This document shows, one piece after another, positions 1 to 59,071 of a DNA stretch of 59,071 bases. The DNA is from Clostridia bacterium (GTDB lineage Bacteria; Bacillota; Clostridia; Oscillospirales; Acutalibacteraceae), in contig JAGBUU010000049.1 of NCBI GenBank assembly GCA_017630655.1, positions 1 through 59,071 on the forward strand, in the 5' to 3' direction. The number at the start of each line of letters is the position of its first letter. Positions within the stretch are counted from its first letter, which is position 1. Under the pieces are notes generated by a model that ran no database searches, had not been told where the DNA came from, and saw only the letters and a list, made by a program, of their open reading frames with translations. A program made the translations under genes and the position numbers.

Positions 1-49
1 GATCGTTTTGTTCTTCTATCAACAAATCATAATGATCGATTACATCCAT
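1..49 (-). CDS. 5' end of an unidentified CDS leaving the window (MDVIDHYDLLIEEQND...)
   Basis: ATG at 49 on the minus strand with GAGG 8 nt upstream. The frame is open to the window edge. Only 16 codons are visible, so no product call. Confidence 0.35.
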   Translation of the reverse strand, partial: MDVIDHYDLLIEEQND

Positions 50-89
50 AGCAACTACCTCTGTCAAATTCTTGATTTTAGGTGAGTCA

Positions 90-118
90 ATTATACCACA
101 CTTTCGCAAATAAATCAA
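90..118 (-). promoter_or_regulatory. sigma-A type promoter for the CDS starting at 49
   Basis: Minus strand reads TTGATT (118-113), 17-nt spacer, TGgTATAAT (98-90, extended -10). Confidence 0.5.
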
Positions 119-270
119 GGCAAAGCCTTGTATATCATCCGCAACTTGTTGCGGCATATCATCAATGCGGAGCATTGTATCTCATCAAGCCGCAGGGAGA
201 TGCACGCTGACGCGTGATGATATGCACCGCACTTCGCGCGGTGATGATATACCAAGCCTGCGGCTTGGAT
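116..270. repeat. Hairpin-linker repeat array 1 (seven short GC hairpins, conserved ATATCAT/ATGATAT linkers)
   Basis: Stems at 116-130, 139-154, 163-177, 203-216, 225-243 and 252-268, plus a degenerate unit at 186-197. Linkers are TATATCAT, CATATCAT and TATCTCAT, followed by ATGATAT twice. Confidence 0.75.
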
Positions 271-313
271 AAAAAAAGAAGTAACTTTTGGTAGACGAAA
301 GTTACTTCTTTTT
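271..313 (-). terminator. Rho-independent terminator after tRNA-Ser (bidirectional shape)
   Basis: 13-bp stem aagaagtaacttt (276-288) / aaagttacttctt (298-310), flanked by an A-run and a T-run. Confidence 0.8.
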
Positions 314-405
314 TGGCGGAGAAGGAGGGATTCGAACCCTCGAACCACTTTTAATGGTTACACGATTTCCAATCGTGCGCGCTCGACCAACTACGCGACT
401 TCTCC
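314..405 (-). tRNA. tRNA-Ser (anticodon GGA), CCA encoded
   Basis: Hand-folded cloverleaf. Acceptor GGAGAAG/CTTCTCC, D stem GCG/CGC, anticodon stem CACGA/TCGTG with loop TTGGAAA, long variable arm AACCA..TGGTT, T arm GAGGG-TTCGAAT-CCCTC, 3' GCCA. Confidence 0.95.
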
Positions 406-421
406 GTATTAGCCGAAGACT

Positions 422-450
422 ATTATACATAGTCATCGGCAAAAAATCAA
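422..450 (-). promoter_or_regulatory. sigma-A type promoter for tRNA-Ser
   Basis: Minus strand reads TTGATT (450-445), 17 nt, TATAAT (427-422), about 10-15 nt upstream of the tRNA 5' end. Confidence 0.55.
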
Positions 451-457
451 GACTTTT

Positions 458-1462
458 TTAAATATTTGAATACATTTTTTCTAAAAACTCTATTTTTTGA
501 ATTATCATATCGCGAAGGCTCTGTGGTGCTACCACCTCAATGTCCCCTCCAAACTCCATTATCCAGCCGACAAGGCCTTCACTTATAAGACCCTTTATTC
601 TAAAGCTGAACCGTCCGTCCTCGACTCCGATAATATGTATTTTATCTCCAAAACGGTCTATTACCTGCTCTAAAATTTTAGTATTACAAGAAAGTTCTAT
701 CTCGCAAAGCTCGCCGCCGAACATATTAAAGGTTTTAAGCGCGTAGTCTGAGGTGTCAAACCTTTCCTTGTAGTCGCAAACCTCACTGAAATGGCGGTAT
801 TTTTCGTTGGTACATCTGACCGACTTCATCCTGTCAAGGCGAAGGTGCATTAAATTATCGTACTTTTCATTATTACAAACAAGATAATAATGGTCCTCCA
901 TCCAGATAAGTGCATAGGGGCTGAGCTTAAACTCTCTTTCCTTTACAGTTATCTTTCGGTTTTCATCTATTTGTCTGGTACGGTATTTAAGGGTTACCTT
1001 TTTGCCTGTTTCTATAGCAAGTCGAAGTGTGTCTATGCTGAGATATATCTCTTCATTGTCACATTTGTTTTTATACTCTATATAAATACTGTTTTCTCTT
1101 GCCCTCGCTTGTTCCTTTGACATCATGGCTTCAAGCTTTGAAACAAGCTCTCTTGTCTTTTTGGGGGTAATAAAATCTGCCGACTGTACGGCATCGGTTA
1201 AGAGATAAATCTCAGGCAGTTCAAACTCACGAGAAGCAAGAAAATATCCCGCCCTTGGAGTGCGTGTTTTGATTATATCGTAGCCATATAAAATAAGGTT
1301 TTCTATATCGTCATATATAGCCTTTCGTTCAGCCCTTATTCCAAAATCATTAAGTTTTTCGCATATTTCGCTTGCATTTATGGGATTTTCTTCGTCGGAA
1401 AATTTACGCAGAATATCTACAATGTAAAGTATTTTTAGTTTTGAGCCTATTCTTGCTTCCAT
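458..1462 (-). CDS. WYL-domain transcriptional regulator (HTH-WYL-WCX architecture)
   Basis: 334 aa. N-terminal HTH-like segment, WYL-type core (SPYALIWMEDHYYLVCNN...LRLDRM), C-terminal extension. The start overlaps the upstream gene by 16 nt. Confidence 0.8.
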   Translation of the reverse strand: MEARIGSKLKILYIVDILRKFSDEENPINASEICEKLNDFGIRAERKAIYDDIENLILYGYDIIKTRTPRAGYFLASREFELPEIYLLTDAVQSADFITPKKTRELVSKLEAMMSKEQARARENSIYIEYKNKCDNEEIYLSIDTLRLAIETGKKVTLKYRTRQIDENRKITVKEREFKLSPYALIWMEDHYYLVCNNEKYDNLMHLRLDRMKSVRCTNEKYRHFSEVCDYKERFDTSDYALKTFNMFGGELCEIELSCNTKILEQVIDRFGDKIHIIGVEDGRFSFRIKGLISEGLVGWIMEFGGDIEVVAPQSLRDMIIQKIEFLEKMYSNI

Positions 1463-2046
1463 TTTTCCACCTCATATATAAAATCGTCGTAGCCGTAAAG
1501 GCAGTTAAGCACATCAAGCAATGAATTGGTAGGTAGAGCTGCAGGCAGGTTCAAAAATTTTAGGAGCTGATTTCTTTTTTCTTTAGAGCCCTGACCGCCC
1601 GATACACCTATATTAAAAAGATCTGTTTTTGTGATTTTTCTGCCAAGCTTTGTTACGGGCTCACCTATTACTCCTGCGCGACCTAATGCAGTTAGAATAA
1701 TATTATCATCTGTACCCTCTACACCAAGCAATCCTTGTGCAGAAGAGACCGTTTTGCGTTTTTCTTTTCCTAAAATTTGGGGCAGATATACGCTTACAAC
1801 CTGCTCTTTAGGGACAATTTTTTCTAAATATTTTCTAATGATTTGGCCTGCATTATCCGAGTCGGTAAGTATTACTATTCCGCACTTTTCCGCAAGGGTT
1901 TTAATAAGGCCGCACTTTTCCTTATCCTTAAACACTCTAAAGCCGTCGGTTGTAATAATTGTGGCATCAAGAAGATTTGCAAGACGAATTTTATCGTACT
2001 TACCCTCGACAATTACAGCTTTTGAAAGTTTAATCAAGGCTTTCAC
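1447..2046 (-). CDS. Toprim-domain protein (RNase M5-like / DUF4093-type)
   Basis: 199 aa. Toprim motifs VIVEGKYDKIRL and ILTDSDNAGQ. Overlaps holA by 17 nt. Confidence 0.7.
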   Translation of the reverse strand: MKALIKLSKAVIVEGKYDKIRLANLLDATIITTDGFRVFKDKEKCGLIKTLAEKCGIVILTDSDNAGQIIRKYLEKIVPKEQVVSVYLPQILGKEKRKTVSSAQGLLGVEGTDDNIILTALGRAGVIGEPVTKLGRKITKTDLFNIGVSGGQGSKEKRNQLLKFLNLPAALPTNSLLDVLNCLYGYDDFIYEVEKWKQE

Positions 2047-3082
2047 CCGTTTTCATAATATAAATAAGGCGGACAACAAGTTTTTCGACCGCTACCCTAT
2101 CTGTTATGGAATAGCTTTTAAGTTCTTTTTCGGTTTTTATTATTGCATCAAAAGAAAGGGATAGTTTGTTGCTGTCAAATTTTCTTAGATTATTAGCAGC
2201 CTTTCTTAGAAGAAACACTCTATTGCTTGGTATTCCAAATTGCTCGGCAAGCTCATCTATATTATTTCTGCCCTCTCGTTTAGCCTCTGATACCCTGTAC
2301 ATATCAACATATGCCGAAGCGATGTTATAAAAAATAGGCATACTGTCAATGTTCATATAATAAAGCTCATCAAGCAGCTTCATAGCCCCTGCGGTATCAC
2401 CCAAAATAACCTTTGAGGACAAATCGAAGATTGATGCATCAACCGATTTTACACAGACTTTATCTATAATCTGCTTGGTTATTTCCCCTTCTTTTGTGTA
2501 CACACAAAGCTTTGTAAGCTCGTTTGTTAAAAAGTTTATATCTGTAGAACAGATTTCGGTAATATACTGTGCGTTTTTAGGGGATAAAACTAGCCCCTGT
2601 TTTTTTGCCGAAGAGCAGAGCCAACGCACAAGTTCCTCTGCCGATTTATGCTCAAGACAAACTACATCTCCGCCCGCTTTTGTTACAGCTGCTACAACAC
2701 TTTTTACCTTTTTTGATTTTTTAAGGTCTATATCTGTATTGCCGAAATATAAAACAAAAACGCTTGTATCACACGGGTCGCCGATAATTTCGATTAACTG
2801 CTCTAAATCACTTTTAGGTGCCTTTTCAATATCAAAATCACTTAAAACAACACATTTTTTATCCGACATTACGGGAAAACCGTTAAGTTCATCGTAAAGC
2901 TCCTGCATAGAAACGCCAAAGTTATAGCGGACAAGATTCATATCGTCATCAGGAGAAACGACCGCCTGAGTTATCCGGCTGAGTGCCTGCTTTTTAAGAT
3001 AAATATCATCGCCGCAAACCATATATACAGGAAGCAGTGCTCCTGTTTGCAATGCAGATTTAAGGGTTTTATCGTTAAGCAC
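2030..3082 (-). CDS. holA: DNA polymerase III delta subunit
   Basis: 350 aa. Delta-subunit-like sequence in the classic comEC-holA neighbourhood. Confidence 0.85.
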   Translation of the reverse strand: MLNDKTLKSALQTGALLPVYMVCGDDIYLKKQALSRITQAVVSPDDDMNLVRYNFGVSMQELYDELNGFPVMSDKKCVVLSDFDIEKAPKSDLEQLIEIIGDPCDTSVFVLYFGNTDIDLKKSKKVKSVVAAVTKAGGDVVCLEHKSAEELVRWLCSSAKKQGLVLSPKNAQYITEICSTDINFLTNELTKLCVYTKEGEITKQIIDKVCVKSVDASIFDLSSKVILGDTAGAMKLLDELYYMNIDSMPIFYNIASAYVDMYRVSEAKREGRNNIDELAEQFGIPSNRVFLLRKAANNLRKFDSNKLSLSFDAIIKTEKELKSYSITDRVAVEKLVVRLIYIMKTGESLD

Positions 3083-4553
3083 AGTTTTTCTCCTTTCCTT
3101 TTGCAGTTAGATATCCGCAAAGTATCCTTACTAATAATATAAACGCACATGTTATAAAAAAGCAATAAATATTTTTATCTTCGGCTATACGCACCACGCC
3201 AAAGCCATCTTCCCCTATAAAGCGAACTACCGTTATAAAAAACTCTGCCAAGGCTCTGCTAAGGAAAAAGAACGCCAAAGACAGGTATTTACCAAAAGGC
3301 AAAAAGAAAATTAAAACCGCTAAAACACCAAGTATTAAAGCCACGCTTATTGCAAGGGTTACAGCAAGGTTTGTGATAGGCGCCGCAAGGGCAACAAAAC
3401 CAAAATATCTTACTACTATAGGAAGTGTGCAAAATATACTGCAGACCGAGATAGCCAAAATATCGTAAGCATACCTAAAGGCCCTGCCTATCTTGCCAAA
3501 TTTTTCAAAGTTTGCGACATTGACAAGAAGCCTTGCAGGATAAAGCACCGCAAATGTTGCCGAAATTGATAATAGAAAGGCAACATTATAAAAGATATAC
3601 GGCTTTAGCATTACTGCTACAAATATACCAAATCCAAGTGCACTTAAAGGGTCGCTGTTTCTTCTGATAATCCGGGCTAAAAGCATAACTATGTAAGCAA
3701 TGCTTGCCCTAAGTATTGAAACGTGAAACAGGCATACCGTAAGGATTAAGAACGCTGCTATAGTGCCTATTATTACCGATATCCAAAGTTTTGTACGCCT
3801 GTTTATGAGATTCATAAGCACACCACAAATAATACCAAGGTGCATACCGGATACAACAAGCATATGGCTTACCCCTGCATTGCGTACACAAAGATTAAAC
3901 TCATCTGATATTCCGCTTTTATCCCCAACTGTAAGTGCCTTTAAAACGGCACCCACCTCATCTTTTCCCGACGAATCTATAGCGTTACATATGGCAAGTC
4001 TAACGTTGTATATTATTTTCCAAAAAGACACCTGACATTGCTTGTAGGAATATATTTTATCTATAACTCCCGAATAATAAACACCGTCTCCAAAATTATA
4101 GGAACGAAATTCCTCGCCCTGCAAAACGAACTCTATTCTTGCCGAAATTATGTCGCCCGGTAACGCAGCCGTTTTCGAGGTAAGGGTTGCTTTTACTTTA
4201 ATTCCAATAGCCTCTTTTTCGGTGCTGTCGGTTATTTTGAGGGACAGTGAAGCAAAATTTGGGGAATTATAATCTATTTGGGTTATTTGTCCTACTATGT
4301 CGGCAGTGCATCCTATAAGATTTTTACTCTTATTATCGATTATCTGCCCGACAGATATCACTCTTGCTGCAAGCACAATAAAAATAAGGGCGATAATCAC
4401 GCCCTTATTAATGTTATCTTTCTTTATAACAATAAACAGTATTGTTATAACGGCAACAAAAGCTATACAGATGACCGCGGTCCATATACTGTTAAAAGCT
4501 ACAAAGGATGCAATAAGTGCACCTATGCCTACAAGCACAAAAGGTCTGTACAT
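3075..4553 (-). CDS. comEC: ComEC/Rec2 family competence channel protein, short form without the metallo-beta-lactamase domain
   Basis: 492-aa polytopic membrane protein with a DUF4131-like N-terminus and a Competence domain (GVSHMLVVSGMHLG). No HxHxDH motif. Confidence 0.8.
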   Translation of the reverse strand: MYRPFVLVGIGALIASFVAFNSIWTAVICIAFVAVITILFIVIKKDNINKGVIIALIFIVLAARVISVGQIIDNKSKNLIGCTADIVGQITQIDYNSPNFASLSLKITDSTEKEAIGIKVKATLTSKTAALPGDIISARIEFVLQGEEFRSYNFGDGVYYSGVIDKIYSYKQCQVSFWKIIYNVRLAICNAIDSSGKDEVGAVLKALTVGDKSGISDEFNLCVRNAGVSHMLVVSGMHLGIICGVLMNLINRRTKLWISVIIGTIAAFLILTVCLFHVSILRASIAYIVMLLARIIRRNSDPLSALGFGIFVAVMLKPYIFYNVAFLLSISATFAVLYPARLLVNVANFEKFGKIGRAFRYAYDILAISVCSIFCTLPIVVRYFGFVALAAPITNLAVTLAISVALILGVLAVLIFFLPFGKYLSLAFFFLSRALAEFFITVVRFIGEDGFGVVRIAEDKNIYCFFITCAFILLVRILCGYLTAKGKEKNCA

Positions 4554-4556
4554 ATA

Positions 4557-5096
4557 TTATTTAAAGAAAAGGGGAAGTTTTTCAAGAAAATTTATATCGG
4601 TGCGGTCGGCCGCATCACCTTCTGCAAGAACGGCACATGCCCCTGCTTCTATACCGCCTGCTTTACTTAGTAGGTCACGAATAGAGTTTAAGGACTCGCC
4701 TGTAGATATTACATCGTCAACAATAAGTACTTTTTTACCGTTTATTAGATTTGCTTCGTCTTCGCCGAGATATAAACGTTGTTCTCTTTGAGTGGTTATA
4801 GAATGAACGGTAACCTCAATAGGTCTACCCATATAAACCTTGGTGCCTTTTCTGGCAACAATATAGGGTTTGCCCGACTGACGAGACATTTCGTAGGCTA
4901 AAGGAATGCTCTTTGCTTCGGGAGTTAAAATAAAATCAAACTCGGGAGCCTTTTTAAGAAGCTCTGTTGCAGATGCAACGGTAATTTCGGTATCTCCAAA
5001 AAGGATAAATGCCGCAATATCTAAACTATCAGACACTGGGAAAAGCTTTAAATTTCGCTCAAGTCCTGCAATTTTCATTGTATAAAATTCAGACAT
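4557..5096 (-). CDS. Phosphoribosyltransferase family protein (Apt/Xpt-like)
   Basis: 179 aa. PRPP-binding loop VLIVDDVISTGES. Confidence 0.75.
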   Translation of the reverse strand: MSEFYTMKIAGLERNLKLFPVSDSLDIAAFILFGDTEITVASATELLKKAPEFDFILTPEAKSIPLAYEMSRQSGKPYIVARKGTKVYMGRPIEVTVHSITTQREQRLYLGEDEANLINGKKVLIVDDVISTGESLNSIRDLLSKAGGIEAGACAVLAEGDAADRTDINFLEKLPLFFK

Positions 5097-5111
5097 ATTT
5101 GTATTCCTTTC

Positions 5112-5450
5112 TTAGCCTGGAGGCCACTGAAGATTTCTGCGAGCAAGGAGGTGGAAATGGATGTGACCTACAGTCTGTCCTCCGTCCTCTCCGCAATTAT
5201 TAACAATTCTATAACCATTTTCAAGGTTTTCTGCCTTGGCAATTTTTGCTGCAGCCTCAAAAACCTTTGCGATAAGATGGCTATTTGTTTCATTTATTTC
5301 ATCTGCAGATTTAATATGCTCACGCGGAATAATAATTGCGTGAAATGGTGCAGCGGGGGCTATATCTGCAAAGGCATAAACAAATTCATCCTCGTAAATT
5401 TCCGCACTGGGAATTTCACCCGCCGCTATTTTGCAAAATAAGCAGTCCAT
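5112..5450 (-). CDS. HIT family (histidine triad) nucleotide hydrolase
   Basis: 112 aa. Histidine triad HIHFHLL. Confidence 0.9.
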   Translation of the reverse strand: MDCLFCKIAAGEIPSAEIYEDEFVYAFADIAPAAPFHAIIIPREHIKSADEINETNSHLIAKVFEAAAKIAKAENLENGYRIVNNCGEDGGQTVGHIHFHLLARRNLQWPPG

Positions 5451-5458
5451 AGTTTCAC

Positions 5459-8080
5459 CTACTTAATCATATTTGCGATAATATCCTTTGCAGCGGCTAC
5501 TGCCTCGTCTGCCTTGGATATATCCTTGCCGCCCGCCATTGCACTATCGGGTTTTCCGCCGCCGTTACCGCCGGCTATCTTTGCAACCTCACGAACAATA
5601 TTTCCGGCATTTGCACCCTTTGTTATGGCATCCTTACCCGCAGCGGCACAGAAGGTCAGTTTATCTCCGTTAACTGCAGCAAAAAGGCAAACGGCACAAT
5701 CATTATCGCCCTTAACTTTATCGCACATTGTTCTAAGGTCGTTTGGCTGTGTACCATCAAGACGAGCAGTGATAATCTTAACACCATTAACCTCGTTTGC
5801 ACCTGCCATAAGGTCGGAAATCTTAGAGCCTGCAAGTTTTGCGTTAAGTGCTTCTACCTTTTTCTCGCTCTCTTTAAGTTCAGCCGCTACTGCACGGGCC
5901 TTTGCTGCAATTTCCATAGGATTTGCACTCTTAATAGCATCGGCAGCATCGTCGATAATGCCCTTATATTTATTAAGAAGGTCTAAAACATTTGCACCTG
6001 TAACCGCTTCAATACGGCGTACGCCTGCGGCAACAGAGGTTTCGGATACAATCTTGATAAGACCGATTTTAGCGGTATTGTCAACGTGGGTACCACCGCA
6101 GAGTTCTATAGAGAAGCCTTCCGCATTAACAACACGAACAACATCTCCGTACTTCTCTCCAAAAAGTGCCATTGCGCCGAGTTTTTTAGCCTCATCAATA
6201 GGCATTTCTCTGTTATCAACATTAATGCCCTGTAAAATCTTAGTGTTGATGAGGGATTCAACAGCATTAATTTCTTCAGCAGTTAAAGCCGAGAAATGTG
6301 TAAAGTCGAAACGAACTACCGCATCATTTACAAGTTGTCCTGCCTGCTCAACATGGTTGCCAAGAACAGTACGGAGTGCCGCCTGAAGAAGATGGGCTGC
6401 GGTATGGTTTCTGCGGATAGCAGCTCTTCGGTCGGCATCTATAATTGCGGTTACCTTGTCACCTACAGACACAGAGCCTGCTTCTACTTCTACCATGTGG
6501 GTAAAGATACCACCGGCCTTTGTGGTGTTAGACACCATAATATTACAGTTTGCATTAGAAATTACGCCTGTATCTCCAACCTGACCGCCGCCTTCGCCGT
6601 AGAAAACGGTTTTATCTAAAACGATAAGAGCCTTTTCGCCCTCACCTACTGTATCGGTAAGTTCACCGCCGACAACAATAGCCTTAACGGTAGCTTCTAC
6701 TGTAGTATCGGTATAGCCGAGGAAAACAGTATCTTCTACACCGTCAAAGGAAATTCCATCACTCTTCCAGGATTCAGAGTCGGAGGCTTTTCTTCCCTCT
6801 CTTGCCCTTCTTCTTTGTTCATCCATAAGAGCCTTAAAGCCATCCTCGTCAACAGTCATATTCTTTTCCTGTAAAATATCTTTTGTAAGGTCAAATGGGA
6901 ATCCATAGGTATCATAAAGTTTGAAGGCATCCTCTGCAGAGAGTGTGCCACCCTTTGCGGTTAAATCTTCAAGCATTGAAAGGCCAAGGTCTATGGTCTT
7001 TGCAAATGCCTTTTCTTCATTAGCTATAACCTTTAAGATGAACTCCTTGCGGCTTTCAAGGTCGGGATAAGCGTTCTTGCTTTCTTCAATAGCAACTGTT
7101 GCGGTCTCGGTTAAAAATGCACGAGTAATGCCGAGCAATCTTCCGTGGCGTGCGGCTCTTCTAATAAGTCGGCGAAGCACGTAGCCTCTGCCCTCGTTAG
7201 AAGGTACAACACCGTCGCAAATCATAAAGGTTGCACTGCGAGAGTGGTCAGTAATAGCACGAATTGAAACATCATTATTCTTATCCTTGCCATATTCTTT
7301 ACCCGCAATATCACAAACGGTATCTAAAATTCTGCGAACAGAATCAACCTCGAACATATTGTCAACGCCCTGCATTACACAAGCAAGACGCTCAAGACCC
7401 ATACCTGTATCAATATTCTTATGCTCAAGCTCGGTATAGGTGCCGTCACCCATATTGTTAAACTGGGTGAAAACGTTGTTCCAGATTTCCATATATCTGT
7501 CACATTCGCAACCCGGCTTACAGTCAGGAGAGCCACAACCGTATTTTTCACCACGGTCGAAATATATTTCGCTGCAAGGTCCGCAAGGGCCTGTTCCGTG
7601 CTCCCAGAAGTTATCTGCCTTGCCAAGCTTTACAATGCGATTTTCGGGCACGCCGATAACATCTCTCCAGAGAGCATAAGCTTCATCGTCCTGCTCATAC
7701 ACCGAGGGCCAAAGAAGCTCTTCGGGTATTTCTAAGGTTTTGGTTAAAAATTCCCAAGCCCACGGAATAGCATCACTTTTAAAGTAATCTCCAAAAGAGA
7801 AATTGCCGAGCATTTCGAAGAATGTACCATGGCGTGCGGTATGACCCACACGCTCGAGGTCGGGTGTTCTTATACATTTTTGACAGGTTGTTACCCTATT
7901 TCTTGGAGGTGTCACCTCGCCCGTGAAGAATTTTTTCATAGGAGCCATTCCTGAATTTATGAGAAGCAGAGACTTGTCTCCCTGAGGTACCAAGGGGTAA
8001 CTAGGCAGACGAAGATGACCTTTGCTCTCAAAATAGGAAAGATATTTTTCTCTTAAATCGTTAAGTGAAGTCCATTGCAT
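5459..8080 (-). CDS. alaS: Alanine--tRNA ligase
   Basis: 873 aa. Class II AlaRS N-terminus (FFESKGH...), editing-domain HTAAHLL and CGGTH motifs. Confidence 0.97.
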   Translation of the reverse strand: MQWTSLNDLREKYLSYFESKGHLRLPSYPLVPQGDKSLLLINSGMAPMKKFFTGEVTPPRNRVTTCQKCIRTPDLERVGHTARHGTFFEMLGNFSFGDYFKSDAIPWAWEFLTKTLEIPEELLWPSVYEQDDEAYALWRDVIGVPENRIVKLGKADNFWEHGTGPCGPCSEIYFDRGEKYGCGSPDCKPGCECDRYMEIWNNVFTQFNNMGDGTYTELEHKNIDTGMGLERLACVMQGVDNMFEVDSVRRILDTVCDIAGKEYGKDKNNDVSIRAITDHSRSATFMICDGVVPSNEGRGYVLRRLIRRAARHGRLLGITRAFLTETATVAIEESKNAYPDLESRKEFILKVIANEEKAFAKTIDLGLSMLEDLTAKGGTLSAEDAFKLYDTYGFPFDLTKDILQEKNMTVDEDGFKALMDEQRRRAREGRKASDSESWKSDGISFDGVEDTVFLGYTDTTVEATVKAIVVGGELTDTVGEGEKALIVLDKTVFYGEGGGQVGDTGVISNANCNIMVSNTTKAGGIFTHMVEVEAGSVSVGDKVTAIIDADRRAAIRRNHTAAHLLQAALRTVLGNHVEQAGQLVNDAVVRFDFTHFSALTAEEINAVESLINTKILQGINVDNREMPIDEAKKLGAMALFGEKYGDVVRVVNAEGFSIELCGGTHVDNTAKIGLIKIVSETSVAAGVRRIEAVTGANVLDLLNKYKGIIDDAADAIKSANPMEIAAKARAVAAELKESEKKVEALNAKLAGSKISDLMAGANEVNGVKIITARLDGTQPNDLRTMCDKVKGDNDCAVCLFAAVNGDKLTFCAAAGKDAITKGANAGNIVREVAKIAGGNGGGKPDSAMAGGKDISKADEAVAAAKDIIANMIK

Positions 8081-8128
8081 ATACTATACATCCTTTTTGC
8101 GTCCATTTACGCACTTTAATACAGAGTA

Positions 8129-8157
8129 ATTATATATATAAATATATATTTTGTCAA
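8129..8157 (-). promoter_or_regulatory. sigma-A consensus promoter for alaS
   Basis: Minus strand reads TTGACA (8157-8152), 17 nt, TATAAT (8134-8129). This leaves only about a 40-nt leader. Confidence 0.6.
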
Positions 8158-8337
8158 CTTAAACCACCAAGCTTCCATTGCTTTTTTCGTTAGTTTGCCT
8201 TGTTTTGAGGCTCTTCTTGGCGTTTTTTTAAAAAAGTGTACAAAAATACAATTTTTTTTAATTTTTTTGAAGCTTTTTCTTGTAAAGATAAAAATTTATG
8301 TTATTATATATATAGAAAATTTTCGGAGGTTTTTAAA

Positions 8338-9471
8338 GTGGCATCTATAGATTTTACTCATGCACCTTATGGCGACCTTGCTATTGTAGCAATGAGAGGT
8401 TGCGAAGATATTGCAAAACAGGTAGACTACTATCTTATGCAGTGGAGAGGCACACCTAAGGAACAATCTTTTGTGATTAATGCTAACTGTCCACGTTTTG
8501 GAACAGGCGAGGCAAAGGGCGTTTTCAAGCATTCTGCCCGTGGTCTTGACGCTTATATTATTTGCGACTGTTTCAACTACAGTGTTACCTACAACATGTA
8601 TGGTAAAGAGGTGCCTATGAGTCCCGACGACCACTACCAAGACCTAAAGCGTATTATCGCTGCTATGGGTGGTAAAGCAAGACGTGTAAACGTTATTATG
8701 CCTATGCTTTACGAAGGCAGACAGCACAGACGTACCGCAAGAGAATCTATGGACTGTGCTATGATGCTACAGGAACTAATGTCAATGGGTGTTACAAACT
8801 TTATTACCTTTGATGCTCACGACCCCCGTGTTAACAACGCTATCCCCCTTGGTGGTTTTGACAACGTACAAGCCACCTATCAAATGATTAAGGCTCTGCT
8901 CCGCAGTGTTCCCGACATGAAACTCGACCCCGAGCATACAATGATAGCTTCTCCCGACGAGGGCGGAATGGGACGTTGTATTTACTATTCATCGGTTTTA
9001 GGTCTTGACCTGGGTATGTTCTACAAAAGAAGGGATTATTCAACTATCGTTGATGGAAGAAATCCAATTGTCGCACACGAATGGCTTGGCAAGGATGTTG
9101 CCGGAATGGACCTTATCCTTGTTGACGATATGATTTCTTCGGGCGAATCTATGCTTGATATCGCCGCTAAACTTAAGGAGAAGGGTGCAAATCGTATCTT
9201 TATCTTCTCGACCTTTGGTCTTTTCGTAAACGGACTTGATAAATTCGATGAGTACTACGAAAATGGAATGATTGATAAAATCTTCACCACTAACTTAATT
9301 TACAACACTCCTGAACTGTTAAGCAGAGATTGGTACTGTAACGTTAATATGTGCAAATATATTTCATTGCTTGTTGATACCATAAACTGCGATAATTCTA
9401 TAAGCGGACTTTTAGACCCAGCAGATAAGATTCACGCCATTGTTGCTAAACACGAAGGAAAATCAGAATAA
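8338..9471 (+). CDS. prs: Ribose-phosphate pyrophosphokinase (long Clostridial form)
   Basis: Prs-like motifs (MPMLYEGRQHRR, ITFDAHDPRV, LILVDDMISSGES). Start moved from the ORF-track 8236 to GTG 8338, which has GGAGG 8 nt upstream. Confidence 0.85.
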   Translation: MASIDFTHAPYGDLAIVAMRGCEDIAKQVDYYLMQWRGTPKEQSFVINANCPRFGTGEAKGVFKHSARGLDAYIICDCFNYSVTYNMYGKEVPMSPDDHYQDLKRIIAAMGGKARRVNVIMPMLYEGRQHRRTARESMDCAMMLQELMSMGVTNFITFDAHDPRVNNAIPLGGFDNVQATYQMIKALLRSVPDMKLDPEHTMIASPDEGGMGRCIYYSSVLGLDLGMFYKRRDYSTIVDGRNPIVAHEWLGKDVAGMDLILVDDMISSGESMLDIAAKLKEKGANRIFIFSTFGLFVNGLDKFDEYYENGMIDKIFTTNLIYNTPELLSRDWYCNVNMCKYISLLVDTINCDNSISGLLDPADKIHAIVAKHEGKSE

Positions 9472-9473
9472 AT

Positions 9474-9501
9474 AAAACGCCGTGCAATGCACGGCGTTTT
9501 T
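9474..9501 (+). terminator. Rho-independent terminator of prs
   Basis: Stem acgccgtgc / gcacggcgt followed by TTTTT. Confidence 0.85.
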
Positions 9502-9507
9502 AAACAG

Positions 9508-9540
9508 TAAAAAACTCGGATGCAAAAGCATCCGAGTTTT
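9508..9540 (-). terminator. Rho-independent terminator of pfkA
   Basis: Stem actcggatgc / gcatccgagt, with a T-run on the minus strand. Confidence 0.85.
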
Positions 9541-9543
9541 GTT

Positions 9544-10506
9544 TTAAATAGAAATAGCAGTTGCTATGTTGTATCTGTCTAGGCTGAATTCTTTTTTCAT
9601 GGCAAGGGCTTCATAGATATCCTTATCAGAAACTTCATTTCCAACAAAGGTAACCACACGGTTGCCAATACCCTGATTTAAGAGCTCTACCGCATGATAT
9701 CCGAACTGGCTTGCCATAACCCTGTCGCGAACAGTGGGGATTCCTCCACGCTGAACATGTCCGAGAATGGTAGCACGAGATTCTATGCCCGTCTCCTCTT
9801 CAATTTTAGCGGCAATTTCTTCTACTCCGCCAACTCCTTCGGCAACTACTACAACAAAATGCTTTTTGCCAGTTTTGTGAACCGCCTTGATTTTTTCAAT
9901 TACATCTTTCTCTAAATCAAACTTCACTTCGGGTACGAGAATTGAAATAGCACCGCAAGCAATACCTGTCTGAAGAGCTAAATAACCAGCTTTTCTTCCC
10001 ATAACCTCAACAACCGAGCAGCGCTCGTGAGATTGTGCTGTGTCGCGAAGCTTATCGGCAAGCTCCATAGCAGTGTTCATTGCGGTATCGTATCCTATTG
10101 TATATTCGGTGGAAGAAATATCATTGTCGATTGTTCCGGGAACGCCAACACAAGGTATTCCACCAAGAGACAAGTCCCTGGCTCCTCTGAAAGAGCCGTC
10201 ACCGCCAATTACAACTATTCCCTCTATTCCGTGTTTTTTACAGGTAGCTATTGCTTTATCTATACCTTCCTGTGTTTTAAACTCGGGACAACGCGCTGTA
10301 TAAAGTATTGTACCTCCGCGATGAATTATATCGGATACCGAACGCGCATCCATATCAATTATGTCACCTTCAATAAGGCCTGCATATCCACGGCGGATGC
10401 CTTTTACATTCATTCCCATAGAAATTCCGGCACGAACAACCGCACGAATTGCAGCGTTCATTCCCGGTGCGTCGCCACCGCTTGTTAATACGGCTATAGT
10501 TTTCAT
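9544..10506 (-). CDS. pfkA: ATP-dependent 6-phosphofructokinase
   Basis: 320 aa. N-terminus IAVLTSGGDAPGMNAAIR, GGDGS, and the PGTIDND motif. Confidence 0.97.
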   Translation of the reverse strand: MKTIAVLTSGGDAPGMNAAIRAVVRAGISMGMNVKGIRRGYAGLIEGDIIDMDARSVSDIIHRGGTILYTARCPEFKTQEGIDKAIATCKKHGIEGIVVIGGDGSFRGARDLSLGGIPCVGVPGTIDNDISSTEYTIGYDTAMNTAMELADKLRDTAQSHERCSVVEVMGRKAGYLALQTGIACGAISILVPEVKFDLEKDVIEKIKAVHKTGKKHFVVVVAEGVGGVEEIAAKIEEETGIESRATILGHVQRGGIPTVRDRVMASQFGYHAVELLNQGIGNRVVTFVGNEVSDKDIYEALAMKKEFSLDRYNIATAISI

Positions 10507-10569
10507 ATTTTATCTCTCCAAATTAAGTTTAAACTGATTGTTCAAGGTATTATACAACAAAAAAACAAA

Positions 10570-13500
10570 TTAATCAACAAATTTTACATTTTCTTTGCCT
10601 AAAATTTCCATAAGGCGTAAAACAAGATTTTTGTTGTTATCTACCCAGAGGTTTTCGGGGGCTGCAAACCGCATGCCAGATGCCTCTACAACAAATACGG
10701 GACTATCGCCCTTGTAGTCTGCAAGGATAGATTTTATTTGCTCCATTTGTTCACCCTGGGCAGAGGCCACCCTTAAATAAAGCCCCGATTTCACCGTCTT
10801 TTTAGGCGGATTTTTAAGCAGATGTTTAGGTACTACTTCAAACCGGTCTGCCATTATTTCAAAGGGCCTATCTTCCCTTTCCTGAACCCTGCCGGTGATT
10901 TCTAAAATCTGCCCTTCGGCAAGCAGATGCTTGGCATCTAAAACACTCTTATTAAAAGCGGTAATACCAATGCTGCCTGTTGTATCTTCTGCTATAATGT
11001 TAGCCATTATACCGTCATTTCTTATAGACCTTGTGCGAACAGAGGTTAACATTAAAACAAGTTTAACACGTTTTCCATCTTCTATGCTTCCGTTTAGAAT
11101 GCTGCGTGCCGTAGGCGAATTTATAGCCCTACAGTATGCAGAATATTCCTCCATAGGATGACCGCTGAGATACAGCCCGGTTGCCTCTTTTTCTAAAGCA
11201 AGAAGCATATCATAGGGCATTTCCTCTACAGTTTCTAAAGCAAAGTCCCCTGCTCCGTCTTCTTCACCGAAAAGGTCCATCTGGCCGCCGCTATAGTATT
11301 TTTGGTTATCACTTACAGCGGAAAGCACTGAGTCGGCACCCCTTAGCATAGTTTTGCGGTTAAGCTCCAACCCGTCGAGTGCACCACTCTTAATAAGTCC
11401 CTCTAAAGCACGACGATTGAAATCTCTTCCCGAAACCCTTGTGCAAAAATCGAAAAGGGAGGTAAAGTTTCCGTTTTCACGCTCTCTAATTAAATTTAAA
11501 ACAAAGCCTTCGCCAATATTTTTTATAGCAGAAAGACCAAAACGAATGCCGTTTGCAGTTGGGGTGAAGTTTTCACGGCTTTCATTAATATGGGGCGGTA
11601 AAACCTTTATTCCCATACGTTTGCACTCGCTTGTGTAAAAGGAAATCTTATCGGTGTCATCCTGCATACTTGTCATAAGTGCAGACATATATTCCTTGGG
11701 ATAATGGCACTTTAGGTATGCCGTTTGATAAGAAACAAAGGAATATGCAGCAGCGTGAGATTTATTAAATGCATATGAACTGAAGGCCGACATTTCATCG
11801 AAGATTTTCTGCGCATCCGTCTCACTTACACCATTGTTTACGCATCCCTTTATTATAGTATTACCGTTTGCGTCCTTTTGTCCATAAACAAAGGCTTCAC
11901 GCTCTTTTGCCATTACGTCGTGCTTCTTTTTAGACATTGCACGACGAACGATATCTGCCCTGCCAAGCGAGTAGCCCGCAAGGGTGCGGAAGATTTGCAT
12001 TACCTGTTCCTGATAAACAATACAACCATAGGTAACATCAAGTATATCCTTTAAAAGAGGTGTTGCATAGGATATATCCTGCGGATTATGTCGGTTATGA
12101 ATATATTTAGGAATAGAGTCCATAGGGCCCGGTCTGTAAAGAGATAAAATAGCCGTAAGGTCTTCAATTTTTTCAGGGCAGAACTGACGAAGCACATTCT
12201 TCATTCCGTCCGATTCAAACTGGAAGACACCGTCGGTATAACCCTCTGACATCATTTTATAAGTATCGACATCATCAAGCGAAATATTTTCGATTTTGAA
12301 TGATGGATTCTTTCGCCTTATATAATTCTCAGTGTCTCTAATAATGGTAAGGTTTCGTAGCCCTAAGAAGTCCATTTTAAGCAGTCCCAACTCATCAAGA
12401 GCCGTCATTGTGTACTGGGTAACCGTTGTTTCGTCGTTTACAGCCAAGGGCACATATTCGGCTACTGCGCGGTCGGAAATTACGACACCTGCGGCGTGGG
12501 TGGATGCATTTCTGGGCATTCCCTCTACCCTTTTTGCCATATCAAGCAATTCTTTTATTTCGCTCTCGGTATCGTAAAGGAGTTTGAGTTCGGGTGACTC
12601 CTTAAGTGCCTGTTTAATTGTAACTCCTAAAGTACGGGGAATAAGTTTTGCAACCTTGTCGCAAAGGGCGTAGGGTAAATCCATAACCCTGCCGACATCT
12701 CTTACAGCCGCCCTTGCCTTCATTGTACCAAAGGTTACAATCTGGCTAACCCTATCGGCACCATATTTTGAAATTACGTAATCTATTACCTTTTGTCTGT
12801 TTACATAGCAAAAATCAATGTCAAAATCGGGCATGGAAACTCGCTCAGGGTTTAAGAAACGCTCAAAAAAGAGATTGTACTTAATTGAATCTATACCCGT
12901 TATACCAACACAGTATGCCGCAAGACTTCCTGCACCCGAGCCTCTGCCGGGACCTACCGGTATATCGTGGTCTTTTGCATAATTTACAAAGTCCTGAACT
13001 ATTAGGAAGTAGTCAACATATCCCATTCGGTTTATGGTATTCAGTTCAAATTCAAGTCGCTCAACATATTCTTTGGGTGGGTTTTCGCCAAACTTATTAT
13101 AAAGTCCCTTATAGCATTTTTCCCTAAAAAATTCAAAGTGGTCACGCTCGCCTATATCGAATACGGGGAGCTTGATTTTACCGAATTCAAAGTCGAAATT
13201 GCACCTTTCGGCAATTTTTGCAGTATTCTCAATCGCCTCGGGAATATCGGCAAAAATGGATAGCATTTCCTCTTCGCTTTTAAGGTAAAATTCATCTGTT
13301 GGGAAGGTTAACGGATTTTCCTCATTTAATTTTTTTGCCGTTTGAACGCAGATTAACACCTTCTGCATTTTAGCATCTTCTTTAGTGGTATAGTGAACGT
13401 CGTTTGTCGCAACAAGCCCTATACCTGTTTCCTTTGCTATCTGCTTAATAAATGGGTTAATCTGTTTTTGCTCGGTCATGCCGTGGTCCTGAAGTTCAAG

Positions 13501-14007
13501 ATAGAAGTTATCCTCACCAAAAACATTTTTATACCAGATAGCAGCATTCTTTGCTTCGTTGTAGTCACTTTTTAAGAGTGCAGAGGAAATTTCACCTGCA
13601 AGGCAGGCCGAGGTTGCAATAAGCCCCTCATGATATTCTTTAAGCAGTTGCTTGTCCACACGAGGCTTGGAATAAAAGCCCTCTGTAAAAGAGAGCGACA
13701 CCATTTTTATAAGGTTTTTATAGCCCACCTCATTTTCACAAAGTAGTACTAAATGATGATATTTGCCATTTTTTTCCCTATCAAAACGGCTACCTGGTGC
13801 AACATAGACCTCGCAACCGATTATTGGCTTTATGCCCTCTTTTTTTGCCGCCTTATAAAAATCAACAGCGCCGTACATAACGCCGTGGTCGGTTATTGCA
13901 ACGGCTGTTTGTCCTATCTCCTTTGCGGCACGACAAAGTTCTCCTATTCGGCATGCACCGTCTAAGAGACTGTATTCGGTATGAAGATGGAGGTGGGCAA
14001 AGCTCAT
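10570..14007 (-). CDS. dnaE: DNA polymerase III alpha subunit (DnaE type)
   Basis: 1145 aa. PHP-domain start HLHTEYSLLDG, polymerase core, OB fold. Confidence 0.97.
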   Translation of the reverse strand: MSFAHLHLHTEYSLLDGACRIGELCRAAKEIGQTAVAITDHGVMYGAVDFYKAAKKEGIKPIIGCEVYVAPGSRFDREKNGKYHHLVLLCENEVGYKNLIKMVSLSFTEGFYSKPRVDKQLLKEYHEGLIATSACLAGEISSALLKSDYNEAKNAAIWYKNVFGEDNFYLELQDHGMTEQKQINPFIKQIAKETGIGLVATNDVHYTTKEDAKMQKVLICVQTAKKLNEENPLTFPTDEFYLKSEEEMLSIFADIPEAIENTAKIAERCNFDFEFGKIKLPVFDIGERDHFEFFREKCYKGLYNKFGENPPKEYVERLEFELNTINRMGYVDYFLIVQDFVNYAKDHDIPVGPGRGSGAGSLAAYCVGITGIDSIKYNLFFERFLNPERVSMPDFDIDFCYVNRQKVIDYVISKYGADRVSQIVTFGTMKARAAVRDVGRVMDLPYALCDKVAKLIPRTLGVTIKQALKESPELKLLYDTESEIKELLDMAKRVEGMPRNASTHAAGVVISDRAVAEYVPLAVNDETTVTQYTMTALDELGLLKMDFLGLRNLTIIRDTENYIRRKNPSFKIENISLDDVDTYKMMSEGYTDGVFQFESDGMKNVLRQFCPEKIEDLTAILSLYRPGPMDSIPKYIHNRHNPQDISYATPLLKDILDVTYGCIVYQEQVMQIFRTLAGYSLGRADIVRRAMSKKKHDVMAKEREAFVYGQKDANGNTIIKGCVNNGVSETDAQKIFDEMSAFSSYAFNKSHAAAYSFVSYQTAYLKCHYPKEYMSALMTSMQDDTDKISFYTSECKRMGIKVLPPHINESRENFTPTANGIRFGLSAIKNIGEGFVLNLIRERENGNFTSLFDFCTRVSGRDFNRRALEGLIKSGALDGLELNRKTMLRGADSVLSAVSDNQKYYSGGQMDLFGEEDGAGDFALETVEEMPYDMLLALEKEATGLYLSGHPMEEYSAYCRAINSPTARSILNGSIEDGKRVKLVLMLTSVRTRSIRNDGIMANIIAEDTTGSIGITAFNKSVLDAKHLLAEGQILEITGRVQEREDRPFEIMADRFEVVPKHLLKNPPKKTVKSGLYLRVASAQGEQMEQIKSILADYKGDSPVFVVEASGMRFAAPENLWVDNNKNLVLRLMEILGKENVKFVD

Positions 14008-14894
14008 AACTCTTCCGCCATTTCTATAAGTTTTTGCAAACGATGATTAAGCCCAGAACGGGTAAGTCTTGCTGCCGAGAGCTTGCAAAGAGAAGCTAAC
14101 GACATATCAGGGTTGTGAATTCTAAGTTCTGCCGCTTCAAGCAGCTCTTCGGGCAGTGTTGCAAGTTTTCCTGCTGCTTTAAGTTTTTTTATTGCTTCGG
14201 TTTGAAGGTATGCGGCATTTGCGGTTTTAAGTATATTCGCAGTTTCAAAATTATTTTGTCTGTTACTGCGGTTTCTAATGCTTTTATAAACCTTAACACC
14301 AATGAGGTTTAAGGTTTCATTTCCTGCACCGAGGTATGTAAGTAATTCTTCTATAGTTGTGCTGTTTTTGGTATAAACAAGAAATTTATTTGCACGGTAG
14401 GTCATTGTGAAATCAAAGCCCTTTGAATCTAAGATTCCAAGAAAATCTGCCGCAACATCGTTTTGTTTAAAGGAGAATTCGGCTCTATATTCTTTTTCGG
14501 GGTCACTAACACTGCCGCCCGCCAAAAAGGCACCGCGGATAAATTCCTTTATGTGTCCGCTTGCTCTAATTTTATCAAAATCAACAACAAGTGGATTTGT
14601 GTTTTTATATGACAGTTTATTTAGAATTCTTTTTCTGTCGGCATCTGAATAAACCTCTACGGTATAAACAGGTCTTTTATCTCCGCCTGTTTTCACAAAG
14701 GCTATAATATCGAAGCTTTGCCTAAGCAGGGTGCAAAAACGTTCTGCCACAGCAAAAACACCTGTTTGAAAAAGGATTTTCTCAAAGGAAAAACATCGAC
14801 TAAGCAGTAGCATTCCATGTGCTTCGGCACAATTTGCCGCCGTATCGGTTCTTACCCCACAGAGCTCATTTTTAACATCACTTGAAAAGGACAT
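14004..14894 (-). CDS. whiA: DNA-binding protein WhiA
   Basis: 296 aa. N-terminus SFSSDVKNEL, LAGLIDADG-like domains, C-terminal HTH. Its stop overlaps the dnaE start (ATGA). Confidence 0.93.
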   Translation of the reverse strand: MSFSSDVKNELCGVRTDTAANCAEAHGMLLLSRCFSFEKILFQTGVFAVAERFCTLLRQSFDIIAFVKTGGDKRPVYTVEVYSDADRKRILNKLSYKNTNPLVVDFDKIRASGHIKEFIRGAFLAGGSVSDPEKEYRAEFSFKQNDVAADFLGILDSKGFDFTMTYRANKFLVYTKNSTTIEELLTYLGAGNETLNLIGVKVYKSIRNRSNRQNNFETANILKTANAAYLQTEAIKKLKAAGKLATLPEELLEAAELRIHNPDMSLASLCKLSAARLTRSGLNHRLQKLIEMAEEL

Positions 14895-14897
14895 AAT

Positions 14898-15803
14898 TTA
14901 TCTTCCTATGTGAATTACCTCGGTGTCTAAGTTAACACCGCGTTTTTCCTTTACTGTTTTTTTAATTTTCTCAATAAGCGAAAGCACATCATTGCAGGTT
15001 GCGTTATCTTTATTTATAACAAAACCTGCGTGTTTTGTGCTTACCTCGGCGCCGCCTACTGCTGTACCCTTTAGCTCACACTCATCTATAAGGGCTGCGG
15101 CGTAATAACCCTCAGGGCGTTTAAATGTGCTTCCCGCCGAAGGATACTCCAGCGGCTGAGACTTTTTACGCTTTTGCATAAAGGTTTCCATACCCTCGCT
15201 TATCTGAGACTTTTCTCCCTTTTTAAGCGAAAAAGTAACCGAGGTTATTATTTCACTGTTTTGGTCATAAATGCTTTTTCTGTAGCCAAGCGACATCTCA
15301 TCTATGCTACGGTTAATTATATTTATATCCCTTGTAATGCTTGAGGCACTTTTAACCACCATACTCATATCACCGCCGTATGCACCTGCATTCATAAAAA
15401 GTGCTCCACCCACTGTACCGGGGATTCCATAAGCAAACTCCAACCCTGTTAGAGAATTATCCCTTGCCACTCTGCAAAGATTGGCAAGCGACGCCCCCGC
15501 CTCTGCTTTTATTTCGGTATCGCCAATAAGTGTAATCTTCTGCATAGCAAGAGTCGATATAACTGCACCCTCTATACCCTTGTCTGAAACAAGGAGGTTT
15601 GAGCCCTTGCCAAGAATAAAGGTAGGAATATTCTCATTATTAGAAAGGCTTAATATTTCACATAGCTGTTCTTCGGTTTCCGGGTAAAGCATTAGGTCGG
15701 CTTTACCGCCGATTTTAAAGGAGGTATGAAGAGCCATAGACTCGTTTACGCTATATTTAATATTTAATTTTTCGGCTAAAACTACAAGACAGTCTGTATT
15801 CAT
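14898..15803 (-). CDS. murB: UDP-N-acetylenolpyruvoylglucosamine reductase
   Basis: 301 aa. FAD-binding segment (FKIGGKAD, GKGSNLL) and a MurB C-terminal domain. Confidence 0.95.
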   Translation of the reverse strand: MNTDCLVVLAEKLNIKYSVNESMALHTSFKIGGKADLMLYPETEEQLCEILSLSNNENIPTFILGKGSNLLVSDKGIEGAVISTLAMQKITLIGDTEIKAEAGASLANLCRVARDNSLTGLEFAYGIPGTVGGALFMNAGAYGGDMSMVVKSASSITRDINIINRSIDEMSLGYRKSIYDQNSEIITSVTFSLKKGEKSQISEGMETFMQKRKKSQPLEYPSAGSTFKRPEGYYAAALIDECELKGTAVGGAEVSTKHAGFVINKDNATCNDVLSLIEKIKKTVKEKRGVNLDTEVIHIGR

Positions 15804-15819
15804 ACTGACTCCTTAAAAG

Positions 15820-16779
15820 TTATTTGTAAAGTTTATCGAGGAATGCGGCACCGATTATACCTGCATCGTTTCCAAGTTTAGCAACACAAATGCGGTCCTT
15901 TGTTTCGGTGTTCTTTGTATATATGTTTTCTCTTACAATTTTATTTACCGGCACTATGAGATTATCTTTCTCTGCAGATATACCGCCGCCAATACATAGA
16001 AGGTCTGGCTGGAATATGTTCATAATATTACATACGCCTTCTGCGAGGTAACGGCAATAATTGTCAACAACTTCGGTTGCCGCCTTATCGCCTTTTCTCA
16101 TGCCGTCCCACGCGGTTCTTCCGCTTACCTTGCCGCCCGACTTTTCTACAAGTTTCCACATAATAGAATCTTTATTTTCGGCCATTGCACGCTCTGTTTG
16201 GCGAATAAGTGCCGTAGCCGAAGCATAAGCCTCAAAACAACCACGTCTTCCGCAGGTACAAGGCTCTCCGTCCATGTGTAAAACGATGTGGCCAAGCTCT
16301 CCGCCCGCGAAATTGCAGCCCAGAAGCATTTTGCCATCAACGATTATTCCTCCGCCAACACCTGTGCCGAGGGTTACGGCAATAAAGTCTTTTGTGCCAA
16401 CGCCTGCACCCGCAAGATACTCACCATATGCAGCAGCGTTAGCATCATTGTCAATATAAATATCAATACCCAGTCGCTCCTTTAACATTGCACAAAGGGG
16501 CAAATTGTTAAAGCCTGTAAAATTGTTGGCATAGGTAACTATTCCCTCGCTTGGAATAACCGAGCCGGGAGTGCCGATACCGGCAGAGGCAATATCATCA
16601 ATAGTAAGATTTGCCGCTTTTACCGCTTCTTTTGCAGCAAAAGCTATAGAGTCACAAATTTGTTCGGCAGGACGATGAGCTTCGGTTTTAACCTTTGCTC
16701 TGCCAACGATTTTGTATTCTTCATCAACTACTGCAACTGCAATATTTGTTCCGCCTAAATCAATTCCTAAACGATACAT
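15820..16779 (-). CDS. glk: ROK family glucokinase
   Basis: DLGGTNI ATP motif and ROK zinc motif CTCGRRGCFE. Start set to ATG 16779 (AGGAGA 5 nt upstream) rather than the TTG at 16800. Confidence 0.9.
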   Translation of the reverse strand: MYRLGIDLGGTNIAVAVVDEEYKIVGRAKVKTEAHRPAEQICDSIAFAAKEAVKAANLTIDDIASAGIGTPGSVIPSEGIVTYANNFTGFNNLPLCAMLKERLGIDIYIDNDANAAAYGEYLAGAGVGTKDFIAVTLGTGVGGGIIVDGKMLLGCNFAGGELGHIVLHMDGEPCTCGRRGCFEAYASATALIRQTERAMAENKDSIMWKLVEKSGGKVSGRTAWDGMRKGDKAATEVVDNYCRYLAEGVCNIMNIFQPDLLCIGGGISAEKDNLIVPVNKIVRENIYTKNTETKDRICVAKLGNDAGIIGAAFLDKLYK

Positions 16780-16800
16780 AATTTTCTCCTCTTCTAACAA

Positions 16801-17760
16801 TTAAAATGCTTCTATTTCAGAGTTTTTAATCTCCTCTGCATCCGCTGTCATTCCAAGGCGGGAAAGCAGGTCTGCCGCCGCATTGTAGCCAAGCTTTTTC
16901 TGTCTGGTATTCATTGCGGCAACCTCAATAATAACCGCAAGGTTTCTACCCGGCTTTACCGGTATAGTAATTGAAGGAATTTCCAGCCCTAAAATTTCGG
17001 TGGTTTGTTCTTCGAGACCCATACGGTCGTAAATCTTTTCATTGTCCCACGGCTCGATATTGATAATAAAATCAATCTTTTCGGTAAGCTTAACAGCGCC
17101 CACACCAAAAATTCGGCTAACGTTAATTATTCCTATGCCGCGAAGCTCTATAAAGTGACGGATATTGCTTGGTGATGTGCCCACAAGTGATTTGTTTGAA
17201 ACCTTGCGAATTTCCACCGCATCATCTGCAATAAGACGGTGGCCGCGTTTTACAAGCTCTATAGCCGTTTCACTTTTACCAACACCGCTTTCGCCTAAAA
17301 TAAGTATACCCTCGCCATAAACCTCAACCAAAACACCATGACGGGTAATTCTTGGAGCAAGGCTAAGATTTAAAAAGGCAATAAGTGCTGCCATAAATTC
17401 AGAGGTGCTGTCTGATGTTCTAAGCAGCGGTACGCCATATTTTTCAGCTGCTTCCTTAAAGCCCTCAAGTTCAAGGTTACGTGAAATGATTACAGCTGCA
17501 GGCTTTTTTGAGAAGAAGTCATCTGTAAGCTCATTGTATTTTTCGGTTTGGAAGGTCTTAAGGAAGCTTTCTTCTAACTTGCCTACAATTTGAATACGTG
17601 TATTATCAAAATATTTATAGTAACCGCCAAACTGAAGCCCCGGACGATTAACATCGTTATTTGAAATTAAAATTTCCTCTGCATTACCCGGCATATACAA
17701 AGCTTCGAGCGAAAACTCTTTTATAATACGCGAAAGTTCTAAACTATAATCTGTTACCAT
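16801..17760 (-). CDS. hprK: HPr kinase/phosphorylase
   Basis: 319 aa. P-loop GESGVGKSE and signature LIADD. Confidence 0.96.
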   Translation of the reverse strand: MVTDYSLELSRIIKEFSLEALYMPGNAEEILISNNDVNRPGLQFGGYYKYFDNTRIQIVGKLEESFLKTFQTEKYNELTDDFFSKKPAAVIISRNLELEGFKEAAEKYGVPLLRTSDSTSEFMAALIAFLNLSLAPRITRHGVLVEVYGEGILILGESGVGKSETAIELVKRGHRLIADDAVEIRKVSNKSLVGTSPSNIRHFIELRGIGIINVSRIFGVGAVKLTEKIDFIINIEPWDNEKIYDRMGLEEQTTEILGLEIPSITIPVKPGRNLAVIIEVAAMNTRQKKLGYNAAADLLSRLGMTADAEEIKNSEIEAF

Positions 17761-17837
17761 AAAAATCCCGCCTTTTATCGTATTTTACTATATTATATAT
17801 TATAATTACGTAATTTAAAAGATTTTTTTTATTTTTC

Positions 17838-17866
17838 TTGATTATATAGTGAATTAATTATATAAT
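17838..17866 (+). promoter_or_regulatory. sigma-A consensus promoter for ychF
   Basis: TTGATT (17838-17843), 17 nt, TATAAT (17861-17866). Confidence 0.55.
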
Positions 17867-17904
17867 GTTAGGTGTAATTTTATATTTAAAGGATGTTATT
17901 ACTT

Positions 17905-19002
17905 ATGAAACTTGGTATGGTCGGTCTTCCAAATGTTGGAAAATCAACTTTGTTTAATGCAATTACTAACGCAGGGGCACAGTCGGCAAACTACCCCTTT
18001 TGTACCATTGAGCCCAATGTTGGAATGGTAAGTGTTCCCGATGAGAGACTTGAAAAACTTGCTGAAATTTACAACCCCGACAAGTTTACGCCTGCCGTTA
18101 TTGAATTTGTTGATATTGCAGGTCTTGTTAAGGGTGCCTCTAAGGGTGAGGGCCTTGGAAACAAGTTTCTCTCAAACATTCGTGAGGTTGACGCGATTGT
18201 TCACGTAGTACGTTGTTTTGAAAGTGACGATATTATACATGTTGAAGGCTCGGTTGACCCTGCCCGCGATATTGAAACCATTAATCTTGAGCTAATTTTC
18301 TCGGATATTGAGATTGCCACACGCCGTCTTGATAAGGCAACAAAAGCTCTTAAAGGTGATAAATCCTTTCAACTTGAGGTTGATTTTCTTAAAAGGCTTA
18401 TTGCTCATCTTGAAGAAGGTCTGCCTGCACGCAGTGTAGAAATACTTGACGAGGCAGAGCTTGAGATTTTAAATACTACATCTCTTTTATCGGCCAAACC
18501 TGTAATCTACGCTTGCAACATGAGTGAGGAAGATTTTGCTAACATTGACGGTAACGCCCACTTTGGCACTGTAAGGACTATTGCCGAAAAGGAAAAGGCC
18601 GAAATTCTTCCTATTTGTGCGGCTCTTGAAGCCGAAATTTCGGGTCTTGACGATGACGAAAAGGTGCTTTTCCTTGAAGAACTTGGACTTGAGCGTTCGG
18701 GTCTTGACCGCATGATTCAAAAGTGCTATTCACTTTTAGGTCTTATATCATATCTTACAGCCGGCAAGCCCGAGGTACGTGCTTGGACTATAACAGACGG
18801 AACAAAGGCTCCGCAGGCGGCAGGTAAAATCCACACCGATTTTGAACGTGGATTTATTAGAGCCGAGGTTATTGCTTTTGCAGATTTTATGGACTGCGGC
18901 GGCTCTATGGTAACCGCTAAAGAAAAAGGTCTTGTTCGAAGCGAGGGCAAGGAATATGTTATGAAGGACGGAGATATTGTTCTTTTCCGTTTCAATGTAT
19001 AA
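17905..19002 (+). CDS. ychF: Redox-regulated ATPase YchF
   Basis: [19 protein letters not shown]-terminus and TGS domain. The ORF-track start at 17893 adds 4 residues and is less likely. Confidence 0.95.
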
Positions 19003-19044
19003 GACAAGATAATTTTTGAAAAATAATAGTAGAAATACTTTGGG

Positions 19045-19752
19045 GTGATAACAATTCCGCACTATTATTACTATGGATTTGACATTTATTATATTATCTT
19101 AATTTTACCGGCATTTATCATATCTTTGTTTGCACAAATTAAGGTAAGTTCGACCTTTTCAAAATATTCCAAAACCATAAATATGTCCGGCCTTAGCGGT
19201 GCCAAGGCTGCTGAAAAGGTTCTTTTAACACACGGGGTTACAAACGTTAAGGTTGAGCGTGTAAACGGTAATTTAACCGATCATTTCGACCCGAGAACCA
19301 ATGTTATTAGACTGTCTGATTCGGTTTATGATTCAACATCGGTTGCGGCGGTAGGCGTTGCCGCACACGAGGCAGGCCACGCGGTTCAATATGCCGAGCA
19401 GTATGCACCCATAAAAATACGCAACTCAATTTTACCTGTGGTGAATTTTGGCTCTAAATTTTCGTTTATCACCATTTTGCTCGGTATTCTTTTTGCAAAC
19501 GATATACTAATTTATGTTGGTATTGCACTTTTTTCGCTATCTACCCTTTTTCAAATTTTGACCCTGCCCGTTGAGCTTAATGCTTCAAGGCGCGCTATGG
19601 AAACCATTAGGGGTCAGGCATTGCTTTCAGATGATGAGGCAAGGGGTGCAAAAAAGGTGCTTACTGCCGCCGCTATGACCTATATTGCGGCAGTTGTTAT
19701 GTCCCTTGCACAACTGCTTAGACTTTTACTTCTAAGTAGACGAAGAAGGTAA
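19045..19752 (+). CDS. Membrane zinc metallopeptidase (Zn_peptidase_2 type)
   Basis: 235 aa. HEAGHAVQ motif and TM segments. GTG start. Confidence 0.85.
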   Translation: MITIPHYYYYGFDIYYIILILPAFIISLFAQIKVSSTFSKYSKTINMSGLSGAKAAEKVLLTHGVTNVKVERVNGNLTDHFDPRTNVIRLSDSVYDSTSVAAVGVAAHEAGHAVQYAEQYAPIKIRNSILPVVNFGSKFSFITILLGILFANDILIYVGIALFSLSTLFQILTLPVELNASRRAMETIRGQALLSDDEARGAKKVLTAAAMTYIAAVVMSLAQLLRLLLLSRRRR

Positions 19753-19786
19753 TATTTTTAAGATTTCTTCACAAAATAATCCTTGG

Positions 19787-20188
19787 GTGATTATTTTGAA
19801 AAATTATATTGTTTTATTTGGACTGGGAGCATTTGCCTACGGACTTTTAGAGGTTTTATGGCGTGGCAATTCCCACTGGACAATGATGATTGCGGGCGGA
19901 ATTGTATTTGTAATCTTCTCATTAATTGCTGAGAAGTTTAAGGGCTTACCGCTGCTCTATAAGTGCATTTTAGGAAGCCTTACCGTTACTGTAATTGAGC
20001 TTGTTTTTGGTGTGATATTTAATTTGGTGCTTGGCTTTAATGTTTGGGATTACAGCCATATACCAATTAATCTTTTTGGGCAGATTTGCCTGCTTTTTTC
20101 GGTGCTTTGGGGACTACTTAGCATTGTTGCTATCCCCTTGTCTTACAAAGCACTAAGCATTTTAAAAAGAAGTGAGGAAGGTTTATGA
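19787..20188 (+). CDS. Small polytopic membrane protein (CmpB / putative ABC-transporter type IV family-like)
   Basis: 133 aa with four predicted TM helices. Overlaps the alr start by 4 nt. Confidence 0.6.
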   Translation: MIILKNYIVLFGLGAFAYGLLEVLWRGNSHWTMMIAGGIVFVIFSLIAEKFKGLPLLYKCILGSLTVTVIELVFGVIFNLVLGFNVWDYSHIPINLFGQICLLFSVLWGLLSIVAIPLSYKALSILKRSEEGL

Positions 20189-21318
20189 ACTACCTACACA
20201 GAACCTGGGCCGAGATAAATCTTGACGCCCTTGTACATAATTTTAAGCTTATAAAGTCTATGACCGACGCTAAAATATTCAGTGTTGTAAAGGCAAACGC
20301 TTATGGTCATTCGGTAGATATTGTTGCCCCTGCACTAGATGCTGCCGGCACCGATTGTTTTGCAGTTTCCAACCTTGAAGAAGCAAAAGAGCTTAGGTCT
20401 CTTAATATAAAAAAGCCTATACTCATTCTCGGCTATACCCCGCCGACCCACGCTAAAGAACTATACCAATACGACCTTATTCAAACGGTTTATTCTTATG
20501 AGTTTGCCGAAAAATTAAACAACAACGCGTCAGAAAACGGCGTTGTTGTGAAAACACATATAAAACTTGATACGGGTATGGGCAGAATAGGTTTTGATTT
20601 TAGAGACGGTGGTTTTAAAGAACTTGCCACTACAAGAGAACTGTTAAAATTTAAAAACCTTGCTTTTGAGGGGGTTTTTACCCACTTCCCCGTTGCCGAC
20701 ACCGACAAGGATTACACAAAAAATCAGTATGAGCGTTTTCTGTCTGCAACCAAGTATCTTGAAGAGAGTGGGTTTAACTTTAAAGTAAAGCATTGCTGTA
20801 ATTCGGCAGCATTTTTAAACTTTAGCAACATGCATCTTGACGCTGTGCGACCCGGTATTATACTCTTTGGACTTACACCAAGCGAGGACATTGATTTTGA
20901 CAAACAGTTTTTGCCCGTTATGTCCTTCAAATCGGTTGTATCACAAGTAAAAACTGTATTTGCAGGTGAAACGGTGAGCTACGGAAGAACCCACACCGCG
21001 CAAAAAGAAACCAAGGTTGCAACCATTACGGCAGGCTATGCCGACGGCGTTTTAAGGCTTTTATCGAACAGAGGCAGAGTGCTTATAAACGGACAGTATG
21101 CAAACATTGTGGGCCGAATTTGTATGGACCAGTTTTGTGTAGATGTAACCGATATTAACGATGTTAAAGAAGGCGACATAGTTACACTCTTTGGCGATGG
21201 TCTGCCGGTTGAAGAGTTTGCAAAGAATGCAGATACCATAAACTACGAGGTTGTTTGCGGGCTTTCAAAACGAGTTCCAAGAATTTATATTAAGGACGGA
21301 AAAGAATACCGTTTTTAA
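20185..21318 (+). CDS. alr: Alanine racemase
   Basis: 377 aa. PLP lysine motif VVKANAYGHS. Confidence 0.96.
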   Translation: MNYLHRTWAEINLDALVHNFKLIKSMTDAKIFSVVKANAYGHSVDIVAPALDAAGTDCFAVSNLEEAKELRSLNIKKPILILGYTPPTHAKELYQYDLIQTVYSYEFAEKLNNNASENGVVVKTHIKLDTGMGRIGFDFRDGGFKELATTRELLKFKNLAFEGVFTHFPVADTDKDYTKNQYERFLSATKYLEESGFNFKVKHCCNSAAFLNFSNMHLDAVRPGIILFGLTPSEDIDFDKQFLPVMSFKSVVSQVKTVFAGETVSYGRTHTAQKETKVATITAGYADGVLRLLSNRGRVLINGQYANIVGRICMDQFCVDVTDINDVKEGDIVTLFGDGLPVEEFAKNADTINYEVVCGLSKRVPRIYIKDGKEYRF

Positions 21319-21323
21319 AATGG

Positions 21324-22490
21324 GTGAACAAAATGATTTTATATCTTAAAAACAGCGAGGTCTTGAAGCCCGACTGCAGTGACTTTGAAAAAATTACTTT
21401 TGCCGAAAAGTATGCCATAAAGGGCGATGTTGTTAAAGCCATTATTGCATATATTATTATGACAGACGAAAACCCCTTTTCGCTATCCCTTGAGAGAAGC
21501 GAAGGGACCGGAACAGCCGAGGCTTTTGCAAAAAAAGACATTGATGCACTTCGCCAGATTTTCTTTGAAGACCACAAAGAGTTTTCAAACTACATACCAA
21601 CACGCAAAAACCTATCAAACGAGGAAAAGCGTATTGGCGGTATGATAGAAAAATTATCATCCAATCTTAATAACTTTAATGACCTTGAAGGCTTCTTTCA
21701 CTGTGTAAAAGAGTTCTATAAGACCTATGGTGTCGGCTCATTTTGCATTAACAAGGCTTTTTATATGCAGGACGACGGAAAGATTGTTCCTGTTTCTCAT
21801 TTAAGGAATGTGTCTTTTAACGATATTTACGGATATGAAAGCCAAAAGCAGAAGCTGCTACGCAACACTGCCGCATTTGCTAACGGCAACTCTGCCAACA
21901 ATGTACTGCTTTACGGTGATAGTGGCACAGGAAAGTCTACAGCTATCAAGGCTACCCTTAATGAATTTTTCGATAAGGGTGTTAGAATGATTCAAATAGC
22001 GAAGCACCAATTTATGCATTTAGGCAAGCTGACAGAAATCCTAAAGGGCAGAAACTATCGTTTCATTCTTTATATGGATGACCTTTCCTTTGAGGATTTT
22101 GAGACAGAGTATAAATATCTTAAAGCAGCTATTGAGGGCGGACTTGAAGAAAAACCGGAAAATGTACTTATTTATGCAACCTCTAACCGCAGGCATTTAA
22201 TTAAAGAGACCTTTAGTGAGCGGGAGGGTGCCGATGATATTCACAGAAATGAATCTATCCAAGAAAAAATATCTTTGTCCGACCGCTTTGGACTGTCAAT
22301 TTTTTACCCCAAGCCTATGCAATCAGAATACTTTGATATTGTTTTATATCTTGCAGAAAAATCGGGAATATGTGTCGAGCGTAATACACTTATTGCCAAG
22401 GCAAGAGAATGGGCTGCGGCACACGGAGGATATTCGGGCAGATGTGCAACCCAGTTTATAGCACAGTTTAAAATAAGTAATATAGAATAA
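21324..22490 (+). CDS. AAA-type ATPase, DUF815 family
   Basis: 388 aa. Walker A GDSGTGKST and Walker B ILYMDDLSF. Confidence 0.8.
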   Translation: MNKMILYLKNSEVLKPDCSDFEKITFAEKYAIKGDVVKAIIAYIIMTDENPFSLSLERSEGTGTAEAFAKKDIDALRQIFFEDHKEFSNYIPTRKNLSNEEKRIGGMIEKLSSNLNNFNDLEGFFHCVKEFYKTYGVGSFCINKAFYMQDDGKIVPVSHLRNVSFNDIYGYESQKQKLLRNTAAFANGNSANNVLLYGDSGTGKSTAIKATLNEFFDKGVRMIQIAKHQFMHLGKLTEILKGRNYRFILYMDDLSFEDFETEYKYLKAAIEGGLEEKPENVLIYATSNRRHLIKETFSEREGADDIHRNESIQEKISLSDRFGLSIFYPKPMQSEYFDIVLYLAEKSGICVERNTLIAKAREWAAAHGGYSGRCATQFIAQFKISNIE

Positions 22491-22492
22491 AT

Positions 22493-22526
22493 AAAGCTCA
22501 TACCTTTAATCAGGTATGAGCTTTTA
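22493..22526. terminator. Bidirectional rho-independent terminator (DUF815 gene / LCP gene)
   Basis: 13-bp stem aaagctcatacct / aggtatgagcttt between convergent genes. Confidence 0.85.
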
Positions 22527-22529
22527 ATT

Positions 22530-23990
22530 TTATGTTGTGGAAGTTTCTGTGTCATTGGGAGTTTCGGTCTCGGTAGAAGAGCCACCATTGTCTTCTTCCC
22601 CGCCGCCGTTTTGTTCGCCACCGTCTCCCTGATTTTCATTTTCATTGGGAGTGGTGTTTTGGTCGGAATTTTCGGGGGTGTTTTGGTCGGGATTTTCAGG
22701 GGTGGTTTGGTCAGGTGTTTCACCGTCACCCGTATTATCCTGATTTGGAGTATCGGAATTCTCCGGAGTATTGTTTGTATCCTCTTTCTCCTCATCCTTA
22801 TCGTTCTTATTTGAACTGCTTGAAGAGCCCGAAGAACCTGTATACCACTTATTTTTTTCTATTCCGTTTGTATTCATATATTCATCCTGAGATATTCCGT
22901 CATAAATCATGGCGTGAATAAGCTTGGATGCATAGCCCAGGTCATAATAAACGCTGGAGCCTGCATATGAAACATAGAAGTTATCATTAATAACATATTT
23001 TGCCTGGGGTACACGGGTCTGTTCAAAATTAACCTTTTTGCCAAGCACGTGGGTTGCAAGTGAAACCGCTTCGCTAAAGCTTAGAGATGTTTGCATATTA
23101 GGAAGAATTGCCTTTATAAGACCCGGATACTTAGAAATCTCAATTGAGAGCACTTTGTTAAGCAGTTGCTCCATAACCACTCGCTGTCTGTCGGTTCTGC
23201 CATAGTCGTTTGCAGTTCCCTCGCCTGTTGATACCGAACGAATTCTCGCCCATGCAACAGCCTGAATACCTGTAAGAAGTTGTTTGCCGGCCTTTTCTAC
23301 ATATTTAGGGTTTTTAATGCCAAGCTTGTTTGCCTGTTCTTTGATGTTAGCGTTCAAGCCGTTTTTAGCATTGATTTCTCGCTCTAAAACCTCAATTTCA
23401 ACTCCGCCAACAGCATCTATTATTTCTGCCATACCGAAGAAGTTAACGGTTGCATATTCCTTAATATCAAGGCCAAAGTTTTCATTAATGGTTTTTATTG
23501 CATAGGATGCACCGCCACGGGAATAAGCCGAATTTATTTTATTAGGCTTGTAACTTTTTCCTTTGTAGTCGGGCATTTTAACAAGCGTATCTCTCATTAT
23601 AGAGAAAAGTTTAATGTCGCCCGTTCCCGTATTTATAGAAAGCACCATTATGGAATCGGATAAACCACTGAAATTCTGTTTTCTTGAATCTATTCCAAAA
23701 AGTGCTATGTTAATTATTTGGTCGTCAATAGGCTGGATTTCCTGAATTTCAGGGTCATCAACCTCTTGGTGATTGTAATCCTGTTTAAAGCCGGCTATCA
23801 TTCCAATAACCCAACTAATAGCTATAACAAGTGCTAAAATGACCGCAATAAGTGATATAACAACGGTTCTTTTTAAAACAGACATTGAAAGAAAGCCTGT
23901 TTTCAACTTATAAAAGAAGCCGCCCTTTTTAGCCCTTGTTCTTGTATGTATGGGCTTATCGTGATTTACTCTTCTATTATCACTACTCAT
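22530..23990 (-). CDS. LCP (LytR-CpsA-Psr) family cell-wall glycopolymer ligase with an acidic low-complexity tail
   Basis: 486 aa. N-terminal TM helix, LCP core (NIALFGIDSR...SDSIMVLS...RD), and a C-terminal T/P/E/N/D/Q-rich tail. Confidence 0.9.
   Translation of the reverse strand: MSSDNRRVNHDKPIHTRTRAKKGGFFYKLKTGFLSMSVLKRTVVISLIAVILALVIAISWVIGMIAGFKQDYNHQEVDDPEIQEIQPIDDQIINIALFGIDSRKQNFSGLSDSIMVLSINTGTGDIKLFSIMRDTLVKMPDYKGKSYKPNKINSAYSRGGASYAIKTINENFGLDIKEYATVNFFGMAEIIDAVGGVEIEVLEREINAKNGLNANIKEQANKLGIKNPKYVEKAGKQLLTGIQAVAWARIRSVSTGEGTANDYGRTDRQRVVMEQLLNKVLSIEISKYPGLIKAILPNMQTSLSFSEAVSLATHVLGKKVNFEQTRVPQAKYVINDNFYVSYAGSSVYYDLGYASKLIHAMIYDGISQDEYMNTNGIEKNKWYTGSSGSSSSSNKNDKDEEKEDTNNTPENSDTPNQDNTGDGETPDQTTPENPDQNTPENSDQNTTPNENENQGDGGEQNGGGEEDNGGSSTETETPNDTETSTT
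22653..22724. repeat. Three imperfect 24-nt tandem repeats inside the LCP tail
   Basis: Units ggtgttttggtcggaattttcggg, ggtgttttggtcgggattttcagg and ggtggtttggtcaggtgtttcacc. They encode the TPENxDQN repeats. Confidence 0.85.
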
Positions 23991-24010
23991 TAAGCATTCC
24001 CTTTCTTTTT

Positions 24011-24034
24011 ACTTTAAGTTGGCGAGAGTCGAAC
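24011..24034. repeat. 24-nt motif, copy A (ACTTTAAGTTGGCGAGAGTCGAAC on the + strand)
   Basis: 23/24 identical to the reverse complement of 57145-57168. Lies in the predicted LCP mRNA leader. Confidence 0.9.
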
Positions 24035-24045
24035 TTATCTAACAT

Positions 24046-24054
24046 ATTGTACCA
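24046..24054 (-). promoter_or_regulatory. Extended -10 element upstream of the LCP gene
   Basis: Minus strand reads TGgTACAAT. No clear -35. Confidence 0.4.
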
Positions 24055-24099
24055 TAATTCGACTGTAAATTAAAGAGGATTTTAAAGTTTGTAAATATT

Positions 24100-24927
24100 T
24101 CACAGTAAAAGCTGTTTATAAAGGTCTCCTTTTTTAAAACCTGTATCATTTGCCGCCATTTTTGCAGCAAATGATGCCGAATTTCCTTCTTTTACATACT
24201 GTTTTGCAAGTTCAACGGCATCCTCAAATGAATACTGACTATCCGCAGAATCATCATATCCTTCAATTATAAGCACATATTCACCTCTCGGCTTATGCTC
24301 ATCATCATACATACTTGCCGCCTCACTCAAAGTTGTATGCACTACCTCCTCATGAAGCTTGGTAAGCTCTCTTATAATTGCAATTTTACGGTCTCCAAAG
24401 GCTTCAAGCATATCCTTCAAGGTTGCGGGAAGTTTGTGGGGTGCCTCGTAAAAAATCATTGTTCTTTTCTCTTTTTTAACCTCGCTAAGATGAGCTTTTC
24501 TGCTTGGCTTATTAACACTTAAAAAGCCCTCAAAACAGAATCTGCCACTCTTCATACCCGAAATTGCAAGAGCGGTTATAAGGGCACTTGGACCGGGCAC
24601 AGATTCTACCTCTATACCGTATTCATAACAAAGTCTGACAAGGTCTTCACCCGGGTCCGAAATGGCGGGCATGCCAGCATCTGACACAAGGGCACAGTTC
24701 TCTCCTGCCAGTAGCCTTGAAATTACCTCTCCGCCACGCTCTTTTTTATTATGTTCATAATAGGCAAGCATTTGCTTATTGATACCAAAATGGTTAAGAA
24801 GTTTTACCGTAACACGAGTATCCTCTGCCGCAATAAAATCTACTTTTTGTAGAGTATCTACGGCACGCGGAGAAAAATCAGACAGGTTGCCTATGGGTGT
24901 TCCTACAACATAAAGTTTTCCCGCCAT
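24100..24927 (-). CDS. rsmI: 16S rRNA (cytidine1402-2'-O)-methyltransferase
   Basis: 275 aa. N-terminus GKLYVVGTPIGNLSD (tetrapyrrole-methylase fold). Confidence 0.93.
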   Translation of the reverse strand: MAGKLYVVGTPIGNLSDFSPRAVDTLQKVDFIAAEDTRVTVKLLNHFGINKQMLAYYEHNKKERGGEVISRLLAGENCALVSDAGMPAISDPGEDLVRLCYEYGIEVESVPGPSALITALAISGMKSGRFCFEGFLSVNKPSRKAHLSEVKKEKRTMIFYEAPHKLPATLKDMLEAFGDRKIAIIRELTKLHEEVVHTTLSEAASMYDDEHKPRGEYVLIIEGYDDSADSQYSFEDAVELAKQYVKEGNSASFAAKMAANDTGFKKGDLYKQLLL

Positions 24928-25658
24928 TAAAGGTATCCCTCCTTATAGTCTCCGTAAATTTTAATCATTTCGTCACTTAAGTTTAGGTTTTCATCATAAA
25001 CAAAAAGGGGCGGCAAAATTCTAACCCCGCTTTTTGCATCTCTTCTGCCCTCAACCAGTACAAGCCAAGGCTCCTCACCGCACTTTTTGCAGACCAAACG
25101 AATTCTTTTAACCTCAAGTTTATACTTTCGCATAAGGCAGATTATATCGGCCAGTCTTTCGGGACGCTGACAAACACAAAGTCTGCCAGAGGAGCGAAGC
25201 AGATGACTGGCCGACGATATTACATCCTCAAGGGTGCACATAGTTTCATGCCTTGCGACAACATCTTTATCCGAGGAACTTAAAATTCCTGCCCCTTCTG
25301 CTTTATAGGGCGGATTGCATGTAACAAGCTCAAATTCGCCGTATGGTAAAATACCCCGAAGGTTACAAAGGTCGGCGTGTAAAGGGAAAAAGGTATCCTT
25401 TGCAAATTCCTCTGCCGTACGATTTGCAAGTGCTACCGCTTCCTCACTAATTTCTACACCGAAGGATTTTTGCGTAATTCCGTTTTTAAGAAGAAGCATA
25501 GAAATTATGCCACAGCCTGCCCCTAAATCGCAGTGACTTTTAACCTTTTTTACCCCTGCAAAATCGGCAAGCAGTACTGCATCGGTGCCAAAGGTATGGT
25601 TTTTAGAGACATTTATAAAAAGCCCCTTGCCTATTGGCTGACGCACCATAATTTTCAC
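24927..25658 (-). CDS. tRNA (adenine-N6)-methyltransferase, YfiC/TrmN6-like
   Basis: 243 aa. SAM motif DLGAGCG and NPPY catalytic motif. The exact start is uncertain (GTG 25658 or ATG 25649). Confidence 0.8.
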   Translation of the reverse strand: MKIMVRQPIGKGLFINVSKNHTFGTDAVLLADFAGVKKVKSHCDLGAGCGIISMLLLKNGITQKSFGVEISEEAVALANRTAEEFAKDTFFPLHADLCNLRGILPYGEFELVTCNPPYKAEGAGILSSSDKDVVARHETMCTLEDVISSASHLLRSSGRLCVCQRPERLADIICLMRKYKLEVKRIRLVCKKCGEEPWLVLVEGRRDAKSGVRILPPLFVYDENLNLSDEMIKIYGDYKEGYL

Positions 25659-25758
25659 GCTCCCCTCAATTATATTTAACTTTCTAATTATATCACCTAT
25701 GTAATATTATGTCAAACTATGAAAAAGAGATGCCGAGTTCATCGACACCTCTCTTGGT

Positions 25759-26331
25759 TTAATTTTTTGTATTTTTCTCTGATTCTGTCTCGGTTTTATC
25801 CTCACCTAGAAGTTTAATGCCGTTGCCCGAAATAAGCTGTGTAGTACCGGCGTTTATTGCCATAAATAATGACAACTTAGATATAGCATCCTCTAGGCTT
25901 TCACTGTTGTCCTGGATTATTTCCCTTGCTGTTGCAACCGCACCTCTAAGCATATTTTCATAAGCTTCACAGAAAATATCATAAAGCTCATATACCGAGC
26001 GGTTTTGAGTTTGGGTTTTTATCATTTGACTAATAGCGGGAATAGGAATAACCGACTTTAAGGTGGTTATAATAAAGAGATAGCAGATATGTTCCTTGCA
26101 ATATCTCTTCTTTTTGGGAGGGGGGATTATTCCAAGCTTTACATAGTTATTTATCATTGCGGGGGTTATGAATTTTAAGTTTTGGTCAACAGACAGCAGG
26201 TACAGATTTTTTTCCATAATAGAAATAACCTGGTCCATATAAAAATCGAGTTCCGGCAGTTCGGACGTCCTGGGCAGATGGAAATCTTTAACGGTTTGCT
26301 CGAACTCACGCATTACTTCCTTTCTCTCCAT
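25759..26331 (-). CDS. DUF1836 family protein
   Basis: Start set to ATG 26331 (GGGGAGG 3 nt upstream). Conserved FYMDQVI / MINNYVK pattern recalled for DUF1836. Confidence 0.65.
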   Translation of the reverse strand: MERKEVMREFEQTVKDFHLPRTSELPELDFYMDQVISIMEKNLYLLSVDQNLKFITPAMINNYVKLGIIPPPKKKRYCKEHICYLFIITTLKSVIPIPAISQMIKTQTQNRSVYELYDIFCEAYENMLRGAVATAREIIQDNSESLEDAISKLSLFMAINAGTTQLISGNGIKLLGEDKTETESEKNTKN

Positions 26332-26360
26332 AAGCCTCCCCTTTCTGTTGATTTTTTTAT

Positions 26361-26389
26361 ATTGTACCACACTGCACCAGATTTTTCAA
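26361..26389 (-). promoter_or_regulatory. sigma-A promoter for the DUF1836 gene
   Basis: Minus strand reads TTGAAA, 17 nt, TGgTACAAT. Confidence 0.55.
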
Positions 26390-26412
26390 CAACAAATTGA
26401 GAAAAAAACCCC

Positions 26413-26441
26413 TTGACTTTATGATGTAAACCAAGTATAAT
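26413..26441 (+). promoter_or_regulatory. sigma-A consensus promoter for degV
   Basis: TTGACT (26413-26418), 17 nt, TATAAT (26436-26441). Confidence 0.6.
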
Positions 26442-26473
26442 AGTTTTGAAAACGAGATAAAGGAGTTTGTGAA

Positions 26474-27343
26474 ATGTCTTTTTCAATTATTACAGATTCT
26501 TGCTCCAACCTAACAAACGAGCAAATTAAAAATTATAATATTAAAGTAGTTCCTCTTACCTACTCTATTGGAGACACCGAACACCTTGGATATATTGAGG
26601 GTGAAGAGTTTGATTATAAAGCATACTATGAGCTTCTTCGTTCCAAGGTACACATTAAGACTTCCCTTGTAAGTTATGAGCGTGTTGAAAACGCCCTTAA
26701 AGAAGAACTTGATAAGGGTAACGATGTTCTGTACCTTGCCTTCTCCTCTGCCCTTTCGGGCTCCTATCAAGTGGCAAAAAACTGTGCGAGTGACATTAGC
26801 GATAATTATCCCGAGCGTAAAATTATTGTTGTTGATACACTTCAGGCAAGTATGGGTCAGGGACTTATGGTTAAGTATGCGGTAGATAAAAGAAACGAGG
26901 GGCTATCCCTTACAGAAACCGCCGCCTGGCTAGAAGAGAACAAATTAAATTTTGTTGCACTTTTTACTGTTGATGACCTTTTCTTCCTTAAAAGAGGCGG
27001 CCGTCTGTCCGGTGCGGTTGCTGTGGTTGGAACCATACTGAATATTAAACCTCTGCTACATGTAGATAACGAAGGAAAGCTTGTAAGCACAGGAACTATA
27101 AGAGGCCGCGCAAAATCTATCGATGCCCTTATAAGCCGTATGGGCGAAACGGGCGTAGACCTTAAAGGCCAAGATATCTTTATGGTACACGGCGACTGTA
27201 TAGAGGAAGCTGAAGCTGCCGCCGCTAAAATTAAAGAGAAATTTGGCGTAAGGAGTGTTACCATTAACTATGTTGACCAGGTAATCTCCTCCCACTCGGG
27301 TCCCGGCACACTTGCAATCTTCTATATAGGAAGCGAAAGATAA
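26474..27343 (+). CDS. DegV family fatty-acid-binding protein
   Basis: 289 aa. N-terminus IITDSCSNL, typical DegV length and pattern. Confidence 0.92.
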   Translation: MSFSIITDSCSNLTNEQIKNYNIKVVPLTYSIGDTEHLGYIEGEEFDYKAYYELLRSKVHIKTSLVSYERVENALKEELDKGNDVLYLAFSSALSGSYQVAKNCASDISDNYPERKIIVVDTLQASMGQGLMVKYAVDKRNEGLSLTETAAWLEENKLNFVALFTVDDLFFLKRGGRLSGAVAVVGTILNIKPLLHVDNEGKLVSTGTIRGRAKSIDALISRMGETGVDLKGQDIFMVHGDCIEEAEAAAAKIKEKFGVRSVTINYVDQVISSHSGPGTLAIFYIGSER

Positions 27344-27346
27344 AAT

Positions 27347-27382
27347 TAAAGAGTCACCGTTTGCAAACGGTGACTCTTTTTT
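27347..27382. terminator. Bidirectional terminator (degV / AI-2E transporter)
   Basis: 12-bp stem gagtcaccgttt / aaacggtgactc with a flanking A-run and T-run. Confidence 0.85.
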
Positions 27383-27386
27383 ATAC

Positions 27387-28493
27387 TTATTCTTTTACCT
27401 CGCTGAATTTTGCCTTTAAAATTTTATAGATTACCGCCGCTATCGGAACGCCAAGAAGCATACCAACAACTCCCATAAGTCCTCCGCCAACGGTAATTGC
27501 AACAAGCACCCAAATAGCGGGCAGCCCAACCGAAGTGCCTACAACCTTGGGATAGATAAGATTGCCTTCAATCTGCTGAAGAACTACGATAAACACAATA
27601 AATATTAACGCCTGAATGGGAGATACGGTAAATATCATAAATGCCGCAATAGCGCCGCCAATATACGGACCTGCTATTGGAACAAGGGATGTAAACGCAA
27701 TAAGTGCACTTATCATTGCTGCATAGGGCATTTGTAGTACCCACATACCAAGCCCGCAAAGAATACCAAGAATTGCCGCTTCGGTACACTGGCCAATAAT
27801 ATATCCGCGGAAGGTTTTGTTGGTAAGTCCCAGTATATATTCGAACTTCTCATAAACATTAGGCTTTACAACCTTTTTTATGGCACACTTTGCCTGATGG
27901 CCGAGTTGTTCCTTAGAGTAGAGCAGATAAACCGAGAAGATAATGCTTAAAAATGCTGTTAAGAAACCGCCAACTACCGAAGAAACTACCTGTACAACAA
28001 TTCCAACGATATTAGTAATACCTGTTGTGATTTTACTTAAAACCTCGTTAATGATAGTATTCCAATCTATAGAAAGAAGGGTGCTCATTATATTTTCAGG
28101 AAGAATTTCAAGAGCATCTATTTCGGCAACAGCCATTCTCAAGGCCTCGGGTATTTTTGTAAACAAAAGGCTTACACAAGAAGAGAGTTGCGGAATAACA
28201 ATAATAATAATTAGCGTTATTACGGCAAGAAGACTAACTATTGCAGCAAGCAAGCAAACTATTCTTCTGCTTTTTTGAACTATTGCTTTTTGGCTTTTGG
28301 GAAAATACACTTTTTCATAAAGACTCATTACCAAATTAACTATGTATGCAATGCCGCACCCAATAATAAGAGGTACAAGTGCCGTTAAAACGGTAACAAG
28401 CATTCCCGAAATACCAGGCCAATAATATATGCACAGATAGGTCAGAAAAACCGCAAGCCCTATTTTTGCTAAGGTTTTAGTTTCAACTTTCAT
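27387..28493 (-). CDS. AI-2E family transporter (PerM-like permease)
   Basis: Polytopic membrane protein with an AI-2E pattern. Start set to ATG 28493 (MKVETK...), which abuts the upstream stop. Confidence 0.85.
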   Translation of the reverse strand: MKVETKTLAKIGLAVFLTYLCIYYWPGISGMLVTVLTALVPLIIGCGIAYIVNLVMSLYEKVYFPKSQKAIVQKSRRIVCLLAAIVSLLAVITLIIIIVIPQLSSCVSLLFTKIPEALRMAVAEIDALEILPENIMSTLLSIDWNTIINEVLSKITTGITNIVGIVVQVVSSVVGGFLTAFLSIIFSVYLLYSKEQLGHQAKCAIKKVVKPNVYEKFEYILGLTNKTFRGYIIGQCTEAAILGILCGLGMWVLQMPYAAMISALIAFTSLVPIAGPYIGGAIAAFMIFTVSPIQALIFIVFIVVLQQIEGNLIYPKVVGTSVGLPAIWVLVAITVGGGLMGVVGMLLGVPIAAVIYKILKAKFSEVKE

Positions 28494-28494
28494 T

Positions 28495-30537
28495 CTATTT
28501 ATCCTTTCCAAATAAATATCTGTAATAATCCTTTTCCAGAATTTGTGTTGACATTTTAAATTTGTTGTTAACAACCGCCTGCATTTGAGCTACATACTCT
28601 TTCATTTCAGTTTCACTTGAAAATACGGTGTCGCTGTTTGGCGTAAACTCTTTTGTCTTTGCATTGTATCTTCCTTTATCGGTTATAAAGGAACGGCTGT
28701 TAAAAATTACAAGGTCCTCTGCGGCCGAGAAAATATCGCTACCTATAAGAAGTCTTGAATCATAATCAAAGCCGAATAGATTTAAAATGGTTGGCAAAAT
28801 ATCTACCGAATAGCAATATTTTTGAACCTTTGGCGGCTCTTTAGTTCCCTGACAGTAAAGAAGGAAGCAGCTTTCATACAGTTCAAACTGGGTTTCAACC
28901 TTGTGGCCGAGCATTTCTTCCCATACGGCATATTTTTCACCCTCATCCTGCTCGAGCCCGTAAGGATAGTGGTCGGGGGTGATAGCAATTACAGTTTTTT
29001 CGGCAACTCCCGCCTCACTAAGACGACGAAGCAATTCCTCCATTGCTAAATCAAGTTCTATATTGCAAGCATAATACGCCTTAAGGTTATGAGAAACATC
29101 AAGGTCTTGCACCTTTGACCAATTCTTGTTTGCCATAGAATTGCCGATTTTTGTGTACTCAAGGTGCCCGCTGACCGTCATATAATATGCATGGAATGGT
29201 TCATCTGTTTTAAGATATTCATCAATTGAGCCCGAAACCATCTGCAAATCTGACTGAGGCCAAACCTTTTTAACATATTTTTCTACACCCGTACCCATAC
29301 CCTTATAATTATAGCCCATATTGGGGTGAGATAGGTCGCGGTGGTAGTAGGATGCCGTATTGTTATGATAAGCATAGGTGGTTTTTACGCCTGCAGTTTT
29401 AAATATATTGCCAAGACAGAAAGGCATATAATTTTTAGAGGAGCGATAAAAGCTCCAAACACCTGACTTTGGGATAAGCCCGGTGCATACAGTGTATTCG
29501 CCGTCTGAGGTTGATACGCCCCATATAGGCGTATAAAAATTTTCAAACCGGAAGCCTTCCTGCTGCATTTTATAAAGGGTTGGCGTAAGCTCTGGATGTA
29601 TTGCGTAGGGTGAAAAGCCCTCTGCCACAATCATAATAAGATTATAGCCCTGGTACATTCCTGTATATTCATTCTTATAAGTAGGCTCTTTATTGCCAAA
29701 ATATTCATTCATAAGCCTTAAGGTCTTGTCCGTTTCGGTCTGTTTTAAAGCCTCAAAGTCTATGTTAAGTATGTTAGGTGTATATACTACGGGTTGCGCT
29801 TCCGGAACATCCGTGGGGGTATCCTCCGGTATATTACTTGGTTTTTCATTTTCAAGGTCAAGTTCTTGTTCTATACCTAAAATATTGTACCCTATATCAA
29901 GCGCCTCGGTATGAATCAGCCCAAAACGGTTCATTGACATATTGGTGTCGAAAAGGCCCGACTGCATTATAGAAAGGGATGGTATAAGAGATACCGAAAG
30001 AACGGCTAAACCGTAAACGGCCAACGATGCCGTCATATATAAGACGCCTTTTATTGTCGATAAGTTCTTTGCAGATAAAAAACGATATAACGGTGTGAAA
30101 ATCACCACCGAGGGAATAGCCAAAAGAAGTATTGCCGGAACACCGCCAAGGATAGCCTTTAAGGTGTTTACCAAAATACCGTCTTCTATTATTTGGTCGG
30201 CACCGCCAACCTTGAGAGAATAGACAATAAGAAAGTTGTTAAAAACGCTGTGATAAATAATTTGGGTGGCATAAAGCAGGCCTAAAAGTGCCATTATTAC
30301 GCCAGATGTTATTCTTGCCACCTTTTCCTTTATAAGTGAGAAAATTCCATGCAGCAAAAGACCTACAGAAACAGAAAAGGCCGTAACATATATAAGGCCG
30401 ATATTAAAAAAATCGCCCTGTGTAAAAAGCCTTAAAACAAGTTCCATATAAAGAATGGCAAGGGGCAAAAACACCGCTGTGTTTACCCTGAATTTTGCAA
30501 CTGGCAAATTTATCACTCTCCGAAAAGAGTATAACAC
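28495..30537 (-). CDS. LTA synthase family protein (membrane-anchored sulfatase-fold enzyme)
   Basis: 680 aa. Multi-TM N-terminus plus an extracellular sulfatase/LtaS-like domain. Confidence 0.85.
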   Translation of the reverse strand: MLYSFRRVINLPVAKFRVNTAVFLPLAILYMELVLRLFTQGDFFNIGLIYVTAFSVSVGLLLHGIFSLIKEKVARITSGVIMALLGLLYATQIIYHSVFNNFLIVYSLKVGGADQIIEDGILVNTLKAILGGVPAILLLAIPSVVIFTPLYRFLSAKNLSTIKGVLYMTASLAVYGLAVLSVSLIPSLSIMQSGLFDTNMSMNRFGLIHTEALDIGYNILGIEQELDLENEKPSNIPEDTPTDVPEAQPVVYTPNILNIDFEALKQTETDKTLRLMNEYFGNKEPTYKNEYTGMYQGYNLIMIVAEGFSPYAIHPELTPTLYKMQQEGFRFENFYTPIWGVSTSDGEYTVCTGLIPKSGVWSFYRSSKNYMPFCLGNIFKTAGVKTTYAYHNNTASYYHRDLSHPNMGYNYKGMGTGVEKYVKKVWPQSDLQMVSGSIDEYLKTDEPFHAYYMTVSGHLEYTKIGNSMANKNWSKVQDLDVSHNLKAYYACNIELDLAMEELLRRLSEAGVAEKTVIAITPDHYPYGLEQDEGEKYAVWEEMLGHKVETQFELYESCFLLYCQGTKEPPKVQKYCYSVDILPTILNLFGFDYDSRLLIGSDIFSAAEDLVIFNSRSFITDKGRYNAKTKEFTPNSDTVFSSETEMKEYVAQMQAVVNNKFKMSTQILEKDYYRYLFGKDK

Positions 30538-30565
30538 TTCTGTCGTTTGTTGTCAATTAACGAGA

Positions 30566-30757
30566 CTAAAAAATAAACTCTATGTCAAAAAACTTTACAT
30601 AATCCTCACCTATAATAACCGCACTTCGCCTATTGTCAAAAAGACGGCTTTGCATAGATTCGTAAACCCTGCAAACCCCTATATATACACCCACTATAAG
30701 CAGAATGCAAAATAGGGTTGCCGCCACTGTTTTAAAAAATATTTTTAAATTCCTCAT
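30566..30757 (-). CDS. Small single-pass membrane protein, translationally coupled to spoIIP
   Basis: 63 aa with one TM helix. Its ATG overlaps the spoIIP stop (ATGA). Confidence 0.5.
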   Translation of the reverse strand: MRNLKIFFKTVAATLFCILLIVGVYIGVCRVYESMQSRLFDNRRSAVIIGEDYVKFFDIEFIF

Positions 30758-31791
30758 TTTAATGTATTAAGCACACTAAGCAGAGCATTTCCTGCAAGTT
30801 CTGCCGAATAACACGCCTCCTCTAAGGTATTCGCCTCGGTTCCCACCTCTAAAAGCATAGAACCGTTTGTTAGGTTCATATTATATTTTCTCGAACAAAA
30901 GGTCATTGCCCTGGCAAGACCGGGGTACATTACCTCCATTGTTTGTTGAAAACGTAGTGCCAAGCGGAAGTTTTGCTTCCAATTAGGAAATCCTGTCACC
31001 GTTCCGGTTTCGCTTCCCACAACAAGCATAACCTGTGCTGCTTTTTTGCCATTTATTGTTTTTGTTGGTTTGCATTTATCGTTACCCGACATAGCAATTG
31101 CATCTCTGTGAAGGTCTACCACTATTTTTATTGACGGATATTTTTTTAAATATTCATTTATTGTGCTTTTTGCCCTGCTATAACTTTGGTTGTAGGAGGG
31201 TGAGTCGTGGTGGGTTTTATCATGCAGTACCGAAACACCACCTTTTTTCAAGGTAGTTGCCAGAACTTCTCCCACCTTAATAACATTTTTCTCATCACTA
31301 TCACTTCTCGGTTTGTCACTTGCTGTGTAATATGCCCTGTCCTCACTCATATAGCTTTCAGTGGCATGGGTGTGCACTATAAGCACCTCGGGCTCTTTGG
31401 TTTTCTTGATTTTAATTGACAATGTCTGGTTAAGTTCATTTTTAATATTTACGCTAAGGCCGGTTGAATTCTTTATATATATGCCATTGTAATTTAATTG
31501 TTGTGAGTAAGGTGATAAAAACTGTTCATGGATTTTTCCAACTGCATCCTTGGTGGTAGTGCTTGCCGCTACAGATGAAGACTGGCTTGAGGCTTCTTCC
31601 TTAGGTGTTTCTGCTTTTTCCTTTTCCTTTGGTTTTATTTCCTCTTTAAGCGGGTGTGCACCTGTCTCAAGGTAAAGTATATCGGCTTTTGACACCGCAT
31701 TTGCAACATTTATAAAGCCTACCGCTGAAAAAAAAGACAGCAAAACCGTAAAAGATAAAATAAGCGGCAAGGCATTAGTAAGTTTTTTCAT
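30754..31791 (-). CDS. spoIIP: Stage II sporulation protein P
   Basis: SpoIIP amidase-like core (VLIVHTHATESY). Start set to ATG 31791 (AGAGGAGG 7 nt upstream). Confidence 0.9.
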   Translation of the reverse strand: MKKLTNALPLILSFTVLLSFFSAVGFINVANAVSKADILYLETGAHPLKEEIKPKEKEKAETPKEEASSQSSSVAASTTTKDAVGKIHEQFLSPYSQQLNYNGIYIKNSTGLSVNIKNELNQTLSIKIKKTKEPEVLIVHTHATESYMSEDRAYYTASDKPRSDSDEKNVIKVGEVLATTLKKGGVSVLHDKTHHDSPSYNQSYSRAKSTINEYLKKYPSIKIVVDLHRDAIAMSGNDKCKPTKTINGKKAAQVMLVVGSETGTVTGFPNWKQNFRLALRFQQTMEVMYPGLARAMTFCSRKYNMNLTNGSMLLEVGTEANTLEEACYSAELAGNALLSVLNTLK

Positions 31792-31858
31792 ATATTGCCC
31801 TCCTCTATCGTTTTTATATATATGAAAGAACATCAATAATTATTATATAAAAAAACCC

Positions 31859-31887
31859 TTGCTTTTTTTTAAAGTTTGTGTTAATAT
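31859..31887 (+). promoter_or_regulatory. sigma-A type promoter for rpsT
   Basis: TTGCTT, 17 nt, TAATAT. Confidence 0.45.
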
Positions 31888-31948
31888 ACTAAGTGCTCTA
31901 ACTATAGGCACAGTTTTGTTGTGCCAACTTTTAAGGGAGGTGTCATAG

Positions 31949-32212
31949 GTGCCCAACATTAAATCTGCAAAAAAACGTGTATTAGTAAGTGCTGCTAACT
32001 ACGAGCGTAACAAGGCTTATCGTTCCGGTCTTCGTACAGCCATCAAAAAGGCAAATGTTGCTATTGAGTCCGGTGCGGCTGATATGGATGTTGCCGTTAA
32101 GGTTGCTGTTAAGAAGATTGACCAGGCTACCGCTAAGGGAATTCTTCACAAAAACACTGCCGGCAGAAAGAAGTCTGCTCTCGTATCTAGTCTTAATAAA
32201 GCAAAGGCTTAA
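31949..32212 (+). CDS. rpsT: 30S ribosomal protein S20
   Basis: 87 aa. PNIKSAKKR N-terminus. GTG start with GGAGG upstream. Confidence 0.97.
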   Translation: MPNIKSAKKRVLVSAANYERNKAYRSGLRTAIKKANVAIESGAADMDVAVKVAVKKIDQATAKGILHKNTAGRKKSALVSSLNKAKA

Positions 32213-32271
32213 TTGTCGAATGCTCAGGCGGTGGGTAACCGCCGCCTGTATAGACAGACTACTAATCAGCT

Positions 32272-32297
32272 ACACCGTATTTTTACGGTGTTTTTTT
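32272..32297 (+). terminator. Rho-independent terminator of rpsT
   Basis: Stem acaccgt / acggtgt followed by T7. A second GC hairpin without a T-run lies at 32225-32248. Confidence 0.8.
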
Positions 32298-32304
32298 ATT
32301 ATAT

Positions 32305-32334
32305 AAAAAAGCCACAGACTTGGGTCTGTGGCTT
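32305..32334 (-). terminator. Rho-independent terminator of the PAP2 gene
   Basis: Stem gccacagac / gtctgtggc with a T-run on the minus strand. Confidence 0.8.
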
Positions 32335-32337
32335 TAA

Positions 32338-32829
32338 TTATATGAAATACTGTATAGCACCGATTAAAATTCCCAAACTAAGCCCGCAAAGCACATCCTT
32401 TATAAAGTGCACGCCAAAGGCTACCCTGAGTGTTGCAATTAGTAGAGCAAACACTCCGATTATTATTCCTATCGGCAGGTTTATAGCCGATATGCTGACC
32501 GCTATTACAGCGGCAGAAAAACAATGTCTGCTTGGGAATGATTTTCCCAAAGACTTTTTATTTATAAGCGGTTTTATATCATATCTTTGGTAGGGTCTTT
32601 CAGCGTTATACAGATGTCTGAACAAACTGACGGCTATAAAGCCTATTCCACAAACCACAAGAGATTTTACCCAAAACAAATTGCCCTTAAAGAGCAAAAT
32701 TGCAATAAATACAGGGTAGGTAATGTAAACTAATATCTCGGCTGTCTTTTGTGTTATTACTGCGGTCTTTTTTAATGTGGGGTACCTATTAAAAAAATTA
32801 GCCGCGGCAATATAACCTTCTCTTTTCAT
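32338..32829 (-). CDS. PAP2 family phosphatase (membrane)
   Basis: 163 aa. PAP2 motifs SFPSRH and FGVHF. Confidence 0.85.
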   Translation of the reverse strand: MKREGYIAAANFFNRYPTLKKTAVITQKTAEILVYITYPVFIAILLFKGNLFWVKSLVVCGIGFIAVSLFRHLYNAERPYQRYDIKPLINKKSLGKSFPSRHCFSAAVIAVSISAINLPIGIIIGVFALLIATLRVAFGVHFIKDVLCGLSLGILIGAIQYFI

Positions 32830-32830
32830 T

Positions 32831-33322
32831 TTAATCCTCTTTTATTGAAACATTATAAAATTTTACTGCAATGTGCTGTGAAGAAATATCTAATTTTTGG
32901 GGAAGCCCTGTAGGTGAAACGGTAAGCACATATTCCGCATTGCCAAACTTTCCGGATATTTCCCCATCCCTCTCTTCTAAGGCAGACTGATTTTTGCAAA
33001 GGAAGCCTATTGGACCGTAAAAATCAGATACTATCTTAGAAAACGGCATAGTGGCCTCGTTTGCGGTGTAGGTAAGCCCCTTATAGTCTGCTGTTATGCC
33101 ATCGGCGTTTACCGTAAGTTTCAAATCCTGAAGCCCTTCGGGTTCCTTTATTTTGGCTATGAGTGTTACCTCTTTATCTATATGTCCGTCAAAGACATAT
33201 ACCTCGTTAAAATAGGAAAGTTCTGCCGTAAAGGTGATTTCGGTGAGTTTTAACTCAATTTGATTCTTTGTACAAGAGCACAGACACAAAATAAGCAATA
33301 ACGCAAAAACAATTTTTTTCAA
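32831..33322 (-). CDS. Putative lipoprotein, unknown function
   Basis: 163 aa. Signal peptide with lipobox LCLCSC. Confidence 0.6.
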   Translation of the reverse strand: MKKIVFALLLILCLCSCTKNQIELKLTEITFTAELSYFNEVYVFDGHIDKEVTLIAKIKEPEGLQDLKLTVNADGITADYKGLTYTANEATMPFSKIVSDFYGPIGFLCKNQSALEERDGEISGKFGNAEYVLTVSPTGLPQKLDISSQHIAVKFYNVSIKED

Positions 33323-33374
33323 AAAATCGCCTCCCTTAAATCAAGTATGCTTGTTTTAAAGTCGAGGCGGTTTT

Positions 33375-34868
33375 TTATAAAAACTTATGAAGCAGATTAA
33401 TCATATCGCTGGGGAGCATTGCACTTTCTCCGTAAGTCTCTTTTGCAGCATCTCCCGCTGCGGCGTGTAGCCAAACGGCAGCCTTTGCAGCACTAAACGG
33501 CTCTAACCCATTTGCAAGAAGAGCTAAAAGAATTCCGCTAAGCATATCCCCGCTTCCCGCCGTTGCCATACCCGCATTTCCGTTTGTGTTAACTGCAACT
33601 TCGCCGTTTGGCGAGGCAATTATGGTGTTTGCACCCTTAAGTATGGTGTAAACGCCATATTTTGCCGAAAATTCAGTTGCTGTTTTAAAACGATTTTCTT
33701 CTACCGTTTTAGTATCCGTCTTTATTAACCTTGCCATCTCTTTAGGGTGTGGGGTTAAAATAATCGGCGCCTTGACTTTTCTAAGTAATTCTATGTCATT
33801 ACTCACCGCATTTATTCCATCGGCATCAAGAACTGTGGGCACAGTTGATGCTAAGAGCAAAGCCGATACTATTTTAGTTATATCAGAACTTTGCGAAAGG
33901 CCACAGCCAACAAGGAGTGCCGATGCTGTTTTAAGGTGTTCTTTTAACACCTTTATCTCCTTACCGCTATAGGTTTTACCACGTGATTTTAAGGGAATAA
34001 GTACCGCTTCGGGCAGGCTTGTTGCCATAACGCTGTAATTTTCTTTTATAGTAGCGGCTTTTAGAATTCCAACCCCGCTTCTGAGTGCCGCCATACCCGA
34101 TATAACTGCAGCCCCGCTCATACCGTAGCTTCCACAGACACTAAGGGCTGTGCCAAAACTGTTTTTATGGCAGGTTTTTGGACGGCACTTTAAAACAGGT
34201 TTTTCATTTTCTTGTATATATGCCCCCGCATTTTTGAAATCCCCTTGGTTAATACCTATGGGGAGAACTACTACTTCTGAGCAAATATCTGCACTAAAAG
34301 GCAACACCTGACATAGCTTTTTAGCTCCAAAGGTTAGGGTAACCTTAGTTTTAAGGGCGGTGTCACTTCCCCTTCCCGTGTCACAACAAAGTCCGCTTGG
34401 TATGTCTAACGCAAAGTCGCTTTTCCCAACTACACTTAAAAGCTCTTTTAATTTACCTGTTGGTGCTTCGCCGTTATAGCCCGTGCCAAAAACGGCATCT
34501 ATTACAATATCAAACCCATCATTTGTTATAAGTTGTATGCAACTGTCAATATCAACAACCGCAATACGCTCTCTGTCACCCATTGAATCAAACGCCTTTT
34601 TGGCTATATCGGTTGACGCCTCTCCACAAACGAGCGCTACAGTTACATAACAATAAAGGGCTAAACGCCTGGCCACGACAAAGCCGTCGCCACCGTTATT
34701 GCCCTTTCCACAAAGAATTAACACCCTTTTTGCCTTTATATCGGTATGCTCGGCAATATAATCCGCCGCCGCATTACCCGCATTTAACATAAGGGTATAA
34801 AGATTTGTGCCACCCTTTTGTGCAAGCCTTTCCGCATTGCACATAGTGGCTTTGTCCACAACATACAT
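33375..34868 (-). CDS. nnr: Bifunctional NAD(P)H-hydrate repair enzyme (epimerase/dehydratase)
   Basis: 497 aa. YjeF N-terminal domain (GKGNNGGDG) and C-terminal kinase-like domain (GSGDMLSG). Confidence 0.92.
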   Translation of the reverse strand: MYVVDKATMCNAERLAQKGGTNLYTLMLNAGNAAADYIAEHTDIKAKRVLILCGKGNNGGDGFVVARRLALYCYVTVALVCGEASTDIAKKAFDSMGDRERIAVVDIDSCIQLITNDGFDIVIDAVFGTGYNGEAPTGKLKELLSVVGKSDFALDIPSGLCCDTGRGSDTALKTKVTLTFGAKKLCQVLPFSADICSEVVVLPIGINQGDFKNAGAYIQENEKPVLKCRPKTCHKNSFGTALSVCGSYGMSGAAVISGMAALRSGVGILKAATIKENYSVMATSLPEAVLIPLKSRGKTYSGKEIKVLKEHLKTASALLVGCGLSQSSDITKIVSALLLASTVPTVLDADGINAVSNDIELLRKVKAPIILTPHPKEMARLIKTDTKTVEENRFKTATEFSAKYGVYTILKGANTIIASPNGEVAVNTNGNAGMATAGSGDMLSGILLALLANGLEPFSAAKAAVWLHAAAGDAAKETYGESAMLPSDMINLLHKFL

Positions 34869-34885
34869 AATGTCGCCTCAAAAAA

Positions 34886-35383
34886 TTATTTTGCAATACG
34901 GGGTATTGCCTTTTCTATTTCCTCGCGGAGTCTGTCGTTCGGTGCTAAAACCATCATAACATTGCCAAGGTTTCTATCCTTTGCGATAAGGTAAACCTGA
35001 CCCTCGCTATCGGGATTGCAGAAGACAAATGTATTCTTTACCGAGCCCGGTGCAGTTTGTCCCTTGTACTCGCCGAATTTTTCAACCTCGCTGCACTTAA
35101 TAGAAACCATACGCTTTCTGGTGTTTTGGGCAACAATTTTATCTACATCAAGCTCCCCGTTAGTATAGATATACTCATATTCTATAACCAAAAGGGATAT
35201 AAGTTTATATGCACCATATATTGCAGCAATTACAATAAGAAGAACTATTGCAGGTGCAAAGATAAGCCCGAAAAGAATAAGAGCACCAACAATTAATACA
35301 TCTACAAGTATGATAAGTGTAATTATAAGCTTTGCCTTGCCGTTTAGTTTAATTCTTATAAGTTGTTCAAAAAAGGTGTCCAT
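34886..35383 (-). CDS. Membrane protein of unknown function (DUF6106-like)
   Basis: 165 aa. Two TM helices followed by a soluble tail. The family name comes from recollection only. Confidence 0.5.
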   Translation of the reverse strand: MDTFFEQLIRIKLNGKAKLIITLIILVDVLIVGALILFGLIFAPAIVLLIVIAAIYGAYKLISLLVIEYEYIYTNGELDVDKIVAQNTRKRMVSIKCSEVEKFGEYKGQTAPGSVKNTFVFCNPDSEGQVYLIAKDRNLGNVMMVLAPNDRLREEIEKAIPRIAK

Positions 35384-35521
35384 TTTAAAATCTCCAATTT
35401 ATTTTTATATATTGTAACACAAAAGTTTTTCCTTGGCAACAATTCTTGTAGCTAATTAATATTTAAATGATGAAAAATTCGTTGTATTATATAACCAGAA
35501 TTATTTCTATGTGTTTTTGTT

Positions 35522-36187
35522 TTATATTTGCCAGTCAATAGGCTTTTGGTTTGAGCAAGAAAGTATTTCGTTGCACCTGGAAAAGTGTTTGCAACCAAAA
35601 AATCCGCCGTAGGCTGATAACGGGCTTGGGTGCACCGATTCGAGTTTCTTATGAATAGGGTTTGTAATGAGTTTTGCCTTGTTTTTGGCGTTTGCGCCCC
35701 AAAGCAGAAAAACTATGGGGGTCTGCTTTTTGTTTAGTTCAAGAATTACCCTATCGGTAAAGTTTTCCCAACCCTTGCCCTTGTGTGAATTGGGAGAAGC
35801 CTCTCTTACAGTAAGGACTGTGTTCAAAAGGAGCACTCCCTGTTCTGCCCATTTAGTAAGTTCGCCGTGGCCGGTGTAGGTAAAGCCAACGTCGGCTTGA
35901 AGTTCTTTAAATATGTTTTTAAGGGAGGGCGGAGGTTCTACGCCCCTTTTTACCGAAAAGCACATTCCGTGGGCCTGCCCTGCCCCGTGATAAGGGTCTT
36001 GCCCTATAATTACAACCCTTGTGTTTTCAAAGGAGGAAGCCTTAAGGGCACTGAAAATATCATTCATATTGGGATAAATTGTACGCGACGAATATTCGCT
36101 CTTTAAAAAGGCGCGAAGTTCTTTATAATAGGGCTTAGTAAACTCATCGGCCAAAATATTATCCCAATCGTTACCGAAACGTACCAT
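35522..36187 (-). CDS. ung: Uracil-DNA glycosylase
   Basis: 221 aa. GQDPYHG active-site motif and HPSPLS. Confidence 0.96.
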   Translation of the reverse strand: MVRFGNDWDNILADEFTKPYYKELRAFLKSEYSSRTIYPNMNDIFSALKASSFENTRVVIIGQDPYHGAGQAHGMCFSVKRGVEPPPSLKNIFKELQADVGFTYTGHGELTKWAEQGVLLLNTVLTVREASPNSHKGKGWENFTDRVILELNKKQTPIVFLLWGANAKNKAKLITNPIHKKLESVHPSPLSAYGGFFGCKHFSRCNEILSCSNQKPIDWQI

Positions 36188-36242
36188 TTAACCACTCTCC
36201 TTGCCCCAATAATATCATACTAAAAGAAAAAAGACAATAAGC

Positions 36243-36485
36243 CTATTTTATCTCCTGTTCAAGACTATCAAATTCGGGAGTGGAAAAGAATTCGCCAAGG
36301 CTTATATCTAATCCATCACAGAATTTTTTAATTGTTGTTATTGATACATCTCTTCTGCTTTTGTCAAGCATACTGTATGCGGTTGATGGAGTTACTCCGG
36401 AAATGTTAGCAAGTTCGTTGACTTTAATATTTCTTTGTTTTAATAACTCCTCAAATCTGTTTGCAACTGCATCCTTTACGCTCAT
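36243..36485 (-). CDS. XRE family HTH transcriptional regulator
   Basis: 80 aa. HTH_3 pattern (NELANISGVTPSTAYSMLD). Confidence 0.85.
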   Translation of the reverse strand: MSVKDAVANRFEELLKQRNIKVNELANISGVTPSTAYSMLDKSRRDVSITTIKKFCDGLDISLGEFFSTPEFDSLEQEIK

Positions 36486-36524
36486 AAAATCACCTCAATT
36501 ATAGTGTATGTTAATTTTCATTTC

Positions 36525-36545
36525 TGCGTATACGCATTTGCGTAT
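36525..36545. promoter_or_regulatory. Candidate XRE operator
   Basis: Perfect 12-bp palindrome TGCGTATACGCA (36525-36536), plus an extra half-site TGCGTAT (36539-36545) in the divergent intergenic region. Confidence 0.5.
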
Positions 36546-36597
36546 TTTAAATTAATGTGGTATTATTAAATAAATTATTTACAGTTGGGTGATTTAA

Positions 36598-36768
36598 ATG
36601 ACATGCTATCATAACTTTTGTATTTACCAGGAAAGCGGAAATTGTAAGCTAGACGAAATTACGATTAATGAAACCGGTATGTGCGACTGTTGTATTTGCA
36701 TCAATATCGACTCTGACCAATTAATAAAGACAAAGACCGACTTGCTTAATAAATTCTCGCAAAAATAA
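36598..36768 (+). CDS. Small Cys-rich protein (56 aa), unknown function
   Basis: Hand-translated as MTCYHNFCIYQESGNCKLDEITINETGMCDCCICINIDSDQLIKTKTDLLNKFSQK. Seven Cys, a weak GGGTGA SD, and an immediate strong terminator. It is below the ORF-track cut-off. Confidence 0.55.
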   Translation: MTCYHNFCIYQESGNCKLDEITINETGMCDCCICINIDSDQLIKTKTDLLNKFSQK

Positions 36769-36808
36769 ACACAAGGACAACAGGTGCTACCGTTGTCCTT
36801 GTGTTTTA
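36769..36808 (+). terminator. Rho-independent terminator after the Cys-rich ORF
   Basis: 13-bp stem acacaaggacaac / gttgtccttgtgt followed by TTT. Confidence 0.8.
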
Positions 36809-36813
36809 TAGAA

Positions 36814-36950
36814 TTTATGACAGAGTCATAAAAAAGGGGGGCATATGGCGACTTCGTCGCAGTGATATTCCCCTGCGGCGAGTGATATACGGCTTTCGCC
36901 GTGTGATATTTGACCTTGCGGTCAAGTAAAATATTTTCCTTGCGGAAAAT
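36814..36950. repeat. Hairpin-linker repeat array 2 (six hairpins, GTGATAT linkers)
   Basis: Stems tttatgac/gtcataaa, gcgac/gtcgc, tcccc/ggcga (1 mismatch), acggc/gccgt, ttgacc/ggtcaa and attttcc/ggaaaat. ATAT cores at 36843, 36865, 36885, 36906 and 36931. Confidence 0.75.
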
Positions 36951-36968
36951 GTTTTGGTGTCTGCGATG

Positions 36969-37772
36969 CTATTGTTTTGTAATTAGTACGGTGTATTCAA
37001 TGTGGGTTTCGGTCTCTAACTGCTTTGTTGTGGCGTTCACTCCGCCGAGACGCATTGTATCCACCATTTTTGTAAGGCTATTTGCAAACAGCCTTACATC
37101 ACCTATCGCACATTTTCGAACCGGCTCGACCTTCTCTTTTTTGGGGGCAAGGAGCCTGTCTATATATTCTTCGGTTTCACTAAGGGTAAGTTGCTTTGCA
37201 ATAATATAGTCGAGCGCTTCTTGCCTATTTTCTTCGGCTATACGAAGCAGTGCTCTTGCGTGTCGCTCGGTGAGTCGGGCGGCTACTATACGCTGCCTTA
37301 ACTCTGTGTCTAATTTTAAAAGCCTTAATTTGTTTGAAAGGGTTGACTGTGCTACACCTATTTTTTCGGCTATGTCGCATTGAGAAAGCCCATATATTTT
37401 TATAAGGCGGTTTATGCCCTCTGCCTCTTCAAAAACCGTAAGGTCGCTTCTGAGTAGATTTTCAATAATTGTATAGCAGTCTGCCGTTAAATCATCGGCT
37501 CGCCTAATAATGCAAGGCACCTTTCTAAGCCCGGCCATTTTTGCGGCACGAAGCCGCCTTTCGCCCGCAATTAACTGATATTTTCCCGATTCAAAGCGGA
37601 CAATTAAGGGCTGCAGCACCCCGTTTTCCTTTATGCTGTCTTTAAGGCGTATAAGTTCGTACTCATCAAAGGTTTTTCTGGGCTGATTTTCGTTTGGTAT
37701 AATATCCTCTACCTTTAGATTTATTAACTTTCCGCTTATCACCTTTTTCACATCCTTTGCTGATAAAAGCAT
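36969..37772 (-). CDS. noc: ParB-family nucleoid occlusion protein (Noc-like)
   Basis: ParB box (LIAGERRLRAAK, ENLLRSDL) and a Noc-like C-terminus, directly downstream of rsmG. The start is ambiguous. ATG 37772 is chosen because the longer ORF-track start would be encoded by the terminator hairpin. Confidence 0.8.
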   Translation of the reverse strand: MLLSAKDVKKVISGKLINLKVEDIIPNENQPRKTFDEYELIRLKDSIKENGVLQPLIVRFESGKYQLIAGERRLRAAKMAGLRKVPCIIRRADDLTADCYTIIENLLRSDLTVFEEAEGINRLIKIYGLSQCDIAEKIGVAQSTLSNKLRLLKLDTELRQRIVAARLTERHARALLRIAEENRQEALDYIIAKQLTLSETEEYIDRLLAPKKEKVEPVRKCAIGDVRLFANSLTKMVDTMRLGGVNATTKQLETETHIEYTVLITKQ

Positions 37773-37819
37773 AACAGTTTGTCCATAAAAATTCCACCTT
37801 TTTCGGTCGGGCAAATTCG

Positions 37820-37861
37820 ACCCAAAACAAGAAAAACAACCGCCTTTAAAGCGGTTGTTTT
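37820..37861 (-). terminator. Terminator-like hairpin overlapping the rsmG stop codon
   Basis: 11-bp stem aaaacaaccgc / gcggttgtttt with the TAA in the loop, followed by a T-rich tract on the minus strand. Confidence 0.55.
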
Positions 37862-38541
37862 GCAATTTTTGCGGAAACTCTCGGATATTTTGGCGGAGTT
37901 TGCGAAATTTTTTTTGTTATTATAAAGGTTCTAACCTCTTCTCCCGTTAAGGTTTCACGCAAAATCTCAGGTTTAGCACCGCCAAGAAGCTTTCCTGCAG
38001 ACAGTGCTTCCTTGGCTTCCTCCTCAGCAGAGGGGCCCTTCATAGCACAGAAAACTCCACCAACCTTACAAAGAGGTAAACAGTACTCGTAAAGCAGGTT
38101 AAGCCTTGCAACAGCACGTGCCGTTACCAAATCAAAGTTTTCTCTGAAGTTTTGTTTTTTACCCGCTTCTTCGGCTCTAAGATGCACCGTTTCGACGTCG
38201 GTAAGACCTAAAGCGGCGGCAACCTCGTTTAAGAAAACAAGGCGTTTATTAAGTCCGTCAAGCAGGGTAAGTTTTATGTCGGGGCGGAAGATTTTAAGAA
38301 CAACGCCAGGGAATCCCGCACCGGTTCCAACGTCGATTACCTTTGCGTTTTCCTTTAAATCGACCTTGTCGAGTAGCAGGGCGCAGTCTAAAAAGTGTTT
38401 TATTACAATGCCCTCGGGGTCGGTAATTGCGGTAAGGTTAATCTTTTCGTTCCACTCTACTAAAAGTTGAGCATATTTATCTAATTTTTGAAGTGTTTCT
38501 TCATTATATGCTATCCCCTTTTCATCTAAAACGGGAAGCAT
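37846..38541 (-). CDS. rsmG: 16S rRNA (guanine527-N7)-methyltransferase
   Basis: GidB pattern (LLVEWNEKINLTAI, DVGTGAGFPG). Start set to ATG 38541 rather than the TTG at 38595. Confidence 0.92.
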   Translation of the reverse strand: MLPVLDEKGIAYNEETLQKLDKYAQLLVEWNEKINLTAITDPEGIVIKHFLDCALLLDKVDLKENAKVIDVGTGAGFPGVVLKIFRPDIKLTLLDGLNKRLVFLNEVAAALGLTDVETVHLRAEEAGKKQNFRENFDLVTARAVARLNLLYEYCLPLCKVGGVFCAMKGPSAEEEAKEALSAGKLLGGAKPEILRETLTGEEVRTFIITKKISQTPPKYPRVSAKIAKQPL

Positions 38542-38558
38542 TAAATCAAGCGGATAAA

Positions 38559-40439
38559 TCAACTGTTTTTCTCCATTCTTCTTTTTTGTGCCCAAATGCT
38601 AAGCACCGATATATCAGATGGGCTAACCCCCGAAATGCGTGATGCCTGACCAATGTTTTCGGGGCGAACGCGGTTAAGCTTTTCTCTGGCCTCAAGACGC
38701 AAGCCCTCAACCTCTGTATAATCGACATCCAACGGCAGTCTGCGGTTTTCGAGTTTGAGCATATCCTCAACCTGAGATTTTTGCCTTGCGATATAGCCTT
38801 CATATTTTATTTCGGTTTCGACCTTCATTGCCGTTTCAAAGGGCAGCTCGGGTCGGCTCGCATCAAACTCGGCAAGGTCAAAGTAGGAAACCTCGGGCCG
38901 CTTTATTAGCTCTGCCATTTTTATACCCGTTGACAAGGGTGTTGTGCCGAGCTCTTCAAGTTTTTTGTTTAATGCCTCATTTGGCGAAAGTGTTAGTTTT
39001 CTTACCCTTTCGATTTCATTTTCTTTATCAGTTTTACGGTTTTGGAATTTATTATATGTATCTTCATCTATAAGCCCGATTTCAAAGCCAATCGGCATAA
39101 GTCGCTCATCGGCATTGTCCTGACGGAGAAGTAGACGATACTCGCTGCGGGAGGTCATCATACGGTAAGGGTCTGCGCAACCTTTGGTTACAAGGTCATC
39201 GATAAGGGTTCCGATATACGAAGATGAACGGGAAAGCACTAACGGCTCGAGTCCCAGATTTTTTCTTGCGGCGTTTATTCCCGCAACAAGACCCTGTGCC
39301 GCCGCCTCCTCGTAGCCCGAAGAACCGTTAAACTGACCTGCGCCGAAAAGTCCCGAATGCTCCTTAAATTCCAAGGATGCACTAAGGCAAACAGGGTCGA
39401 TACAATCATACTCAATAGCGTAGGCATTGCGCATAATTTGTACATTTTCGAGGCCCTTAATTGAATGATAAATCTGAATTTGCACCTCTTCGGGAAGAGA
39501 GGAGGACATACCCTGAAGGTACATTTCCTCGGTATCTGCTCCGCAAGGCTCAATAAAGAGCTGATGACGTTTTTTATCGGCAAAACGCATTATTTTGTCC
39601 TCAATTGAGGGGCAATAACGGGGACCCACGCCCTCAATTACGCCCGAATAAAGCGGAGAGCGGTGGATATTATCCAAAATAACCTGTTTGGTATCATCAT
39701 TTGTATAACTGATGTGGCAAACCACAGTGTTTTGGGGAGACTTTTCGGTTTTATAGGAGAAAGGAATTATTCTTTCATCACCCTCTTGCACCTCTAAAAC
39801 ATCAAAATTTATAGAAGATTTAAGCACTCTCGCAGGTGTTCCTGTTTTAAAGCGGCGAAGAGGTATGCCTAGTTTTATAAGCGAATCGGTAAGTCCTTCT
39901 GCCGAGAACATGCCGTCGGGTCCAGAACTGTAGTTTACCTCGCCGACAAATATTTTGCCGCCAAGGAAGGTGCCTGTTGCCAATATTACGGTTTTGCAGA
40001 CAAACTCTGCGCCAAGCTTTGTTATACAGTGCCAACCATCTTCACAGTTTAAAAGCTCGGTTACTTCTGCTTGTTTTAAAATTAAGTTTTCCTGAAGCTC
40101 TACCGTGTGCTTCATAAGGGCGGTATACGCCTTGCGGTCTATTTGGGCGCGAAGAGAGTGCACCGCAGGGCCTTTGCCTAAATTCAGCATTCGGCTTTGC
40201 AGAGTGGTTTTATCGGCGGCTACACCCATTTCTCCTCCCAGGGCATCTATCTCTCGAACGAGATGTCCCTTTGCGGTGCCACCTATAGAGGGGTTGCATG
40301 GCATATTTCCGACCGAGTCGAGATTTATACAAAACATTACCGTTTTTTGATTTAGTCTTGCGGCGGCGAGTGCGGCTTCAATACCCGCGTGACCCGCACC
40401 GATTACGGCAACATCAAAATTACCCGCAAAATAATTCAA
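38559..40439 (-). CDS. mnmG: tRNA uridine 5-carboxymethylaminomethyl modification enzyme MnmG
   Basis: 626 aa. FAD motif DVAVIGAGHAGIEAA. Confidence 0.97.
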   Translation of the reverse strand: MNYFAGNFDVAVIGAGHAGIEAALAAARLNQKTVMFCINLDSVGNMPCNPSIGGTAKGHLVREIDALGGEMGVAADKTTLQSRMLNLGKGPAVHSLRAQIDRKAYTALMKHTVELQENLILKQAEVTELLNCEDGWHCITKLGAEFVCKTVILATGTFLGGKIFVGEVNYSSGPDGMFSAEGLTDSLIKLGIPLRRFKTGTPARVLKSSINFDVLEVQEGDERIIPFSYKTEKSPQNTVVCHISYTNDDTKQVILDNIHRSPLYSGVIEGVGPRYCPSIEDKIMRFADKKRHQLFIEPCGADTEEMYLQGMSSSLPEEVQIQIYHSIKGLENVQIMRNAYAIEYDCIDPVCLSASLEFKEHSGLFGAGQFNGSSGYEEAAAQGLVAGINAARKNLGLEPLVLSRSSSYIGTLIDDLVTKGCADPYRMMTSRSEYRLLLRQDNADERLMPIGFEIGLIDEDTYNKFQNRKTDKENEIERVRKLTLSPNEALNKKLEELGTTPLSTGIKMAELIKRPEVSYFDLAEFDASRPELPFETAMKVETEIKYEGYIARQKSQVEDMLKLENRRLPLDVDYTEVEGLRLEAREKLNRVRPENIGQASRISGVSPSDISVLSIWAQKRRMEKNS

Positions 40440-40458
40440 AATACTCTTATTCCTTTCC

Positions 40459-41829
40459 TTACTTGCCTACGCAAAATCTTCTAAATACTTCGTCGGCAAC
40501 TTCGTTTGTTACTCTTTTTCCGCTGAGTGTATAAAGCACTGTGAGTGCCTCTTCCACGCAGACCTCAACGGCATCTATTGTAAAGCCGCCAAGTAGCATA
40601 TTCTTAGCCTCTTTTACTGCGTTATAAGCCTTAGATACAAGGTCGTGCTGACGCTCGCTGAGCAGTAGGGCGGCGGCAGGGTCAATACTATCGGCTGTTG
40701 TTATTTGCCTGATTGCCGTTTTAAGCTCCTCTTCACCCTCGCTATTTTTAGCAGAAATAAATACCGTATTGAAGCCACCAAAAAGGTCTTCTGTGAGGCG
40801 TCTTTCTTTATCGGTTTTATTTAAAACTATTATGGTATTATCTTTTTGTAAAAGGGATAAAATTTCTTTATCGTTATTATCAAGTTCCTCTGAACAGTCA
40901 AAAACAGCAAGAACAAGCTGTGCCGAGTTTAATCTTTCCCTTGCAAGCTCTACGCCAACCCCTTCTACAGCATCACTCGTTTGTCTGATACCCGCGGTAT
41001 CTGCAAGAATAAGATTAAGCCCTGCAAAATTTACCTCATTCTCAATTACGTCACGGGTTGTACCCGCAATATTGGTAACAATAGAACGATTTTCACGGGA
41101 TAGCATATTCATAAGGGTGGATTTTCCAACGTTAGGCTTGCCGACAATGGCTACGCTAACACCCTCCTTTAATATTTTTCCTGAATCAAAGGAGATGAGC
41201 AGTTTATAAAGCCCGTCCTCCGCCAAGCTTATAAGCCGTGAAAAGTTATCCTGACTAAGCTCGGGCAGGTCTTCATCGGGGTAGTCGCTATATGCGGCAA
41301 AATCTGCCGATAATTCTAAAAGAGCCGCCTCAATTTTTTCAATCTCTTCGCTTACCTTGCCTCTTTTAAGGCTTAACTGAGCACGAAGCTCCTCTTTACT
41401 TTTAGCAGAAATAAGCCCCATTACACCTTCGGCTTTTATAAGGTCCAATTTGCCGTTTAAAAAGGCACGTTTGGTGAATTCTCCGGGGGCGGCCATCTCT
41501 GCTCCCGCCGATAAAACTGCACGCAGTACGGCAGAGGTGACATATCTGCCACCGTGACAGGATATTTCACAAACATTTTCGCCCGTATAGCTTTTTGGCT
41601 CTAAAAAAACGGTTGCAACCGCTTCATCTATTAGTTCTTCTTTATCATAAACATATCCAAAGACGGCAGAATAGCCTGAAAGGGTTGTCAAAGGTGAGCC
41701 CGATGCCGATTTGAACACCTTTTCGGCAATTATTATGGCATCTTTGCCCGAAATTCTTATAACACCTATTCCACCCTCACCCGAAGGGGTAGATATTGCG
41801 GCAACTGTTTTTTCGCTCAACACTTTCAC
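40459..41829 (-). CDS. mnmE: tRNA modification GTPase MnmE
   Basis: 456 aa. G-domain GKPNVGKST / DTAGIR and C-terminal CVGK. Confidence 0.97.
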   Translation of the reverse strand: MKVLSEKTVAAISTPSGEGGIGVIRISGKDAIIIAEKVFKSASGSPLTTLSGYSAVFGYVYDKEELIDEAVATVFLEPKSYTGENVCEISCHGGRYVTSAVLRAVLSAGAEMAAPGEFTKRAFLNGKLDLIKAEGVMGLISAKSKEELRAQLSLKRGKVSEEIEKIEAALLELSADFAAYSDYPDEDLPELSQDNFSRLISLAEDGLYKLLISFDSGKILKEGVSVAIVGKPNVGKSTLMNMLSRENRSIVTNIAGTTRDVIENEVNFAGLNLILADTAGIRQTSDAVEGVGVELARERLNSAQLVLAVFDCSEELDNNDKEILSLLQKDNTIIVLNKTDKERRLTEDLFGGFNTVFISAKNSEGEEELKTAIRQITTADSIDPAAALLLSERQHDLVSKAYNAVKEAKNMLLGGFTIDAVEVCVEEALTVLYTLSGKRVTNEVADEVFRRFCVGK

Positions 41830-41897
41830 CTCGCACTATTTCTAATTTATTATTGTAACATAATTATTTTACATTATCAATATATTTAATAGCCGAT

Positions 41898-41936
41898 AAT
41901 ATGCGGTTGACTTTGAGGCGCATATTGTATTATAAT
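41898..41936 (+). promoter_or_regulatory. Promoter of the DUF47-PiT operon, with an 8-bp inverted repeat bracketing the -35
   Basis: TTGACT (41907-41912), 18 nt, TATAAT (41931-41936). Inverted repeat AATATGCG (41898-41905) / CGCATATT (41919-41926). Confidence 0.5.
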
Positions 41937-41972
41937 ATTATATTATTAATGTTGGACTAAAGGAGATTTAAT

Positions 41973-42632
41973 ATGTTTACCAAAAGCACAAAAACCAACA
42001 CCGTTCACATTCTTTTATTAGAGCAGCTCCGTGATGTTGAAAGCTGTCTTCTCTATTTTGAAAGCTTCATGCGTGCCGCTTGTATCCAAGAAACTGCACA
42101 CGAGACCCTTAAAGGCCTTGGTGCCAACGTAGGTGAGGCTGAAGCAAAGGCTGATATTTCGCTTCGCAAGATGATAGATTCTCTTCAGGGCCAGTCCTAT
42201 CTCCCCTCAACCAGAGAGGATATTATATCGGTTGCAACCTCTTGCGATAAAATTGCAAACAAATGTGAAGGTATTGCAAACCATGTTGTATATCAGCGTT
42301 TTTCCTTCCCCTCACAGTTTTCGGAAGATTTGCTAAAGATTGTATCCATCACACATAATCAGTTTGAAGTTTTAGAAAGCTCTATTACTAAACTCTTTAC
42401 GAACTTTGGAGAATTTCTTCGCGACCACTCTATTCTCGATGAAATCCGCAACTTCGAATCTCAGGTAGATAGAATTGAGCATAAACTCAACGAAGAAATA
42501 TACGCACTTGATATAGAACTTGCCGCACGTATGCAGCTTGCAAAGCACGTTGAATCTCTTTGTGATATTTCCGACACAATTGAAAATATTGCTGATAAAA
42601 TGCAGATTATGCTTATAACCAGAAAGGCGTAA
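41973..42632 (+). CDS. DUF47 family (PhoU-like) phosphate-transport accessory protein
   Basis: 219 aa helical protein immediately upstream of a PiT transporter, which is the usual pairing. Confidence 0.8.
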   Translation: MFTKSTKTNTVHILLLEQLRDVESCLLYFESFMRAACIQETAHETLKGLGANVGEAEAKADISLRKMIDSLQGQSYLPSTREDIISVATSCDKIANKCEGIANHVVYQRFSFPSQFSEDLLKIVSITHNQFEVLESSITKLFTNFGEFLRDHSILDEIRNFESQVDRIEHKLNEEIYALDIELAARMQLAKHVESLCDISDTIENIADKMQIMLITRKA

Positions 42633-42638
42633 AATAAA

Positions 42639-43712
42639 ATGATATATTTATTACTTGCAGCGGGGCTCTTTATGGGCTGGTCGCTTGGTACCAACGATGC
42701 TGCAAACGCCTTTGGTACAGCGGTTGCCACCCGCGTTATAAAGTATCGCACAGCTATTATAATCATTGCCGTTTGCGTAATTATAGGCTCATTTGTCGGC
42801 GGTGCAAATAATATTGGCGAGGTTGCAAAGCTTGCCACCAGTAACGAGGTTATTGCATCTACAGACGTTGTAACCGACGCCATAGAGTCGGGTATGGTTC
42901 CTATGCTTAAACTTAAGTCGGCACTTAAAGCAGCAATAATATTTGTCTGTGCAGGCCTTACCGTTTTTGGCATGAGTTATTTTAAATTTCCTGTTTCGGC
43001 AAACCAGTCAATTACAGGAGCAATTATCGGTTGGGGTCTTTACTATGCCGATTATTCTAACCCGGAAATTCTTAGCGTAAATCTGCCCCAAATCGGCAAA
43101 TTTGCTGCAACCTGGGTGCTCAACCCCTTAGGTGCCGGAATTATTTCCTTTATTCTTGTAAAAACTGTTGGCCAACTTTTAGAAAAGAAACTTTCAACTC
43201 TTGGAGGCTATGATACACTTATTAAAACCGGATATATTATCGCAGGTATTTTAGGTTCATACAGTATTGGTGTTAACTCTTCAGCTAACGTTACAGCCCT
43301 TTATTTTGACTATGCTTATAGTGAAACAGGCGTTGCCGCAAACCTACTTACCAACCCTGTAATTACTGCAGGTATAGGCGGTATTGCAATTGCACTTGGT
43401 GTTCTTACATATTCTAAAAAGGTTATGATGACTGTTGGTGGAAGCATTGCCGATATTACACAGATGGATGGCTTTCTTGTAATTATTGCTATGGCTTTAA
43501 CCGTAGTTCTTATGGGCAATCTTATGGGAATTCCCGTTTCAACCTCTCAGGCTGTTGTAGGCGCTGTTGTGGGTGCAGGGCTTACCCGTGGAGTTAAGCA
43601 GGTTAATTTCGGTGTGTTTAAATCTATCGGTCTTGCCTGGATTGGCTCACCCACTATTGCAGGTGTTCTTGCCTACGCAGTTGCATTTTTAACACAAGGT
43701 TTCTTTGGATAA
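42639..43712 (+). CDS. Inorganic phosphate transporter, PiT family
   Basis: 357 aa. PHO4 signature GTNDAANAFGTAV. Confidence 0.92.
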   Translation: MIYLLLAAGLFMGWSLGTNDAANAFGTAVATRVIKYRTAIIIIAVCVIIGSFVGGANNIGEVAKLATSNEVIASTDVVTDAIESGMVPMLKLKSALKAAIIFVCAGLTVFGMSYFKFPVSANQSITGAIIGWGLYYADYSNPEILSVNLPQIGKFAATWVLNPLGAGIISFILVKTVGQLLEKKLSTLGGYDTLIKTGYIIAGILGSYSIGVNSSANVTALYFDYAYSETGVAANLLTNPVITAGIGGIAIALGVLTYSKKVMMTVGGSIADITQMDGFLVIIAMALTVVLMGNLMGIPVSTSQAVVGAVVGAGLTRGVKQVNFGVFKSIGLAWIGSPTIAGVLAYAVAFLTQGFFG

Positions 43713-43733
43713 AACAAAAAGGAGGATAGCTGA

Positions 43734-44552
43734 ATGCTAACCGAACACGGAATACATAAGGCAGCATCTGATATACTACCTCTTTTCGATATAGCTTTTT
43801 CTTCTCTTCAAAAAAACGTGACCTCTCCGATATCCTTTAGAGCTTCTGAATACTTGTTTTTGTATCTGTTAAAGGGCAACGGAAAGTTATCTCTTTATAA
43901 TAAGTCATATAGCATATCCTCAGGAGATTTTATAATTTGCCGCCCCTTTGAAAGCAAAATCTTTTACCCCGAAAATTCGGAAGAGACAGACTTTTATGCT
44001 ATCTCTTTTCAAGGCAGATACGCAACCGACCTTTTATCTAACCTTAACCTTATTCCCAAGAAGAATTATTTTGTGGGACGTGATGCTGAAATTATTTCGG
44101 TGCTGGATAAAATTTTAGAGGAAACCGAAAGAAACGAAGCCTCTGCGAAGCTTATTGGTTCTTCCCTTTTTATTGCAATCCTAGGTTCGCTTTCACGCCT
44201 TGCTGTTTCTGCTTATCCACGATCCACCGAAAAGGAATTTGAAAAAATAGCTCCTGCTCTTTCTTCCATAAATTCTGACTGTACAAGTACAATAAGCGTT
44301 GATGACTACGCAAAAATGTGTAACCTTTCAACCTCATATTTCACTCACCTTTTCACCAAGGTTACAGGCTTTTCTCCTATGGAGTATAAGCAACTTCAAA
44401 GAATGAGCGTTGCTAAGAATCTGCTTTCTACCACGACAATGACCATAAAGGAAATTTCAAACATTGTCGGTTTTAAAGACCCACTATATTTTGGCAGATG
44501 CTTCAAGCAGGCAACAGGGCAAACTCCTTCGGGATATAGAAATAAAAAATAA
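43734..44552 (+). CDS. AraC family transcriptional regulator
   Basis: 272 aa. Cupin-like N-terminus and C-terminal HTH_AraC. Confidence 0.88.
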   Translation: MLTEHGIHKAASDILPLFDIAFSSLQKNVTSPISFRASEYLFLYLLKGNGKLSLYNKSYSISSGDFIICRPFESKIFYPENSEETDFYAISFQGRYATDLLSNLNLIPKKNYFVGRDAEIISVLDKILEETERNEASAKLIGSSLFIAILGSLSRLAVSAYPRSTEKEFEKIAPALSSINSDCTSTISVDDYAKMCNLSTSYFTHLFTKVTGFSPMEYKQLQRMSVAKNLLSTTTMTIKEISNIVGFKDPLYFGRCFKQATGQTPSGYRNKK

Positions 44553-44553
44553 G

Positions 44554-44584
44554 AAAAACCCCTCAGAAAATTCTGAGGGGTTTA
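44554..44584. terminator. Bidirectional terminator (AraC gene / PHP gene)
   Basis: 10-bp stem cccctcagaa / ttctgagggg with a flanking A-run and T-run. Confidence 0.85.
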
Positions 44585-44593
44585 TTACTTTCG

Positions 44594-45508
44594 TTAGAGA
44601 GCCGCAATGATTTTTGCGCGCTCTTCCTTATTAATTTTACGTTCTTTAAGCTCTCTAAAGTGCATTTCTGTGTTTCCGGTTGACATATCGGGAATATAGA
44701 AGGGGCACTCTTCGGGTTTTTCAAAGGATGCGTACAATCCGCCGCAAAGACCCGAGTGATCGCAGCCGCCGGAAACGAAAAGGTCGTTATCCAAGGCAAT
44801 TTTGTATGCCTTTGCTCTTTCTTCCTCGTCGAGTTCGGGATGCCAAACCTCGAGTCCGTCAGCACCAAGCTTTACAAGTTCTTCAATAAGGTGAAGTCTG
44901 TTGTGAGGATGGGCTATAAGAAGAATTCCTCCGGCTCTATGTACAAGGTCTATAAGTTCCTTTATATCTAAGAACTTGTAAGGAGGTTCTACCTCAAAAC
45001 GACGGTCGCCAAAATATGCATCAAAGAAGGGCTGATAATCAAGGTCTGTAACAAGTCCCTTTGCCTTCATTGCACGGAAAAGATGCTCGTTACAAAGCCA
45101 AGTGATAGCTCCGTTATATTCTAAAACCTCGTCCCATGTAATATCTAAAAGACCGCCCTCACTTTGTGCTCTGTCAAAGCAGTGCTTGGTCTGTTCGGTT
45201 TCATTAACAGATAGTCTTCTTAAATATTCCTTCATTTCGGGATATTCGGGGTCAAAATCGAAGGCAACGGTATGAAAGCTGCCGCCACCTAGAAGGTCAG
45301 ATGTTGCAGTAAATTCTACGCCGAAGATGCAGTCTAACCCTTGCTTTTCGCATTCTGCCTTTAAAAACGGATAGGCAGTTGCTGTGTCGTGGTCGGTAAT
45401 AGCGAGTGCTTTATAACCCTCATCTTTTGCGACCTTAACGAGTTCCTCGGGAGAATATTTACCGTCGGAATGGGTTGAATGAGTATGCAGGTTTGCGTAA
45501 AATTCCAT
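44594..45508 (-). CDS. PHP domain metal-dependent phosphoesterase
   Basis: 304 aa. N-terminus NLHTHSTHSDG and ITDHD. Confidence 0.85.
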   Translation of the reverse strand: MEFYANLHTHSTHSDGKYSPEELVKVAKDEGYKALAITDHDTATAYPFLKAECEKQGLDCIFGVEFTATSDLLGGGSFHTVAFDFDPEYPEMKEYLRRLSVNETEQTKHCFDRAQSEGGLLDITWDEVLEYNGAITWLCNEHLFRAMKAKGLVTDLDYQPFFDAYFGDRRFEVEPPYKFLDIKELIDLVHRAGGILLIAHPHNRLHLIEELVKLGADGLEVWHPELDEEERAKAYKIALDNDLFVSGGCDHSGLCGGLYASFEKPEECPFYIPDMSTGNTEMHFRELKERKINKEERAKIIAAL

Positions 45509-45525
45509 AATTGTCTCTCCTTAAA

Positions 45526-47659
<2,134 letters not shown>

Positions 47660-47664
47660 AAGGC

Positions 47665-48438
47665 TTAACCCCCGTTTCTTTTAATAAATTCGGCAGCAAG
47701 ATTATCGTAAGCAATGCCGCCCTTGTTTCTTGGGTCGTAATACTGAATAGGTTTACCGTGGCTTGGTGCCTCGGAAAGCCTTACCGCACGAGGTATGGTT
47801 GTAGAGAAGAGTTCCCTTGGAAAGAACTTTTTAACCTCGCTTACCACCTGCTGTGTAAGGTTTAATCTTCCGTCGAACATTGTAAGCACAATTCCCTCTA
47901 TCTCAATGCCCGGATTGAACAGTCTTTTTACCTGACGTACTGTGCCAATAAGCTGGGATAACCCTTCAAGTGCAAAATATTCACACTGAATGGGAACAAG
48001 CACGGTATCTGACGCACAGAGAGAGTTTATTGTTATGAGTCCGAGAGAGGGCGGACAATCAATAAAAATAAAATCGTAATCTGCCTTAATATGACAAAGG
48101 GCGGATTTTAGTTGTGCCTCACGATTGTTTATTGAAATAAGTTCCACCTCTGCACCAGCAAGGTTCATATTACATGGTATGATATCTACACCCGAAAAAT
48201 CAGTGCTTATAATTGCACTTTCTGCCTTAGCCTTGCCTATAAGAAGGTCGTAAACAGAAACGCCGAGCTTTCGTTTATCGATACCGTAGGCCGAGGTGGT
48301 GTTACCTTGAGGGTCAGCATCAACAACAAGAACCTTTTTGCCCCTTTTGCCTATTCCGGCAGCAAGGTTTACAGCGGTAGTGGTTTTGCCTACTCCACCC
48401 TTTTGGTTTACAACCGAAATTATCTTACCCACGGACAT
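47665..48438 (-). CDS. parA: Chromosome partitioning ATPase ParA/Soj
   Basis: 257 aa. Deviant Walker A NQKGGVGKTT. Confidence 0.96.
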   Translation of the reverse strand: MSVGKIISVVNQKGGVGKTTTAVNLAAGIGKRGKKVLVVDADPQGNTTSAYGIDKRKLGVSVYDLLIGKAKAESAIISTDFSGVDIIPCNMNLAGAEVELISINNREAQLKSALCHIKADYDFIFIDCPPSLGLITINSLCASDTVLVPIQCEYFALEGLSQLIGTVRQVKRLFNPGIEIEGIVLTMFDGRLNLTQQVVSEVKKFFPRELFSTTIPRAVRLSEAPSHGKPIQYYDPRNKGGIAYDNLAAEFIKRNGG

Positions 48439-48467
48439 ACCTCCTTTAATATATTAATATATTGGTT

Positions 48468-48496
48468 ATTATATCAAACCGAAATCTAAAAATCAA
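48468..48496 (-). promoter_or_regulatory. sigma-A consensus promoter for parA-parB-serS
   Basis: Minus strand reads TTGATT, 17 nt, TATAAT. Confidence 0.6.
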
Positions 48497-48502
48497 CAAT
48501 AT

Positions 48503-49921
48503 TTAAGGCATATTTTCGACTATATTATTTATCCACACGCCTTTTTTAACAAGAACAAAACCAATGATGCATTTTACCACGTCAAGCAACTGAATAATAA
48601 GAAACATGGGAAGCATGGGAAGCACTGTAAATCTTGATAAAATAAAGGCTAACGGGAAGGCGAGGCCCCAAGTAAAGCCACAGTCAAAAACCAGTGTTAT
48701 CATAGTCTTTCCACCCGAACGCAAAGCAAAATATGTGCCGTGTGCAAAGGCATAAAATGGCATTAGTGCGGCAACCACATAAAGCAGCTCCTTTGCCATT
48801 TCCCTTACAGTCTCTGTTGTGTTATATAATAGCGGTATAAAGGGAGCCGCGGCTATAAGCAAGCCCCCCATAATGACACAAACGACAACCGAGAGAAACA
48901 GCAATCTCCACACTGTTGTTTTTGCCTTTTCGTTCTCGCCTGCACCAAGATACTGGCCCGCCATAATAGCAATGGCATTACCCATTGAAAGAAATGCAAC
49001 ATTAAAGAGATTACTTGCTGTTGAGGAAATATTTGATGCGGCAACAACCTCAAGTCCACGGAGAGAATAGCACTGATTTAGCATAGCCATACCAAGCGAC
49101 CAGAAAAATTCGTTAATAAGTAGCGGTGAGCCCTTGCGTACAATATTTTGAAAGAGGTCAAGCGGTATTTTTGGGCTGCTGTACGCACCCTTAATGAATG
49201 GATATTTGTCACAATTTTTATGAATATAAATAATTATGATTGCCGCTTCTGCAAAGCGGGATAAAACCGTAGCAACAGCTGCTCCCACAACGCCGAGCGG
49301 TGCAAAGGGCAAAAAGGGCAAGCCTTTATTGCCGAAAATAAGAACATAGTTAAACAATAGGTTTACGCATATCGCCGTTACACTGGCAAGCATTGGTACC
49401 TTGGTTTCGCCAAGCTCACGAAGGGTGCTTCCGTATACCTGAGAGAAAGCAAACGGAACAAGCCCTATGAGCATTACAAAAAGGTAGTCAAGAGCGAATT
49501 TTAGCGTGTTTGCAGCATCCGTCGCGGCAGTGTCTTCTGCAAAGTACATTGATATTAATTGTTTTGGAAAAATGAGAAACACCGCAAAGGCTATTACTGA
49601 CATTAATGCGGCAATATACAGCTTCATTCTAAAGCAGTGGCGTATACCTTTATCATCCTTAGCACCAGCATACTGCGCGGCAAATATTCCCGCCCCTGCA
49701 AGACCACCGAAAATACAAAGATAGAATATAAAAAGCAGCTGATTTACAATTGCAACCGCCGACATTTCAAGTGTGCCTACAGCACCAATCATAACATTGT
49801 CTACAAGGCTGACAACATTGGAAACGGTGTTTTGAATTATTATTGGTAGCAAAATATTAAGCACTCTGCCATAAAAGCGTTTATCACCTATAAGTTTATT
49901 TTTAAGTGATTGAGTTTGCAT
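48503..49921 (-). CDS. MATE family efflux transporter
   Basis: 12-TM MATE pattern. Start set to ATG 49921 (AGGAGA 5 nt upstream), which overlaps the AraC gene end by 20 nt. Confidence 0.9.
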   Translation of the reverse strand: MQTQSLKNKLIGDKRFYGRVLNILLPIIIQNTVSNVVSLVDNVMIGAVGTLEMSAVAIVNQLLFIFYLCIFGGLAGAGIFAAQYAGAKDDKGIRHCFRMKLYIAALMSVIAFAVFLIFPKQLISMYFAEDTAATDAANTLKFALDYLFVMLIGLVPFAFSQVYGSTLRELGETKVPMLASVTAICVNLLFNYVLIFGNKGLPFLPFAPLGVVGAAVATVLSRFAEAAIIIIYIHKNCDKYPFIKGAYSSPKIPLDLFQNIVRKGSPLLINEFFWSLGMAMLNQCYSLRGLEVVAASNISSTASNLFNVAFLSMGNAIAIMAGQYLGAGENEKAKTTVWRLLFLSVVVCVIMGGLLIAAAPFIPLLYNTTETVREMAKELLYVVAALMPFYAFAHGTYFALRSGGKTMITLVFDCGFTWGLAFPLAFILSRFTVLPMLPMFLIIQLLDVVKCIIGFVLVKKGVWINNIVENMP

Positions 49922-50732
49922 TGACTTCTCCTTTACGGAATTTAAGAGGAGATACCCCTGTAAGCTTTTTAAAATCACGCAGGAAATTTGCCGAGTCGGA
50001 ATATCCACATGTTTTGCATACATCAGCAATACTTAAATTGGTGTCTAAAAGCAATTTTTTTGAATACTCAAGTCTTGCATTTTTAACAGCTGCATAAAGG
50101 GTCATTCCTTTGTGCTCTTTAAAAATTCTGTTTAAATAGTTAGGGTTCATCTTAAACTCTTCGGCAACGTCGGCAATTGTTAGCTTTTTTCTGAAGTTGT
50201 CTTCAATGTAAAGCATTACCTTTTCTACCTTGCTCTCATCCGATACATATATGTCCTCGGGCTTGTATTTTGCCCTTTCGAAAAACTCGGTAACAATAAT
50301 GTTTATAAGCCATTCCTGTATAAATATCTCGTTCTTAAAGAGCGCCTCTCCTCTGCTCTCCAGCATTAAAAAGAGGTTTTCGATATGCCTTGCGGGCTCA
50401 TCATCAAGCCTTGTTATAATGTCGGTTTTGCTTTTTAGCATTCCGTATGACATTTTTTCAGGCATACACTTAAGTGGCAAAATTATTCTGTGAACGGTAA
50501 GGGTATTGCTCACTTCAAAGGAATGGTAATCACGAAGTCTAACGGCGTACATAAGGCCTCTTTTGGCGGGATATTCCTTATTATTAAGCCTAAGTGTGCC
50601 CTCGCCGCTTGATATGAATTCTATCTGATACATATCGTGAAGATGCATCTCTTCACCGTTTGTTTCATATTTGTCGAATGCAACCTTATATGCCTGTCTG
50701 TAATAAAGCTGAATATGTCTTATATCCTTCAC
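49902..50732 (-). CDS. AraC family transcriptional regulator
   Basis: 276 aa. Cupin-like N-terminus and C-terminal HTH_AraC. Confidence 0.88.
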   Translation of the reverse strand: MKDIRHIQLYYRQAYKVAFDKYETNGEEMHLHDMYQIEFISSGEGTLRLNNKEYPAKRGLMYAVRLRDYHSFEVSNTLTVHRIILPLKCMPEKMSYGMLKSKTDIITRLDDEPARHIENLFLMLESRGEALFKNEIFIQEWLINIIVTEFFERAKYKPEDIYVSDESKVEKVMLYIEDNFRKKLTIADVAEEFKMNPNYLNRIFKEHKGMTLYAAVKNARLEYSKKLLLDTNLSIADVCKTCGYSDSANFLRDFKKLTGVSPLKFRKGEVNANSIT

Positions 50733-50736
50733 GATA

Positions 50737-51594
50737 TTATTTCCTTTCGGTTATATAGTTTGAAATGCTTGCAAGCTCGCTCATTGTAAGGCTTTCTCCC
50801 CTTGCGGTCTCGCTAAGATTTGCACTGCTCAGTGCCTCGCGGAGAAGGTCTTTAGAAACACCTATGGAAGAAGAAACTGTGTTAACAAGGGTCTTTCTTC
50901 TTTGGGCAAATGCTGCCTTTATAAAGCGAAAAAAAGCCTTTTCATCCAAAAGCTCTATTTCCGGATTTTCTCTTAATGTAAGTTTAATTACCGCCGAATC
51001 CACATTAGGTGGGGGCATAAAGGAATCTCTGTCCACCTCGAAGAGTATTTCTGCCTTGGCATAGTAATTTACGGCGACCGTAACCGCACCAGATTCCCTG
51101 CTGCCAACCTCGGCACAAAGACGCTCTGCCGCTTCCTTTTGCACCATAACGGTTATATTCTCAATGGGAAGCTTTGCCTCTAATAGCATCATAATTATAG
51201 GCGAGGTTATATAGTATGGTAAGTTGGCACAAACTGCCACCTTTTTACAATCGGAAAACTTCTCTCTAATGAGGGCCGCAAGGTCAATTTTCATAGCGTC
51301 ACCGAAAATTACCTCTACATTGTCCTTGTCGCCAAGGGTCTTGGCGAGAACAGGTTTTAATCTGTTATCAAGTTCAATTGCTACAACCTTTTTAGCGTTC
51401 GCAGCAAGCTCTCTTGTAAGCACGCCTGCACCCGGACCTATTTCAAGGGCACCTGTGTCCTTGTCACAGGCGTTTTTTGCCATTTCGGGACAAACATCAG
51501 GATTAACAAGAAAATTTTGCCCAAGTGATTTTTTTGTATTAAAGCCTTCACTTTTAAGTATTTTTTGTAGGGTATTATAGTCGGCAAGGTTCAT
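50737..51594 (-). CDS. rsmA: 16S rRNA (adenine1518/1519-N6)-dimethyltransferase
   Basis: 285 aa. KsgA pattern (KKSLGQNFL, EIGPGAG, NLPYYI). Confidence 0.96.
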   Translation of the reverse strand: MNLADYNTLQKILKSEGFNTKKSLGQNFLVNPDVCPEMAKNACDKDTGALEIGPGAGVLTRELAANAKKVVAIELDNRLKPVLAKTLGDKDNVEVIFGDAMKIDLAALIREKFSDCKKVAVCANLPYYITSPIIMMLLEAKLPIENITVMVQKEAAERLCAEVGSRESGAVTVAVNYYAKAEILFEVDRDSFMPPPNVDSAVIKLTLRENPEIELLDEKAFFRFIKAAFAQRRKTLVNTVSSSIGVSKDLLREALSSANLSETARGESLTMSELASISNYITERK

Positions 51595-51797
51595 TGTAAT
51601 TTCTCCAACAAAAACATATTTTTAAACTTATTCGCATATTTTTACAATGTCTATTATACCATATATTATAATCTTTTCAATATCTTTTTTAGCAAAAAAA
51701 GATATGTTTTGTATTTGTGCGACGTACATTTGTATGTTCCTACAAAACAAAAAGTCCAAAGCCTACAAATTTCGTTTTATTTTATAAAAGGCTTCTA

Positions 51798-51826
51798 TTG
51801 ACAAACCGCCTTTAAAAGTTTATACT
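51798..51826 (+). promoter_or_regulatory. sigma-A promoter for gdhA
   Basis: TTGACA (51798-51803), 17 nt, TATACT (51821-51826). Confidence 0.55.
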
Positions 51827-51874
51827 TTAGTATGTTAAAATTTAAGTGTAAAGTTTATTTAGGAGGATATGATT

Positions 51875-53224
51875 ATGCTTAAGAATGAATATCTTAAAAA
51901 GGTTTACGCCGATGTTGAGAAGCGTAACTCGAGCGAGCCTGAGTTTTTACAGGCAGTGCTTGAAGTTCTCGAATCGTTAGAGCCTGTAGTTGAACAGAAC
52001 CCCAAGTTTGAAAAGGCAGGCGTTATCGAGCGTATGGTTGAGCCCGAGCGTCAGATTTTCTTCCGCGTTCCCTGGGTTGACGATAATGGTCAGGTTCAGG
52101 TTAACCGTGGTTTCAGAGTTCAGTTTAACTCGGCTATAGGTCCCTACAAGGGCGGTATCCGTTTCCATCCCTCTGTTAACGCTTCTATTATGAAGTTCTT
52201 GGGCTTCGAGCAGACCTTTAAAAACAGCCTTACCTCTCTCCCTATGGGCGGCGGTAAGGGTGGTGCCGACTTCGACCCCAGAGGAAAGTCAGATATGGAG
52301 GTTATGCGTTTTTGCCAGAGCTTTATGACCGAGCTTCAGCGTCATATCGGTGCAGATACCGATGTTCCTGCAGGTGATATCGGTGTTGGTGCACGTGAGG
52401 TTGGCTATATGTATGGTCAATATAAGCGTCTTCGCAACGAATTTACAGGTGTTCTCACCGGTAAGGGCATTTCCTACGGCGGTTCTCTTATCCGTCCCGA
52501 AGCTACCGGTTTTGGTGCAGTTTACTATGTAGATAACATGCTTGCTTCTTTCGGTGAGGAAATTAAGGGCAAGACCTTTGCTGTTTCGGGCTTTGGTAAC
52601 GTTGCCTGGGGTACCGTTAAGAAGATTAACGAGCTTGGTGGTAAGGTTGTTACCATATCGGGTCCCGACGGATACATATATGATGAAAACGGCGTTTCTA
52701 CCGAAGAAAAGGTTAACTTTATGCTTGAGATGAGAGCTTCCGGCAGAGATAAGGTTCAGGATTATGCTGACAAGTTTGGCGTTCCCTTCTATGCAGGTCA
52801 GCGTCCTTGGAACACAAAGGTTGACATTGTTATGCCTTGTGCTACCCAAAACGAAGTTGGTATTGAAGATGCTAAGAACATTGTTGCAAACGGCGTTAAG
52901 TACTATGTTGAGGTTGCTAATATGCCCACTACCGCAGAGGCAATGTCATACCTTAAGGAAAACGGACTTGTTATTGCTCCCTCCAAGGCAGTTAATGCCG
53001 GCGGCGTTGCAGTTTCGGGTCTTGAGATGAGCCAGAACTCTATGCGTTACAGCTGGACCGCAGAAGAGGTTGATGCTAAACTTAAGCAGATTATGAAGAA
53101 CATCTTCGAAGCATCTGCTGCCGCTGCTAAGAAGTACGGAATGGAAGGCGACCTTGTTGCAGGCGCTAACATTGCAGGCTTTGAAAAGGTTGCAGAGGCT
53201 ATGATTGCTCAGGGCGTTTGCTAA
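51875..53224 (+). CDS. gdhA: NADP-specific glutamate dehydrogenase
   Basis: GDH motif (LPMGGGKGG) and Rossmann GFGNVAWG. Start set to the second ATG at 51875 (AGGAGG 8 nt upstream). The ORF-track start is 51869. Confidence 0.95.
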   Translation: MLKNEYLKKVYADVEKRNSSEPEFLQAVLEVLESLEPVVEQNPKFEKAGVIERMVEPERQIFFRVPWVDDNGQVQVNRGFRVQFNSAIGPYKGGIRFHPSVNASIMKFLGFEQTFKNSLTSLPMGGGKGGADFDPRGKSDMEVMRFCQSFMTELQRHIGADTDVPAGDIGVGAREVGYMYGQYKRLRNEFTGVLTGKGISYGGSLIRPEATGFGAVYYVDNMLASFGEEIKGKTFAVSGFGNVAWGTVKKINELGGKVVTISGPDGYIYDENGVSTEEKVNFMLEMRASGRDKVQDYADKFGVPFYAGQRPWNTKVDIVMPCATQNEVGIEDAKNIVANGVKYYVEVANMPTTAEAMSYLKENGLVIAPSKAVNAGGVAVSGLEMSQNSMRYSWTAEEVDAKLKQIMKNIFEASAAAAKKYGMEGDLVAGANIAGFEKVAEAMIAQGVC

Positions 53225-53235
53225 TTTACACATTT

Positions 53236-53547
53236 AAAAAGGCTATCCAAAACGGGTGGTGCGATTAGGGATGAAATGCCTTAAAAAGCAAAATTTTGTG
53301 TTCTAATGTGTTAAAAAGCCACGGTATGCGTCAGCATTACCGTGGCTTTTCGCCTTTTATTCCACTAAAATTTTTTCTTTTTAAGGTGCGATGCAGTTTT
53401 GTAAGAATAAATTTGCATACGTTTCGAAGTTTTAGAAACGCAGTAATACTTTGTGTCTTACAAGATTCTAAAACAAGAATAAGTGCAAATTTATCTGAAA
53501 AACCAATTTATCCCTAACCGCACCACCCGAATTGGATAGCCTTTTTT
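53236..53547. repeat. 37-nt inverted repeat pair (34/37) bracketing a 237-bp segment
   Basis: IR-L is 53236-53272 (aaaaaggctatccaaaacgggtggtgcgattagggat). IR-R is 53510-53547 (atccctaaccgcaccacccgaattggatagcctttttt). Confidence 0.85.
53314..53350. terminator. Bidirectional terminator inside the IR-bounded segment
   Basis: 13-bp stem aaaagccacggta / taccgtggctttt with an 11-nt loop. Confidence 0.75.
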
Positions 53548-53550
53548 ATT

Positions 53551-54063
53551 TTATAAAAGTTTTCTTGTGAAACTTCCGCTCTCAAAGATTATATAACCAT
53601 TACCTGTGTTTTCCTTTGGAATGGAAATCGAGCCGGGATTTATATAGCGAAGACCGTTACACATTTCGTCTGCTGCAACGTGAGTATGACCGCAAAGAAG
53701 AATATCTCCCTCTTTTAAGGGCGGCGGATTATCCCTACCAAATTTGTGACCGTGGGTTGCATAAATATCTATGCCGTCTACAGATATTAGTGCATAGTCG
53801 GAAAGTATGGGAAAAGGGAGCACCATCTGGTCAACTTCGGTGTCACAGTTTCCCTTTACACATAGTATTTCATTTTTATATTCAGCAAGCATTTCTATAA
53901 CCTTTTTAGGCGCATAGTCTTTTGGTAGGTCGTTTCTTGGTCCGTGGTACAAAATGTCACCAAGAAGTAACATTCTGTCGGCTTTTTCGCTCCTGTAAGC
54001 ATTAAGCATTTTTTCGCACCAGTGGGCACTGCCGTGAATATCAGATGCAATAAATAATTTCAT
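53551..54063 (-). CDS. yfcE: Metallophosphoesterase, YfcE/MJ0936 family
   Basis: 170 aa. Motifs SDIHG, GDILYHGPRN, GNCD and GHTH. Confidence 0.9.
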   Translation of the reverse strand: MKLFIASDIHGSAHWCEKMLNAYRSEKADRMLLLGDILYHGPRNDLPKDYAPKKVIEMLAEYKNEILCVKGNCDTEVDQMVLPFPILSDYALISVDGIDIYATHGHKFGRDNPPPLKEGDILLCGHTHVAADEMCNGLRYINPGSISIPKENTGNGYIIFESGSFTRKLL

Positions 54064-54072
54064 TTTAAACCT

Positions 54073-55527
54073 CTAACATTGTTTCATAAGTCTTATATAG
54101 AATTCAACCGCACGGTGCGCACAATCTACCCTTATACGCTCATTATTGCCGTGAATTGTAGCCCTTTCTTCTGCGGTTAAGTCCATTGCAGAAAAGCGGT
54201 AAACCTTATCGGAAATTCTGCCCCAATGGCGAGAGTCCGAACACTGCACCATAAGGTAAGGCGATACGATACAGCCACGCCAGGTGGACGCAACCGCAGT
54301 TGCCACCTTATTATATCCCTCACAATTTGTAACAGAAATTCGAGATGGGTTCATACCGCCAAGCAATTTAATTTCAACTGTGTCATCGTTAACTGTTTTC
54401 TTTAGATACTCCATAGCAGTATCAATATTATCCATTGGGTTAAGACGCATATTAGAAACCATTGCGGCTTTTGGCGGAATAACATTTGGTGCCGAGGAGC
54501 CCTCCATTTGAGTAAAGGCGACCGTTGTTCTCATTAAAGCATTAATTTCACCGCCGCTTTTTTTGCAAAGGAATGTGTCTATTAATCCTTTAAATAACCA
54601 AAGGTTTGAGAAAACAATTTTGAAAACAAAGGAAGAATGTCTGCCAAGCGTGTCAAAAAGTTGTTTTACAGGCGGAGTTATATGATATTTAAAGGGATTA
54701 GCCTCCACCCTGCAGCAAGCCTTAGAGAGAATGCCTACAGGGGTATGAGGCTTTGGTGCAGAGGCGTGACCGCCTGCCGTTTTGGTGGAGTATTCCACAT
54801 TCATCATACCCTTTTCGGCAATGCCGATAAGGCCACAGGGTTTCTTTACGCCGGGGAAAACATTTTCCACAACCGCACCGCCCTCATCGACAACTATAGA
54901 GGGTGTAATTCCCTTGTCTTCAAAGTAATTCACAATGTTTAAAGCACCGTTGCCATTAACCTCTTCGCCGCCGGAGAAAGCAAAGTAAATATCATTTTCG
55001 GGGATAAAGCCTTGCTGTATAAGATGCTCGGCGGCAGAGAGCACGCCACCAAAGGTAACCTTTGTATCAAGTGTGCCGCGGCCCCACAAAACGCCGTCTT
55101 CAAGTATTGCCTCAAAGGGTGGTTTTTCCCACATATCTTCATTTACTGGAACAACATCATAGTGTGCCATTAAAACGGCAGGGTCGCCGTTCTTTTTACC
55201 CTTCCATTTAAACAGCAGTGCACGGTCGGGCAGTTCGCTATATTCACAAGCATTAAAAACATTTGGGTAAAGTTTGGGTAGAAGGGTAAGCAGTTTATCA
55301 AACTCGGCATTATCTTCGAGTGATTTATCAGTGTAGGATATTGTTTTGCACTTTACAAGCTCTGCAAGGCGGGTTATTACGATATCTTTATCGAAAACCT
55401 CTTCACTCTCTATAACTTTAACATTGTCTTTTGGGTTGAAGGTGGCTGCACGGATAAGCAAGAAGGCTATAAAGCAGGGAACCAATATCGCTAAACTCAA
55501 ATATACATATACCATTATTAAAGCCAT
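54073..55527 (-). CDS. M20 family metallopeptidase with an N-terminal membrane anchor
   Basis: 484 aa. TM helix followed by M20 motifs (MAHYDVVP, GRGTLDTK, GGEE). The start could instead be ATG 55515. Confidence 0.85.
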   Translation of the reverse strand: MALIMVYVYLSLAILVPCFIAFLLIRAATFNPKDNVKVIESEEVFDKDIVITRLAELVKCKTISYTDKSLEDNAEFDKLLTLLPKLYPNVFNACEYSELPDRALLFKWKGKKNGDPAVLMAHYDVVPVNEDMWEKPPFEAILEDGVLWGRGTLDTKVTFGGVLSAAEHLIQQGFIPENDIYFAFSGGEEVNGNGALNIVNYFEDKGITPSIVVDEGGAVVENVFPGVKKPCGLIGIAEKGMMNVEYSTKTAGGHASAPKPHTPVGILSKACCRVEANPFKYHITPPVKQLFDTLGRHSSFVFKIVFSNLWLFKGLIDTFLCKKSGGEINALMRTTVAFTQMEGSSAPNVIPPKAAMVSNMRLNPMDNIDTAMEYLKKTVNDDTVEIKLLGGMNPSRISVTNCEGYNKVATAVASTWRGCIVSPYLMVQCSDSRHWGRISDKVYRFSAMDLTAEERATIHGNNERIRVDCAHRAVEFYIRLMKQC

Positions 55528-56183
55528 CCTTTTTTATACATAATACGGGCCACACCTAAAGTAAACAGTACTCCAACAGGCACCATAATGCCAACCGTTG
55601 ACTTATTTAATGCGGGAATAAAAATAAAGAGAATAAGCATTAAAACGATGGGGGCAATAGATAGTTTTACATTTTTAGAAATGAAAACCACACCGAGTCC
55701 GCCAAATAGGGCGGGAAGTATCATTTCAAAAGCGGGCTCTAAAATCGGGTTTTCGAGAATTGGCTGAAGAGGCACTATGAAGAGCACGCCTAAAATAATT
55801 ATTATAGTTGTAACAATTGAGGAAACTGCAATGGAGATGGTAGAGAGCACCTCACCCTCTTCACTGTTTGCCTTAACCCCTGCTCTTTCCATTGCATCTA
55901 CCGCACAGGGAAGCTTGAGGTTTGAAATGTTGCCTGTTACAAAGGAAAGGTATGTGCCGCCTGCACCAAGCATTGGAACATATGTAAAAATTTCAATAAA
56001 GCCTACCGCCCAATACATAGGAAGCGTAGCAATAAGGCCTTTAACTAAGGCGTCCCACTGAGGCACAGCACTGAAAATAATACAAAGTGCCAAGGGGACT
56101 ATAAGAATCATTCCACCAAGGACTAAACCCCAGATTTTGCCGTAGTAATGAACAGAATCCATATAAGACATATTCTTTTTCAT
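55518..56183 (-). CDS. Polytopic membrane protein, unknown function
   Basis: 221 aa with about 6 TM helices. AAGGAGGG SD. Confidence 0.65.
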   Translation of the reverse strand: MKKNMSYMDSVHYYGKIWGLVLGGMILIVPLALCIIFSAVPQWDALVKGLIATLPMYWAVGFIEIFTYVPMLGAGGTYLSFVTGNISNLKLPCAVDAMERAGVKANSEEGEVLSTISIAVSSIVTTIIIILGVLFIVPLQPILENPILEPAFEMILPALFGGLGVVFISKNVKLSIAPIVLMLILFIFIPALNKSTVGIMVPVGVLFTLGVARIMYKKGWL

Positions 56184-56196
56184 TCCTTAGCCCTCC

Positions 56197-56952
56197 TTAT
56201 ACCGTCGGTACGGCAAAGCCGCCGAAAATATTGCTGAAAAGAATTGCCGATGCCATACCGCAAAGAAGACTTATTGGTAAGGCGTAATCGGTCATCCAGC
56301 GGATTTTAAATTTGGTTGAAAGTATGCCAAGCACAGCCATAACAACTGCAGACACCACCATTACGCAAACGGGGGTAAGACCCTGAAGATGACCATTGGA
56401 AATATATGTAACATCGCAGAAAACGTAGCCTAAAAAAGCAGAAATCATACCAAGGAACATAGCGTTAGAAAAGATTTCTCCCCATTTTTTATCCTTCATA
56501 CCAATTTTGCTAACACCTGTTTGCACCTTTTTTGTGATAAAGGGCACAAGAATAAGGCCAAGTGCAATTGAAAGGGTCATAACCCAAAGGACTGTAACAA
56601 ACACGGTAGGGTCGGTAACAAGTTTGCTCATATCCTGACCTAAGGGCTCCATTGCATTTTGGGCTGCAATAACCTCATAGGATAGCGAGCCGATAACCGA
56701 AAGACGAAGCCACGGAAGTGCTACGCCAAGGCTCTTTGATAAAACAACTACGCCGACTAAAATTGCAACTGCAGGCGCAATGGTGAATATAGCGGATGAA
56801 GAAATTGTCTTTTTAACTGTGGTAGTTTTAATGCCAAGCTCCTTTGCTCTTTTTAAAGCACGAACAAGAAAAAACACCGACTGCAAAAGCACAATGGCAA
56901 CAATTATACCGACAATTACAAAAATTATAGGATGATTTGCAGAAAACTCCAT
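56197..56952 (-). CDS. Polytopic membrane protein (DUF5058-like)
   Basis: 251 aa with about 6 TM helices. AAAGGGGA SD. The family name comes from recollection only. Confidence 0.65.
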   Translation of the reverse strand: MEFSANHPIIFVIVGIIVAIVLLQSVFFLVRALKRAKELGIKTTTVKKTISSSAIFTIAPAVAILVGVVVLSKSLGVALPWLRLSVIGSLSYEVIAAQNAMEPLGQDMSKLVTDPTVFVTVLWVMTLSIALGLILVPFITKKVQTGVSKIGMKDKKWGEIFSNAMFLGMISAFLGYVFCDVTYISNGHLQGLTPVCVMVVSAVVMAVLGILSTKFKIRWMTDYALPISLLCGMASAILFSNIFGGFAVPTV

Positions 56953-56981
56953 AATTTTTCCCCTTTAATTTATTTTTATAT

Positions 56982-57010
56982 ATTTTAACATATAAATATG
57001 GGTTGTTCAA
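56982..57010 (-). promoter_or_regulatory. sigma-A promoter for the membrane-pair/M20 operon
   Basis: Minus strand reads TTGAAC, 17 nt, TGtTAAAAT. Confidence 0.55.
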
Positions 57011-57014
57011 CAAT

Positions 57015-57047
57015 AAAAAAGAGAGATGCAGTGCATCTCTCTTTTTT
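57015..57047 (-). terminator. Rho-independent terminator closing the upp transcript
   Basis: Stem gagagatgca / tgcatctctc flanked by A6 and T6. Confidence 0.85.
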
Positions 57048-57144
57048 ATTTAGTTGACAAATCGTGATTTTGCCGCAAGGCTAACGCCTTGCAAAAAATT
57101 ACGCAAAGTCAGATGATTAAAGGCGGTGAGCGAAACCGTATAGG

Positions 57145-57168
57145 GTTCGACTCTTGCCAACTTAAAGT
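57145..57168. repeat. 24-nt motif, copy B (ACTTTAAGTTGGCAAGAGTCGAAC on the minus strand)
   Basis: Starts one nt after the upp TAA. 23/24 identical to 24011-24034 in inverted genomic orientation. Confidence 0.9.
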
Positions 57169-57169
57169 T

Positions 57170-57799
57170 TTAAAGTGTTCCGAAAAGTCGGTCGCCTGCA
57201 TCGCCAAGGCCCGGCATAATGTAGCCGCGTTCATTAAGCTTTTCATCCATTTGTGCACAATAAACATCAACATCAGGATGAGCCTTTGTTAAGGTTTCCA
57301 TGCCCTCCGGTGCGGCAATCATACACATAAACTTAATCTTTTTGCCGCCGTGCTTTTTAATGAAATCAACTGCGGCAACTGCCGAGCCGCCTGTAGCAAG
57401 CATTGGGTCTAAAAGTATAACCTGACGCTCATCTATTTTCTTAGGCAGTTTGCAGTAGTATTCTTTGGGCTCTAAGGTTTCTTCGTCACGGTAAAGACCA
57501 ATATGACCAACTGCTGCGTTAGGCACCATATTAAGAATTCCGCTTACCATTCCAAGACCTGCTCTAAGAATGGGCACAACTGCGATAGCTTCACCGTCAA
57601 GCTCCTTACAAATGGTTTTGGTGAGTGGGGTTTCAACCTCTACATCCTTTAAAGGTAGGTCACGAAGCGCATCAAAGCACATAAACATTGTAATTTCATC
57701 CACAAGCTCGCGGAATGTTTTGCGGTCGGTGTCTTTACTTCGAAGTATAGAAATCTTGTGCTGAATTAACGGATGGTCGAAAATAGTTACGTTTGCCAT
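57170..57799 (-). CDS. upp: Uracil phosphoribosyltransferase
   Basis: 209 aa. N-terminus HPLIQHK and PRPP loop [11 protein letters not shown]. Confidence 0.97.
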
Positions 57800-59071
57800 T
57801 ATTCTTCTCCCGATTTTTCTTCTCTTCCCTTATTAAGAAGTATATTAATTATTATTCCAAGGATAAGGGCACAAGCAATATTGGTAATGGTAACCTTGCC
57901 TATGCTCATTGCCATACCTCCGATACCGGGGATAAGAATAGCCGAAACGGTAAAGAGATTAGCATTGTTTTCAAGGTCTACCTTTTGAATCATCTTAAGA
58001 CCGGAAACTGCAATGAAACCGTAAAGGGTAATGCAAACGCCGCCCATTACGCAACCGGGAATGGAATCAAGGAATGCAACGAAGGGAGAAATGAATGAGA
58101 TTATAATTGCCATAAACGAAGTGGCTGTAATGGTTGCTATAGATGCGTTTCTGGTAATTGCTACACAGCCAACCGACTCACCATAAGTGGTGTTGGGGCA
58201 GCCACCAAAGAGGGCACCAACAAATGAGCCCACACCGTCGCCAAGAAGGGTTCTGTGAAGACCGGGGTCGGTTAAAAGGTCTTGTTCAATAATGGTGGAA
58301 AGGTTTTTATGATCGGCAATATGCTCGGCAAATACAACGAAGGCAACCGGAACATAAGCAACTGCGATTGTTGCAAGATAGGAAGCTTCGAATCCGCCAC
58401 TGCCCTTAAATGCATTTACAAAGGTAAACTTGGGAACAGCAACAAATGTGCTAAGGTTAACACCATCTGCAACAAGAGCCTTAAAGGGTGCGAAATCAAT
58501 AACAATAAGGGCTTCATTTCCTGTGTTTGTACCGATTAATGTGAATACAAGGCCTACTACATAGCCCGCAAGGATACCAATGATAAAGGGAATGAGCTTG
58601 GTCATTTTCTTACCATATGTAGAACAAAGAACTACCACAACAAGAGTAACCATAGCACAAATGAAGGATACCCAAGCCGATGCGCCCATTATATATGAAC
58701 CGTTGCCATCTACGGGTCCATAAGAAAATACGTCCTTAATTGCTGCACCTGCAAGGGATAAACCGATAAGTGCAACTGTGGGGCCGATAACTGCGGCGGG
58801 CATAAGCTTATTTATCCAGCCAACGCCTGCAAATTTAACTATAACAGCAATAATCACATAAACAAGCCCTGCAAAAGCGGCACCGAGGATTAAGCCTAAA
58901 TAACCAAGATAAACGTTAGATATTGCACCTGCAAAGGCTGCTACCATTGAGCCAATGAAGGCAAAGGATGAGCCTAAGAAAACAGGGCTTCTAAACTTTG
59001 TGAAGAGCTGATAAACAAGTGTGCCTACACCTGCACCGAAAAGGGCAGCAGATGTGCTCATAAAATCTTCA
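57799..59071 (-). CDS. uraA: Uracil/xanthine permease (NCS2 family), 5' end outside the window
   Basis: NCS2 pattern (FLGSSFAF...). The frame stays open upstream of the ORF-track Met to the window edge, and about 40 N-terminal residues expected for this family are missing. Confidence 0.9.

Follow-up and report, generated by a model that had tools for sequence, protein, structure and literature searches.

A hairpin-linker array at the CCA end of a Clostridia tRNA-Ser gene is part of an inserted module that may be a new kind of gene-capture element

The window, i.e. the whole stretch of DNA analysed here (59,071 nucleotides; contig JAGBUU010000049.1 of a Clostridia bacterium), carries near its left end a tRNA-Ser(GGA) gene, followed by an intrinsic terminator, an array of short GC hairpins separated by a conserved linker, a promoter pointing outward and the 5' end of a gene that runs off the sequence. 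From the tRNA gene outward, the features are the following.

314-405, minus strand: tRNA-Ser(GGA) (ARAGORN; Rfam tRNA, 58.7 bits)
272-314, minus strand: the module's own intrinsic terminator, an inverted repeat (A-run, 17-bp hairpin, T-run)
252-268, minus strand: hairpin H7, CCAAGCC-gca-GGCTTGG on the minus strand, perfect 7-bp stem and 3-nt loop
243-250, minus strand: reverse linker GATGATAT, reading GGTATATCATCA on the minus strand
225-243, minus strand: hairpin with an A231/C237 mismatch, read directly from the sequence
216-223, minus strand: reverse linker GATGATAT, reading TGCATATCATCA on the minus strand
203-216, minus strand: hairpin CACGC-tgac-GCGTG, perfect 5-bp stem and 4-nt loop
195-203, minus strand: terminal partial linker of the proximal (right) arm, GCATCTCCC on the minus strand
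186-196, plus strand: central segment C, CAAGCCGCAGG, a half-copy of H7, complementary to 257-267 (11/11)
132-139, 156-163 and 179-186, plus strand: forward linkers ATATCATC/ATCTCATC
131-186, plus strand: core of the distal arm, consisting of linker TATATCATC, hairpin 139-154, linker CATATCATC, hairpin 163-177 and linker TATCTCATC
163-177, plus strand: distal arm hairpin, perfect 6-bp stem and 3-nt loop
139-154, plus strand: distal arm hairpin, perfect 6-bp stem and 4-nt loop
116-130, plus strand: hairpin H1, CAAGGC-aaa-GCCTTG, perfect 6-bp stem and 3-nt loop
90-118, minus strand: outward promoter, with -35 box TTGATT (118-113), a 17-nt spacer and a TG-extended -10 box TATAAT (95-90)
66-89, minus strand: junction motif, TGACTCACCTAAAATCAAGAATTT on the minus strand
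1-65, minus strand: 5' end of a promoterless cassette, with a ribosome-binding site, an ATG at 49-47 and the N-terminus MDVIDHYDLLIEEQND; it runs off the window

Positions 116-268 thus hold six hairpins and one half-hairpin in a 155-base array, separated by copies of the linker GYATMTCATCA, of which three are forward, two are reverse and one is terminal and partial. The density of GC hairpins in this region is the highest of the whole 59 kb. The core ATATCAT occurs 22 times in the window versus 8.4 ± 2.9 expected, and four of these copies crowd into 120 nt at the array. When folded as single-stranded DNA, 108-272 reached -43.7 kcal/mol on the plus strand and -44.4 kcal/mol on the minus strand, versus about -24 for shuffled sequences (z = -6.8 and -7.4, respectively), and 0 of 200 shuffles folded equally well. 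The initial annotation had remarked that the mismatched pair 231/237 becomes a G-U pair on the minus strand. This fits, since on that strand it is a G.T wobble beside the c-GAA-g triloop that the hairpin closes. The hairpin at 203-216 is the most frequent innermost hairpin of the family described below. Coding was considered for 113-271 and rejected: an open frame is present, but homologous copies differ from one another through exchanged hairpins and indels.

The array belongs to a larger insertion, a module that comprises terminator, array, promoter and cassette genes and whose insertion junction is the 3' CCA end of tRNA-Ser. The two arms of the terminator (272-288 and 298-314; 17 nt, 100% complementary) abut this CCA with zero spacer, and in other genomes the same terminator sequence accompanies the array when it lies behind tRNA-Glu, tRNA-Leu or a tRNA-Arg fragment. 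A conserved GGATAAAAA adjoins H7, between H7 and the terminator. At the other end, the -35 box overlaps H1, the 'AAATCA' ahead of H1 is nearly invariant in the family and the -10 box lies at a fixed distance in about half of it. Homology with other copies begins at about window position 90, and the conserved boundary between platform and cassette falls between 65 and 66. A blastn search with the array, as the initial annotation had advised, matched window positions ~90-316 to many loci at 70-83% identity. From 405 to 90, the window displays the full canonical order, i.e. CCA, terminator, GGATAAAAA, H7, reverse arm, H7-complementary centre, forward arm, AAATCA and promoter. The GC skew of the window suggests that its leading-strand sequence is that of the minus strand.

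A motif scan of Clostridia genomes gave at least 120 loci, and hundreds to thousands of copies of the array exist. One of the carriers is a cultured organism, Yanshouia hominis BX1 (contig NZ_JACRTB010000006.1, locus L179). The initial annotation had allowed for an array without other copies, which is plainly not the case; it had also overlooked the module beyond the array, with its terminator, promoter and cassette genes. The commonest layout among the loci listed consists of three forward and then three reverse linkers (+++---) in about 200 nt, so that the inverted three-unit arrangement proposed from the window alone is the canonical architecture of the family. Every array terminates in GYATMTC. 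Since GGGAGATG at 195-202 (GCATCTC on the minus strand) is the partial linker with which the right arm normally ends, the window copy represents a 3+2 version of the canonical 3+3 element. The usual order is tRNA 3' end (CCA), terminator, array, outward promoter and variable genes. The succession CCA-terminator-array was found at 44 of the 67 terminal tRNAs among the loci listed, always in the same orientation, and the tRNAs bearing the array represent at least 22 anticodons. The number of units varies, and identical hairpin types are reused in other orders (L233, L226). Unidirectional arrays of 3-9 units were found away from tRNAs, so that an array may also occur without a platform; some arrays are far from any promoter, or on the promoter's other side. 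On one phage contig (L024), a one-directional array, followed by a hairpin and a T-run, lies just upstream of terS.

Nothing better than E 1.9 was obtained with Rfam over 116-270 (E up to 10), where only the tRNA passed, and we found no description of the element in the published literature by sequence string and keyword. Comparison by blastn with phage and plasmid collections yielded weak terminator matches only; scans of viral sequences with a three-linker, later a two-linker pattern were swamped by coding tandem repeats of giant viruses. The array family is apparently undescribed and fits none of the known families with which we compared it, in agreement with the initial annotation, which could not assign it to a named repeat family.

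The linker consensus GYATMTCATCA (11 nt) is nearly invariant in 312 copies, with 19-46 nt between linkers. Among 445 spacers, 433 fold into hairpins, and these 433 hairpins comprise 108 distinct stem sequences. The initial description of the window as stem-loops with different yet self-complementary stems and conserved linkers therefore holds for the family as a whole, the stems of the window lying where it had placed them. The hairpins are strand-specific: read on the strand that carries the sense linker, 282 of 433 (65%) have a c-GNA-g or c-GNNA-g loop, versus 5 of 433 (1%) on the antisense strand, with C.G closure in 278 of the 282, and G.T wobbles number 17 on the sense versus 3 on the antisense strand. 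Two explanations had been offered at the outset, selection on single-strand secondary structure and a helically phased protein-binding array. The covariation of the stems and the strand bias of loops and wobbles bear out the former; because of the 108 stems, the strand-specific loops and the spacing of 19-46 nt, single-strand folding is favoured over helical phasing. The folding strand is probably DNA rather than RNA. For this preference we draw on the thermodynamics of DNA loop motifs, namely GNA triloops, reportedly treated by Hirao/Yoshizawa, and d(cGNNAg) loops, reportedly treated in Nakano 2002. In our family, 44 of 105 GNNA loops (42%) depart from GNRA.

What had been taken for a decayed unit at 186-197 is in fact a conserved central segment that covaries with H7 across the family. 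In 61 of 78 arrays, the complementarity between the centre and H7 is perfect over at least 9 nt, and it is realized in at least 7 sequence variants; as a control, centres and H7 hairpins from mismatched array pairs were mostly complementary over 3-6 nt. H7 comes first among the hairpins of the tRNA-proximal arm; it is conserved in position across the family and occurs as two main sequence types. Two other roles for pairing were considered and rejected. An inversion switch operating through centre and H7 should leave a flipped ++++++ form beside terminator and tRNA, of which there was no clear case. Linker-linker pairing (L1:L6', L2:L5', L3:L4'), which ViennaRNA draws as a 'ladder of four-way junctions', was not accompanied by covariation at the two variable linker positions, and the existence of unidirectional arrays also speaks against it.

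The boundaries of the insertion were determined by comparing orthologous tRNA-Ser flanks. An exact look-up of the window's WYL protein gave no match; a look-up of RNase M5 did, and served as entry in its place. The array is absent in relatives with 99%, 92% and 84% WYL-protein identity, which have the same tRNA-Ser but unrelated sequence directly after CCA. It is present in two same-species contigs (L369 and L371), with a different first gene and with a compensated swap of H1 (CAACGGC-aa-GCCGTTG in place of the window's sequence). In L371, a unit of 1.07 kb lies exactly between CCA and the native terminator of the 92% relative. In the empty/filled comparison of L002 with L371, which are species-level relatives rather than isogenic strains, L002 6900-7154 matches L371 7585-7842 and L002 7145-7199 matches L371 8909-8964. 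Tandem units with different genes occur in L178 and L244, and a direct repeat of the tRNA 3' segment was found in L208, with 19 nt at a distance of 1.1 kb, and in L266, with at least 25 nt at 1.65 kb. Neither L371 nor L178, in which the native terminator follows immediately on the end of the unit, showed a duplicated tRNA segment, and no target-site duplication was seen at their junctions. No circular or excised form of the unit was observed in this analysis.

The genes behind the platform are promoterless and vary between strains; they include methyltransferase, GNAT, XRE and lipoprotein genes. The first gene of the window encodes a 197-aa SAM-dependent methyltransferase, as assessed on the full-length copy in L373 (Pfam Methyltransf_31/25/11). 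This cassette occurs in five contexts, the window and four others, in first or second position, and the junction ...AAGAATTT|GACAGAGG precedes the methyltransferase gene in the four contexts besides the window. The junction motif is present in 8 of 68 other platforms (about 12%), and cassette exchange is for this reason established for the window's subfamily only. If a cassette circle formed, it would join AAGAATTT to AAATTCCAAT. Between cassettes lies a conserved element of ~41 nt with 7-bp terminal inverted repeats (CAAATTC...GAATTTG), which contains GTTAGRA and in which we found no extended hairpin.

The sole protein linked to the array belongs to PF05635. To our knowledge, this family has so far been known only as an accessory factor of diversity-generating retroelements (DGRs) and as an ORF of 23S rRNA intervening sequences; stand-alone PF05635/Avd-like proteins are very common, and we know of no role for them outside DGRs. 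The array was directly upstream of the gene in 27 of 27 PF05635 loci having at least about 130 nt of upstream sequence. Close homologues number about 3000, many of them on contigs shorter than 1.5 kb that break within the array, and a PF05635 gene adjoins only about 17% of arrays. PF05635 is an Avd-like four-helix bundle (PMC10053308). No linked recombinase was found. Among 1442 ORFs from about 130 loci there were one tyrosine and two serine recombinases, all in unrelated neighbouring elements; of these ORFs, jackhmmer with XerD matched a single one, located in an unrelated element. There was no integrase within 6 kb among 150 flank ORFs scanned with Pfam, and Phage_integrase was absent from their 25 most frequent Pfam families. 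No HUH or transposase gene was seen among neighbouring genes, and no RAYT (IS200-like TnpA) was noticed among the genes of 8-kb flanks. The flanks of 78 loci held ordinary or accessory genes, without phage or integrase genes.

The reading that we favour sees in the array a conserved head, acting in cis, of a non-autonomous cassette unit that is inserted at tRNA ends. Such a unit would insert exactly where the CCA end of a tRNA gene meets that gene's original terminator, and would give the tRNA a replacement terminator, followed by the array, the outward promoter and at least one promoterless, strain-variable gene. On the strand reading GYATMTCATCA, GC hairpins capped by c-GNA-g or c-GNNA-g would snap shut and display the invariant 11-nt linkers at a constant distance, whatever the length of the hairpins. 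A trans-encoded factor might read the displayed linkers, the candidates being a recombinase encoded elsewhere or the tightly linked PF05635/Avd-like four-helix-bundle protein, and this factor may serve insertion of the unit, promoter-cassette exchange, or both. The inverted arms would place one sense arm on either strand. We consider the identity of the element as a mobile tRNA-end platform quite probable, and put forward recognition of the array through a single strand, as the mechanism, as a tentative proposal that falls short of even. For identity and mechanism taken jointly, we hold the reading to be evenly poised, which is a compromise between these two assessments. More doubtful is a broader version, in which the module would capture genes in an integron-like manner though mechanistically unrelated to integrons, with a platform at almost any tRNA CCA in gut Clostridia that takes over tRNA termination and transcribes exchangeable cassettes from its own promoter, PF05635 binding the array and a recombinase acting in trans.

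We considered the possibility that the linkers are operator, UP-type or integrase arm-type sites acting on duplex DNA, in control of the outward promoter or in the assembly of a recombination complex, with palindromic spacers that are incidental or bind a second, dimeric protein. The near invariance of the linker, the overlap of H1 with the -35 box and the resemblance of three direct and three inverted sites beside an insertion junction to attP arms would suit such a double-stranded array. Yet the spacing keeps no helical register, neither 108 complementary stem sequences nor the distribution of the loops over the strands (282 versus 5) is expected for duplex recognition, some arrays are far from the promoter or on its other side, and an integrase is absent within 6 kb (150 Pfam-scanned ORFs) and, barring the unrelated elements mentioned, among the 1442 ORFs, so that we regard this explanation as unlikely. 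Still less likely is a structured RNA derived from tRNA read-through or another transcript and acting as an exonuclease barrier, an insulator, a loading site for Rho or an RNA-binding protein, or a protein sponge. An intrinsic terminator on one side and a promoter firing away on the other mean that no transcript is predicted over the array, and the sense strand of the distal arm has no promoter; c-GNA-g triloops dominate, the 42% of GNNA loops noted above violate the GNRA rule of RNA, Rfam gave no match even at E up to 10 and left and right linkers do not covary. These points outweigh the strong folding, the two UC dinucleotides per linker (which could load Rho or another protein), the G.U type of the wobble asymmetry, the sense orientation of the tRNA-proximal arm on the transcribed strand and the arrangement upstream of terS in L024.

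A selfish REP- or MITE-like repeat, spread by slippage or by an unlinked RAYT/IS200-like hairpin nuclease and only secondarily associated with tRNA, promoter and cassettes (e.g. as a safe harbour), would account for the high copy number and the breaks in assemblies, for the variable unit number and reuse of hairpin types in different orders (L233, L226), and for arrays bounded by partial linkers. It appears improbable in view of the strictly fixed position and orientation relative to the tRNA CCA, the conservation of the 3+3 layout and of the covarying centre/H7 pair, the tight linkage to one protein family and the fact that no HUH or transposase gene was seen nearby. That decayed terminators have piled up locally, or that palindromes cluster here by chance, is refuted by the hundreds of homologous copies with a common linker and layout, and its probability is virtually nil: a genuine terminator does adjoin the array and hairpin 130-116 (minus strand) scores as terminator-like, but it is the sole one flagged by the scan, the remaining hairpins are followed by a linker and no T-run, and the folding z-scores are -6.8 and -7.4. 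A prophage attP arm or cos/pac site, suggested by three viral contigs, was rejected as a general explanation. In L133, the array is on the host side of a prophage splitting tRNA-Pro; in L144, it lies beside a tRNA-Arg locus, with a later small insertion between array and tRNA. Only L024 is clearly phage-borne, and the flanks of 78 loci are without phage or integrase genes.

Among known systems, the favoured cassette unit resembles integrons in its conserved platform, whose outward promoter precedes small genes that lack promoters of their own and vary between strains, in the presence of one cassette behind a fixed junction in several arrays (in the window's subfamily), and in recognition that, as with attC, probably involves folded single strands of variable sequence with conserved short boxes. 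It differs by the absence of intI and of any adjacent recombinase, by hairpins located in the platform and not between cassettes, where the inter-cassette element showed no extended hairpin, and by a platform that has in its turn been inserted at the CCA ends of tRNA genes and can occur as tandem copies. In Firmicutes genomes, no complete integrons were found (PMC4889954). With attP arm sites of tRNA-targeting phages and islands (lambda, L5, P4-like) and CIMEs, the element shares motifs of ~11 bp in both orientations at about 50-250 bp from a tRNA-linked junction, and non-autonomous units that accrete in tandem at a tRNA; yet it lacks a linked integrase gene, its junction lies where CCA meets the terminator, without a duplicated tRNA segment at L371 and L178, and arm sites have neither covarying hairpins nor variable spacing.

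REP/BIME and REPIN-RAYT elements of Proteobacteria are likewise clustered, short intergenic palindromes of high copy number, alternating or inverted, with linker motifs, often at the 3' ends of transcription units. Here, however, the linkers are invariant and the stems variable (108), so that there is no conserved palindromic unit; a GTAG-type head is lacking, no RAYT was noticed in 8-kb flanks, and the element has a fixed position after CCA and its own promoter and terminator. The ends of IS200/IS605 elements and PATEs are comparable for strand-specific hairpins, here presumably of DNA, for non-autonomous derivatives and for a supposed reliance on the template of the lagging strand, which in the window is presumably the strand on which the tRNA-proximal arm is sense. 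Those families have one conserved subterminal hairpin per end and a TnpA gene, in contrast with 3-9 hairpins, a conserved linker, no TnpA seen and an array at one end of the unit only. DGRs share the link to an Avd-like protein (PF05635), and the array hairpins are GC-rich with G..A loops. Guo et al. are said to have described, in 2011, a GC hairpin with a GAAA loop downstream of the VR in DGRs. DGRs have a single hairpin instead of an array, and the loci inspected showed neither a reverse transcriptase nor a TR/VR pair or an IMH. As in CRISPR, variable stretches of similar length separate short conserved repeats, but the conserved part is 11 nt versus direct repeats of 21-48 nt, each 'spacer' is self-complementary and belongs to a repertoire shared between loci, the arms are inverted, and no cas genes were noticed among the flanking ORFs scanned. 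Unlike in MITEs, the inverted arms lie within a unit that has polarity and two different ends (terminator versus cassette end).

If the favoured reading is correct, the module would be a platform for the capture of gene cassettes in a phylum in which complete integrons have not been found, located at the tRNA ends of abundant gut and rumen Clostridia. Its cis-element logic would be the reverse of that of REP and CRISPR, with an invariant single-stranded linker and covarying mini-hairpins of the DNA type, representing a mode of recognition not yet described, and it would provide the first genomic handle on stand-alone PF05635/Avd-like proteins. The element also breaks metagenome assemblies at tRNA loci, provides a natural terminator-insulator-promoter module of compact size and flags hot spots at which strains differ in their genes.

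An exhaustive hairpin scan confirmed perfect stems at 116-270, bearing out the different, self-complementary stems of the initial annotation, and made this array the densest hairpin cluster of the 59-kb window. Its parts are as follows (H1 lies nearest the outward promoter, H7 nearest tRNA-Ser).

116-130, +, hairpin H1, CAAGGC-aaa-GCCTTG
Between H1 and H2, +, linker TATATCAT(C)
139-154, +, hairpin H2, CCGCAA-cttg-TTGCGG
Between H2 and H3, +, linker CATATCAT(C)
163-177, +, hairpin H3, CAATGC-gga-GCATTG
After H3, +, linker TATCTCAT(C)
186-196, +, centre segment, CAAGCCGCAGG
195-202, +, terminal partial linker GGGAGATG(C), after the centre segment
203-216, +, innermost right-arm hairpin, CACGC-tgac-GCGTG
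After hairpin 203-216, +, reverse linker GATGATAT-G
225-243, +, hairpin with A231/C237 mismatch, CACCGC..GCGGTG
After hairpin 225-243, +, reverse linker GATGATAT-A
252-268, +, hairpin H7, CCAAGCC-tgc-GGCTTGG
272-314, module terminator right of the array, 17-bp hairpin between A-run and T-run
314-405, -, tRNA-Ser(GGA), right of the array
118-90, -, outward promoter left of the array, TTGATT-17-TATAAT with TG upstream
49-47, -, ATG of the ORF past the promoter, gene truncated by the window end

Folded as single-stranded DNA, 108-272 reached -43.7 (+) and -44.4 (-) kcal/mol, whereas dinucleotide shuffles came to about -24 (z -6.8 and -7.4; 0 of 200 shuffles equally good). ATATCAT was enriched in the window (22 copies, four of them within the array, versus 8.4 ± 2.9 expected), and motif and hairpin scans revealed no second array with the same linker elsewhere in the 59 kb. 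The tRNA-Ser has its own promoter, TTGATT-17-TATAAT at 422-450 (-), in the gap that separates the tRNA from the WYL regulator gene (458-1462), with a -35 hexamer identical to that of the outward promoter.

We conclude with high confidence that this array is one copy of a widespread family, undescribed in the literature as far as searched. The possibility of there being no other copies, raised initially, was dispelled by a linker-pair pattern scan with one genome per species, which found at least 120 array loci. Among the matches listed, the hosts were almost all Clostridia, Oscillospiraceae, Acutalibacteraceae, Christensenellaceae or 'Eubacteriales' gut MAGs, and Yanshouia hominis BX1 was also a carrier. 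The blastn search proposed earlier returned homologues with 70-83% identity between the window and the listed loci across ~90-316; the homologous unit thus spans the -10 box to the tRNA end. Linkers ran forward and then reverse in at least 82 arrays, +++--- being the dominant form, and 78 oriented copies gave a canonical order: AAATCA, H1, three forward linkers with hairpins, the centre segment, a short T-rich or 'GATAC' stretch, hairpins with three reverse linkers, H7, GGATAAAAA, the terminator hairpin, TTTTTT, and TGG (the reverse complement of the tRNA CCA) with the tRNA 3' end. The window array is a 3+2 variant of this 3+3 layout. Its supposed decayed unit at 186-197 is instead the centre segment followed by a normal terminal partial linker, which reads GCATCTC on the minus strand; GYATMTC ends all arrays. 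As initially stated, no named repeat family applies: tRNA was the only Rfam match in the region, even at E up to 10, and membership tests placed the unit in no known family.

With equally high confidence, we assign the array the role of structured head in a non-autonomous unit that has inserted at the tRNA CCA end. Among the fetched loci, it stood behind 44 of the 67 cluster-terminal tRNAs with enough downstream sequence, the array-bearing tRNAs comprised 22 anticodon species, and the tRNA always pointed toward the H7 side. Loci lacking a full tRNA had a 14-45 nt 3' fragment of tRNA or tmRNA there instead, and in seven of them the intact tRNA was found 170-485 nt beyond, parted from the array, therefore, by a later small insertion; for L133 and L243 the cause is a prophage or an integrase element instead. 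Orthologous tRNA-Ser flanks were compared, as the initial annotation suggested. Relatives with a 99%, 92% or 84% identical neighbouring WYL protein have the same tRNA-Ser followed straight after CCA by unrelated sequence, the whole array being absent from these three, while it is present in the same-species contigs L369 and L371 (RNase M5 identical to the window's). There it differs only by one linker base and by a swapped, fully compensated H1 (CAACGGC-aa-GCCGTTG). Since L002 (the 92% relative) 6900-7154 aligns with L371 7585-7842, and L002 7145-7199 with L371 8909-8964, in L371 1.07 kb separates CCA from the native terminator, and the inserted block ends at the terminator and flank that directly follow CCA in L002. 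It contains a new terminator, the array, the promoter, one gene and an end segment. Two loci, L178 and L244, carry two units in tandem, with nearly identical arrays and different genes.

Very small insertions (~170-485 nt) make up a second class, flanked by the intact tRNA on one side and by a 16-22 nt remnant of a tRNA 3' end on the other (L144 741-920; and, to the right of the array, L192, L187, L210, L250, L261 and L165). All possess a hairpin terminator of their own, in many cases together with a T-arm-like 'GGTTCGAATCC' piece, and they look like minimal gene-free tRNA-integrating elements. In L004, the 84% relative, a truncated large serine recombinase gene (Recombinase + Zn_ribbon_recom; 7351-7953) occupies the same tRNA-Ser flank, which makes this tRNA end a general hot spot for different mobile elements. 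Two of the three 'viral' match groups (L133/L142; L144) are explained by a later insertion splitting tRNA from array; only L024 and its duplicates are truly phage-borne among the viral matches. L024 8640-8760 (also L124, L129) holds a one-directional five-linker array with a hairpin/T-run terminator just upstream of terS, with a RusA/small Cys-rich gene module on one side and terS/terL/portal on the other, where a packaging or late-control site usually lies.

We further conclude, again with high confidence, that the inserted unit supplies a terminator and an outward promoter to strain-variable genes. The first gene behind the promoter in L369/L371 encodes an XRE-type HTH protein, unlike the window's. 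A degenerate search recovered the window's truncated gene in four further contigs, always preceded by ...AAATAAGAATTT|GAC(A/G)GAGG..ATG: as second gene directly behind array and promoter (L374), after a variant array (L376), and in the remaining two cases after other genes. Consecutive small genes in L373 and L374 are parted by a 41-nt element, ACAAATTCCAATAGGTCGAACAGTTAGRAAAATAAGAATTT, bounded by the 7-bp inverted repeat CAAATTC/GAATTTG (L373 40-92 and 700-745; L374 660-712); shorter 'AAATTCCAATTTRTCGA' forms mark cassette 3' ends in L178, L213, L224, L232, L244, L250 and L371. The L373/L374 genes encode a SAM methyltransferase (the window's gene), GNAT, XRE regulators, a chromate transporter and lipoproteins. 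Because only 8 of the 68 other platforms have the TATAAT...AAGAATTT junction, and conserved sequences near the promoter differ in other subfamilies, cassette behaviour counts as demonstrated in the window's subfamily alone.

In its working, this platform is closest to that of integrons, both having a promoter with exchangeable promoterless cassettes, and the logic of its hairpins is reminiscent of attC. Unlike an integron, the unit is without integrase, its hairpins lie in the platform, and it is itself mobile at tRNA ends. Complete integrons have not been found in Firmicutes genomes (PMC4889954). Clustering covered 249 flank ORFs, 150 of these were compared with Pfam, and jackhmmer with XerD and gamma-delta resolvase seeds was run against 1442 ORFs. 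One tyrosine (L243) and two serine recombinases (L242) were found, all in separate elements interrupting the tRNA, so none of the 1442 ORFs is a recombinase linked to the array. Loci L377-L380 encode a large serine recombinase (547 aa) some 450 nt upstream of the array.

The sole recurrent neighbour among the flank ORFs was a ~115-aa PF05635 protein (E 2e-18), encoded directly behind the promoter in ~17% of copies. Its family, PF05635, bears the name '23S rRNA intervening sequence protein' and shares homology with Avd, a DGR accessory protein (PMC10053308). There are ~3000 close homologues, the best 120 of which are 81-95% identical, and many lie on contigs <1.5 kb. We examined 30 places; wherever at least ~130 nt of upstream sequence was available (27 places), the array came immediately before the gene, and many PF05635 contigs begin inside it; from the protein side, linkage is absolute in the sample. 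In L244 the gene has the array promoter on one side and, on the other, a second promoter-plus-junction heading cassettes, and is therefore part of the platform. A 197-243 aa AAA_15/AAA_21 ATPase gene often follows, overlapping it in some loci (L377-L386, L387-L396), a pairing reminiscent of defence-system ATPases.

With moderate-to-low confidence, we propose that the array acts as a folded single strand, probably DNA, which would present its invariant linkers to a trans-acting factor for insertion or exchange; the sole concrete candidate for a partner is the PF05635 protein. Hairpins were formed by 433 of 445 spacers, with stems mostly of 6-7 bp and 108 distinct stem arms, while the 11-nt linker G-Y-A-T-M-T-C-A-T-C-A was almost invariant (n = 312). 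The initial alternative, a local pile-up of decayed terminators, is excluded. A rival reading takes the array for duplex operator or arm-type sites; the element is like attP arm sites in position but unlike them in structure, and the linker-to-linker distance of 19-46 nt argues against the helically phased protein-binding array first considered, while fitting a folded strand indifferent to hairpin length. Another rival is a purely selfish repeat: the array shares with REP/BIME its clusters of intergenic palindromes, yet its pattern of conservation is the reverse.

The loops bear on the third rival, a structured RNA. On the sense strand of each arm (where the linker reads GYATMTCATCA), 282 of 433 loops were G-N-A or G-N-N-A, 278 of them closed by C.G, versus 5 of 433 on the complementary strand. 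Non-Watson-Crick positions read as G.T in 17 cases on the sense strand versus 3, as at 231/237 in the window, beside a c-GAA-g loop on the minus strand. The RNA GNRA rule was broken by 44 of 105 GNNA loops. The G-N-A and G-N-N-A loops all fit d(cGNAg) or d(cGNNAg), which are reportedly exceptionally stable DNA mini-hairpin motifs (work attributed to Hirao/Yoshizawa in the 1990s and Nakano in 2002). Left and right linkers showed no covariation at the two variable positions, so the linker:linker helices of the MFE fold are unsupported. The centre segment covaried with H7: its complementarity to the 3' half of that hairpin was perfect over 9 nt or more in 61 of 78 arrays and came in at least seven variants, which may reflect pairing or else a recombination core common to both. 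The two arms are sense on opposite strands; given the negative GC skew of the + strand in the window, the presumed lagging-strand template would carry the tRNA, the cassette and the tRNA-proximal arm's sense strand.

Metagenome contigs often begin or end inside or beside the array or tRNA (L384-L386, L391-L393, L397-L406, the end of L001/L370), and array copy number is probably underestimated because the element is a frequent assembly breakpoint. One-directional arrays of six to nine units occur in L233 (~800-1060) and L226 (7669-7815), where three or four hairpin types recur in differing orders, which suggests shuffling or amplification via recombination or slippage at linkers. Arrays with other linkers (TATGGAATC, TATGTCCTC) adjoin ATATCATC arrays in L223 (~2440-2300, -) and L147 (~4990-5060), and the variant in L376 has an (A/G)CATCAT linker; the hairpin-linker design may extend to a broader class in which the linkers come in several 'dialects'.

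Follow-up and report, generated by a model that had tools for sequence, protein, structure and literature searches.

A hairpin–heptamer array downstream of noc as a near-threshold solo copy of the Gut-1 (RF01706) family, with a candidate four-helix-bundle protein partner

Downstream of the noc gene of a Clostridia bacterium contig lies a run of short hairpins separated by a recurring heptamer, and the question it raises is what this array is and whether it has anything to do with noc. An earlier note, made from the sequence alone, described six hairpin–linker units, read them as a structured 3′ UTR of noc at a point where soj-spo0J would normally follow, and put forward Noc/ParB or the neighbouring XRE protein as possible ligands. 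Here we analyze the window, that is, the whole stretch of 59,071 nucleotides, together with relatives of the noc site and similar arrays from other genomes. The hairpin-array observation is real; the noc-centred interpretation of it is largely wrong.

Identity of the array downstream of noc

The gene upstream of the array (36969–37772, minus strand, 267 aa) is a ParB-family gene closest to Noc, with ParB_N and HTH_ParB domains and with TIGR04285 (nucleoid_noc) as its best NCBIfam match, at 253 bits under a cutoff of 315. The array, array 2 in what follows, begins 18 nt past the noc stop codon (stop at 36969) and occupies 36848–36950 (minus strand), its assignment as a five-unit Gut-1-type hairpin–heptamer array being based on sequence, a match to Rfam entry RF01706, folding z-score and the presence of the orthologous units in L248 and L249. 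Its hairpins are GCGAC/GTCGC (36848–36860), TCCCC/GGCGA with one C·C mismatch (36869–36881), ACGGC/GCCGT (36889–36902), TTGACC/GGTCAA (36910–36925) and ATTTTCC/GGAAAAT (36933–36950). The linker heptamer GTGATAT (minus strand ATATCAC) occupies 36862–36868 on the plus strand and returns in identical copies from 36882 and 36903, while a degenerate linker, GTAAAAT, fills 36926–36932 (plus strand), with linker periods of 20, 21 and 23 nt. Read on the minus strand, which is the sense strand of noc, the order is one hairpin + ATTTTAC, three times hairpin + ATATCAC, and a last hairpin. All hairpin and linker positions given in the earlier note are confirmed from the sequence, as are its minus-strand loops (GAA, GCA, GAAA, GCAA and GCAA), but the units number five and not six: the hairpin at 36814–36832 that had been counted as the first carries no linker, and follows noc in relatives with or without an array.

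That hairpin is part of a conserved palindrome outside the array (36814–36841, no strand assigned), TTTATGAC-aga-GTCATAAA followed by an A/G run, which reads CCCCCCTTTTTTATGAC...GTCAT on the noc strand. We followed the site in seven relative contigs (L246–L252) traced via Noc homologues of 64–84% identity. The palindrome is recognisable after noc in six of them (L246–L251, its sequence varying in L250 and L251), L252 keeping only a C-run/T-run remnant, and most relatives have GCCCCCCTTTTTTATGAC-nnn-GTCAT and the terminator directly after noc. The intrinsic terminator of the noc unit (36767–36806, minus strand, 17-bp stem with tail ATTTTT) is kept in relatives as well. As this minus-strand terminator (36806–36767) lies past the array, the earlier placement of the array between noc stop and terminator holds, and array 2 is within the predicted noc 3′ UTR, with the strand carrying ATATCAC as the RNA strand.

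Array 2 is more than chance, as follows from four observations. The window contains 11 copies of GTGATAT where 5.3 are expected, and three of them fall within 48 nt at array 2; clusters of GTGATAT type number only two in the 59-kb window; the folding z-score is −5.2 on the minus and −5.5 on the plus strand, with 0 of 200 shuffles as good; and a covariance model matches, as set out below. Two familiar kinds of repeat were considered and rejected. A CRISPR array, with its identical 23–50-nt repeats and unique, non-palindromic spacers, does not fit a repeat of only 7 nt with 13–18-nt hairpins as the "spacers", Tandem Repeats Finder reports no array at this position, and no cas genes were seen nearby. 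Repeats of ToxI-like type III toxin–antitoxin systems are near-identical tandems that precede a terminator and a gene for a toxin endoribonuclease, and the units here differ in sequence; moreover, the family order is terminator, array, promoter and four-helix-bundle gene (see below), the protein of which has no PADLOC match. Three contigs of the same species (L001, L002 and L004) are identical throughout array 2 and thus uninformative.

The covariance model in question is that of Gut-1, Rfam RF01706. Array 2 matches it at 36860–36937 on the plus strand, over model positions 1–77 of 77, with 48.2 bits (gathering threshold 50) and an E-value of 1.8e-6 for the whole window or 1.1e-8 in a local search; at gathering thresholds, an Rfam search of the window returns tRNA only, with no match at array 2. 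An E-value-threshold Rfam search of six loci gave, for relatives with the array architecture, four scores of 59.2, 54.4, 54.3 and 52 bits. The RF01706 consensus has three hairpins separated by GUGAAAU, from which the GUGAUAU linkers of array 2 are one base off, the remaining linker being GUAAAAU, and the published seed alignment already holds GUGAUAU-type copies behind tRNA and terminator. Array 2 is thereby classified, from its sequence, as a solo, one-orientation, slightly sub-threshold copy of a described family, which the earlier note did not recognise. Gut-1 was reported in 2010 as a metagenome motif (Weinberg et al. 2010, Genome Biol 11:R31, PMC2864571). The paper counts 43 examples, listed as "human gut only", classes the motif as "certainly" an RNA and not cis-regulatory, and gives it one sentence of supplementary text; the published motif has three hairpins and is given no organism, context or function (PMC2864571). 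The literature searched holds no later mention of Gut-1 beyond the 2010 paper, and the same search, covering Gut-1, Clostridia REP-like repeats and the protein family discussed below, found functional work only in that paper and in one on a Coxiella intervening sequence.

Anatomy and genomic address of the family

A scan of one genome per species for three ATATCAY heptamers 11–20 nt apart returned at least 120 stretches, mostly from gut Clostridia MAGs, with Acutalibacteraceae, Oscillospiraceae, Eubacteriales, Ruminococcus, Faecousia and similar labels among the matches listed, so that the units are indeed strongly enriched elsewhere, as a pattern search proposed in the earlier note was meant to establish. 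The ATATCAC heptamer of array 2 separates hairpins in dozens of Clostridia MAG loci, and the 11–20-nt spacers between heptamers are almost always hairpins there and almost never in other phyla with the same heptamer pattern. Gut-1 is lineage-restricted, multi-copy and intergenic, its host range being Oscillospiraceae/Acutalibacteraceae-type gut Clostridia. A phage origin was rejected, given that only 2 of 102 pattern chains on viral contigs are true arrays and that the associated four-helix-bundle protein has no PHROGs or PADLOC match. A linker-agnostic hairpin-chain finder was dropped, as it gave too much noise on AT-rich DNA and was over-strict towards genuine arrays. The density amounts to about one element per 30–90 kb, or tens per genome by rough extrapolation.

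The unit of the family is a heptamer ATWTCAY plus a 4–8-bp hairpin with a C(GNA/GNNA)G loop on the C-strand, by which we denote the strand carrying ATWTCAY, the G-strand being the Rfam sense strand. Among 225 distinct units there are 116 triloops and 76 tetraloops, the closing pair is C–G in 181, and the commonest loops are GAA (39), GCA (21), AAA (11), GGA (9) and GCAA (9), with the opposite-strand forms TTC and TGC totalling 3. The unit is oriented, since C–G closing pairs and GNA/GNNA loops fall on one strand and the opposite forms are rare; the GNA/GNRA-type loops that had been seen on the minus, noc-sense strand of array 2 are thus a family-wide rule. Stems are almost perfectly Watson–Crick, and the very few wobbles point the same way: with elements oriented by their own polarity, G·T exceeds A·C on the C-strand by 16 to 3 (C-type units contributing 13 to 2 and the C-strand of G-type units 3 to 1), an earlier count oriented by linker only having given an ambiguous 12 to 7. 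Sheared-G·A-type mismatches beside the loop show the same C-strand bias, at 28 to 1. Together, these biases imply that the C-strand tolerates RNA- or single-stranded DNA-type pairs in both halves of an element, the reverse of the Rfam annotation.

Full elements are bipartite, comprising a closed half with a covarying long-range stem (the bracket) and an open half in opposite orientation. In class A a closed G-type half bracketed by TATATTCGCC...GGCGAATATA comes first and an open C-type half after, class C has the same order with bracket CCGTTCC...GGAACGG, and in class B, which includes array 1 of the window, a closed C-type half comes first, followed by G-type units. Heptamers are all alike inside one element and differ between element classes. 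In an alignment of 14 class A sequences the local hairpins are 93.6% paired and 23 of 38 pairs have substitutions in both partners (equalled by 0 of 500 shuffles, with slid controls reaching 28–44%); pairing in the bracket stem is 99.3%, and one of its pairs covaries. Of 18 class B elements, 17 have 9–13 contiguous bracket pairs, which join the 5′ arm and loop of the first hairpin to the centre and come in six sequence variants, each of them compensated down to the loop bases. The bracket is also formed in the folds predicted for whole elements (z = −10.5 and −7.5). Within a class, stems are kept across species and paralogous loci and loops vary, and open-half units are exchangeable between otherwise near-identical elements (L043 vs L103). 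For several bipartite elements both halves match RF01706, on opposite strands, so the strand of the model carries little information, and our data suggest that RF01706 may be drawn too narrowly and annotated on the wrong strand.

Array 1 (116–268, minus strand) is a complete bipartite, class B member, and the relation between the two arrays of the window asserted in the earlier note stands in that both belong to one family. It sits behind tRNA-Ser (314–405) and runs, from the tRNA, through a terminator, the first hairpin (CCAAGCC-GCA-GGCTTGG, 252–268), two ATATCAT units, the bracket arm CCTGCGGCTTG (186–196, plus strand), three units in opposite orientation and an outward promoter (TTGATT-17-TATAAT, 118→90), with 11 contiguous pairs between first hairpin and centre. 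What had been taken for a decayed unit, tctccctgcggcttg, is the conserved 3′ arm of this long-range stem and pairs with the first hairpin. The same class B layout lies behind other tRNA genes in L053, L019 and L102.

A tRNA gene lies within 400 nt of 33 of 86 arrays, and each of these 33 arrays stands downstream of the last tRNA. The 26 tRNA loci that were read out run from the tRNA through an intrinsic terminator, usually set between an A-run and a T-run, to the element, which starts within about ten bases of the terminator T-run. Classes B and C end in an outward promoter. The class A centre holds a positionally conserved antisense promoter, TTGAAA-16/17-TGnTATTAT, in 11–12 of 14 elements, directed back towards the terminator of the tRNA. 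Transcription of both halves from divergent centre promoters was considered as a general scheme and rejected: it suits class A, but not the convergent class B, and the search at array 1 gave no antisense promoter. The two halves seem to fold on opposite strands, with no single transcript explaining both. Most full elements occupy the gap between a terminator and the following promoter, in which little transcription of the sense strand is expected. Array 2 is one of 8 of 67 C-type arrays with a terminator after them on their own strand, a proportion too small for C-type arrays to be 3′-end RNAs that are always followed by a terminator.

A recurrent protein neighbour and the readings of array 2

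Clustering of the ORFs within 1.5 kb of the arrays at 79 loci gave a single recurrent neighbour, a protein of about 115 aa, whose gene lies directly downstream of the array in 9–10 of the 79 (about 12%). The protein falls into PF05635 ("23S rRNA intervening sequence protein") and into TIGR02436 ("four helix bundle protein"), and shows a weak bAvd-like Pfam match, by which a tentative analogy may be drawn with Avd, a protein of diversity-generating retroelements (DGRs). The nearest solved relative, 2RLD, is uncharacterised and was deposited with five chains, and no function is assigned to TIGR02436/PF05635 in Pfam, NCBIfam or this nearest PDB entry, nor does the protein have a PADLOC or PHROGs match.

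Viewed from the protein side the association is near-complete. In metagenome genes of one TIGR02436/PF05635 subfamily with enough upstream sequence, 54 of 61 have at least four standard heptamers in the 400 nt upstream, where about 0.2 are expected by chance (8 of 16,384 heptamers, by our own arithmetic), and variant heptamers (ACATCAY, ATATCGC, CATATCG or ATATAAC) make up the arrays of five of the seven others. A co-oriented tRNA gene ends within 500 nt upstream of 31 of 44 four-helix-bundle genes, and an array downstream of the gene was found in 0 of 55. All six four-helix-bundle genes found in a viral collection are preceded by an array; a tRNA gene can be read ahead of five of them, and its terminator ahead of four. 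Heptamer type tracks protein cluster or clade: ATATCAT goes with clusters 0, 1 and 4 and with singletons L286 and L291, ATATCAC with cluster 3 (three of four members), ATTTCAC with clusters 2 and 9, ATTTCAT with clusters 5 and 12, ACATCAY with cluster 6, ATATCGC with L318 and ATGTAAT with L046. TIGR02436 proteins are putative nucleic-acid-binding proteins, and the substrate read may be either RNA or single-stranded DNA.

The reading that we prefer, at a probability of roughly 0.55, is that array 2 is a Gut-1 copy of a kind that serves as a multivalent platform for a cognate four-helix-bundle protein, and that it is a passenger at noc. The hairpins would act as clamps that keep identical heptamers single-stranded at fixed spacing, on RNA or on transiently single-stranded DNA, and the cognate protein, encoded beside a "master" copy, would read this platform and act in trans on solo copies. 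Solo arrays such as array 2 would then be trans targets or relics, and array 2 itself would at most add stable 3′ hairpins, possibly a protein-binding site, to the noc mRNA, with no link to Noc, ParB or XRE function. The multivalent platform is the most economical reading because heptamers are identical per element and class-specific and because nearly all genes of one protein clade adjoin an element. Several observations weigh against it. The 59-kb window contains no four-helix-bundle gene, and only about 12% of arrays adjoin one; heptamer and protein clade could also agree because neighbours are inherited together, without any recognition; the stretch in which most full elements lie should be little transcribed on the sense strand, C-type arrays with an own-strand terminator are few (8 of 67), and the halves seem to fold on opposite strands; and array 2 scores just under the Rfam threshold and has decayed linkers in a relative (L248).

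A wider claim, which we advance tentatively and hold to be doubtful as it stands, is that Gut-1 and TIGR02436 (S23p/Avd-like) proteins make up a so far unrecognised nucleoprotein system of gut Clostridia, anchored where tRNA operons have their 3′ boundary, in which heptamer and protein co-evolve. The closed half would be a hairpin rosette whose identical single-stranded heptamers wrap an oligomeric bundle protein, solo arrays such as that in the noc 3′ UTR would be trans targets or relics, and the functional strand would be the reverse of the Rfam annotation, the class A transcript arising from the central antisense promoter. If true, an orphan RNA motif and a very large protein family with no function assigned to it would each gain a first role. 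By itself, array 2 adds a further copy to a catalogued motif and tells us nothing particular about noc or chromosome segregation. What the follow-up gives is an anatomy, a host range and a candidate partner for Gut-1, an orphan since 2010: the family is modular, oriented and bipartite, has its preferred address behind tRNA terminators and, seen from the protein side, a near-obligate TIGR02436/PF05635 neighbour, by which two questions, the role of Gut-1 and that of S23p-like four-helix-bundle proteins, are merged into a single question of binding.

How the array behaves at noc was compared among the seven relatives. All keep the order mnmE-mnmG-rsmG-noc, and the genes after noc vary. L248 and L249 have the same five units after noc as the window, there adjoining a different XRE-type gene (266 aa), with one wobble and partly decayed linkers; compared with the window, L248 shows one compensatory A–T to G–C change, and its orthologous linkers have decayed to ATATCGC and ATATAAC, which is the expectation for a copy under no constraint. 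L246 and L247, equally close relatives with the noc-XRE-UDG order of the window, have no hairpins at the noc site and a run of heptamer-like repeats where the array would be, L250 has an element of another class with ATTTCAT linkers and a bracket of its own, and L251 and L252 have nothing at the array position and other genes after noc. The noc site is a hot spot of gain, loss and replacement, and holds no conserved noc 3′ UTR device.

Such turnover suits an explanation that we consider a serious possibility, though we lean against it, namely that the array is a purely selfish or neutral REP/BIME-like repeat, forming single-stranded DNA hairpins, spread or turned over by recombination or by a putative hairpin-specific enzyme and without host function at noc. 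It would add that copies pile up in safe gaps after terminators and that the four-helix-bundle gene shares this niche or is cargo of an element like the 23S rRNA intervening sequence (IVS). Besides presence, absence and replacement among close relatives, this explanation draws on the frequency of the copies, their position directly past terminators or stop codons, the near-perfect Watson–Crick stems with very few wobbles, the units swapped between L043 and L103 and the decay of linkers in L248. GNA triloops closed by C–G, which dominate the family, also count in its favour, d(GCGAAGC)-type loops being the most stable DNA mini-hairpins known. Finally, a related S23p gene of Coxiella burnetii lies inside an intervening sequence of 23S rRNA, described by the authors of that work as a selfish element (PMC4990558). 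Against this stands that no transposase, Y1-type or RAYT-like, recurs among the ORF clusters within 1.5 kb of the arrays at 79 loci, that alike, class-specific heptamers need selection or a copying mechanism, that the long-range stem covaries and stems are conserved across species and paralogous loci per class, and that the near-complete tie to one protein family, on the protein side, is more than a shared niche predicts. The platform and selfish-repeat readings are not mutually exclusive; that the bracket covaries, that stems are conserved and that the link to the protein is near-complete speaks for something beyond junk.

That the array is a free-standing small RNA on the Rfam-annotated plus strand, with GUGAUAU linkers and antisense to the end of the noc transcript, is improbable, even though the Rfam model matches that strand and the original description puts Gut-1 down as "certainly" an RNA and not cis-regulatory (PMC2864571). 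There is no convincing plus-strand promoter upstream of array 2, and the stretch comes after a terminator hairpin and enters the noc coding region. The plus-strand loops UUC, UGC and UUGC are not known stable motifs, in contrast to the GNA/GNNA loops of the other strand, which is also the strand favoured by wobbles (16 to 3) and sheared G·A pairs (28 to 1), and in bipartite elements the two halves match the model on strands opposite to each other, which leaves its strand with little information.

A noc-specific structured 3′ UTR, or a Noc/ParB- or XRE-binding array marking the loss of soj-spo0J, has in its favour that array 2 does lie in the noc 3′ UTR and that its last unit, ATTTTCC..GGAAAAT, loosely resembles a Noc-binding palindrome, yet it is very improbable, since L251, L252 and, despite their noc-XRE-UDG order, L246 and L247 have no array, L250 has an element of another class in its place, and the array of L248 and L249 adjoins a different XRE-type gene, with 33 of 86 family members behind tRNA genes and no other examined member tied to noc. 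The soj-spo0J breakpoint fails because that order after noc is found in 0 of 7 relatives, with or without an array, and because the window has a ParA/ParB pair elsewhere (46823–48438, 10 kb from array 2). Nor was any link to Noc/ParB or XRE proteins seen, the only recurrent protein neighbour of the family being the TIGR02436 four-helix-bundle protein.

Relation to known systems

REP/BIME elements are short extragenic palindromes with a conserved flanking oligonucleotide that form arrays in both orientations and are associated with RAYT transposases. Gut-1 elements are likewise extragenic, multi-copy, clustered palindromes in both orientations and polymorphic between relatives, and they share with REP/BIME of enterobacteria their position after stop codons or terminators and a single associated gene flanked by repeats. 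In contrast, Gut-1 units are much shorter and stand in direct tandem with a 7-nt linker, their stems differ from unit to unit, and the associated gene encodes a 115-aa four-helix-bundle protein and no nuclease. A second likeness is with CsrB/RsmZ RNAs, plasmid iterons and the omega heptads of pSM19035, which carry many copies of a short protein-binding motif. Here, too, one short motif is repeated at regular spacing, presented between hairpins as in CsrB and, as with iterons and omega, in direct and inverted arrays beside the gene of a (here putative) binding protein; ATATCAC would fit the omega heptad WATCACW. There is, however, no sequence or protein homology to any of these, the Gut-1 motif lies in linkers and not in loops, and omega heptads are contiguous whereas Gut-1 heptamers are 20–25 nt apart.

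The Coxiella 23S rRNA IVS shares with Gut-1 a PF05635 gene in or next to a hairpin-rich insert at a stable-RNA gene (PMC4990558). Unlike that insert, the Gut-1 module lies downstream of tRNA operons, past the terminator, and outside a 23S rRNA helix, has a repeated heptamer–hairpin architecture, and occurs also as scattered solo, protein-less copies, as at noc. With the published Gut-1 motif, finally, the arrays described here have in common consecutive short hairpins separated and flanked by a purine-rich heptamer and an origin in gut Clostridia-type sequences. They differ from it in forming variable arrays of 3–5 units, usually bipartite with a long-range stem, that are tied to tRNA terminators and TIGR02436 genes, and the family probably folds on the strand opposite to the one annotated in RF01706.

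Array 1 and its tRNA-side terminator

The window holds a second element, array 1 (116–268), a complete class B bipartite element of the Gut-1 type beside a tRNA-Ser gene (314–405). Its layout runs from tRNA-Ser through an intrinsic terminator to three ATATCAT units and a bracket arm, which forms an 11-bp pairing with the first of the hairpins; three units in inverted orientation and an outward promoter (TTGATT-17-TATAAT, 118→90) complete the order. An Rfam search with array 1 gave no match, even at E ≤ 10. Terminators whose hairpins share one loop (ttttgtctacc...aaaa) occur at 271–314 of the window and in loci L019, L053, L102, L108 and L016. They are found downstream of differing tRNA genes (Ser, Glu, Leu, Tyr and Val) in separate metagenome-assembled genomes, which suggests that the terminator may move together with the Gut-1 element.

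The noc 3' flank and other features of the window

After noc, the palindrome TTTATGAC-aga-GTCATAAA is followed by an A/G run (36814–36841), and both are detectable 3' of noc in six of the seven relatives compared, with or without the array, the seventh (L252) retaining a remnant only. It might serve as a protein site or belong to the 3' end of noc. At the position that array 2, the five-unit hairpin-heptamer array, occupies in the window, the close relatives L246 and L247 (3771–3830 in each) carry a run of heptamer-like repeats without hairpins (...GTAATAGTGAAGAGTGAAAAGGTAAAG... on the G-strand), and these repeats are similar to bare Gut-1 linkers.

Between array 2 and the XRE gene lies a 56-aa cysteine-rich ORF (36598–36768, plus strand) with no match in Pfam or NCBIfam; a similar-looking ORF, judged by eye, appears to occupy the opposite strand at the corresponding place in L246. 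A likely spo0J/soj pair lies some 10 kb from noc, both genes on the minus strand: one encodes a ParB paralogue (46823–47659) that shares 46% identity with the Noc-like protein, the other an ATPase of the ParA family (47665–48438). Tandem Repeats Finder also reported a 24-nt repeat, GGTGTTTTGGTCGGAATTTTCAGG, in 2.5–2.9 copies at 22653–22722.

Promoter and linker variants, and the neighboring four-helix-bundle gene

Class A elements carry an antisense promoter (TTGAAA-16/17-TGnTATTAT; L043 7513–7541, minus strand), conserved in 11–12 of 14 such elements, which is composed of the first C-type hairpin and a linker and is directed at the tRNA terminator; a ~130-nt RNA could arise from the closed half. 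Gut-1-like architecture was also found with other linkers, namely GTGAAGC/CCTTCAC in the GC-rich loci L336 and L337, where C-type units have TCC/CCC loops in place of GNA, and ATGTAAT/ATTACAT in L046 (~7413–7700, minus strand), 5' of its four-helix-bundle gene.

Gut-1 elements lie directly 5' of genes of this four-helix-bundle family (TIGR02436/PF05635) in loci L012, L024, L027, L032, L046, L053, L066, L102, L112 and L253–L338, and nearly all such genes examined have an upstream element, mostly behind a tRNA gene and often behind its terminator too. The protein clade of the four-helix-bundle gene is matched by the heptamer type of its element.
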